NCBI GenBank assembly: GCA_051294375.1 | Contig: CM119269.1 | Location: forward strand, 18,240,410 to 18,304,409 | Length of the DNA stretch: 64,000 nt | Direction: 5' to 3' | Source: Paraspadella gotoi | Taxonomy: Eukaryota; Animalia; Chaetognatha | Shown here: positions 1 through 64,000 of the stretch, one piece after another | Layout of the letters: the number at the start of each line of letters is the position of its first letter | How positions within the stretch are numbered: position 1 is the stretch's first letter | Program-made: the position numbers and the translations under genes | Notes under the pieces: model-generated | The model's database searches: none | What the model was told of the DNA's origin: nothing | Seen by the model: only the letters and a program-made list of their open reading frames with translations

Positions 1-81
1 TACGATTTTATACGTATACTACATGAAACAAAGATCTGATCCCAACGCCCATCCAATGCAAACACAGCCAACTGAAGCGGC

Positions 82-125
<44 letters not shown>

Positions 126-1337
126 CGTGACGGCGACGACGACGACGACGAATAGACAAAAACTCTCGACGATCGATTTAAAAATAACTCGACTTCGTTC
201 CTCTTCTTTCTCTCTTCCTTTTCGATCTCTATTTTTGCCAAGTCTCCAGACTCGAGACTTAATCTAAGTATTAACGTTTTCACACTTCTCCAACTTTTAA
301 AAATATACTCTAAATATAAGAAACTTATATTATGTTGTAAAATTTTCACATTACTCGTGTAAAAATGGAAAACGTCACGAAACTCATCTTTTTTTCCACA
401 CTAGTTCTCACTCTTATCGCAGGGAGAGCGGACAATGCTCATTCATCCTCGCTTTCCACTCTCTCTCTCTCTCACTCCCGTTTTTATCTATGACCATTTC
501 TCGTAAACCGCAATAAACTCTTTCCTCTCCGTTAGACCCCCTACTGGTCCAACGACTCGTCGAGTTGCTTCCTAATTTTCATCCACTCCCTCCATCATCG
601 GCCACAATTACCCCATCACTCCCCAACACACGGTCCCCGATGCCCTGTCCCTCTCCCCCAGCGGGGTCCTCTCCCCCTCCCGACCCCTCGGCCATTCGTT
701 CCGGTTTTTCTGGGAACTATTTTATGGAAGGTCAGGCCGCGAGCAGACAGCGGCGCCACCCTTTGGCCAAAACAATCAATTGTTTATGACGCCGTCAACT
801 TTTCACGACGGGCTCCGAGGGCGGAAAGGGGATGGCAGCGGCGACGTGGGCGGTCGCGGCGGCGGCTGCGGCGGAGGATATGGCTTCGTTGGCGACGATG
901 GTGGAAGTGGCGAAGATGATGGCAGAAGAGGTGGCACTGACGGCGCGGGAGGGAATGGCAAAAGTTTATGAATAAGAATGAATATTAATTAGATAAGTAT
1001 ATGGAATAAGAAAACGATGGCGAAGCATATGATGTCGACGAAAGTAAATCAATGGTGGCATTGGTGTAAGTATCAGCGGTGGCATTAGTGGCACTATCGG
1101 CGATATTTCGATAAAAGTTGCGCCACCCGAGGCGCAGGCCGAGGCGACGTGCCAAGAGAGCGAAGAAGAATCCTATGGATTTTCGCGTGAATTGTGAGGA
1201 ATTCTAACCGCAAAAACCCCTCTTTCTCTCCTCTCTCTCTCTTCTCTCTCTCTCTCTTCTCTCTCTCTCTCTTCTCTCTCTCTCCTCTCTCTTCTCTCTC
1301 TTCTTTCTCCCTACTCTCTCTCTCTCCTCTCTCTCTC

Positions 1338-1393
<56 letters not shown>

Positions 1394-1699
1394 CTCTTTT
1401 TTTTGTCGTTTTTTCTTTTCTGTTTTTCTGTTCTATTGCTACTCTTAATAGCTTAAAAAATATTTTTTTTCATTATTTTAAGAAATATAATTGAAAAAAA
1501 GTTTCAAACAAAATCGGGGTAAAATTTCATTCTCGTTCAAAAATTAAAAAGACTGACGACAATTTACTAAATGACGACAGGATATTTTTCTTTGATGAAA
1601 TAGCAATCCAAAAATGCTTTTTTACGAAACGTAGTCGAATTTACATGTGACCATTGTAAGTAGTAATAGAGTAAAGTCTCTTCGGTCTTTAATTAAGAC

Positions 1700-4600
1700 T
1701 TAATTCCAACACAGAACGCCCTCAATTCCAACTCCTGGTGAAAAAAGAAAAAGCCAAACAGTCGTAGTGACATTTTGCCCGTGAAAATCTTTGGCCGTGA
1801 GTCGTGACAATGTCCGCTCAATCACGAACATCACCGCCGGGACAACATGTTGCCTATTCTGAGAGTATTTCCCACGAAATCTGAAACGAGGCGTTTTTTT
1901 TTTTAATCCAACGAAATATTTTGAAAAAAAGAAGCTTCATTCTTACTTCCACATTATCAAGCATTGCCATTCCTCAGTCTCACCTCCGTCTGTTCCCTCT
2001 TTAACCCCAAGCTCTTCTCCACAGCCTCGATGATTCTCGTGCCTCCAGGGTGCACCCCCCACAGATCAACGTCCGAAGCTTTCAAATCGTGTCGTCCCCA
2101 GAAAACTCTCCACGTAGGGGCGGGCGTTGCTTTCGAGATATTGGCTTAGAATCTTAGCGGATGAGGGAAGTTTTATGAATAATAAAAAAATGAGTCAATT
2201 TCCTCACATTGAATTGTCCTGACCTTGGACAGAGTGCAAGTGATTCGCGTTCGATGTGATGCCCAAAATGATTCCATCTTCTGTTCCTTCGGAAAGCATC
2301 GAGTGATGATCGATCACGCGAACCAAAATTTTGTTTTTCTTTATGAAAGTAAATAAAAATTCAGTAATGTCAAATTTTAAATTTAATGTATGTACAGGAA
2401 AATGTACAATGTGCAGTACAATTGTACATGTTAAAATCCTAAGCCGAAGATACATAGGAAGTTTAATTATGAGAAGTAAAACAGGGGCAAATATAGCGAT
2501 GTTCAAGAGTGTATTTTACAGGAAAATATTGACAGTCAAGTAAGCAATAAGAGAGAGAAGCAGACGATCCACCGACACAGAGCAGCGAGGAGAGTCCGGC
2601 GAAGCCGAGAGTGCCCCCGCACCCGAGTGAGGAGAGCAGAGATGAGATTGAGAGAGAGCAGACGAGACGACACACACCAAAGAGAGACGAGAGACGACAG
2701 GATCCAGAACACCCGAGAGGAGACACGAGAGACCGACCGACGAGAGACGCGACGGAGAGGGGAGGAGCCGCACCCGAGAGGACGAGGACGATCCCGGCGA
2801 AGACGAGCGGGCGAGAATGAACAACGACGACCGAGAGGAACGGACGAGAACGCAGAGGACGCTGACGTAGAGGCAGTGCCGGACGGAGCGGCCGGCGGTC
2901 GCCGAAGCGGCCACTCGCGCGGAGGCACAACGCCTGAGAGCCGCGGGCGGGCATGGGAGGTAAGAGGCGAGCCCCTGACGGGCCGTGGCCACACGAGCCA
3001 ACTAGGGCAGGACTGATTCGGAGAACGAAGACGAGAGGGAGAAACAAGAGAGGAGACGAAATATGAGAGAGACGAGAAGAACGAGGGAAAAATAAATGCC
3101 GGACGCAGGACGATCGAGCAAAGCCAAACAGCGACGCGCCGCTGAGAGGGAGCTGGGAGAGAAAAAAAAAACATAAAGAAACGAAGACGAGCAATAGTAA
3201 GGAGAGAGGAAAGAGAGAAAGTGAGCGAGAGGGGAGAGAGGTCGCGTGGGCCGCAGATCACACCCTAGCAGACGGAGACATGCAAGTGGAGCCGAATGTC
3301 CATCCTCCACGAGGGAAGTACCGACACGTGACAGGATCCGCTCTGAGTGGTACGTTGGCTCATCCTCGACACACACTGGGGCTGTCCCTCCGGCCTGCAT
3401 CACATCAGCCCCACGGCAAACGCGGGCGCGCGCTTTTCTCCCGTACATCTCTACAAGGACGCCTTGTCGGACTGTACGAGCACGCGTGAGCAATTCAGAC
3501 CCCCCCGCGACCCGACCGCGAGGAGAGCGGACCCTAGAGTGCGAGTAGAGAACCAGGATTAAGACGGACGAGAAATGGAGAAGATACCTATTGAGAGAGA
3601 GACGAGAGAGAGAGAGAGAGAGTAGAAGGATGAGAGAGAGAGAGAGAAAGCAGAGAGAGAGAGAGAGAAAGAAGAGAGCAGAAGAGAGAGAGAGAGAAAG
3701 AGATTGCATATCAATATATCTTCGGCCAAAAGGCGGTCAGGTCTGTGGATCGGCGAGAGTGTTTTCCACAGTCCACCAATTAGTTTCATCACTCCTACGC
3801 ACCCCCAATCTCTCGTCGTCTCCCGAAGACGGCGGCAGCACATCCATCGCTGAAAATGGCGTGCAATATGGCGTCATTGACGTTGTCCTCGAAGGTCGTG
3901 TGGACGGAACTTATCTCCACGCAGACCAATACCGACACCTCTGAATGTGGACGGGGAAGAGCGGATGATAATGATCATTATTAAAGTTCGTGGATTGTGT
4001 TACATACCTCGGGAAAGTTTGGGACGACTTTTGACCCAATTACTGGCGACGCAAAATCCGTTCATGGCCGCCGCGCAGCCCATAAACCCCACGAGGACTC
4101 TCTCTGCAAGTGTAAAGGTAAGAAAAACCTCTCATCTATGTTTAGTAAATTTTTTACTTTCTCGTCCATTGATGTCAATTGCCTGTCGTCCGACGTTAGA
4201 GATAAAGCGTTTATCAAATATACATCCAGTCCGGGTCCAAGAAATCCAGTGCTTGATACTACTACCAGTTGCCCGATCTGAAATTTAAAATTAAAATTTA
4301 CGAAGAGTAGTTTTAGGCTAACTTTGAGCTATTCAAAAAAAAGGTTTAAAATCCAAAGATCCCACCATAGCATAAATGAATAATGTATGGGTTGTAATAG
4401 TTTAAAAATTATCAAATTATCATTTGATTAGTGATAAAACTAATAAACCACCAAAGCCTGTCCAAAGTCAGTGGCAAAAGAGCTTAGTTATTAAATGAAT
4501 GGATAATTTTTCTATTGGTTGTACCAATCTCATGTTAAACAACTAGAGGTATTTATATACATATAGATATAAATAATAAAAAAAGTGTCAGGATACTCTT

Positions 4601-5719
4601 TATATTATGAAATGTGTTATGATATTTCAAAGAATGTTTCAACTGTATGAAAAGACCACTCCCTTAAGTATTAGGTCGGGGAATACTATATATTTCAATA
4701 TATATATATATATCTATATTTCATATATATATTGATATTCATATATATATTTCATATTTTATATACACCTCATCTGTTGTAACTCCGGCTGTTTGTATTG
4801 CTCTTCTCACGACGTCGAGGACGAGAGATGAAGCGACTTCCTCAAACTTGGAAATTCTCTCTTCGACCGGAATTTTGAAGGAGCCGTCCTGTAGGATGCA
4901 ACTGGTGTTTAGTTTAGTTTAATCAATGTTTTAAGTCATTTTTAAATTTTTTAAACCTCGGGAAAAAATTCCGCTGAAGGGTGGTGCCCATTGAGGATTG
5001 AATTTGGTCGAGATCTTGAGACTGTAAAAAAGTTCAAAAACTACAATTTTTTTAAAAAATTTAAAAAAATAACTTCTTTTATGATTTAGAAGTGATTTGG
5101 AAGTGAGGGAATGATTCCCTTTGTTTCAGATTTCGTCGTTTCTCATTCTCTCTCTTCTCTCTGTTTTCTTTTCTTTTTGTTTCTCTTCGCTTCTCTTCTC
5201 TTTCATATATCTAATTTTTTCTCTTCATATATCTCATTTCTTTTCTTCTCTTCTCTTCTCTTCTCTTCTCTTCTCTTCTCTTCTCTTCTCTTCTCTTCTC
5301 TTCTCTTCTCTTTCATATATCTCATTTTTTCTACCAGATCATTTTTGTAAATTGTTGGCCTTGAAAAATGATCAATAAAATTTCCCCGATTCCCATAACT
5401 AAAGACTGTTTAGTAATTATTATTTTTCATAATTGATGCTTAGCAAAAATTTTTAACGTTACCGTTTATTGCAATCTCAGACCATCAAAGATTACCACTT
5501 GATTACTTGATTACCTTCATCGATCTTTGGTGTCACCGCTAAATGCCGTTTAAGGATTTTCGTGTTTTCGTAAATTTTTTGAAGACGAGGCTTTACTTTA
5601 ACGACGTCGACGGCGGACTGCGCTACCAATAGCGCTTCGTTCTGCGTTAGGGAGTTGGCGGGATTGCCCGACGCCAGCGCAAGGATATAGGAAGAATCGG
5701 CTGTCGTCTCACCGTTCAT
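1700..5719 (-). CDS. Type III polyketide synthase (chalcone/stilbene synthase superfamily; brown-algal PKS1 / Mycobacterium PKS18-like), 9 exons, ~393 aa, with several 1-bp indels in the 3' exons
   Basis: Manually spliced exons: 5515-5719 (MNGETTADSSYILALASGNP..TQNEALLVA..IYENTKILKRHLAV), 4957-5021 (..EFFPE), 4769-4888 (DGSFKIPVEERISKF..AGVTTDE), ~4183-4277 (IGQLVVVSSTGFLGPGLD), 4008-4103 (RVLVGFMGCAAAMNGF, catalytic Cys), 3803-3940 (VCVEISSVHTTFEDNVNDAILHAIFSDGCAAA), 2224-2338 (SEGTEDGIILGITSNxITCTLSK), 1984-2152 (VDLWGVHPGGTRIIEAVEKSLGL, catalytic His), 1700-1880 (SWEILSExGNMLxPAVMFVIE...LFSPGVGIEGVLCWN*, catalytic Asn). Introns are GT-AG except an ambiguous, possibly GC, donor after exon 4. 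Confidence 0.93.
4625..4691 (+). repeat. ~67-bp dispersed repeat fragment in PKS intron 3, second copy at 25304-25370 in an ALDH intron
   Basis: TTTCAAAGAATGTTTCAACTGTATGAAAAGACCACTCCCTTAAGTATTAGGTCGGGGAATACTATAT versus TTTCAAAGAATGTTTCTATTATATGAAAATACCACTCCCTTCAGTATTAGATCGGGGAAGACTATAT. Confidence 0.8.
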
Positions 5720-6094
5720 TTTTTAGCGGCTCAAGTTTTTCTTGGTTAATATTCAGACGAGAAAAGTTAGCTTTATTTTTTAATTAACTTTTTTTAGTAG
5801 TTAAGAAAGCAACGAAAAGAAAAGTTTTTCAATTTAGCAACGGCAGGGATCAACCGAGGCGCGGAATTTCAGTGGTCGCCTCGTATTACCACTAGTACCA
5901 TCTAGTTTTGCCAACATTTTTTATTTGTCACGGCTTTAATATCCAGAGTAAACAAATAAATGAAAAAAAAACTGATTAAAAATATTATTTCGTCTTTAAA
6001 AAAATCGTCTCGATACCAATAGTCTTGATATATATATCAGGAGACAAAATGATATTTGTCTTAGGATTAAGACTTTAAGCCCTGTCGGTTGCTC

Positions 6095-6380
6095 TTTTTA
6101 GTTTTGCCGCGAGTACTCGCGGAGCATCTCTATAAGTCACTTTTCGGACGGTCGGTCCGTCTGTCCTTCGGTATGTCTGTCCGTGGGTCTGTCCCACTTA
6201 CATTAAAAATGGTTATAACTTGCCTATTTTTTTTGCTCATTTGTTAAAAATCAAATCTAAGCGACTACTGGCGCCGCCTTTTGTTTTTAAAAATGTTTTA
6301 TAAACTATAAGGAATAAATGATATGATAAGTAAAAAGAAAAGTAATGCGCTGCAACACCTTGGAATAACCGTTCCTTGTT
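6095..6380. mobile_element. Non-autonomous interspersed element, DINE-1/Helentron-associated (HINE)-like, copy 1
   Basis: TTTTAG..CTCTATAAGTCACTTTT, a GTCC/GTCG/GTCT microsatellite core, CCCACTTA..TTAAAAAT and a TGGAATAACCGTTC(C)TTGTT end are all shared with 28871-29117. T-rich flanks; 16-bp perfect palindrome CCGCGAGTACTCGCGG at 6107-6122. The family label is inferred from this architecture. Confidence 0.6.
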
Positions 6381-7114
6381 TTTATTAAGAGAACCATCAA
6401 TAATATTTTAAAAATTGTTATTTTTTCGTTCACATTTTGGTTAAAATTGTTCCTCTTTTTTTTTCTTTTTCGGATATCTAATAACTGGGATAAACAATGA
6501 AGTAAAAGCAGTTATTTCTCGTTTTAAATATTTTTTTTTAAATCCCAACCCGCTTATCCGAGGGCTCTCAAGCTCTTTATCATATTTTTCGTCACGCAAA
6601 AACAATGCATCCTTGTTTAATGTTTATATTTTTTTGGGGGGGGATAAAACCTCAGAATTTGAAATTAAAGTTGAATAGACTTTGATATTTGCCGTGAAAA
6701 TATGAAAGTTAAAAAAAAAACTTACGTAATCTATAAAAAAAATTATTTTTAGAGGATTACGAAAGGACAATGGTTATGAAAAGTGAAGAAAGAATAACGA
6801 TATTAGATAGGGATGAGCAGTATTCGACGAATTTTTTATTAGAGTAGAGACGAAAGAAAAAACAGTAGTGACATTATCCTTTCGGGTTGAGAAAATCATA
6901 GATACGGCCGGTTTGTTTGACTATCTATCTATCTTTGATTTTTTATATTATTACTATTCTTATTATTAATATTATTATTTTTACTATTATGATTATGTTA
7001 TATTTATCCTAGATTTTTATATTTCTAATCTTTCTCGTCTTCATAACAAAGTCCATTACGAAAGGCGCTCATTTCGTCTCGACCCGACGCATTATCTTTC
7101 TGGTCGTTCTCTCC

Positions 7115-10100
7115 TCATTCTCCGTCTCCTCCCCTTATATCTATAACGAAATGATTTCCTGCTGTTTCTTCTTCTTCTTCCTCGTATCTTCTCCTTTCAT
7201 ATTTAAATAATTGGTTATCAGAGTTGTTAATAACTCGCTCGTCGGCGCTCTGCTTGTCCGTTTCTACTCGGCAATCGGCGCTGTTATTGTCAAGAAAGAA
7301 TCCCCATTTTTTCGCAAAGTTTTTGTCGTAGAAACGAAGAAAGTTTTTCGCTCTGACGTGAGTCATGATGTCCGCACGAACGGAGACGCCAAGTTTTCCG
7401 TCTTCGGCGATATCGGCGTCGATCTCGATTTCGGCACCGGAGATTTCGGCGCCGGTATCCGGTTCCGTCTCGTCGTCGGGAGTGGCGCCGCTTTTGACGT
7501 CGGCCAAAAAGTCGGCGTCGAGAAAGATGAGTTTGAGGGCGCGGATTTGGCCTTCGATCGCCAGATGGTGCGCCTAGTTTTGAAGTGATCAAGGGGTTTA
7601 GAAACCTTGTAATAAAAAAAAATTTGGTAACTATGTATTTAGTAATTTTTTGGAAGTAGGCAGTTAGTAGGCTAAAGATAAATAAAGAATATGAAATAGA
7701 GCAAGTTGAGTCGAGTAAAGCCAAGAAAAACCTGGGGCGAAAGGCTATGCAGAGAATAAATTATAATTTGTTTTGTTTTCACCGGACCTGGTTAAATTCG
7801 AAAATACGCCAATCGTCTCGCAGATATTTTTTCGACACGAGGGCGACAAAGCAGCCAGAGTTTTGGATGGCTTCGCTAAGGGCTTCCGCCTTGCACCGGC
7901 CGAGCAGTTCGCAGCCGCCGCGGTCGTGGTCGTCGCGGACGAACCCTTGGAGGCCGAGTCGGTCGACGGCTTCCAAAAGAGACTCTAATTTCGGACGTTC
8001 GTCCTCGTAGTCTGCGTCGGTGTAAGAGAAGTAAACGTCGTAGGCGAAATTTATTTCCTGGAAACGTTTGTCTTTATTCTTGATCAAACGATACGCTTTC
8101 GGAAAATTGCTCCAAATTGCAATCGCCAGCGTTTCTCTGTAAAAGCTGGCTGTCACGATGACTAAGGATATCGCAGCAATGACCAGGCCGATGCCGACGA
8201 TCAGAAATGTTAACTTTCCCACGACTCGGTTGCCATAGTCACCGTCGTTGCATATGTCGGCGTATTCAATTTCGGTCATGTTGCGCAGAACATAAACTGC
8301 GATGTCGTTATTATAGTCCAAACCGTGACCGTTGCAAGCGACGCCGTCAATGTCTTCGACGTGGAACCGCCAACCGTCGTCCCGCACAAAATCCCACGGA
8401 TTCGGACTTTTGCATGAACACTTGAAAGGATTTCCTTTCAGCCTCATTTTTAATTTGGTGCCAAGTCCGTCTAAAGACTTTGGCGGAAGAGAAATTTGAT
8501 TGAAAGTCAGGTCGATGAGTTTCAAACGCGTTGGTCGAATCCTGTTGACTGCATCGAGAATGATAGACGCATCGGTGATCATATTCGAACTGAGATCGAG
8601 AGTCTCGCTCACTTTGAGCAATATGTCCAAATGAGTCTCATTCACCGAACTGACGTCGTTGGCCGAGAGGTCGAAATCGTAGACGAACCCATCCTCCAAC
8701 TGACTTGGCAGCGAAGATCGTTCGCGGCATTTTGCGCGTACTTTGTGAGGCGCAATTCTTGTGCACTCGCAATCGGCGTCACAAGTTGTTCTTCGACACC
8801 CAAACGCCTCGGCCTCGGTCTCCATGAGGTTTGACTTCACAGAGGCATTGGACGCCGCCGACGTTTTGCAGTCAAAGTTTCGAAAAAGCGGAGATCCGTA
8901 GAACCGTTGACATCGCATGACCCGACCTTCGAGAGATTCATCGGGAATTGTCTCGAGAGAATTGAGGAAAAAGGCAGAGTCTTGCATGGCGCATCCTTGG
9001 CAGACGAGGTCGCCGCGTTGGGTGTCCAAGTTCTTGATCAATATGACGATTCCGTGAGAGTGGTACCAGGAGACGAATTCCATCAGCTTTCGTAGATTAA
9101 ATGAGGAAAGATGATTGTAATGGACGACTGAGAAATTGGAGAATATTTTAATAGAAAAATAGAAAAATACAAAATAGAAAAGTTATTCGATTTTATGAAA
9201 AGTCATAAGGGGGAGGAAGGCAATGGGAGTATTTATAAAAATATTTCGACTTCATTTTTTAAGTAATCGTTAACGAGGATAAAGAAAATACTGGAGAAAA
9301 AGAGAGAGAGGGAAAAAGATATGTATCTTTTCAGAACCGTAAATGACCAAAAATTCTAAAATTGGGGCAAAACAGAGGCTTGAAATCCAGTCTTTCATAA
9401 TTTTGATCATTAGTCACAATTAGGGTTGGGTGACCCAGTTCTTTAGTCATTTTTTGTTTTGAATGAAAATCTCTAAAAGTGTTTTCACTCGCACCGCTTT
9501 CTTCATTATTAAATTACTCTTATTTAATACTCCCGGTGCATGTGATGACGTTTTTAAAAAGAATTGAGAAAAGTTTTTAAAATATTTTATCGAATACAAT
9601 TATTTCGGTTATTTTTAATTTAGGTACGTAATTTGTCTCAAGAAACGTAAAAAAAGAGACTCCTAACATATTATTATTTAGTAATAGGGATTGAGGACAT
9701 TGCCTGACCATTGTGACCAAGTTCAGGGGCAAGATTGAATGATTGAATGAAAAATGTTTGTATTGGTGTACCAATTTTATAATACTTACCGATTGAGTAT
9801 GCGGTCATCTTATTACATTGCACTTTTGTTTCATTGCCTTTCTTGTCCATCGTTGGGAAGTAAATGTCATTGATAAGATTATAACCGACGATAATGGTCG
9901 TATCAACGATGTAGTTAGAAATCCGTAATGGCCACAAATTAAATATCGTCAGTTGATTCTCTTGCAAATAAAGTTTTTGTATCGATGGCAACACCTCCAA
10001 GATATTTTCCACAGTCTTCATTCCATTTTCGTTCAAATAAAGGTAAGCCAATCGAGGTAAGTTTCTAAATATGTTCTTTTTCACGGATCGAATTTTGTTG

Positions 10101-12142
10101 TTTTCCAAATCGAGCAGCTCCAAATTCGGCAGATGGTCGAAGGCGTTTGCCTCAATGGTGTGAATCTGATTGTGGCCGAGCAAAACCTCGGAGAGCCACG
10201 ACAAATTTCTAAAGACGCCAGATGTAAGGATCGTCAGGTCGTTTCCGGTCAGATCCATCCCTTCTAGGTTCGCAGGAAATACTCCGCTCTTCAAGCTTTT
10301 TATTAAGTTATTACTTAAAAATACAAACTTTATTGTAGGCGACGGTTTGAAAGTTTCCCGATTTAACCGAGGGAGTTTGCAGCCTATGCAGCTGAGAGTC
10401 ACCATCGTTTCAGAGTAAATAGCTATCTTGGAGACGTCGGTGTATTTCGCCTCAAGGGAGTCCACTTCTATACGACCTTCTAATGAGCCAAGTGGGTTTT
10501 CATCGAGGACCAACCTTTTCAACTTCGAGTTGGAAAGAGACGAAAAGTTTGTGAGTTGATTCTTGTCCATAAACAGAGTAGAGCCTGAGAAAGAAGTCAA
10601 GAGAATTTATTTGAGTCATGATAAATAGTGCGTGTGGAATTTTACGATATAAAAATCATTTCCACCTGGTGGGAGTTTGGTTAAAATTGAATCGTCGTCC
10701 ACGACCTCGAGACCAGCGTCTCTAATAGTGACTTCCATAGTTTTGTTAAATCTCGCGTCCTGCCACAATCTCGGGAGGAGGCCGTCCTTGAATCCAATTC
10801 CTTTGAACGAAACTTGCCCAACTACTTTGATCGTGTGCAGGCTAAAAGATTAAGCAAAATACATTTATATGTATTTATAGACTATCATAATTATATATGT
10901 ATAATAACATCGGAGAAGTATCAAGCCACCGAAAACAAATCGGAACGGAAGCTCGGGCGATCTCCGCGGAAATGAAATCGACGAATCCTGATTGGAACCG
11001 GAATCGACCAATCAGCTTGCAGAATCATCGGAACTGTAATTTTTACCCTTAGTATAAATAGACCTAGCTTGTTCTACTTCTAGTTTCAGTCTCACCGTCA
11101 CCTTTATTCTCAGAATAAAATCCCATCTTGATTATCATAATTTGTGTGGAAACTAATAAAGAACATCAGTCAGGATATGATGCGATTATTTTGGTTTTGC
11201 TAACCTCCCCAAGTTGGCCGTCAAGACGATATCTTGCGCTACTTTTAAATTCGCTCCATTTATAGTCAAACTCGTCAACCAAGGAGCATCCAATATCCAA
11301 GGCTCCGTCAGCTGCACCCAACACTCTGACCCTCTGCCGTGCGAATTGATATCCAGGAATGAGAGACGCTTCGTCGAATTGGCCGATAGAGGGACGATCG
11401 TAGAGTTACACTCCGTTTTTATGGCAACTCCGACGAAAAACATCTAGTCGGAATTATGTGCGTTTTATTTCGAATTCAACATGGTTGATTAGCTACAGAC
11501 AATAACATCAAGCAACTAGTTATAAACAAAAAAAAACAGTAATAATTGTTATGAGTTAGTGATAGAACCGTTCAATATAAGCAGTCCCTGAGCTTCGGAT
11601 CCGGCTGTAACACCGTGTTACAGGCGGGTTAGGCGACCCGTCCCTCTTAACTGCAAGGCGACCACCGAGCTAGAATCCCGGACCTTTGGGTTGGGAGGCG
11701 AAAGACTTGCCTCCTGCACCAAAGGGCCCTGATGATCGGTTGGAGGATTTTAGTCCACCATAACGGGATAATTAATTAAATAGTAGAGAAATGAATTATT
11801 CAGAGGACAGTGTTTTTCGACAAATAGATCTTGGTAATTAAATTTTTTCAGCAATGTTAGATAACACTACTAACAGTGCATATAACTGTATTTAGTGGCT
11901 GTTGAGTGTTGAGAATACAGCTAACACTACCTATATCCGGACACATTCCCGATCCAACTTCCCTCGCACTCACTTACGACTCCGCGGTTGATCAACACCG
12001 CCTCGAGTTCAAACAACTCGTCGCCGCCGGAAAAGCAGTGGAGGACGAAGCTGCAGCGGACGTGGCTGACGTAGCAGGAGGCGCGGACTGCTGAGGCGAG
12101 GAAAAGGAGTAGGAGGACGAGGCGTACAAAAATCAGCGCCAT
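7115..12142 (-). CDS. Toll-like receptor, multiple-cysteine-cluster (Toll/protostome) type: signal peptide, LRRs, internal LRRCT/LRRNT, LRRCT, TM and TIR, ~1057 aa
   Basis: Phase-consistent exons 11978-12142 (MALIFVRLVLLLLFLASAVRA signal peptide), 11205-11443, 10666-10841, 9790-10584 (LxxLxLxxN repeats, e.g. LPNLELLDLENNKI), 7788-9127 (CDADCEC LRRNT, GNPFKCSC LRRCT, TM LTFLIVGIGLVIAAISLVIV, TIR box1 YDVYFSY) and 7115-7573 (end of TIR plus tail). Total 3174 nt with no frameshift. Confidence 0.92.
11590..11728 (-). mobile_element. Possible degenerate tRNA-derived SINE head in TLR intron 1
   Basis: The minus strand reads GGCCCTTTGGTGCAGGAGGCAAGTCTTTCGCCTCCCAACCCAAAGGTCCGGGATTCTAGCTCGGTGGTCGCC, with tRNA-like spacing of a degenerate A box and B box. 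It is a GC-rich island in an AT-rich intron. Confidence 0.35.
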
Positions 12143-12797
12143 CCTACATTTACGGTTTTAAAATGGAGAAACGAAAAAAAAAACCTTTTTGTTTTCAATT
12201 CGGTTGTTCTTGGTTTTTAGAGTCAGCGAGGAGTCATCGAATCTTTTCACCTTTGAACCCGGATCTTTCGTTATCAAAAAAAATAAGATTTAAAAATTAA
12301 CAAATAAAACCGATCAAGTTTAGACCGAAACAATCAACGGCTCGCATTCTAAGCCGCCGCAACGTCGCCTCTCGAAAACAAAGACGAGGCTTTTAGCGCC
12401 AGTCTCCGTTCTCCGCTCCGCCGCCAAAGGTTTTGCAACGGCCCAAATGGAGAGAGAGGAATTGGGGAAGCAAAAAGAAAGAAAAACAATAATGAAAGAG
12501 TAAGATATTACATGAGTCCAAATCAGGAAGCAATATAGCTATTATTAAATGAATGGGAGCATAATTTCATAATTGGCTTAGAACCAATTTCATAATTATT
12601 GAATCAAACATTTTTTCTTTTTACACATCCATTCCAAAAATTTTAGAATTTTTAAGCATTCTTTCTCAATAAGAAAAGCTTTGAAGAATCCTCTGCAACA
12701 ATAATATGAATTGAGAAAAAAAACATTTAATCCTAGAGAGTGAATAAAGTCAGCGCAGCGAATTTTAATTCCGTTTTGTTTGTTTATTATACTTGAA

Positions 12798-14319
12798 TTA
12801 ATTCCGAACAACGGGTGATTTTGTTAACGACAATTGAACTTTGTCGGAAAAGATTTTGTTCATCGCCCACGTATGGTTATTTGTCATATTCGCAATATCA
12901 TACTTAGGGTGATATGTAGCAAAAAAAAAACTTGTTAAGAGACAAGAGAATTAAGGATTTTTTTAAATGATCATGATGCAAAGTATTTTAATAAAATATA
13001 GTAATAATATTAGTAGGTATATCACACATGTAAAAAACTCTCCAACCAGTCCGGAAAAAAAACATTAATTTAACGTGCCCTAGAATATCATAAAATGACA
13101 AATAAGCCCAAAGTAAACGTGATACTGATAATGGCTCGGCAAATTCGGACGTCACAGCGTGGACGGATGCGAGTAAGGCTTGAAAATTGGAGAAGACTCC
13201 TGGTGGGGAGACCTATGGTCGAAGCCAAACTTGGTAAAAATGGAAAAAATAAAAGGGGAAACCTCCGAATGGCGTGCGATTTTGTCATGTATGAGCTGAA
13301 GATCTGATCCTGTGGTACTAAAATAACGATTGAAGCGAAGAAATCTCTTGAAGAACCTGTTAGCTGGAAATTTAAATTCTGGCTATCCAAAATCCGATTT
13401 GAGTGTGAAAGTTTAGGATTTTTTAAGAATATTAGTAATAAAATGATAGCCGAGAGAGTACACCGGGAAAATTAACAATGAAAAAATTAATTTTCTGATA
13501 AATTATGATTTCACTGGTGATACGTTTTTTCATGATTGACCATATGAAAAATTTTCATACGCTCTACTGACGCCCCAAGAAGGAAGGCGATCAACATAAC
13601 CAAAAAGTGAGAGACATACTTCAGTTATTCTGGACAATTACTCGCAGCTAAAACGAGTATGTTGAGACTAAAGAAAACTAAATTATTAATTCAACCCCAA
13701 AAGCTTCAGCTGTTTTTTAGAGCGACAGACGGAGAGCAAAGCGGGAGGTCCCTCTAACACTTTGGTAACCAAAAAACTGCTATACAAAACTTTCTCTATC
13801 CTGGGCAAAGACTAAATTAAAGACAATCAGTAATAATTATCGTAATAAAATACGTCGCTCTCTCCGACCTAAATATTTACATCGTAATAGACACCTACAA
13901 CAGATCTTTATATTATTTGTTTTTGCTCTGTGTGTGTCATATTTCTGCAGCAGTTTCCAAGCCTGGGAAGCTGTACAAAAACCACACACAAAAACAGAAA
14001 CAGACTGTATATGTAAATATGCAATGTAAATATGTAATGAGGTAGGAACGATGCCGCCGTGTTTTATTTTGAATTGAAGTAGAGAGAGATAAGAGAAGAA
14101 CATTTAGGTTATTTTAAACATCATAAAGAGTGTTACGAGAAGAGAGCAACGATGCCGCTACTGATACTACCGGGCACAATGTCGCTAAAAACAAAAAACA
14201 GCCCGATTTGACTGAAGCCATTTTGCGGGTTTTTTGGAAATAATAAAATTTCAGTTTTCTCTTAGAGGATGTCAACCATACTGTATTTTAGCCTCGCGAG
14301 TAAGATTTGCGAGAATAAT
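12798..14319 (-). CDS. Putative multi-exon protein-coding gene of unknown function (5' end not resolved)
   Basis: Chain of 8 phase-compatible GT-AG exons: 14277-14319, 14137-14184, 13895-13970, 13696-13800, 13541-13629, 13263-13378, 13126-13212, 12798-12902 (TAA). Several introns are 50-94 nt, like those of the neighbouring genes. Gives ~220 aa ending ...HSEVSPPGVFSNFQALLASVHAVTSEFAEPLSYDIANMTNNHTWAMNKIFSDKVQLSLTKSPVVRN*. No family recognised; the splice sites were chosen by eye. Confidence 0.45.
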
Positions 14320-17300
14320 CTGGAAAAGTATGTAATCTACTTTTTGGGCTGATGTTTGCCAAATCGGTCACTTTGGTCAGGTAGAGCGCTAGTTGAAAAT
14401 TTTGTTCTCAATGGTCAATCCGATTGAAAAACGCGTTATCGATACACCAGTGGAATATTAATTATGCAAAGAAAAATTGAATATTTTGATTGTTCAATGT
14501 GTTCGTCCCATAGCCTTTTCGAGAGTAGTATTTATATACTTAAATATTCTTAAGATAAATCCTTTGTAATTTTTCAAAATGGATGTTGATAGGGCAGATT
14601 TAAAAATCCTCATCTACAAGTTAGAAAGCTGATATAAAACGAAAAAGAGAAGCAAAATAAGTTTAATAACGCATAATAAAGTTTTTTTTCTGGCAACACA
14701 AAAAAGAGAGAGAGAGACAGGATTGAACAGATGAGCCAAAACTAATAAAATGCCAAAGAGCCCAAACAAATGTGATGCGGTTTCCCCCTTTTTTTTCTTC
14801 CGAGTTTTTCATAGTTTTTTCCATGTCATGAAGTCGCTTGGACAGTTAGGCCCCCCGAGTTCTTCATTTAAGCCTTCTCCGGTCCACTTGCTGTGAGCGG
14901 GTCGAATTTCGAGCAGCTTCACGGCATGTTCAATTAAAGCTAAATTTAAAAAAGCGTATTTAACTGTGGCTTGCCGGTATTTGTCCTAGGTCTAGGGATA
15001 CATATTTTTAGGCCTATAAGTTTTTTCCTTTCGCACGACCTGGGCCACTACGCTGTGGGCAAGGATGAGTTTTCTTTTTTTAATGTTGGAGTGCTCTAAT
15101 AGTATATAATTCATATTTATAACTTATATAAGTTATTATATTTGTACCCGATGATCATTTTAGATTTGCAAAAGAAAAATCCTTAATACTCTGGTAAGCT
15201 TAACCAAAGTTTATTTGTATCTGTAATATTCGAAGAGCGTTATAAGAGTAATGAGGTATATGGCAATAAAAAAAAATAACCCGTCGGTGAAATTACAAAA
15301 TTATGCGCATGCTCAATTCTTGGAATAAATGATTATATTGATTAGATAGAGAACAAAAGTTGTGCTGCAACAAAAATTGCCGTGGGATCTTTTAGCACGG
15401 ATAACACTCATTATCGATAATTATATTTCAAGAAATTATATTAAAAATGAAAATGAACTCCTAATTAATTAGTTAATTAATAATTAAGGGTGATCGAACG
15501 CCATTGTGTTTTTGTTAGGTCTGAGGGTCTTCTTTTCGTTGACTGTCCACGACGAAAGCAACGGACGCAAGCCAAATAATGATCGAAGTCTTTGCATTTA
15601 TTGTTAATTTGGTGGAATAGATTAATGAAAAATATATATTTTAATTCAATTATTTTGGATTATTTGAATATAATGAATTACTTGGTGAATTAATTATAGT
15701 TTGGATCTATATTTCAATATTTTGATTGTATGATAATCATCTTTGTCATGTACTAATTTTTAATTTATAAATATATAATATATAAAAAGAGGCAATATAA
15801 TCATTTTATATTCAATGATGTTGAAACTATTGTTGTTGGTCTCTTCCATTTATTTAAACATCATCACGGGCGGGTACTTGATTGATCCATCGAAACCTAA
15901 TCCTAGCTTATATCACACACTTTGTTACGCCGATCATATAACAAGAAATTTTCTATCACTATCAAGGTATCTAATAATCTATTGAGTATAGAATTTGTGT
16001 CAGACCTCACGTTCAAAGCTTTAAGGCACAACCGGGGAACGCCACAGTATCAGTACAAGGCATAATCTAATAAGTATTTATAGTTAATTGCATATTTTAT
16101 CATAATTCGTATGTCCTTGCTGACTATCTGATTTAGTTAAGCTATACGACAAGATGTTGAGGGACTAGGGCCGGCGAAAGCCGACAGATATATATAGAAG
16201 CCGGAAGGATTTCTGTACTAAGCAGAAATCCGGATAAAAATATTTTGTTTTATTAGAATGAAGCCTCTTATCTTTCACGACTAGATGTTTAGCCTTATCG
16301 TGAACTTAACAACGTGTCGCTCCTCTAAGACCCGTTGCCACAATAGCGCGCTTGGCCGTTTCGGCGCGCCCGTTTCACTGTTGCCATCCTACGCGCGACT
16401 TCGTTTTCGGTGGCCGCCCCCCAACGATGCTCGCGAAATAAGACGCCCGCTTTTCTCTTTTTTTCTGGCTTTCCTTTCTACCTCTCCTCAATTCTCGAAT
16501 TACGAAACGGCCGAAATGTACCCGCGCACACGTCATAGTCCNNNNNNNNNNNNNNNNNNNNNNNNNACAGGTGCAGAGCGAATTGCGGTGTCATCATCGT
16601 CGCCGCTTGAATTTCGTCTGGAAAACATGAGTGGCGATTCGCGGGCGGTAATTGTATTTGTGAATGACGTTATTAGATCGAATGTTGTCTTCATTGTTCA
16701 ATGTTCATTGTTGTGTTCAATGTAGTTAAGAATTACCTGTGGCAGTCCTTAAAACAATGAGTCGCACAGCAGTTTTTAAAGGCGGTAATAACTGAACTGA
16801 ATATAAAAATGAAGCCGACTCAATTCAATCAGGATTGTTCCACAGATAACAAATAATTGACAATAATCGTAAAGGGGTGCTATTTAACCAATACTACCAT
16901 AATAAATAACATTTCATCATAAAATATAGCCAGTATTTATCGTAATCTTTGTCCGAGCGTAAGGCCGTAAGCTGAGAAATCAATCAATAAAAATAAAACG
17001 GAACGACGCCACCCTTTTTGCAAACAGTCCAAGTCAACTGACTGAATCCTTTTTAGTTTTTCTCGTTCTCACTGATTTTTTTCTTCATTTTTTTAACATT
17101 TTGTTTGCAATGACTTTTTTTTTCTTTTTCGCGGCAAAAGAAGAATTAGCACCTTTCCCAGTGACTCTTCCCGACTTTCCTGCCAACTTGGATTTTTTTA
17201 AATTTTTTACAACCGTTTAACTTTAAGGTTGAAACTTTTAGGGTTTTTTTTTTTCAGTTTCTTTTAAATTCTTACACGTTCAAAGAGTTTCTGTAAATAA

Positions 17301-17761
17301 TTTTAAAGAAAATGAAGGGTGTTTTTGTGACTCCCAGACCCTCTTTCTCTCTCGCACTCGCACTCTCCCTCTAATTAAGAGTACTTGAAATAAAAAAAAA
17401 TATGCTTCTATAAATGTCATTCATTGAAAAATTGCAAGATTTTAATTCTATCGAGGTAACTTTTTATTCTTAAGAATATGACGGAAAAGTATAATTTAAA
17501 AAAATATTTTTTATATATCGGTATCGTAAAGTAATATCGTCAAATGAATAAGTTTGAAATAACTAAAGATACTTAAAAACTATCTTCATTTCGTGATGAC
17601 TCTCTAGAGATCGTCAGTAATAATAGTAGTGAGGGGTCTCTCTTTTCAGAAGACAAAAACCTTTGTATAGAAATGAAAGATAAAAAAAAGAAATAGGATT
17701 CGTGTAGTTTCGCCAAATCCGTCAGTCCCCTCTCGCTACCTCTCATCTACAATTCTCTCTC

Positions 17762-17817
<56 letters not shown>

Positions 17818-17940
17818 TCTCTCTCTCCGCGACGGGGAGGCCTTTTCCTCTATCCTCCCACTCATCATACCAACGGGGGATGAGACATGATCAGAATTCG
17901 ACCCAAGCCTCTTCCTCCAATTCTTGACACACTTTTCACG

Positions 17941-18025
<85 letters not shown>

Positions 18026-21000
18026 GTCGCTCACACTCTCACCAGGGGAATAGATCCTCATAAAGACCCTCCAAGAAAATCGAATATCGAAATGGACATG
18101 NNNNNNNNNNNNNNNNNNNNNNNNNNNNNNNNNNNNNNNNNNNNNNNNNNNNNNNNNNNNNNNNNNNNNNNNNNNNNNNNNNNNNNNNNNNNNNNNNNNN
18201 NNNNNNNNNNNNNNNNNNNNNNNNNNNNNNNNNNNNNNNNNNNNNNNNNNNNNNNNNNNNNNNNNNNNNNNNNNNNNNNNNNNNNNNNNNNNNNNNNNNN
18301 NNNNNNNNNNNNNNNNNNNNNNNNNNNNNNNNNNNNNNNNNNNNNNNNNNNNNNNNNNNNNNNNNNNNNNNNNNNNNNTTTGTGAGAATTTTTGAGTAGA
18401 AATACAAAAACTAAGCTTTATCAAACTTGATCCAAGGAGAGTTCTGGACAAGAACTCTTATTTAAAAATTCTATTGGCAAAAGGTACCACTTATTATTAT
18501 TTTCATATTTTTTCATAATGTCAGACTCGGATATGGGAAAAAAACTCGACAAAAATTTGGAAAAGGTCAGAGACTGGTAAGCGAAGTAGTCCCAACGCCG
18601 ATAGCAAAAGCCATCTTGTTCCATTACTGATTCCTTATTTCTCCTTTTTTTTCTTCTTTTTCTTTTTTCTGTTTTCCCCTTTTTTTTATTTCTCTCTATT
18701 CCCGGTTATAGATGTCGTAAAGTTGAGAGCTTATCCGAGATGTCTACGGTAAGGGAGGTAGGGGAATAAAGGGGCGGAGACGTTAACATTAATTAATTAA
18801 TATTAATTAATTAAATTCGAAAGGAAGGTTTGCTGGATGGGGAAAAAAAAGCGAGGGTTTTGCGATGCGATCCGCAGACAGAGACCTGACATAAATATGG
18901 CAGCGGAAAATCATTCGCTCGAATCGAAAAGATTGAATTCGAATTGATAACCTCTTCTTTGACAAAGGGAACGGATAATTAACGTATAAAACTGCGTATA
19001 TGTCGCCGTTTAGATCTGCATAATTCACGAAAAATGTTTATCTGAGTCAAATTTAAAACTTTTCGTTCTCGATAAATTCTCTTTTTTCTTTATCTTTTTG
19101 ACTTTTTTTATTCTTCTGATTAATTCTTTTCGGCTTTTTTTCTCGTTTTACTTCAATTCCTTCTTAATATTGTTTTTGTTTCTCTCTTCCTTCCTCCATT
19201 TCCTTTTTTTTTCTTTCTCACTTTCCTTTCCTCTATTCCTCCATCTATTTTCTATCCGCTTCCTCCGATTTTCACGCCACTCGCGTCAGCGACTCAGTCG
19301 TCACGTGCCTCTCGGACGATGACTCTCGTTCGTATTGTCGCCCGTGCACAGGGTCAAAAGTGTAAGCACGCACGAAAAAAAGGCGTACGTGTCAAAAGTT
19401 CAAAGGAAAATGGTTGTCTGCTCAATCTACAACCACGACTCTCGTGGGGGAAAAAACAGATGCAGGTTTTGAGAGATGTTGATTAAGGGGATAAGCATTT
19501 CTAATAATTCTGATAATTCTAATAATTCTAATAGATCTGACAGGGTGCGTTGTATGTGATTATTGCGATTTTGTGTCATCTATTCCAAGCGGTAACAAAG
19601 CGTGGATTCGATTCCTTGCTATTATTTCTTTCTTTCTTTTCTTTCTTTCTTTCTTTCTTTCTTTCTTTTCCTTTCTTTCTTTCTCTCCTTTACTCATTTA
19701 CTTCTTCATTCTTATTTCTGATCTTTCGTTTCTTCTCTTTCTTTATCTAATCTTTCCATCTTTTTTCTCCGTCTCGTTCACGCTTAACCGCGAAGCCAAC
19801 GCGTGTTTCACATGACCTTAATCGCTGTTGGCGGATGAAAATGGGAACGGTCCTAGGGAGGTGGAGTACCTATTGCTAGGTGAGAACGAAGGAACTCAAC
19901 AGAAAGAGAGAGAAAGAGAGAGAGAGCAGAGACGACACACGATACGATCGACGAGAGAGAGAGAGGAGCAGAGAGCCTCACTCCCGAATGCGAACACATA
20001 ACACCCGAACGAGGGGGGAAGAGAATGACCACGAAATCGTCGTGCAGCTCACTGCCACATCCATTCAGACACATCGCCAGCGCTACGAGATCGACGATAC
20101 ACTGACTACACATACGAAGAGATGATACCTCCATGCAACCAAGTGGTGATCGCATCATGAGATCAGCTATACACATAGTCATACACGACTACTCTAGTCT
20201 TCTAACACAATATAAGTAGTAGCATGATCATGCTGCGATATGCGCAAGTGAATGAGAGATCACTCTCTCTGCGTGCTCTGTCACTTNNNNNNNNNNNNNN
20301 NNNNNNNNNNNTTCTTACTTTCTTTCTCTCTTTACTCTTTACTATCTTCATTCTTATTTTCGTATCTTTCTTTCTTCTTTCTTTCTTAATCTATCTTTCC
20401 ATCTTTTTTCCGTCTCGTTCACGCTTAACCGCGAAGCCAACGCGGTTTCACGATGACGTTTAATCGCTGTGGCGAGTGAAAAAGGGAACGGGTCCTGGGA
20501 GGGGAGTACCTATTCTAGGTGAGAACGAAGGAACTCACAACAGAAAGGGAGAGAAAAGGATGACGACGAGAGAGACGATGATGAGAGAGAAAAGAGAGAG
20601 GAGAGAGAGAGAGAGAGAGAAGGAGAGAGAGGAGGAGAGGACTAATGGCAACAGAAATGTCGGTGAGGTGGCGCAATAGCATGGAGTTTCATATGGGAAG
20701 ATTTCCTTTGGAACGAAGAGTGACTGAGGGGAGAGGAATAGAAAGGAGAGAGAGAGAGAGATGAGAGATGAGGAGAGAGAAATAAAGAGAGATGCGAGGA
20801 TGACGACGGGTGAGATCGAGGAGAGAGAGAGAGAGAGGAAGAGACGAGGGATGGAGAAAACAGGCGGAAAGTTCAAGGATTAGGATCGAGTTTAACAAGA
20901 GAAGCCATTCGAAACCGACACCAGCGAGATTACCAACAAGAAACCAAGCGATAATCTTCTTCGCGCATGAAGTGGAGTATTGATTGAAAACCTCGGATGT

Positions 21001-22114
21001 TTATTTAAATGTGCATTGCTAAAATTAAATATAGAGGCACTTTCGCTTTCTATCTGTGTTTCATTCCAAATTTTCTCTCACATTCATCAATCAAGTCGTA
21101 ACTAGCGAAATAATCAAAACGATCGAACAATACGAAATGAAAGGTACAAACGAGGTTGAACGTTACGAACTTATAAAGGTAGGAAGGAAGAGAAAGAAGG
21201 AAGAAAGGAAAGTGAGAAATGGAAAGAAGAAAAGGATAGGAAGGAAGTAGGAAGAATGGACGAGGACGAAGGAAATGCGGAGGAAGGGAAGGAAGGAAGG
21301 AAGGAAGGAAGGATGGAAGGGAAGGAGAGGAAGGAAGGAAGGAAGAAGGAAGGAAGGTAGGAGGAAAAAGAGTAATGAGATTGAATGAGATGATAAATGA
21401 TTGAATGATATGAATGAAGAATGGAATGATGGATGAGATGAATGGAATATGAGACTGAGAATAGAAGAATGATATGAATGAATGAATGGAATGAATGAAT
21501 GAATGAATGAATGAATGTAAATTTTCTGTCACACCCTGAAAAGTAATCAAAAAATATCACCCGCTGTTGTCCCCGCTCATCTCACCGAATATGAAAAAAA
21601 AAGCGAATTTAATATTTTTCCGCTTAATTAGATTTTCTCCACGCCTGGAATCGACTACCGGCGCCGCATCTTTGTCCCCGGATTCCTTCGTTCACGGCGT
21701 CGAGAAAGCGGCGTCGACGCCGGCTCTCGTCATCTCGACGACGCTAATCTTCGCGCCCCGTTGCGTCGTCGTCACCGGCTTCTCGGCGTCACGCCTCATT
21801 ACCCGATACCCCAGCACCTTTTTTTTTTCTCGGCGACACGGCTCATATCCCGTCCTGGGTTTTCCCGAGCGCTTAAGCGCCGGGTTCGTATTCCGACGCC
21901 ATAATCCGACGCCGAGCGAAGTTCATTGTCGAGTTTTTACTCTTTGTTTACGACTCCCGCCTCCTCTGCTCTCTTCTTCCTCTTTTTCCTCCCTCCTCCT
22001 AATCCGCTTCTCCGAACCCGCGACGACCAAAAACTAATTTGCATTTATCGTTCTCCGGTTAGCGAGACGCTCGTTGTCTTCTTCGTTCGATGATCGCGAA
22101 ATCTCGGGTTCAAG

Positions 22115-23441
22115 ATGGCGCTTTCGATCGGAGAGATTAACCAGAATACATTGCGCGAGGTACATACTAACATTCTGCTTCACTTAGATGTATTTGGCAA
22201 TTTTATGTTAATTTCACAGACATATACGTTTACAGTTTTTCGTTTTACTTTTACCAGTTTTAGTGTAATTATTACCTAGATAAACTTGATATTTGAGCGC
22301 CATATCGCCACCACTTATATCATTATATATCACACATATCCAATTCCCTCGCATTTCTTGCATTGCCGTCCCAATTTCCATCACATTTTTAAATCGCGTT
22401 TCTACAACTACTTCCTTGTTTATCAACATTATCCTTATTTCCTTCACCTCTGTCCCCGATTCCATCTTCCCTCCTTCCCCGCAAATTCCATCTTATTTCC
22501 CCTCACCTCTGTCCCCGATTCCATCTTATTTTTAAATCGCACTTGCACCACATCTTCCCTCCTTCCCCGCAGATTCCATCTTATTTCCCCTCCCCTCTGT
22601 CCTCGATTCCATCTTCCCTCCTTCCCTGCAGATTCCATCTTATTTCCCCTCACCTCTGTCCCCATTTCCACGAGATTTGATCGCGGTTCCATTATCGCTT
22701 CCCCGTCGAGGCGAAGAAGAAGAGCGTCCATTAACATTTTCCTGGTTCGTGGGAAGCGCAAGAATTTCCCTCTCGCCAAATTGGTTTCCGGCCAAACGAA
22801 AAAAAAAAGTTTGGTCTCTCGCCATCTCCCGCCTCTTTCGCCATCGAGCGTCTTCTTTTCTTTGGTCCGGCCGTCGCTTCACCAGTCGCCCTCTTTTTTT
22901 TTTTTACAAGTATTAGTATTTTGTATTAATCTGTATTAGTATGTTTCCTACTAATTTCCTACGCTTTTGTATTGTTTTAAATACTTTCATATCGTTTTTC
23001 TTATTATTCTGTATGGTTTTGCTGTATATTTTTATAATGTTTTCCTTTTCTTTAAAGGGTTCCTTTAATACTTTCGTATTGTTTTCCCTTAAGTTCCTTT
23101 TTTTAATTCTTTTAAAGCTTGTCTCATCGCCCTCCTCTTCCGAGTGGCTTCTCATTTCCGGGCCTCCACTTCTCTTCTTCCCTCAATTTTCGAAAAGGAA
23201 CAGTTTTTTCTCTCGGTCAGTCTCAAAAATGACAATTCGACGCAAGGGTCAAATATTTTGGTAGGAAAACTGGAAAAGGAAAAAAGAAAAGGCACAGACA
23301 GGTTGACGCTTATGGAGCTTTTGTTTTTGCCACTCCATTGCACTGCACTTTGCTAGTAAAGTAGCCGCACACCACACTAAGAAACTTGACCCATCGCTTT
23401 TGACTCACCTGGACTCGAGTTAAGGCGAGAGCGGAGAGAGA

Positions 23442-23476
<35 letters not shown>

Positions 23477-35589: not shown

Positions 35590-37659
35590 GGAAATGGAAG
35601 GACAATTTTAAAACACATTTACTCTATTAAGAACAATAAAAGGAGAATCAAATAATAAAAGAAAACTATATATTAATATATACATGAAAAAGTATTTGTA
35701 CGGATAAAAATGTTTTAATTTGGATAAGGAAGCATCGCAACGCGAAGCCATCTTCTATTTTTAATAGAAAAGCGATAAACAACGAAACAAGACAGCGTTG
35801 ATTTTTGCGTCGCTATGAGCAACATAGGGAGGCGGGGTGGAGGTAATGGCCAGTCTGGTAGAATTTGTAAGATTTCAGGGCGGAAACATGGGGTATAATT
35901 TCGAGATTGTCTCCGCCTTCCTCTTTCTTTCTCTCTCGTCATCATCTCTCGTCTCTCTCTCTCTCTCTCTCATCTCTTATCTCTCTCTATTTCGGTCGGT
36001 CGGTCGACCTTTTTAGATCCAACGTTGGCGCATTTTCTTAAAAGTGACGATGTTTCGAATAAAAACGTCAAAAGAATGACGTCCCAACAAAAGGAAATTT
36101 TAGAAAGAGATAGGGTGAGGAGGGGAGAGAGAGAGTAAGAAAGCGAGAGAGAGACAGAGAGGGAAAGAGAGGGGGAGATAGAGAAAGAGAGAGGGAGAGA
36201 CTCAGGGAAGGAAGGAGTGACGGAAAAAAATGAAAAAAAATCAAATGGGGATGAGAAATCGAGAGGGAGAGAGAGAGAGAGAGAGTGAGAGAGAGAGAGA
36301 GATGGTGTAAAAACTGCCAAAAAAGGCGCCGGCGTCACTGGTTCCAAGCTAGATGGCGCTCGCGATCAAAACAGAAACTTTTTTCTTTTCATTCTCCTTT
36401 TTTTTTCTTTTCTCGAAACCGTCATCAATCAAAATTTTGTTTTCATTTTCAGGGGAAGACGCGAATGGGACCGTAACTTATTTTCATAAAATTTAAATAT
36501 CAAACCTAAAAAAAAAAAGTTGAAACAAATTTTGATTTTAAAACTACATAAATTAATTAATTCATTAATTAAGCCAAAGAAATTAACACAATTTAGTATC
36601 TCAAAACTAAGAAGAACTAGAAGACTAAAACTAAATGTCACCCTGACCTTCGACTATTTACTTTCGCTCTTTATAAATCTTGCACACGTTCGTCTCAGAC
36701 TCTGCGATTAAAATTCCTTCTTGACTCAATCGTATTAAATTTTGTTTTTTAAAGTTAATATTGCTCAAAAAAGTCAAGAAAGAGCGTTTATCGGCAGGCA
36801 AAGAGCCAAAATCTAAAACGCAAAAAGCCAAAATCCAGACAAAAACAAAAAAAAATCGACACCAAGTGAAAAAAAAAAAATTCTCGGAATCTTCGCCAAC
36901 TTCATTTTTTAGCGTCTTTTTCTTTCCGCCCCCTTTCCCTCCCCCAAAACCCCCACCCCCCAATGTCCTTTTTCATTCTTCCATACGCCCTCCTCATTCC
37001 TTCTTCATTCCTACTTCGACCCTCTCGTCCCTTTCTTCATTGTCGCCCCTATTTCTTTCTCCGGACGGTCTCTCCCCCCCCACGTCTTCTTTCTCTCCCC
37101 CGCCCTCGACACTGCCGTTTATTTTTCTCTTACGCCTGCCCGCTCTTTCTCGCTTTATTTTCTCGGAAACGCTGATTGGCTGTCATTTAAATATTTCGGC
37201 TGTTAGCGATTGGTCGCTGTGGATGTCTCTTTGCTGGGCGAAGCAGAATTTTATTGTCAATCTTCGTTAACTTACCTCCCGACCCCATTGTTTGAAGTGT
37301 TCTTACACTCTTTCTCTTTTGTCTTTTAAAATGACGTTCGAAATCCCCAAACGTCAGATGGCAAAAGTTGATTCGATTCCCAGGCCAATTCGAATCACGT
37401 TTCCATGCCAACAGGAAAGTCTCGCGTGGAATTTTCGCAACTACGTATATTCCATGATGCATTCGCCTAAAAAACTTTAAAATGCAATATTATGAACTGA
37501 ATGAAAGGAGAACCCAATTTTTTTTTAGAAAATTTCGTATCTGAATCCTTTTTTAATGCGAATGTTTTAATTTGTTTAAAATTTGTTTTTATTTGTTTTT
37601 ATTTGTTGCATCTTATTTTTCTCTTTACGATTGCACCATCCCTTACTTCATGGAATTGC

Positions 37660-37790
37660 ATCTTCTCTTTCCTTTTAAGATTACATCTACCTTTCATGTT
37701 GCGATTGCATCTTCCCTTTTCTTTAAGATTGCATCTTCCCTTTTCTTTAAGATTACATCTTCCCTTTCTCCTCTCGATTGCATCCGTCCC
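37660..37790. repeat. 24-bp minisatellite
   Basis: Unit TTAAGATTGCATCTTCCCTTTTCT repeated about 4-5 times with decay. Confidence 0.8.
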
Positions 37791-40631
37791 TTTCCCGAGA
37801 TCGCATCTACTCTTCCGCCGAGATCGCATCGGCAACGTCGCCGAGATTGTATCGCAGAATTTTCTTTGCTGTTGCGTCGTTTCCCCGGATTTGAGATGTT
37901 ATCTCGTTGAGAAGCGATTTCGTCTTTTTTCAGACAAACGATTTCAATTCTTTTCCCACCGAACGATCACATTTAAGCGAACCAGCTCCTTCTTAAATTA
38001 TACTTTTTATATTTGATCGTTTGCTGTGCCCAGAAAAACGATATTTTAGCATAACATTCGCTAAGTTTTTTTTTCATATTGTATTAGATAATTTTTTAAA
38101 TTCTTTTTGTCACGGCAATTTGTTTTGGTATTACTCCTAACCTTGACCTAATCCTGAACCCTAAACCCTAAATCCGTAATTTTAACTCGTCTCTGACTCT
38201 AACCCATATCCCTAACCTTAATCACAAACCAAGTCTCCTAACCTTAATCCTTAAATCTAACCTATTTTTAACTTTAAAAAATTAACCTAATTTCGAATTT
38301 AAGACAAAATGAGGCCACCAGGGTCGCAGTTGTTCTTTTTAATTTTTGTTTCTTCTATTTTATTCACTGCAATTATTTGATTTTTGTCGCAGTGCGCGTT
38401 TGATTGAAAAGTTTTTTGATGTCTTTTAAAAAAATATTAAATAAATGTTCGACAACAACATGAGTGACTTGGACGATTAAAAACAACGACGACGATGACG
38501 ACGACAGAGACAACGATGAGAAGAACGAGGACGATGAGGACGACGATGAAGACGACAACGACGAATAAACCGCGGCTAAATGAAATACAAAGTCAAAGGA
38601 GCCGGATTAAGATTAATGAGTCCCAATCGAAATTCCATTTCCCTTCGAACCGACGCATTCATAATTGGAAAAAGCTACAAAAAAAAAAGTCCGGGTTATT
38701 CCTACTTTTTGAATTCTAATTATTAGACGAGAGAGATGAGAGATGAGCAGAGATGAGAGGAGAGAGAGGAGAGAGAGAGAGGAGAACGAATGAGAAGAGC
38801 AGAGAGAGAGAAGAGATTTTATAACGAAAAGGGATTAATAGTGAAGTGCGAAGACTATGTAGTATGCAGATCCTAGGTCTCCGTCGGCCGCCCGCTGCCG
38901 CCGCTCGCTGTGCCGCCGACCGTCGCGCTCAAACGACCGACTCCAAGCGCGAAGCGCCACCAGCGTCTGGAACAGGAATTATTCATAAAATCCGAGAAAA
39001 AGTAATGAAAACTGGGACATCAAAAGGACCATTAGCATATTCTTCGGTGGGGAAAAAAGAGAATGAGAAAACATGACGACGAGAATGAAAGAGAGAAAGA
39101 AAGAGACAGACAAGAAAGTAGAAAGAGAGAAAAAATATCAAAGAGAGAGGAGAGGAGGAGGAAAGAGAGAGAGAGAGAGAGAGAGAGTAGAGAGAATCTA
39201 TTTTTAATTATAATCACTCTAGGAGAGAGATGTTTTTATGCAGCGCCGAGTTGTTGTTGTTTGCTAGTTTCCGCATTCAAACAATTGCCAGACGCCCAAA
39301 CCGAAAATTGAGACATTTGCGACTCAGATTTCGCGATGAGAAAAATGTCGACGGATCCAGAATTTGAAAATCCGGATACCCGACGAGAGAGAGAGAGGAG
39401 AGAGAGACGAGAGAGGAGAGAGACGAGAGAGAAGATGAGAAGAGGAGAGAGAGAGAGAGCAGAGAGAGCGTTTTATTCGTTTAAGTTTAAATTTTTGTTT
39501 ATTTTTGACAAAACGAATTTCGCATACATTTGTGTCTTATAACATTCTCTTTTGGCGATGTAGAAGACTTTCACCAATCAGCTAACCACGACCAGTCTAA
39601 ATGTTAAATATTCTTATTTTTATAACCTGTATGGACGCTTGCATCTCGATAGCTTTGCCTATCCCTAATTGTTTAAAATCTATTTTTGTGTTGTACTTGC
39701 ATGTTCTAGATAACTTTTGAAAAAAACGAGAAACTTTTATCCTTTCTTGTGGTGGTCCACAGTCCATCGCGTCGTTTCTTCACCGGATCCCTCATCCTTT
39801 CCAATCCATGACTCTTCGGAGAGACGAGAACTTTAACTTGCCTTCCCTTTCCCTTATCGCTTTTATTTCGAGAAAAATTATTACATCTCTCCTCTCTCTT
39901 CCTCCTCTCTCTCTCCCTCTGCTCTCTCTCTCTCTCTCTCTCTCTCCTGCACTTATCTCATTGACGTTCTTAACAAGGATCAGGTCGTTCTGTCGTTTTT
40001 ATTCCGCACATCTCGATACATAAATCTCTTTTTTTTTCATTGAGCTTAAGCGCCCCCCTCTCTCTCTCTCTCCTTCTCTCTCTCTTCTCTCTCTCTCTCT
40101 CTTCCTCTCTCTCTCTCTCTCTCTCTCTCCTCCTCTCGCTCACAAAATCCGTTGCTAAACATTATCACTTATTTTTAACCATTACGAATTCCACAAAAAA
40201 AGTCGCTATTTTTTCTTCGTCCCCAAAGATTTAGTCGCGATTCCTTTTCATTTCCGCAAATTCCATCGACATTTCAGCTTGCATTTAATTTTCTTTTTCT
40301 CTCTCTCTCTCTCTCTCTCTCACTTAATTTTTTTGATCCCCAATTTTAGTCTTTGTATCTTTTATATTCCCGTTCAAATTTTTTATCTCCCTTCTGCTTC
40401 TCCAAATTATTTCCCCCTTTTTATATTTTTTTTTCCTTTTCCCCCCCGGAAATTCCCTTTGGCTCCGTTTTATTAGTTGTTCCGTTAAATTCCGCTTGAG
40501 GGACGAAATTGTAAAGGGCGAAAATCTCAAACCCAAACAAAAAGCAAAACAAACAAAGTCTAAGAAGAAAATAATAGTATAATACGACGTCAATATGACG
40601 GCAAAGCTGACAAAGACGACAATGACAATGA

Positions 40632-40702
<71 letters not shown>

Positions 40703-40979
40703 TATATATATAAATTTCTGTGAACGAATTAAAGAATCATTTTTCAAGGAATAGAGATATCGCCAGGAAATCAAGAGAGAAAATTGTCTATGCTAAAATG
40801 TAATTTTCAATCACCCACTTTTCTCCACAGATCGTGGATGACACCAAAGAATAATAGTAGTAATATACGCATATATATAAACAAAGATTCTACTCAAAAC
40901 GTTTCATGTATTTTTCATTTCAAGAATGCATTGTCGTCGTTGTCGTCGTCGTCATCCTCATCGTCGTTGTTTCGCTGGT

Positions 40980-41043
40980 AAAAGATCTCACAAAAGATCT
41001 CACAAAAGATCTCACAAAAGATCACACAAAAGATCTCACAAAA
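40980..41043. repeat. 12-bp tandem repeat (AAAGATCTCACA)x5
   Basis: Directly visible; one unit is a variant. Confidence 0.9.
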
Positions 41044-41796
41044 TCGCTCGGTTCCCCAGAGACGAAACGTGATTCGCGATTTCGGTCGAAGGAATTCCTC
41101 ACCTTTGCCTTCGCAGCCTCACCTCGTAGATTCACCTTTCTTCTCCCTCGCTCTGACTCACTCCCCGCCATCCCCTCCACTCCCCCGTCCACAACCCCCG
41201 TATCGAAATTCACTCCATAAATTCATCCACTCATCACTCAACCAATTCCCGACTTGCTTTTCGCATCTCACGATCAAGAATTTCGATAACCGTTAAGAAC
41301 CGAATTTTCCCGTTTCCCATTTCATCAGAGGCGCATATTTACCCTTTTTCATCTCATATTCGCTTTATTCACCCTCCACTCACCCTCAACCTCAACCCTC
41401 TCCTCCTCCCCCCTTCTCCCCCCCCCTTTCTCCCGGTGAAATCGATTAATCATTTTGTGGGAAAGAAAGAAAAAAAGAAGAATCGCGACGAAATTGTGAA
41501 GAGGCGAAGCGAGGCGGTGAAGAGAGAGCGAGACGAGATTTCGTCGTCGTCGTCTTCGTCGTCGTCAACGTCAACGTCAACGTCGTCGTCGTCGTCGTCA
41601 TCCCTGACGCCGTGTCAGTTTTGGTCGTTGTCATCGTCAACTGCAGTGATTGACAATTACATCGGCGTATTATTGGCCATTGGCCAAGGTCGTCGAACGT
41701 TGTCCTCATTCTCGTCATCGAGGTAGACATTGTTTTTTAAACCCTGACTTCGTCGTCAACGTCACCTTCTTCTTTGACTGTTTGTCATTCGTAGAA

Positions 41797-42362
41797 GCTC
41801 GAGTGATCGTTTCCAGCGTTCACAATTCAGCTCGAGTTCAGTTCAGTTCAGTTCGGTTCACAATTCAGCTTGAGTGATCGGTTTCCATCGGGTCACAATT
41901 CAGCTCGGAGGTTCTGTTCAGTTCAGTCAGTTCAGTCACAATTTCAGTCTGAGTGATCTGTTTCCACGTTCAGATCACTTCGAATTCAGCTCGAGTTCAG
42001 TTCAGTTCAGTTTCAGTAGTTCACAATTCAGCTTGGTGAGTTCACGTTCACATTCACTAGTTCTGACCATTTCAGTTCAGTTCACAATCAAGCCTCAGTG
42101 ATCTTTCCATGTCAACAATTCGCTCGAGTTCAGTTCAGTTCGTTCAGTTTCAGGTTCAGTTTTCACAATTCAGCTCTGAGTGTTGCGTTTCACATCGTTC
42201 ATACGATTCAGCTCGATTGTTCTTTCAGTTCAGTTTCAGTTCACAATTCAGGCTCGAGTGGATCGTTTCCATCTTCACAATTTCAGCTCGAATTCCAGTT
42301 CAGTTCAGTTCAGTTCAGTTCACAATTCAGCTCGAGTGATCGTTTCCATCGTTCACAATTCA
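41797..42362. repeat. ~60-70 bp degenerate satellite containing (GTTCA)n
   Basis: Unit GCTCGAGTGATCGTTTCCATCGTTCACAATTCAGCTCGAGTTCAGTTCAGTTCAGTTCACAATTCA. It is clean at both ends and indel-riddled in the middle. Confidence 0.85.
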
Positions 42363-45300
42363 ACATACAAGTCATCATCGCGCTTGAAAATTCCCCGGTG
42401 AATCCGCGCAACAAACAAATCCCACAAAATCCATCTTTCGCCCTTCTGTAGTAAAATAAAAAAAAAATAAAAAAAAATGGGCTGAAATTCCCGAAGGCGC
42501 GGTCCTTCTCTTCTCTCGTTGATATATATCCTATCATTGGCGTCGTCGTCGTTTTCGTCGTCGTCTTCGTCGTCTCAGCGTCTTCGTCTTTGTGGTTCGC
42601 CTTGTCATCCTCATCATTGTTTCCATTGTCGTCGTCATCATCATGTCAACCCCGCTTTCGCCGTCGTTCTCATAGTCGTCGTCGTCGTCATCGTCCACCC
42701 ATCGACCCTCACCCAATCTGCCTGACCTTCTTTCCTCCTTCGATTTGGAATCCGAATTTCCCTTTGGATTCGCATACAAAACTTCACCGCTCTTGCGGTC
42801 GCCGCCGATGCCGCTGCCGCTGTCGCCGCCGCTTCGGCCGCAATTTCTGCCTCCAACGCCGCCGTCGTCGCGTCGCCAAAGGGACAGATAGTACAGATGC
42901 CGAAAAAGCCAATGACTTCACTCGAAGCCTAAGTTGGCGAAAGTGTGATTCGTCTGATGCCGACGCCAGCCTAGTAAATGACTCTCCATTCGCCGCAGCA
43001 GCTGTCAAGGTTGCTCCCAGTCCGCAGGCGCTTACCATTTCCCCTTTCCGTCGCTGGATTCGTACCTGCCGCCTTTGCAGCCTCTGCCGTCTCCGCCGCC
43101 TTCTCCTTAGCCGCTGCCCTTGTCATCTTTAGACTTTCCTGTTTCTCATAGTCTCTCTTTCGCTTTGCCTGCCTCACCTTCTAAGCTTACCTCACCCTTA
43201 ATCCTTTATTCATTATGTTTTATCAGCTTTCCCACTTCTCTTTTCTCCTCCTTTCTGCCTTTTCTTTATTTGTCAAACTTTTCACAAACCTGTATTATGT
43301 ATGTATTATGTAATATGTATTATGTATTCCCTTTCCGTTAACCTCTTTCTCTCCTACCTCATTTTCTTCTCACCACCTCATTCCTTTTTTTCTTTCTTTC
43401 CTTTTTTTTTTCTTTCCTTCTTTCTTTTACTTCTCCGCCGGCCGCAACCGTCGTTCCCTTTGATCTTTCCGTCAATGGCCGCCGCCTTTTTCAGCCTTTG
43501 ATCGGCGCCGCCGCCCCCCCCCCCAAAAAAAAAGTCCGGCGTCAGCGACCATTAACGCCGGTATTTTTTACGGCGTCTCTTTCGGCACAGTCGCCGATTT
43601 TCAGTTCCTATTGCAACGCCATCAGCGCCGCTCTCTCTCGGAACGGAGCCGCTTTGAAAAAGAGCGGCGCCTTTCGCGCCACTGGAATCAGCGACTCGAA
43701 AATCCCGGCGTCTTTGATGGAGCGAGAGAGAAATTAAGGGAAGTCGAGAGAGAAAAACGGGAGAGGTGGAACGGAAGTGAAAGAGAAAGAGAGGATGGAA
43801 AGAAGGAAAGAAAGTAAATAACTCATAGAGTGATCGGATAGCGGTTGCCAGTGGTAGAAAAAAGGAAAATCCGGAAAATTTAATCCCACCATCTCCTGGG
43901 TAAATCGACATTAAAAACCGAACAAGGACTCTGCTGTCCAACTGGGCAAGAGAGAACTGCAAATACAAAATGAAAGGGGGCTAAGATCTCGTCTTGACAC
44001 CACAGAATATATGTCCAAACTCAGTTTTTTTTTGTTTAAATGCTTATGCCAGTTTGAAGTGCCGTAACTGTTAATTGTTGGACGTATCAGAGGATGCACA
44101 CGCCAGATCTGAGATCTTGCACTCAGCTGTTCTCGTCGGCGACGTCGAATTTTGCAAAAGCCGGTAGTAGACACCGAGCTCAATTCAGAACCCACCGTCA
44201 TACTAACGATCTCCGTCAAACGAGTAATCAGCTAACCAACCGAGCTTTGTAATTTTTAAGACCCAACTCCCCGGCGTATGTCTCCCGACTATTTGGTTTC
44301 TTGTTGTGTTAATGGTGTTAAAAAGGTGGTATGATTTAATTAAAAATATCATTATTTTTTCTTTTATTTAAAAATGGAGCATAGAGGTAAGTTGGATACC
44401 ATCGTCGCTCTTGTGTGGGTTCAGCATTAATTATGAGAATTATAATAAGACTAAGGTTAATCTAAAAAAATTCAAAGAGCAGGATGTTACCAGACAGGAG
44501 TTCGGTATTAAAACAGCTCTTCTTCAAAATTAATTCATCACCATTACAATTTCACACACACCTCTCTGTCTATCAAAGCAGTATAAAATATACCCCAAAG
44601 CAAGAATATCAGTACCTCTGCACCCAAAACGATTTTACAAAAAACACAAACTATATACTTAAGATTCTTCTTCTTATACATTAAATTTTTACCCATAACT
44701 GTATCTTTAATTATGTAATTTATTATCTTTCAATCCTGCAATAAATCGATTCCTCTCATATGAACACGAGAGCAGAAAATCTCCAGTTGCGGAACTGAAG
44801 AGAAGTTAGCAGGGAATCTTTTTATCGAATTGGAGTTCAAATCCTACTTGCCATGTCTAATATGTTAAACGTCTGTAGTTACCACCTATGTCTCCTTTGG
44901 TGGAGCATTACTTTTGGGAAGAGTTCATCTATTCAATCTCTCTACTACTCTCATTCTTCTTCATTGCGCTCTCATATTTATAACTCATACATCACGTAAC
45001 TACTATACCTGATCTACACGTCCTCTTCTCTCAGTCTCCTCTCGTCTCTCTCTCTCCTCTCTTATCCCTCTCTACCTCTCCATCATCTCACTACTTCATT
45101 CTCTCTTCGTTCTCTCCTCTTTCTTCCTACTGAATACTCTCCGGAATTTTACGGATAAAACCATCATTCGAAGTGTGCATTAATTCACTCATATACCACT
45201 GACTGTGTACGATTATCAACTTCATCATGATAATACCTGCACTCACGAAAAGGGAGAGTAGGGGAAGATTCGCTACGCGAGCCACCCATTTGTAATGTTT

Positions 45301-48300
45301 CTTAGGTTTTACTCTTGTCTCGAGAGAAAGATCAGTTTTAAATATGATGGCCATATCTTTCCGTGATTCTTTGGTTTTTCCCGTTACTATCCCTTCTGCT
45401 TTCCACCTTATTTGCTGTGGTATTTCTCGTTTCCATTTTTCTTTTCTTCTCCCGATTCTTCATTGTTTTCTTCACTTTTCTTTTGCTTCTGTCATTTCTT
45501 TTCTTCTCTCTTTTTTTTTTTCTTCCTTTCTTTCTTTCATTTTATTCTTTCTTTCTTTCTTTCTTTTTTTTGTCGCTCTTCATTCGAATGCCAGATCAAT
45601 CGAACTGGAAAAAGAGCAATAACTTAACTAGAAACATCGATTAGTTTTTAAGGTTATTTTTCGCTCATTCCTCGTTTCTTATTACCCGCATCCAGCGAAC
45701 CTCACGGATTCCAGTATGTTTCTCTCTCTCTCTCTCTCTGCTCTCTCTCTTCTCTCTCTCTCTCTCTCTCGTCTACTCTGCTCCTCTCTCTCTCTCTTCT
45801 CTCCATCTCTCCTGATAACGATATCCGTGCATCGACGTCACTCCCCAAACGAGGCATATGTGGTTTATAACTTGTGGCTTTGCTATGTTATTACATGTCA
45901 AAAGAAAGTAAAAGGGGAAACGTCGTTCGTTCGGCACCTGATGGCGCTAAAGTTCAATTTCTTCCTTCCTGCATTTTCTTTTCTAGTTTGGAGTTTGTTA
46001 TTTTTTTGTTTGTTTTGTTTTGTTTGTTTTGGTTGTTTTTTTTTTTGTTTGTTTTGTTGTTTTGTTTGTTTGTTTGTGTTGAGTTTGTTTGTGTGTGTTT
46101 GTTTGTTTGGTTTGTTCTGTATTTTGTTGTTTGTTGTTTTGTTTGTTTGGTTTGTTTTTGTTTTCTTGTTTTCTTTGGAGTGTTCTTGGAGTTATTGTTT
46201 TCTTTGTATTTTTGATTTGGTATTTCTTTGTTTTTCTTTGTTTTGTGTACATGACAGTGTGACGTTGACAAAACCGTTGAGGCGGCGAGATGACGAGCAC
46301 CACGCAGGAGCGTGTCAAACGAGCGGGAAAAGGCCGAGAGAAGCGGGTATGGAAGAGCGCCCCAGCTGCCGCAGAGGCCACGCACCGTAACCCCTGGAGC
46401 CAGAAACTAACTCTACGAGCAAATTAAAAGAATTCAATGACATTGGAAACTCCGGCAGCAAGAAATGGCTCTGCGTGGGGGGGATTTGAAGGAGGAGAAA
46501 AATCGGCTCGACGATTGTAGATACGCCGCACCAGCAGTCTCGAAGAACGGGGACTCTTTCCTTGTCTCACGTGTTCAGCGTGTCATTCTGCAATCTTGGT
46601 CTTGTAAGTGTACCTATGTGTCCGGCGGTGTCATTCTCTTTTGTTGTTGTGCATGTTTCGAGTATATGACTAATTTTCTCTCCTTAATGCCTGCTGATAA
46701 CATTACCTGGATTATTCTTTTCTTCGTGTTTCGTTAGTTTCTCGTATGCGTGTCTTTTAGCATGTTCGTATAAATTCCGAAATATATCCTCTCTGTGGTG
46801 TCAAATTTTAATATCGGTATCATATTTCTCGCGTTGATATCCCGTGTGTCGGGATTACTCGCAATGAAGCCTTATGCCTCCTCCTACACATAATGTGTCG
46901 GTAAATTCTCAGTCTGCGTTGCACATGGGGATACTGCAGAAAGCCTACCCTCCCATCTCCAATGTCTCTGGCATAATTTCCTGGTTCGCGTAGTGTACTC
47001 GACACTAATTCTGAGAAGCCACGTTCTCTCTCCCTTTAACTAATAATTGTTGCGGCTATATATCCTCTATGTTGCGCAGTATTCGTTACAATTTCCTCAG
47101 ATTAGCTTTTCCATGTAACCTCTCGTCTCCACCCTGCTCATCTCTCTCTACAAATAACTGAGTCCAGTGAGTATACTCTGGTTAGAGAGTAAAAGAAGCA
47201 GTGAGAAAGATTAAATTTTGTATTGTAACGACGCGCCCCGCGAACAAATATCCGAGGAATATTGGTAGTTCAGAGATTTCGGGATTTCGCAGAACGCGAA
47301 GGGTCTCCTCTCTGGCAATTTTGATAGCGAACTAAATCTTCGCTGAGAGTCCGCGCATATATAGACAGAAATTTTATACAACCCTCAGCCGGTACCCCCA
47401 CCAATAATAGCTCTCGCTCTCGCGCGTACAAATTATTGAGGCTAGATAGCGGGGTGGCGAGACCCTATAAGACGGCGGGCAGCCCGCCCCTCGACCACTA
47501 TATATAGAGATATACGTGCGTGACGAGACCGGTCTTCCAACTAATCGTTACGAAACTGTGTGAGTGAAGAAATGTAATAATCCGTCTATTTACCAGTGAA
47601 CATGTCGATGGACTGTGTGTCGACCAGTTCTAATTGTGACATATCTCGATATATTTTATATATTGTTTTTTTCCTTTAAACACTTTAACATACATTAGAG
47701 ACTTCATGAACTGCGCTTTTTATATATCAACCATATATATTTAAGAGATATAGTCTTCCCTTATACACTCGCACTTCAGCGTGGCGTCATCGTCACATCC
47801 TTTGTATTGCGTTTAATCTTCGTGTCCTTCTTAATCAATGATGAATGGTCTCGTCACGCAAGTTTTCCAGAATCTCAGTCTCTTATACGCCCTGTAATCT
47901 TCGGCAAGTGCTTGATTTTCGCTGCTTCTAGTGGCTCCAACTTTCTGGCGATATCTTCCTGGCTCTCAGCTATCGTCTATTGCTATATGTTCAAGTCATC
48001 TGTATTACTATTCCTCGTCACCTCACTACTTGAGTCGATAGATGTACTCGATAGATGCATGACGCCAGATGCTATGTCATGACACCGCACCCGAGATGCA
48101 GCACTATCCGCAGTTGCATGCATACGAGAAGAATCCCTAGATCGCACGCACTTCCGGAACATAGTAAAATCCGCTCCAAGAATCGAGAAGGGAAAGTCAG
48201 GGTCATTGGGGAGGATCGCGAAAGGATGCAAAAGCCCCACCCCCATGTGGGAGCTTAGTAGGCGCAGAGGCGATCATATTGGGGTCAAGAAGGAGAGGGT

Positions 48301-48369
48301 TCCCGAAGAATTGAGTGGAGGAGAGTGATGGAGAAGAGAGAGATAGCAGAGAAGAAGAGGAAGATGAGA

Positions 48370-52900
<4,531 letters not shown>

Positions 52901-52928
52901 CTCTCTCTCCTCTCTCTCTCTTCTCTCT

Positions 52929-52965
<37 letters not shown>

Positions 52966-54463
52966 TTCCCTTTAATAGTACGTAGTTCAGAGTTTAACAA
53001 AGAAAGAAAGAGCCAAAGAACAGAAAGAACTAACGACACACAACAAACAAAACAGGCGTAAGATAAGTGAACTTCGGCAACAGAAGAGGAGAAACCAACG
53101 ATTACACGGCTGAGCCGATTAGGAAAAAAATGGTAAACGGCTGAGCCGATTGGGAGAGAAAAAAAATCATAAAATATAGGTGAATAATTGACATCGTTGG
53201 GTAATAAAATATATCAAAAAGGTTATATAATGGAGACTTCGAGAAATTTAAAAGCACCCGCTTATATGGCGAAACCCCGTAATAGAGGGAATCGCAATTA
53301 TGTGTAGCATGTTGATAAAATTTCGTCTTAGCCGACTCGGTGAGAGATAGCGCTTTAAACAAAAACTCCTGCGATCAAGTTGAATCAAATTTTTGGTTTT
53401 TGTCCCCCGAAAAAAAATTTATTTTATCTCTTTATTCGAATAATAATAAGTGAAAGAGAGAAATAAAGGTGGAAGAAGGTTATGAAAAGCTANNNNNNNN
53501 NNNNNNNNNNNNNNNNNNNNNNNNNNNNNNNNNNNNNNNNNNNNNNNNNNNNNNNNNNNNNNNNNNNNNNNNNNNNNNNNNNNNNNNNNNNNNNNNNNNN
53601 NNNNNNNNNNNNNNNNNNNNNNNNNNNNNNNNNNNNNNNNNNNNNNNNNNNNNNNNNNNNNNNNNNNNNNNNNNNNNNNNNNNNNNNNNNNNNNNNNNNN
53701 NNNNAAAGGAAAAGTAAAAAGGAAGAGTCCTTCTTTGAATTTCTTTTCATCGTCGAGCGATTTTTCTCATTAATCACGAAACACCTTTTTGCGCCGCATT
53801 TCTTATTTCTTTGTAGTCTCTCTCTCNNNNNNNNNNNNNNNNNNNNNNNNNNNNNNNNNNNNNNNNNNNNNNNNNNNNNNNNNNNNNNNNNNNNNNNNNN
53901 NNNNNNNNNNNNNNNNNNNNNNNNNNNNNNNNNNNNNNNNNNNNNNNNNNNNNNNNNNNNNNNNNNNNNNNNNNNNNNNNNNNNNNNNNNNNNNNNTCTT
54001 TCTATATTTATCTCCGTCAATTTGATGCAAATGCAAATCGATTTTGCTTCCGAAATCGATATTCATGAGGCAACAAAAAATCGTTGTTGTTATTGACGAC
54101 TGACGAGAACTTAATCCGTTAGTTTTTTTTAAATCGAACATAAAAAGTAGTTTTAATTATTTCCAGTTCACCTGTTACTTGGCAACGGATTGACTCATTC
54201 GATTAAAAGATTCCCTTTCTAACTTCTCTTCAGTCCACTGAATTTCTGCTCTCGTTTTGAACAACGGCCAAATGTGGGGTTTTTTTTGTGTGTGTGTGTT
54301 TAAAGTTTGCAGGTTCTTTTGTTTTTGCTGTCTAATATACTACAGTAGAGATAAATTTACACATCGCGGTAAGGAAATTACCTTAAACGAAAAAACTAAG
54401 AAAAAAGGAGATTTTAAAAAAAATACTTTGTGTTTTTTTCCTTTCTGTTTCGTTGTGATTTGA

Positions 54464-54549
54464 TTTAGAACAAAGTTTGAAGAGAGATTTAACAATGAAA
54501 CTATGAAATAAAAATCGTTGTTAAATCTCTCTTCAAACTTTGTTCTAAA
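54464..54549. other. Perfect 32-bp inverted repeat forming an 86-nt hairpin
   Basis: TTTAGAACAAAGTTTGAAGAGAGATTTAACAA (54464-54495) is the exact reverse complement of 54518-54549; three more pairs (including one G-U) close a 16-nt loop. Confidence 0.9.
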
Positions 54550-54984
54550 AAAAATACTTGAAATCTAAAGATGCAATTATATCAACAATGAATTAACAAT
54601 CAGGAAACGGAGAGTCAATTCACCGGCCGAACTCAACAACCATCACTGAATCTTCTCGACGCAGAACAACAACAACAACAACAACAACAACAACTACAAC
54701 AACAACAACTACAACAACTACAACAACAACGCCCCATTGTTTGAATCTTCGTCCGCAAATTCCATTCTTCTCTCGCCGTTTGGTTCCCTTTTTTTTCCCC
54801 CGCTCTATCACTGTTATTCCTTTGAGGCGAAAAAGATTGTTGTTCTCTTCTTTCCATGTGTCTGCCTTCTATGGTGCGATGATGTCCCTTGATGGACGAA
54901 ATCATTAATCCTTTCATCAAAAAATTTTCTTTGTCATGAATCTCCGGCGACGTTTTGGGTCTCCTTTCATATGCCGCAAACAAA

Positions 54985-55020
<36 letters not shown>

Positions 55021-58000
55021 NNNNNNNNNNNNNNNNNNNNNNNNNTGTTCGATTCCAAACGTGTATGCAAATCAACATCAAGTTGTTTTAAGAAAACACT
55101 TATAAAATTCACACCAAAATACATTTTAAACTAGCGCATATTAAAGATTCTCCTAAAGTCGAGTTAAGTTTCCAACACGTTAATAAGATGGTTAATACAA
55201 TCTTAAAAATCGTGTGATATTCTCCGTGTTATGAGAAGGAATTGAAGAGCGATGAGAGAGAGAGGAGAGAGAAGAGAGAGAAGAGATGAGAGAGAGGAGA
55301 GAGAGAGAGAGAGAGATCGAGAGAGAGAGAAGGAGAGAGAGTGAACATTTATTTTCTTTCTTCCTGTGTAATCGTGAGATTTTAAAATAATGTTTTCTTT
55401 ATAAACTACATCACACTTGTTTGTAGTTTCCATATTTTCTATTACCTCTTTCAGGCCGTGACTCCTTTTTCTGTCTCCGTGTCCCTTTTTCTGTCCCTTG
55501 ACCCCTTTTTCTTTCGTCGGATTTATCCCTTTTATCCTCCTTCGCGCACAACTTGTAGTCGCGCTGTTTATTCCGCCATTGTTGGCGTCGCGGCAGCTGA
55601 GGCTCACTGGTAGATGGCGTTTGCAGATACTTTCGTTAACGGAATTTATGGGTATCGTTTCCTGAAATCATTTTATTTTGCGAAAATTTTGGAATTAGGT
55701 TTGTGCGTGAATAGAATTTCTACTTTTAGTAGTTGCTATCTTTGGATGTCCACAGAGAGCCTTTTAATGCCGTTCGTAAACTCCTCAGTAGATGTCACCC
55801 TTGGTGAAGAGGGAAAAAAAAAGACCATCAGAGATCGGAATCATTTTTTTCCCTTTTTTTCTTTTCTCCCCCCTCCACGCCCTGGGGGGGGGCGATCTGG
55901 ATATATGGGTGGGATGATGATTGTTGGGCGATCGCGGTGGAGGGGGGCTGATTTCTGCTCTCAATGGTTTCCTCTCTTTATCTTTTTTTTCTCCTCTTTT
56001 TCTTTCAGTCTGTCTTCTGCTCAGTCTGTCTCGCTCTCTTCCTCGTTTTCACACCCTTTTTCTGCCTGCTCTATTCCTAATACTTTCTCTCGCTCTCTCT
56101 CTGTCTCTCTCTCTTTCTTTCTCTCTCTCTCTNNNNNNNNNNNNNNNNNNNNNNNNNNNNNNNNNNNNNNNNNNNNNNNNNNNNNNNNNNNNNNNNNNNN
56201 NNNNNNNNNNNNNNNNNNNNNNNNNNNNNNNNNNNNNNNNNNNNNNNNNNNNNNNNNNNNNNNNNNNNNNNNNNNNNNNNNNNNNNNNNNNNNNNNNNNN
56301 NNNNNNNNNNNNNNNNNNNNNNNNNNNNNNNNNNNNNNNNNNNNNNNNNNNNNNNNNNNNNNNNNNNNNNNNNNNNNNNNNNNNNNNNNNNNNNNNNNNN
56401 NNNNNNNNNNNNNNNNNNNNNNNNNNNNNNNNNNNNNTCCGAAGCGAGGGAAGGATTTTTGGCCTCTGGTTTCCATGGCAACCAGGAAACGAAATCCCCT
56501 CGAAAAAAGAAACCCCAAAGAGCGNNNNNNNNNNNNNNNNNNNNNNNNNNNNNNNNNNNNNNNNNNNNNNNNNNNNNNNNNNNNNNNNNNNNNNNNNNNN
56601 NNNNNNNNNNNNNNNNNNNNNNNNNNNNNNNNNNNNNNNNNNNNNNNNNNNNNNNNNNNNNNNNNNNNNNNNNNNNNNNNNNNNNNNNNNNNNNNNNNNN
56701 NNNNNNNNNNNNNNNNNNNNNNNNNNNNNNNNNNNNNNNNNNNNNNNNNNNNNNNNNNNNNNNNNNNNNNNNNNNNNNNNNNNNNNNNNNNNNNNNNNNN
56801 NNNNNNNNNNNNNNNNNNNNNNNNNNNNNNNNNNNNNNNNNNNNNNNNNNNNNNNNNNNNNNNNNNNNNNNNNNNNNNNNNNNNNNNNNNNNNTCCATTC
56901 CCCTTTCTATCCCTCTTTCTTTATCCTCCTCCAAAGGAGTAGGGAATTCCTACGCAGCCCTTTGTAATTTTCTTAGGTTTTACTCTTGTCTCGAGAGAAA
57001 GATCAGTTTTAAATATATGGCCATATCTTTCCCGTTATCTATGGGTTTTTTCCCGTTAACTATCCCTCCGCCTTATTTTTGCTGTTTTTTCTTGCGTTTC
57101 CATTTTTCTTTCTTTCTCCCTTTCTTTCTTGTTTTCTTCCTTTCTTTCTTTCTTGTTTTCTTTCTTTCTTTCTCTCTTTTTTTNNNNNNNNNNNNNNNNN
57201 NNNNNNNNNNNNNNNNNNNNNNNNNNNNNNNNNNNNNNNNNNNNNNNNNNNNNNNNNNNNNNNNNNNNNNNNNNNNNNNNNNNNNNNNNNNNNNNNNNNN
57301 NNNNNNNNNNNNNNNNNNNNNNNNNNNNNNNNNNNNNNNNNNNNNNNNNNNNNNNNNNNNNNNNNNNNNNNNNNNNNNNNNNNNNNNNNNNNNNNNNNNN
57401 NNNNNNNNNNNNNNNNNNNNNNNNNNNNNNNNNNNNNNNNNNNNNNNNNNNNNNNNNNNNNNNNNNNNNNNNNNNNNNNNNNNNNNNNNNNNNNNNNNNN
57501 NNNNNNNNNNNNNNNNNNNNNNNNNNNNNNNNNNNNNNNNNNNNNNNNNNNNNNNNNNNNNNNNNNNNNNNNNATATGTGTTTACTTGTGTTTCTTGTTT
57601 TAAATGTCAAAGAAATGTAAAAGGGGAAACGTCGTTCGTCGGCACCTGATGGCGCTAAAGTTCAATTTCTCCTTCCTGCATTTTCTCTTTCTCTTTCTGG
57701 TTTGTTTTGTTTGTTTTGTTTGTTTTGTTTGTTTTGTTTGTTTTGTTTGTTTTGTTTGTTTTGTTTGTTTGTTTTTGTTATGTTTGTTTTATTTGTTTTG
57801 TTTGTTTTATTTGTTTTGTTTGTTTGTTTGTTTTGTTTTCTTTGTTTTGTTTGTTTTCTTAGTTTTGTTTTCTTTGTTTTTTTTGTTTTCTTTGTTTTCT
57901 TTGTTTTGTGTGACATTGACAGTGTGACAGTGACAAACCGTGAGGCGGCGAGATCACAGCACCACGCAGCGTGTCAACGACGGGAAAAGGCGAGAGCGTT

Positions 58001-58277
58001 GGATGGCGCCAGCTGCGCAGAGGCCGTAACCCTGGCAACACTTCGCATAAAATTCAAAATTGGGAATCGCGCGCGAATTCGGGGGGGGGAGGGGGTAGCT
58101 ACGGCGCTGCGGCGGCTGTGGCAGCATCGGAAGCGGCTGAAAGTGACGGAGGCGGCGGTGCTACTTGTCGTGATGAGACGAGAGAAATTTCTCAATGGCG
58201 CGAAAATTACTGGAATTTTCGGGAGTCTCGAGGAAAAGATGGAAAATCGAAAAATCGGAAAAACGGAAATTGGTTGA

Positions 58278-58707
58278 GACGGGGAACTGAGAAGCCACGC
58301 CCCCACAAAATGTCGNNNNNNNNNNNNNNNNNNNNNNNNNNNNNNNNNNNNNNNNNNNNNNNNNNNNNNNNNNNNNNNNNNNNNNNNNNNNNNNNNNNNN
58401 NNNNNNNNNNNNNNNNNNNNNNNNNNNNNNNNNNNNNNNNNNNNNNNNNNNNNNNNNNNNNNNNNNNNNNNNNNNNNNNNNNNNNNNNNNNNNNNNNNNN
58501 NNNNNNNNNNNNNNNNNNNNNNNNNNNNNNNNNNNNNNNNNNNNNNNNNNNNNNNNNNNNNNNNNNNNNNNNNNNNNNNNNNNNNNNNNNNNNNNNNNNN
58601 NNNNNNNNNNNNNNNNNNNNNNAACTGAGAAGCCACGCCCCCACAAAATGTCGGAAATTGGTAGATACGGGGAACTGAGCGGCCACGCCCCCACAAAATG
58701 TCGGAAA
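58278..58707. repeat. ~45-50 bp minisatellite spanning a gap; inverted degraded copies at ~62990-63545
   Basis: Unit ACGGGGAACTGAGAAGCCACGCCCCCACAAAATGTCGGAAATTGGTAGAT on both sides of the N run. Confidence 0.8.
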
Positions 58708-61700
58708 CGAGGTTCACATTGCGACGAGTGAGAATGATACTCGTCGTGAATGTGTTGAACTTTGTCGGCGTCATGAGTTTCGAATTATAGTAGTTTTCTT
58801 AAATTAAATAATAAATTAATCGCTTTTTATGCAAAATAAAAGAGAATGAGCCTTTCCCAGTCTGAGCGTCACCCTTGATTGCTAATCTTGGCATTAACCA
58901 AGAGAGTTTGTCACCATCGAATCGTGCAACGGAACCGATTGCCTTTTCTGGCCAAATGCAATGCCACTCAGCGACGGATGGAGACGTGATCAGTTTTTCC
59001 TTTCCTCACTCTGTCTCTGTCTCTGTCTCCCTCTTCTCTCCCCCCCCCTCTCTATCCCTTCTCTAAACAATCCTTCGACCCTCGAACTTAAAATCGCTCA
59101 AAAATCGAGAGGAAAACTCGGGGTCACTTGGGGTCAAAAGTCAAAAACCCACCCATTGGGGTTATGGGNNNNNNNNNNNNNNNNNNNNNNNNNNNNNNNN
59201 NNNNNNNNNNNNNNNNNNNNNNNNNNNNNNNNNNNNNNNNNNNNNNNNNNNNNNNNNNNNNNNNNNNNNNNNNNNNNNNNNNNNNNNNNNNNNNNNNNNN
59301 NNNNNNNNNNNNNNNNNNNNNNNNNNNNNNNNNNNNNNNNNNNNNNNNNNNNNNNNNNNNNNNNNNNNNNNNNNNNNNNNNNNNNNNNNNNNNNNNNNNN
59401 NNNNNNNNNNNNNNNNNNNNNNNNNNNNNNNNNNNNNNNNNNNNNNNNNNNNNNNNNNNNNNNNNNNNNNNNNCGATTAAGAGGAGTAGAGGGGACGGGG
59501 TTGAGGAGTGAGGAGACTGAGGAGACTGAGGAGTCAATACGTGAGGAGATTCTTTTTCGGATTGTGCTTCGGCGCAGAGGCCAATACGTCGATTGAGAGA
59601 GAAACGTTCATCGTTGAAATGCGCCATCTCTCTCTGTCTTTCTTTTCTTTTTCTTTTCATTATTCAATTAAGGTGACAAAAAAAAGGTTCTACTTGTTCC
59701 TTTTTTTTAAAACTGGAGATCACGGGGAGGACGTAACAAACATTAATAATAAACCTATGAAACAAATTCGGACTACATTTCAATTTTATCATATTCATAA
59801 AATCATTTTTATACTTTCAAGTTTTCAACCATTTCTCTTAAATTATAATTTTTTTTTTTTTTTTTTTCATAATGATAAATCATAATGTATAATCATAATG
59901 ATAGTTATTTACTGTTGTTTTTCATTTGCCAAGTTTCTGTTTATGACTAAAAAAAAAAAAAAAAAAAAAGCAAATTGTCCCTCCCTACGTGTTAAAAGAG
60001 TTAGGAACCATAATTGATAATATTTTACTCTCATGATTTTCATTGATATACATTATACATTTTCCAATTTGGCAATGTCCGCCCATATGGCCTTAATATG
60101 TGTTGAATTTTTATAGTTGCCATTATGTGCAATTAGTCTTGATCCAATTACTCATTTATTGTTTAAATGCCATATGTTTCAAATCGTTTTAATCTTTTAT
60201 CGTCTTAACTGTCCAAATTGTCTCTTTTTATTTCAGAAAAAAAAAAATAAAAGAAAAAAAAAAAAAAAAAAATCTTTTAAAGTCAACTTTTACAAATGGA
60301 TCCGGGTGGGTGAAATGAAAGGTAATAATAATTTTCTCGGTTTAGAGTGAAAACGAAACCAATCGGTTTTCCTGCTGAAGGTCGTGATCGACTCCACTCC
60401 TTCGCCACTTGAATTCCGCCATGCCAACGGGACGACGACGATGACGACGCGACGAACGACGACGACGGACGACGACCGACGACGACGATTGGGGTGGTCT
60501 GGAGGTTGAAGACGTGCAGACGCCTCGTCCCTGTTTCTTTACATTTCTTTCTACGTTCGAAATGACGCAATAAAATGAAATTTTTATCTCAGATAATTTA
60601 CAATGTGTTTTAACGCGTTTTGGACCGGGCTTTCATTTAATTATAATCACGTTTTTCTTCAGAATCGCTGTGAAAAAGTTAATGCATATTTTTTTTTAAA
60701 TTTTCGAGGTGCTCATAAGTGGCAAATAGAGAAGAGTAAGATGTAATTTTGGTAATTTCCGGTATTTGAAGTAATGCCAATTCGCTTTTTCCGAGGAGGG
60801 AGAGTTGGTTAGTAGTGATTGAGAATGACAACGTTTTTGTTGCAACGAACTTATCTTTATAATTGAACAGAATGTTTCGCTTGTTTTAAGCCTTCATCAG
60901 CGTTTTTTTTGTGCGTAACATTCTTGGATATTTATTTATTTATTTTAGGTCAAGAAACACGTTCCCTCCCTTTTGTATTTTCGAAAACGTTTATTTACAT
61001 TGTACTTGTGTATCGGAGAAGAGAAGAAGAAGAGTACAAAAAAAAGCTGTTCTGTCTCCTAAAGGAAGATTGAAGAACGAAAGACGACTCGACAACGAGA
61101 CGAATTGAAAGGCAGAGAGAATGAGAGGATGAAGAAGAAAGGAAAAAATTAGTTTTTACAAGCAAGATATTATGTTGAAAGATTGTTGGTATTTAATTTA
61201 GGTTAGTAGCACAAAAGATCGGTAACGGAGAGTGGCTCGAATTTCTCGGCAATACTGCTTTGACCGCAACAATCACTCGTTTCCTAATATCCCCAAAATG
61301 TAGGAAACACTCAGGGAAACTTGATAGAGAAAAATGGAAAAAAAGGAAGAAATAAAGGTAATAAATGAAAAGAGAAAAAGAAAAGAGGAAAGACAGAGAA
61401 TGAAAGAGAGAGAGATGGCCCCGCATTTCAACGATGAACGTTCTCTCCCTCAATCGACCGTTTATTGGCCTCTGCTCCGCCGTTCGCCCACCGGAAGCAC
61501 AATCCGAAAAAAGAATTGCTCCTCACCTATACCGATGACTCTCAGTCTCCTCACGGTTCCTCACCCTCTCAACCCCGTTCTCCCCCCCTTCTACTCTCAT
61601 CCGCTCCCCTTTTGTTACTTCTCCCCCCCAGAAGAATGATGAATCCTTCTTGGCGCCTCTCGTGGTTTTCCTCCGGTCGGAACCGTATAGTTCGCTATTC

Positions 61701-64000
61701 GCATCTCTTGGCCGAAAGAGTTGTGATTGTTATGTATGGTCTGGTCTCTCTCTCCTTCGTATTATTTTGGGAAACCTTGACAAATCTAACTTCCTCCATA
61801 TTACTCTATCTTTCTCTCCTTTGACATAATTACCCTCGCCTGTAGCCCTCTCTCTCTCTCTCTCTCTCCTCTCTCTCCTGAATCAAATGGACAAATTCAC
61901 CCAACTACCAAACTGTATTAGTTATCATATCACAAGTCTTTGTGGTTAAGAACTCCTTCTCTTCTTCCTTTCTTCACTCAACTCTCTTCACTCTCTCTCT
62001 CTCTCTCTCTCTCCTCCTCCTCTCCTCCTCTCTCCTCTTTTCTCCTCCTCTCCTCTCCATACCCCACCTCAATCTCAGAACCCAGTAACCCTTCCTCGTG
62101 ACCCAAATGAATCCACTATTATTTGTGTCTTCTCTATATCTCCCCATGAGTTGATATGGTGTCGAATTTTTAGTTTGTCCCACGTTATTCTTGGCTACCC
62201 TTTTTTGATCCCCCATTAGTGACCTCCGAGGTTTTATACTCCTCATTCGTATTTTTTGCAATCTGGTTTGAAAGTAATTATTTATTGCAAAGCGCCCAGG
62301 ATTTCTAAAAAGTTCGACGGGGGCGTTTCGCGGAATTTCAAGAGATTAATTTCGGAATTTTGGACTCCTCTGTAGAGTAAGGGGGGGATAGAGAGGGGCG
62401 TGCCTATGCCTTTGCGGTAGTTGGCTCGGGTGGGGAGAGACAGGAACGGGGATGATGACAGTGTTTGATGATCTCCCTAGTGTAGTAGATCAGAGAGGAC
62501 CATACGAAGAATGTAAATGAGGAAAGGAAAAAAAAAAAAGACTGGATCACGTCTCCATTCCGTCGCTTGAGTGGCATTCATTTGGCCAGAAAAGGCATCG
62601 TTTTCCCGTTTCACGATTCGTTATGGTGACAAACCTCTCCTTGGTGTTTAATGCAATATTAGCAATCAAGGGTTGACGCGTCAGACTCGGGGAGAGAAAT
62701 GCCCTGCGTCTTCTTTCTCTTCCAGTCTTGCGCATCTCTAAAAAAGTAGATTAAGTTGTATATTTAAATTTAAGGGAAACATAATATAAACGGAAAAAAT
62801 ATTTGGAATCTCGGAGAAACTCACTGATCGCGCGGAACAAAGATATTAAGAAAACGAGCGATTCACGGATCTAAAAGAGAGATAGAGATTGACAATTTTT
62901 CTCACTTCGATGCGCAATGTGAAACCTCGGTGGTGAATCACGAGACATTTGGTGTGGCTGGCGCGTGGCCGTGGAATGGCTCAGTTCTCCGGAAATAACG
63001 TCATTTCTACCAAATTATCGTACGATGGTTTTTGGGGGGCGTGGGGTCTTTTCTCTCAGTTCCCCGTGCTCCACCTATTTTCTATTAAAGCATATTGTGA
63101 CAAGGAAAGAGAGGAAAAGGAGAAAACCCACGATAGTAGATGGGTCGAAAAAGAGGGAACGATGGAAGCGGATTTCTCTCAGTTTCTTCGCAACAGATGG
63201 CGAATATCGCACCAATATTCCCAGACATGTGGTTGTGAGGGGGCAGGTAGGACCGGACTTCTCAAGTTCCCCCATGGGTGCGTCAACGCAATTCCGACAT
63301 TTTGTGGCGAGGCGTGGCCGCGGACTCAGCATGTCCCGCCGTAGTCTCACCAGGAGGATTTCCAACATTTTGTGGAGGGGCGACGTGGTCTTCTCAGTTT
63401 ACGCTTTCGTCTTCTCACCTTAAGGAAGTTTTTCCAAAAAAACATTTTTGTGGGGTAGTCCTGCGTTGGCTCTTTTTCTCAGTTCCCCGAACTCCTTACC
63501 AATTTCCGACAATTAATTTTGTGGGGGCGTGGCTTCTCAGTTCCCCGTCTTCACCAATTTCCCGTTTTTTTTGTTTGTCCGATTTTATTTCAAGGATTTT
63601 CATCTTTCCGGGGATCTGAGACTCACTCACAAGAAAATATTTCAAATACCGGGGATGTAATTTTCGCAGCCATGAGAGAAATTTCTCTCGTTCTCATTCA
63701 CGGACATAGTAGCACCGCCGGCCGTGCCGTCACTTTCATACCGACTTTCCGCGATTGCTGGTGGGACCAAAGCAGAGACCGCGAACTCCGCAGGATCGTT
63801 CAGAAACCGTTAGACCTAACGTTTTTCCCAATCCCGGGGCAAGGCATTTTCGCCCTTACTTGCTCCCCCTCCCCGAATTCTATGCTGACGTCCATTGCGA
63901 TTCCCATTTTGATTATTTTTTATTATGCGAAAATGTTGTTTGTCAAGGTGCTTCACGGCCTTTAAAACTCTTTCTGCGCAGGCCTGAATCGCGCACAAGG

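What the first reader, a model, noticed from the sequence alone, without database searches (positions are those of the whole stretch)
1700..5719. Intron-containing type III polyketide synthase (brown-algal PKS1 / PKS18-like) in an animal genome
SEEN: nine minus-strand exons, mostly too short for the ORF track, splice into a ~393-aa protein with the full type III PKS motif series: GNP..TQNEAL, VVVSSTGFLGPGLD, GFMGC*AAAMNGF, VEISSVHTTFEDNVNDAILHAIFSDGCAAA, GTEDGI, WGVH*PGG, GN*ML and FSPGVGIEG, where * marks the Cys-His-Asn triad. KNOWN: type III PKSs are typical of plants, bacteria, fungi, Dictyostelium and some algae, and are not considered part of the standard metazoan toolkit. From memory, this motif wording is closest to the Ectocarpus PKS1 (phloroglucinol-forming) / Mycobacterium PKS18 (long-chain alpha-pyrone) group. 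INFERENCE: a horizontally acquired, intronised gene that would let an invertebrate make phloroglucinol-, acylphloroglucinol- or pyrone-type phenolics itself.
Basis: partly seen in the sequence, partly recalled or inferred. Interest (0 to 1): 0.95.

Follow-up and report, generated by a model that had tools for sequence, protein, structure and literature searches.

The report
Algal-type polyketide synthase in an animal
A genome that is likely an invertebrate's (it has animal-type neighbouring genes) carries a spliced, transcribed gene for a type III polyketide synthase, an enzyme class that a review describes as absent from animals; the gene most resembles algal and protist enzymes, was likely acquired from such a microbe, and is predicted to let the animal make its own pyrone- or phloroglucinol-type compounds.

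Summary
Real. Nine minus-strand exons (5719-1700) encode a ~393-aa type III polyketide synthase. The window itself is broken by at least six single-base indels and needs one GC-AG intron. Public reads point to assembly errors: one indel is absent from three DNA runs, and a spliced 1,432-nt contig matches the exon ends and the restored lengths. Contig depth equals that of the neighbouring Toll-like receptor gene, and intron 3 shares repeats with introns of an animal-type aldehyde dehydrogenase gene, so contamination is unlikely. The Cys-His-Asn triad and the tunnel residues equal those of Ectocarpus PKS1. The best relatives are ochrophyte and unnamed environmental PKS1-like proteins at up to 51% identity; none found is named as animal. 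Trees place it in or beside this eukaryotic group and reject nesting with Actinobacteria (PKS18 side) or cyanobacteria; the donor is unresolved. Likely an old transfer from a microbial eukaryote, giving a soluble enzyme predicted to make alkyl-pyrones or (acyl)phloroglucinols; the product is untested. One precedent: a listed, uncharacterised, bacterial-origin ctenophore gene (PMC6005172).

The parts
5720..5794 (-). 5' untranslated leader (at least 75 nt), with an in-frame stop two codons before the ATG
   Evidence: X9 contig 24 starts at 5794; frame translation
5515..5719 (-). Exon 1 coding part (205 nt): ATG, GNP and TQNEAL motifs; no N-terminal signal anchor
   Evidence: exon end matched by X9 contig; Pfam Chal_sti_synt_N E 0.021
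4957..5021 (-). Exon 2 (65 nt), divergent loop with a short insertion
   Evidence: length sum; no profile hit of its own
4769..4888 (-). Exon 3 (120 nt)
4278..4768 (-). Intron 3, holding high-copy host repeats also found in introns of the aldehyde dehydrogenase gene at 25153-25370
   Evidence: blastn 85% over 85 nt, E 3e-21, and 93% over 27 nt; summed depth about 6,000 times the exon depth in X1
4183..4277 (-). Exon 4 (95 nt in the window, 94 in reads): VVVSSTGFLGPGLD; one extra base at 4196; followed by an inferred GC donor
   Evidence: (table 4: left out in X1, X4, X5)
4008..4103 (-). Exon 5 (96 nt): GFMGCAAAMNGF, catalytic Cys codon at 4077-4075
3803..3940 (-). Exon 6 (138 nt): tunnel-lining segment, closest solved match Ectocarpus PKS1 (4B0N)
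   Evidence: E 8e-17 to 4B0N, 5e-9 to PKS18, 0.28 or worse to plant enzymes
2224..2338 (-). Exon 7 (115 nt in the window, 113 inferred in the transcript): GTEDGI; two extra bases and a two-base swap at 2255-2256
1984..2152 (-). Exon 8 (169 nt in the window, 168 in the transcript): WGVHPGG, catalytic His codon at 2052-2050
   Evidence: both ends matched, one gap; Pfam Chal_sti_synt_C E 1.3e-4
1700..1880 (-). Exon 9 coding part: GNML (catalytic Asn codon at 1851-1849), FSPGVGIEG, stop near 1702-1700; several indels, last ~45 codons not settled
1520..1699 (-). 3' untranslated region (transcript reaches at least 1520)
   Evidence: X9 contig 24
7060..10606 (-). Neighbouring Toll-like receptor-type coding region (LRR, membrane span, TIR), spliced in the same run; context that marks the host as an animal
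   Evidence: Pfam TIR and LRR_8; Atlas neighbours are animal TLR clusters; X9 contig 27 joins 7572 to 7787

Best explanation
This is a transcribed, eight-intron type III polyketide synthase gene of the eukaryotic PKS1-like group in a genome that is likely an invertebrate's, likely acquired long ago by horizontal transfer from a microbial eukaryote, and predicted to work as a soluble homodimer that extends a fatty acyl-CoA starter with two or three malonyl-CoA units and releases alkyl-alpha-pyrones or (acyl)phloroglucinols. Shown: exon structure, splicing, family, triad and tunnel residues, lack of a signal anchor. Inferred from the family: the starter is loaded on Cys171, His311 and Asn344 decarboxylate malonyl-CoA, the acyl tail sits in the PKS1/PKS18-type tunnel, and the tri- or tetraketide closes by lactonisation (pyrone) or Claisen cyclisation (phloroglucinol ring). 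Inferred and weakest: the products serve chemical defence or barrier functions. Odds: gene intact and resident 0.9; transfer rather than vertical descent 0.9; active synthase 0.8; long-chain pyrone or acylphloroglucinol products rather than another small polyketide about 0.6.
For: Family: closest solved structure 4B0N, then mycobacterial PKS18-type, then plant enzymes; exons prefer a type III PKS model to KAS III. Intact: indel at 4196 absent in 3 of 3 DNA runs; spliced contig fits exon ends and lengths. Resident: per-contig depth over PKS exons vs TLR region is 86-93 vs 84-91 (X1), 235-260 vs 217-257 (X4), 8-17 vs 9-19 (X5) (table 8); 9 runs from 3 studies hold part of the stretch, all labelled organism A; intron 3 repeats shared with ALDH introns. 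Animal host: TLR architecture; ALDH exon scores 121 bits on vertebrate ALDH1A2/ALDH2 against 92 on maize. Chemistry: Cys, His, Asn, Gly190 and all eight residues matching the PKS18 tunnel positions listed in PMC6274091 equal the brown-algal PKS1 residues; Ectocarpus PKS1 makes phloroglucinol, tetraketide pyrones and acylphloroglucinols (PMC6274091, section 15). Origin: 462 / 349 / 288 bits on eukaryotic / cyanobacterial / actinobacterial profiles; nesting with Actinobacteria or three cyanobacteria rejected (p-AU 1e-4, 1e-7).
Against: No enzyme or metabolite data. The protein is more diverged than any clade member: it keeps 115 of 156 columns conserved at 90% or more (7 fall on breaks), members keep 132 or more, so specificity may have shifted. 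PKS1 enzymes of the same group differ in product: Sargassum enzymes make 4-hydroxy-6-methyl-2-pyrone (bioRxiv 10.1101/2024.02.19.579948). The branch is long and its place unstable: inside the eukaryotic group in two trees, sister to all of it in a third; the careful tree did not finish. No contig bridges the repeat at about 6120-6360 between this gene and the TLR gene, and the tool warns that contig depth is not a copy number; X1 or X4 may be the assembly's own sample. The breaks in exons 7 and 9 were not seen base by base. No animal orthologue was found, so the age of the transfer is inferred only from divergence and intron gain.
Confidence: 0.72

Rival explanations
1. A decaying pseudogene: the indels are real and the transcript is non-coding residue of a transferred gene.
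For: At least six frame breaks in the window; more changes at conserved columns than any clade member.
Against: The break at 4196 is absent in 3 of 3 DNA runs; the spliced contig is shorter by exactly the bases the model needs in exons 2-7 and exon 8; exons 1-3 have no differences from reads, and gaps also occur in introns and the 3' UTR of the same stretch, as expected of an unpolished region. Triad and tunnel residues are kept.
Confidence: 0.07
2. Contamination or mis-assembly: the gene belongs to an algal or protist food item or symbiont joined to animal DNA.
For: All named close relatives are ochrophytes; no contig bridges the gene to the TLR gene.
Against: Depth tracks the TLR region across three runs whose depths differ about 15-fold; three studies hold it; intron 3 shares repeats with ALDH introns; best identity to any retrieved protein is 51% and members of the algal group are much closer to each other.
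Confidence: 0.04
3. Same enzyme class, other route of entry: transfer from a giant virus or directly from a bacterium, independent of the algal genes.
For: Four viral contigs carry relatives; grouping with one of them is not rejected (p-AU 0.096); in the 28-row tree the protein branches between bacteria and all other eukaryotic and viral rows.
Against: Identity is 37-39% to the viral and up to 42% to the cyanobacterial proteins against about 50% to the eukaryotic group; nesting within sampled bacteria is rejected; the basal place is what long-branch attraction would give.
Confidence: 0.12
4. Active but repurposed: it makes a small primer-free product (triacetic acid lactone or plain phloroglucinol) or acts as a one-step acyl elongase in lipid metabolism, not as a source of long-chain phenolic lipids.
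For: PKS1 enzymes differ in product (bioRxiv 10.1101/2024.02.19.579948); loss of the signal anchor and 34 changes at conserved columns, including an inserted loop in exon 2.
Against: The tunnel positions match the enzyme crystallised with a C20 fatty acid (PMC6274091).
Confidence: 0.25
5. Vertical inheritance from an early eukaryote with loss in nearly all animals.
For: Type III PKS domains occur in fungi and Dictyostelium (PMC6274091).
Against: The gene groups with the ochrophyte-rich PKS1 group, itself described as a bacterial acquisition within stramenopiles (bioRxiv 10.1101/2024.02.19.579948); no relative named as animal or holozoan was retrieved.
Confidence: 0.03

Closest known systems
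Ectocarpus PKS1 (phloroglucinol synthase, PDB 4B0N) and the ochrophyte PKS1 group
   Same: Triad, Gly190 and tunnel positions identical; best solved match; 48% identity to a brown-algal protein that aligns to 4B0N without gaps.
   Different: Animal host; no N-terminal signal anchor; long branch; sister relation to the brown-algal protein weakly rejected (p-AU 0.03); its introns near positions 214 and 260 do not coincide with the two brown-algal exon ends that could be read (210 and 262).
Unnamed environmental PKS1-like subclade (P0008, P0033, P0034, P0009, P0089)
   Same: About 49-50% identity for P0008 and P0033; shares the GGTRII form of the His motif that 132 of 144 clade members lack; grouping with four of them is not rejected (p-AU 0.21).
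   Different: Source organisms unknown; no supported clade with the window's protein.
Mnemiopsis leidyi ML18354a (putative chalcone/stilbene synthase, PMC6005172)
   Same: A type III PKS-family gene listed as a horizontal transfer in an animal, intron-bearing and expressed.
Mycobacterial PKS18 and actinobacterial alpha-pyrone synthases
   Same: Same tunnel architecture; second-best solved match.
   Different: About 37-38% identity to Nocardia relatives; differs at the positions of PKS18 C205, N208 and A209 (S, H, T here, as in PKS1); grouping rejected (p-AU 1e-4).

Membership tests
Type III polyketide synthases | Cys-His-Asn catalytic triad at the family positions | tested here: met
   Cys171, His311, Asn344 align with 4B0N-numbered 194, 331, 364, invariant in 144 of 144 relatives
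Type III polyketide synthases | Chal_sti_synt_N and _C domains over about 390 aa, closer to PKS than to KAS III, thiolase or HMG-CoA synthase | tested here: met
   Single exons hit both Pfam domains below the curated cut-off; best NCBIfam model is a type III PKS for 4 of 6 exons tested; all top structures are type III PKSs; 462 bits on a clade profile
Type III polyketide synthases | Intact reading frame and expression | tested here: met
   Spliced contig and length arithmetic; exons 2-7 by length only, last ~45 codons unsettled
Type III polyketide synthases | Homodimer that condenses malonyl-CoA iteratively and cyclises the product | not testable with these tools
   Needs recombinant enzyme
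Eukaryotic (ochrophyte-rich) PKS1 group | PKS1-type tunnel residues and Gly190 | tested here: met
   All listed positions identical to the brown-algal reference
Eukaryotic (ochrophyte-rich) PKS1 group | Branches within the group | tested here: inconclusive
   Inside a 52-row group at SH-aLRT 95 and a 36-row group at 90; sister to all 21 other non-bacterial rows; joining the 16-row ochrophyte-containing group is not rejected (p-AU 0.36)
Brown-algal PKS1 proper | Sister to or nested in Phaeophyceae proteins; N-terminal signal peptide or anchor common | tested here: not met
   p-AU 0.032 with one brown-algal row; only about 11 residues precede the core and an in-frame stop lies just upstream of the ATG
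PKS18 / actinobacterial group | Groups with actinobacterial alpha-pyrone synthases | tested here: not met
   p-AU 1e-4
Horizontally acquired animal gene | Lies in host DNA with spliceosomal introns, host repeats and host-level coverage | tested here: met
   physical bridge to the neighbour not seen in contigs
Horizontally acquired animal gene | Orthologues in related animals, absent from other animals | tested here: inconclusive
   No closer relative among 372 proteins and 164 loci; exon 1 found 0 of 56 candidates and 0 of 480 stretches; no animal genome collection could be searched and most hits are unnamed

The most novel reading that the evidence does not exclude
An animal has taken an algal/protist-type phloroglucinol-pyrone synthase into its own genome and makes phenolic lipids or phlorotannin-type building blocks itself: the first animal type III PKS of eukaryotic origin, and a host-encoded source for compounds that in invertebrates are usually put down to diet or symbionts.
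Probability: 0.45. Interest if true: 0.88.

Novelty: new variant of a known kind. Interest (0 to 1): 0.72.

Why it matters
A 2019 review states that type III PKSs are not found in animals (PMC6688129, citing Shimizu 2017); the one exception my ten searches found is a table entry for a bacterial-origin ctenophore gene (PMC6005172). A spliced, expressed, eight-intron PKS1-type gene is a much more domesticated case and points to a eukaryote-to-animal transfer. It is directly testable: one small stand-alone enzyme, expressible in E. coli, with a known positive control. If active, it gives animals a third route to polyketides besides type I PKS and FAS-like enzymes (those routes are recalled, not from a call), and a candidate gene for aromatic lipids in invertebrates. 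The lesson for surveys: short exons plus an unpolished assembly hide such genes from annotation and they are easily discarded as contaminants.

Tried and rejected
No whole genome is held for the window, so copy number and other transferred genes could not be surveyed. No holder is on record as RNA; X9 was a guess and is taken as RNA because it holds spliced contigs of two genes. The base-by-base list of indels in exons 7-9 and the junction table for exons 2-7 were cut from the answer and were not obtained. Searches with exon 1 alone found nothing. A first exon alignment on one scaffold was poor and was not used. Atlas search with P0008 gave only plant chalcone synthase clusters, no animal cluster (only clusters of 50 or more are searched). 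The careful tree did not finish; the AU tests used a 28-row LG+G4 tree from which 19 of 47 rows (long branches, redundant rows) were dropped, and the groups were named after earlier trees had been seen. No structure was predicted, because the spliced protein is not a contiguous stretch of the window. The host phylum was not determined. GT donors near the end of exon 4 were considered and rejected because they do not give both the frame and the 626-nt sum. The ALDH GC3 value was read partly out of frame and is not used. Pfam found nothing in the long ORF inside intron 6 or in the candidates at 11169-12091. The primary Ectocarpus PKS1 paper is not held and is cited through PMC6274091. Supplements of the brown-algal preprint (its Table S9 lists type III PKSs of distant taxa) were not seen and could hold an animal sequence.
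Full report
Observation. Nine exons can be drawn with AG acceptors, seven GT donors and one GC donor; introns are 67-1,464 nt. The model read through with X at breaks is 393 aa. It scores 462 bits on a profile of 144 PKS1-like proteins; the best of 100 shuffles scores 0.5; nine six-frame pieces covering eight of the exons hit successive parts of the profile, and the window holds no second copy. Exon 6 alone matches Ectocarpus PKS1 (4B0N) at E 8e-17, PKS18-type proteins at 4-5e-9 and plant enzymes at 0.28 or worse.

The frame problem. Spliced as it stands, the window does not give an open frame: there are breaks near 4196, 2338, 2250, 2093, 1856 and 1842, and probably one or two more near the end. 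Public data point to assembly error. Nine runs from three studies hold part of the stretch; four were laid. The base at 4196 is left out in the contigs of X1, X4 and X5. A 1,432-nt contig of X9 covers 5794-5515, then after 626 further bases 2152-1984, then directly 1880-1520. The ends 5515, 2152, 1984 and 1880 are the modelled splice sites. Exons 2-7 sum to 629 in the window, three more than in the contig, and the model needs exactly three deletions there; exon 8 is 169 against 168. Exon 9 with its UTR has seven gaps, net minus three, which were not listed singly, so the last ~45 codons remain uncertain. Contigs over exons 1-3 show no differences, while introns and UTR between 1500 and 3800 show gaps too, as in an unpolished stretch. 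X9 also holds a spliced contig of the neighbouring TLR gene, so it behaves as RNA.

Whose gene. The neighbour at 7060-10606 has LRR and TIR domains and its nearest Atlas clusters are animal Toll-like receptors, commonest taxa Mollusca, Annelida, Arthropoda and Chordata. An aldehyde dehydrogenase exon at 25679-25945 scores 121 bits on vertebrate ALDH1A2/ALDH2 and 92 on maize. Per-contig depth over the PKS exons follows that over the TLR region in three runs of very different depth (86-93 vs 84-91; 235-260 vs 217-257; 8-17 vs 9-19); the tool warns that such depth is no copy number, and X1 or X4 may be the assembly's own sample. Intron 3 shares two repeat pieces with ALDH introns (85% over 85 nt, E 3e-21; 93% over 27 nt). 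No contig crosses the repeat at about 6120-6360, so direct linkage rests on the assembly. The phylum was not determined; 'invertebrate' is an inference from the receptor's look-alikes.

Relatives. Three protein searches, one whole-library profile search and four locus scans gave 372 proteins at the time of comparison and 164 loci. Listed were 120 of 141, 150 of 6,162 and 120 of 812 hits. The best identity over more than 330 columns is 50.8%. Cyanobacterial relatives reach about 42%, Nocardia 37-38%, four viral contigs 37-39%. Profile scores are 462, 349 and 288 bits for eukaryotic, cyanobacterial and actinobacterial profiles, which differ in depth and are only roughly comparable.

Trees. The protein is a long branch. 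It falls inside a 52-row eukaryotic group at SH-aLRT 95 in a 96-row quick tree, inside a 36-row group at 90 but outside the 22-row clade holding the named ochrophytes in a 47-row mixture-model quick tree (the careful search did not finish), and as sister to all 21 other non-bacterial rows in a 28-row tree. AU tests on the 28-row set reject union with Actinobacteria (1e-4), with three cyanobacteria (1e-7) and, weakly, with a brown-algal protein (0.032); they do not reject union with an unnamed environmental subclade (0.21), with the 16-row ochrophyte-containing group (0.36) or with a viral protein (0.096). So the gene is PKS1-like, not PKS18-like, and the donor is open; a microbial eukaryote is the most likely. 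Its introns near positions 214 and 260 do not match the two brown-algal exon ends that could be read from database fragments (210, 262), a small test that fits intron gain after transfer.

How it likely works. A brown-algal protein in the set aligns to 4B0N without gaps, which gives the numbering. The window's protein keeps Cys194, His331, Asn364, Gly190 and the residues at all eight positions that PMC6274091 lists for the PKS18 acyl tunnel, in their PKS1 form. Ectocarpus PKS1 makes phloroglucinol from malonyl-CoA and tetraketide pyrones and acylphloroglucinols from lauroyl- or palmitoyl-CoA, and was crystallised with arachidonic acid in the tunnel (PMC6274091, section 15). I therefore predict a homodimer that loads a fatty acyl starter on the cysteine, adds two or three malonyl units and cyclises them to pyrones or acylphloroglucinols. 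Many stramenopile enzymes carry a signal peptide or anchor (bioRxiv 10.1101/2024.02.19.579948); this one starts about 11 residues before the core, behind an in-frame stop in the transcribed leader, so it is predicted to be cytosolic. Against over-reading: it keeps 115 of 156 columns conserved at 90% or more where members keep at least 132, and Sargassum PKS1 enzymes make a simple methyl-pyrone instead (same preprint). A defensive role is a guess; adjacency to a TLR gene is not evidence for it.

What is known. PMC6688129 (passages read) states that type III PKSs are not found in animals. PMC6005172 (passages of the text and of its supplement read) lists Mnemiopsis ML18354a as a putative chalcone/stilbene synthase with one intron, bacterial origin and expression in development, with a single other animal hit judged a contaminant. 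PMC6274091: passages and section 15 read. The brown-algal preprint, PMC8133574 and PMC9582728: passages read; the last two added nothing. Ten searches showed no paper on a PKS1-type gene in an animal; the library lacks most subscription journals, so this is not proof of absence. The scan's earlier notes held nothing for this genome or for a close relative's sequence.

Verdict. A real, spliced type III PKS gene in an animal-like genome, obscured by assembly errors; a new variant (eukaryotic PKS1 type, eight introns) of a barely documented kind. Interest 0.72; 0.88 if host-made products are shown.

Noticed in passing
L081-L084 (viral contigs); proteins P0143, P0150: Four viral contigs, one labelled as a giant-virus MAG, encode full-length PKS1-like type III PKSs (43-44% to P0008). 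One paper search for the pairing listed a single unrelated-looking paper. Giant viruses may carry this enzyme between protists.
   Followed up: partly
window 7060-10606, minus: Toll-like receptor-type coding region in at least three pieces; cysteine clusters in the middle of the ectodomain resemble the multiple-cluster (Toll-type) receptors (label recalled, not from a call). Whether the LRR ORF at 9674-10606 belongs to the same gene was not settled.
   Followed up: partly
window about 23800-27645, plus: Multi-exon class 1/2 aldehyde dehydrogenase gene, also showing apparent single-base errors near its 5' end.
   Followed up: partly
window 27759-27834, plus: tRNA-Asn (GTT) about 115 nt after the ALDH stop.
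   Followed up: no
window 2339-3802 (intron 6): GC-rich (54%) 1,464-nt intron, mostly degenerate CT-rich sequence and poorly covered by short-read contigs; may be an insertion or a noisy stretch of the assembly. No Pfam match in its long ORF.
   Followed up: partly
window 4182-4104: Inferred 79-nt GC-AG intron in a likely transferred gene; donor context fits the GC-AG consensus (consensus recalled).
   Followed up: partly
proteins P0149, P0151, P0155: Unnamed PKS1-like proteins with long extra parts: N-terminal extensions that look like GAF domains (P0149, P0151) and a C-terminal part that looks like a sulfotransferase (P0155); judged by eye, not tested.
   Followed up: no
window 30286-31184: A stretch of about 570 nt appears twice in tandem (identical translations); possibly an assembly duplication around a gap.
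   Followed up: no

What the first reader, a model, noticed from the sequence alone, without database searches (positions are those of the whole stretch)
1700..12142. Internal evidence that the PKS is host-integrated and not a contaminant
SEEN: there is no N gap between the PKS start (5719) and the TLR stop (7115). The short PKS introns (67, 68, 71, ~79, 103 nt) match the short-intron style of the neighbouring genes. PKS intron 3 carries a ~67-bp repeat also found in an ALDH intron (25304-25370). The PKS-TLR spacer holds an element that recurs at 28871. PKS introns contain the same CT-rich microsatellites as the rest of the scaffold. INFERENCE: the gene has been resident long enough to accumulate host repeats.
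Basis: partly seen in the sequence, partly recalled or inferred. Interest (0 to 1): 0.75.

Follow-up and report, generated by a model that had tools for sequence, protein, structure and literature searches.

The report
Algal-type polyketide synthase in an animal
An invertebrate genome carries a spliced, eight-intron gene for a type III polyketide synthase, an enzyme class typical of plants, algae and bacteria; it was likely acquired long ago by gene transfer from an alga-like microbe and is predicted to make phenolic or pyrone lipids.

Summary
The gene is a nine-exon type III PKS (5719-1689, minus strand). One 1432-nt contig of an RNA-type run from a separate study is spliced over all nine exons. 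The window's frameshifts are assembly errors: DNA and RNA contigs lack them, leaving a 395-aa frame with the Cys-His-Asn triad. PKS and TLR contigs have like depth in 3 of 3 DNA runs laid (ratios 0.83-1.01). Both claimed repeats are real and very high-copy. Two first-reader arguments fail: intron sizes do not match the neighbours (5 of 8 short against 1 of 12), and 'no N gap' is weak because part of the gene is noisy fill. No listed contig crosses the spacer repeat (6123-6356), so the PKS-TLR join itself is unproven. The protein is about 50% identical to the algal/protist PKS1 clade and 39-43% to bacterial and giant-virus relatives; trees do not fix the donor, and 0 of 8 introns are shared with algae. 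A ctenophore precedent exists.

The parts
5515..5794 (-). PKS exon 1 (75-nt leader, ATG at 5719; in-frame stop two codons upstream, so no N-terminal anchor)
   Evidence: RNA-type contig letters 1-280; Chal_sti_synt_N E 0.021
4957..5021 (-). PKS exon 2 (65 nt)
   Evidence: fits letters 281-345 of the spliced contig by length (piece itself not listed)
4769..4888 (-). PKS exon 3
   Evidence: table 8
4183..4277 (-). PKS exon 4 (window has one extra letter); followed by a 79-nt GC-AG intron
   Evidence: tables 4, 5c
4008..4103 (-). PKS exon 5, catalytic Cys171 (FMGC)
3803..3940 (-). PKS exon 6 (acyl-tunnel residues)
2339..3802 (-). PKS intron 6; the middle is garbled sequence without DNA contig cover, bridged by the transcript
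   Evidence: tables 2, 5c
2224..2338 (-). PKS exon 7 (window has two extra letters and two wrong letters)
   Evidence: tables 3-5
1984..2152 (-). PKS exon 8, catalytic His311 (HPGG)
   Evidence: (Chal_sti_synt_C E 1.1e-4)
1520..1880 (-). PKS exon 9, catalytic Asn344, stop at 1689-1691, 3' UTR to about 1520
4444..4533 (.). high-copy host repeat in PKS intron 3 (inverted piece matches ALDH intron 25153-25179)
4607..4691 (+). high-copy host repeat in PKS intron 3, copy at 25288-25370
5239..5312 (.). (TCTTC)n microsatellite in PKS intron 1
6123..6381 (+). high-copy host repeat in the PKS-TLR spacer, copy at 28881-29117; not bridged by any listed contig
7115..12142 (-). animal Toll-like receptor, six exons, 1057 aa, LRR + TM + TIR
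   Evidence: last intron spliced in the RNA-type run
23828..27645 (+). cytosolic ALDH1-like aldehyde dehydrogenase of animal type (5' end not modelled)

Best explanation
This is an intact, spliced nuclear gene of an invertebrate for a type III polyketide synthase, likely acquired long ago by horizontal transfer from an alga-like microbial eukaryote of the PKS1 clade and predicted to make alkyl-pyrones or acyl-phloroglucinols. Shown: nine exons joined in one transcript, an open 395-aa frame, the catalytic triad, host repeats in and beside the gene, depth like the neighbouring TLR. Inferred: all eight introns were gained after transfer; the enzyme, lacking the algal N-terminal anchor, works as a soluble homodimer that loads a fatty acyl-CoA (or malonyl/acetyl-CoA) on Cys171, extends it two or three times with malonyl-CoA and cyclises it, as Ectocarpus PKS1 and mycobacterial PKS18 do; the product most likely serves chemical defence or surface protection. 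My odds: host-resident 0.95, intact and transcribed 0.95, eukaryotic PKS1-clade donor 0.65, pyrone/acyl-phloroglucinol product 0.6, defensive role 0.4.
For: Spliced 1432-nt contig in run X9 (study P3) over 5794-1520; 7 of 9 exons listed as pieces, the other two fit by length, two joints listed as CT..AC; the modelled mRNA is also 1432 nt. X9 also holds the spliced TLR. Six exon indel rows are corrected alike in DNA run X1 and in X9, two more in X1 with X9 agreeing by joint letters and length. Contig depth PKS/TLR 1.01, 0.86, 0.83 in X1, X5, X6, three samples of two studies. Allele-like contig pairs in PKS introns (37+32 at 3716-3818, 29+64 at 5002-5119). Overlapping contigs lead from exon 1 to 6122, the edge of a host repeat. 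GC3 0.54 against 0.57 (TLR) and 0.71 (ALDH); codon-use rho 0.45 with the two host genes. Identity 49-53% to full-length PKS1-clade proteins, 40-41% to the best two of 80 prokaryote loci, 39-41% to 4 of 4 viral loci, at most 45% to full-length rows among 146 further cluster representatives. Quick rooted tree groups it with the PKS1 clade (SH-aLRT 93). Triad and the tunnel positions that PMC6274091 lists for PKS18 are the same residues as in the brown-algal enzyme.
Against: No listed contig crosses 6123-6356, and the listed pieces only abut at 6635/6636; bin 6485-6717 is thin in X5 and X6. All data are assembled contigs, not reads; X1 may be the source sample; X9 is RNA only by guess and by its splicing. 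Two single letters in exon 9 were inferred from lengths and homology, not displayed (17 of 29 indel rows hidden). The careful tree leaves the host on a long unresolved branch; AU tests reject neither a bacterial sister (p 0.25) nor the unnamed eukaryote-like subclade (p 0.34); brown/yellow-green algae are borderline (p 0.051). 0 of 8 introns shared with 10 algal positions. No ortholog from a related animal turned up (best identity 61%, partial protein). Codon-use likeness is not specific: 3 of 13 unrelated relatives score 0.45 or more. No biochemistry; PKS1 enzymes differ in product among algae (10.1101/2024.02.19.579948, passages).
Confidence: 0.8

Rival explanations
1. The gene is host-resident but came from a bacterium (cyanobacterial or PKS18-like) or through a giant virus, not from a eukaryotic alga.
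For: AU test does not reject host + bacterial group (p 0.25); no intron shared with algae; no N-terminal anchor; giant-virus contigs carry intronless relatives next to an mRNA capping enzyme; the ctenophore case was called bacterial (PMC6005172, passages).
Against: Identity about 10 points higher to the eukaryote clade in spite of the long branch; it shares the clade's residues at tunnel positions 224, 227, 228 where PKS18 differs; quick tree support 93.
Confidence: 0.25
2. The gene is host-resident, but its place beside the TLR is a misjoin at the high-copy spacer repeat.
For: Contigs break at 6123-6356 in all four runs laid, and the assembly is error-prone.
Against: Both flanks of the repeat match DNA contigs with 0-2 letter differences and at one depth (76-92 in X1); no N and no garbled sequence in the spacer.
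Confidence: 0.1
3. The PKS belongs to a co-sequenced alga, protist or symbiont whose contig was joined into the animal scaffold.
For: Nearest named relatives are ochrophyte algae; the PKS-TLR join is unbridged.
Against: Depth tracks the TLR in three samples about eightfold apart in depth; introns hold repeats thousands of times deeper than single copy that also sit in the ALDH intron; transcript in a third study; only about 50% identity to any algal protein.
Confidence: 0.04
4. It is a decaying pseudogene.
For: The window sequence has frameshifts and stops in exons 4, 7, 8, 9.
Against: DNA run X1 and RNA-type run X9 carry the same corrections, which open the frame; triad intact.
Confidence: 0.03
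5. The gene was inherited vertically from early eukaryotes and lost in nearly all other animals.
For: Deep, long branch; a ctenophore also has a type III PKS.
Against: No named animal among the 120 listed relatives; PKS1 itself is held to be a bacterial transfer into stramenopiles (10.1101/2024.02.19.579948 and PMC7284882, passages); would need very many losses.
Confidence: 0.03

Closest known systems
Ectocarpus PKS1 / phloroglucinol synthase (PDB 4B0N) and the stramenopile PKS1 clade
   Same: About 50% identity over 380 aa to a brown-algal member that aligns without gaps to 4B0N; same triad and tunnel residues; nearest named relatives are pelagophytes, dictyochophytes, raphidophytes, brown and yellow-green algae.
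   Different: Sits in an animal genome; no N-terminal signal anchor; eight introns at other positions; two short loop insertions at intron sites; long branch.
Mycobacterium PKS18 (1TED) and cyanobacterial type III PKSs
   Same: Same fold family and long-acyl tunnel layout (PMC6274091, passages); next-best solved structures.
   Different: About 40% identity to the best prokaryote loci; differs at tunnel positions Cys205, Asn208, Ala209 of PKS18; intron-bearing nuclear gene.
Mnemiopsis leidyi ML18354a (horizontally acquired chalcone/stilbene synthase-like gene; PMC6005172)
   Same: Type III PKS-like gene in an animal genome, with spliceosomal intron, intron-bearing neighbours and expression (passages).
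   Different: One intron and a donor called bacterial; here eight introns, a bilaterian-type neighbourhood and best matches in eukaryotic algae. Its sequence was not compared, so common origin is untested.
Giant-virus type III PKS-like genes (loci L161-L164)
   Same: Same family, 39-41% identity.
   Different: Intronless, AT-rich, beside an mRNA capping enzyme; further from the host gene than algal proteins.

Membership tests
type III polyketide synthase (chalcone synthase superfamily) | Chal_sti_synt N and C domains in a stand-alone protein of about 400 aa | tested here: met
   Single exons give weak Pfam hits below the curated cut-offs (3 of 8 exons scanned); the 395-aa model aligns over 380 aa at E 1e-137 to a protein that passes both cut-offs
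type III polyketide synthase (chalcone synthase superfamily) | Cys-His-Asn catalytic triad and gatekeeper Phe | tested here: met
   Cys171, His311, Asn344, Phe223 align to 194, 331, 364, 243 of the brown-algal enzyme
type III polyketide synthase (chalcone synthase superfamily) | Iterative condensation of malonyl-CoA on a CoA starter, homodimer | not testable with these tools
   needs recombinant enzyme
stramenopile PKS1 clade | Closest by sequence, with clade-type tunnel residues | tested here: met
   49-53% against 39-45% outside; Ser, His, Thr at 224, 227, 228
stramenopile PKS1 clade | Nested in the clade with tree support | tested here: inconclusive
   SH-aLRT 93 as an early branch; unresolved in the careful tree; AU p 0.25, 0.34, 0.051
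stramenopile PKS1 clade | N-terminal signal peptide or anchor (many members, not all) | tested here: not met
   protein begins about 10 residues before the conserved core, in-frame stop upstream within the transcript
stramenopile PKS1 clade | Shared intron positions | tested here: not met
   0 of 8 match 10 positions read from algal exon calls and six intron-bearing locus sets; nearest is 1 nt off, expected by chance in 20% of draws
domesticated horizontally acquired gene in an animal | Spliceosomal introns, spliced in vivo | tested here: met
   7 GT-AG and 1 GC-AG; one transcript over nine exons
domesticated horizontally acquired gene in an animal | Present in independent individuals at host depth | tested here: met
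   X1, X5, X6 (DNA) and X9 (RNA-type), four samples, three studies
domesticated horizontally acquired gene in an animal | Physical linkage to host genes shown by spanning reads | tested here: inconclusive
   linked to host repeats on both sides of the spacer, but the repeat is unbridged
domesticated horizontally acquired gene in an animal | Ortholog in related species | tested here: inconclusive
   none found; searches are word-limited or unnamed, and the host phylum is unresolved

The most novel reading that the evidence does not exclude
A bilaterian animal took a plant-style polyketide synthase from a eukaryotic alga or protist, rebuilt it with eight new introns, dropped its membrane anchor and now makes its own phloroglucinol- or pyrone-type phenolics: a eukaryote-to-animal transfer of the entry enzyme of the seaweed phlorotannin pathway.
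Probability: 0.4. Interest if true: 0.8.

Novelty: new variant of a known kind. Interest (0 to 1): 0.62.

Why it matters
Type III PKSs are described from plants, algae, fungi and bacteria; nine literature searches found only one animal case, in a ctenophore. Phenolic and pyrone lipids in invertebrates are usually put down to diet or symbionts (my own knowledge); an intact, transcribed host gene makes self-synthesis directly testable with one soluble 395-aa protein. Eight introns at unshared positions also offer a clean case of intron gain after transfer, and the locus shows how assembly noise can make a working gene look like a pseudogene.

Tried and rejected
No whole genome is held for this window, so repeats could not be counted genome-wide; summed contig depth stands in as a rough sign of high copy, not a copy number. 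No listed holder is on record as RNA; X9 is RNA by guess and by splicing. Five of 30 bins in intron 6 (2626-3066, 3361-3654) have no X1 cover; a hole proves nothing by itself. Exon 1 as query found no relative (56 candidates, none scored). The host phylum could not be fixed: the ALDH groups with four unnamed proteins at 72-76% inside animal cytosolic ALDHs, the TLR looks like mollusc, annelid and arthropod Toll clusters alike, and the atlas search with an ALDH relative gave only bacterial clusters. The first 93-row tree had no outgroup and did not finish. Near-coincident introns (1-2 nt off at codons 260 and about 214) were rejected as chance. Rfam found only the tRNA in 1-30000. Three look-ups of earlier scan findings were empty. 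The original Ectocarpus PKS1 paper (PMC3784601) is not held, so its data come second-hand from PMC6274091. A marine-worm genome paper (PMC11521371, passages) has no mention of polyketide, chalcone or Toll. No structure was predicted, since only single exons could be folded.
Full report
The gene. [quoted passage not shown] The introns are 493, 68, 491, 79, 67, 1464, 71 and 103 nt; seven are GT-AG and one is GC-AG. Three of eight exons scanned hit chalcone-synthase Pfam models weakly. Upstream on the same strand lies a six-exon, 1057-aa Toll-like receptor ending at 7115, and at 23.8-27.6 kb an ALDH that groups with animal cytosolic ALDHs. The host is therefore an animal, probably a bilaterian invertebrate; the phylum was not resolved.

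The window is wrong in places. As it stands the PKS has frameshifts in exons 4, 7, 8 and 9. Nine public runs of one organism (six samples, three studies) hold the region; four were laid. In DNA run X1 and RNA-type run X9 six exon indels are corrected alike, two more are shown for X1 and agree with X9's joint letters and lengths, and two substitutions are shared (12 of 29 indel rows displayed). With these changes and two single letters inferred from lengths, the model gives a 1432-nt mRNA, the exact length of the X9 contig, and a 395-aa open frame. The stop moves to 1689-1691. The middle of intron 6 is garbled and uncovered in X1, but the transcript joins across it.

Integration. X9, from another study, holds the PKS as one contig spliced over all exons and also the spliced TLR. 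In X1, X5 and X6 the median contig depth of PKS against TLR is 1.01, 0.86 and 0.83 (X5 rests on one PKS contig, X6 on two; contig depth is a coarse measure). Allele-like contig pairs lie in PKS introns 1 and 6. Overlapping contigs run from exon 1 to 6122 (5431-5954 in X5, 5848-6122 in X1), and a 3700-nt X1 contig runs from 6636 through the TLR; the stretch 6123-6356 is a repeat thousands of times deeper than its flanks in all four runs and no listed contig crosses it; listed pieces only abut at 6635/6636. So the PKS is tied to host repeats, while its tie to the TLR rests on the assembly alone. The intron-size argument fails: 5 of 8 PKS introns but 1 of 12 neighbour introns are 103 nt or shorter. 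GC3 and codon use are host-like but not discriminating.

Origin. Exon 6 retrieved 142 relatives, 120 listed; all named ones are ochrophyte algae. The full model is 49-53% identical to the best full-length ones, 40-41% to the two best of 80 prokaryote loci, the rest about 30%, 39-41% to four giant-virus loci and at most 45% to full-length rows among further cluster representatives. A quick rooted tree of 72 rows puts it as an early long branch of the PKS1 clade (93); a careful tree of 41 of these rows leaves it unresolved. AU tests reject neither a bacterial sister (p 0.25) nor an unnamed subclade with which it shares motif residues (p 0.34); grouping with brown and yellow-green algae is borderline (p 0.051). 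The algal list is incomplete. The simplest reading is an old transfer of an intron-poor gene from an unsampled microbial eukaryote (odds about 0.65), with introns gained in the host; a bacterial or viral route stays open (0.25).

Mechanism. Cys171, His311 and Asn344 align with the triad of the brown-algal enzyme, whose numbering equals that of structure 4B0N. The tunnel positions that a review lists for PKS18 (PMC6274091, passages) carry the same residues as in the algal enzyme. That review reports that the Ectocarpus enzyme makes phloroglucinol from malonyl-CoA and pyrones and acyl-phloroglucinols from lauroyl- or palmitoyl-CoA; a brown-algal genomics preprint (10.1101/2024.02.19.579948, passages) adds that Sargassum PKS1 makes a methyl-pyrone, that many members have a signal anchor, and that PKS1 came from bacteria early in stramenopiles. 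The host protein has no anchor. I therefore predict a soluble enzyme making alkyl-pyrones or acyl-phloroglucinols; product and role (defence or surface protection) are inferred, not shown.

What is known. Nine paper searches (listings and abstract starts only, except where named) found one animal type III PKS-like transfer: ML18354a of the ctenophore Mnemiopsis, one intron, donor called bacterial, with a single other animal hit that the authors took for contamination (PMC6005172, passages and supplement passages). None reports one in a bilaterian or from an algal donor; subscription journals are largely missing, bioRxiv supplements were not seen, and the host's own genome paper, if any, was not identified and may list the gene. 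PMC7284882 (passages) supports the bacterial origin of the algal clade.

Verdict. The PKS is a real, intact, transcribed host gene. It is a new variant of a known kind; interest 0.62, rising to about 0.8 if the eukaryotic donor and the predicted chemistry are borne out.

Noticed in passing
L161-L164 (viral contigs), also L135-L137: Giant-virus-type contigs encode an intronless type III PKS directly behind an mRNA capping enzyme; one paper search for 'giant virus' with 'type III polyketide synthase' listed only an algal genetics preprint.
   Followed up: partly
window 11536-11740: Very high-copy element in TLR intron 1 (bins about 5e5 deep in X1), partial copy at 23995-24062; read on the minus strand it has a tRNA-like head by eye, suggesting a SINE, though ARAGORN and Rfam give no hit.
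   Followed up: partly
window 25153-25370 and 4444-4691: The ALDH intron appears to hold one element of about 220 bp of which PKS intron 3 has two pieces in opposite orientation; loose ends and opposite-strand joints fit this.
   Followed up: partly
window 10945-11133: A further repeat (about 1e4 deep in X1) in TLR intron 2 mimics an exon with splice-like ends.
   Followed up: partly
window 4104-4182: PKS intron 4 is a GC-AG intron, supported by the transcript joint.
   Followed up: yes
window 30110-31135, 28710-32040, 50429-53250: Near-duplicate and garbled inverted stretches beside 25-N gaps (7 of 19 N runs are 25 long), seen by eye; they look like gap-filling artefacts (the link to long-read gap fillers is recalled).
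   Followed up: no
window 27759-27834: tRNA-Asn(GTT) just behind the ALDH gene.
   Followed up: yes
window 7410: The TLR transcript in X9 has a 12-nt in-frame insertion in the last exon, absent from three DNA runs: likely an allele.
   Followed up: no
P0271: A 4818-aa database protein with 12 matched stretches of type III PKS profile, i.e. many tandem PKS domains.
   Followed up: no
P0011, P0025, P0027, P0009, P0001, P0012, P0008, P0062: An unnamed, supported subclade of PKS1-like proteins (95/91) that shares two motif residues with the host gene and holds its best matches; its organisms are unknown.
   Followed up: partly
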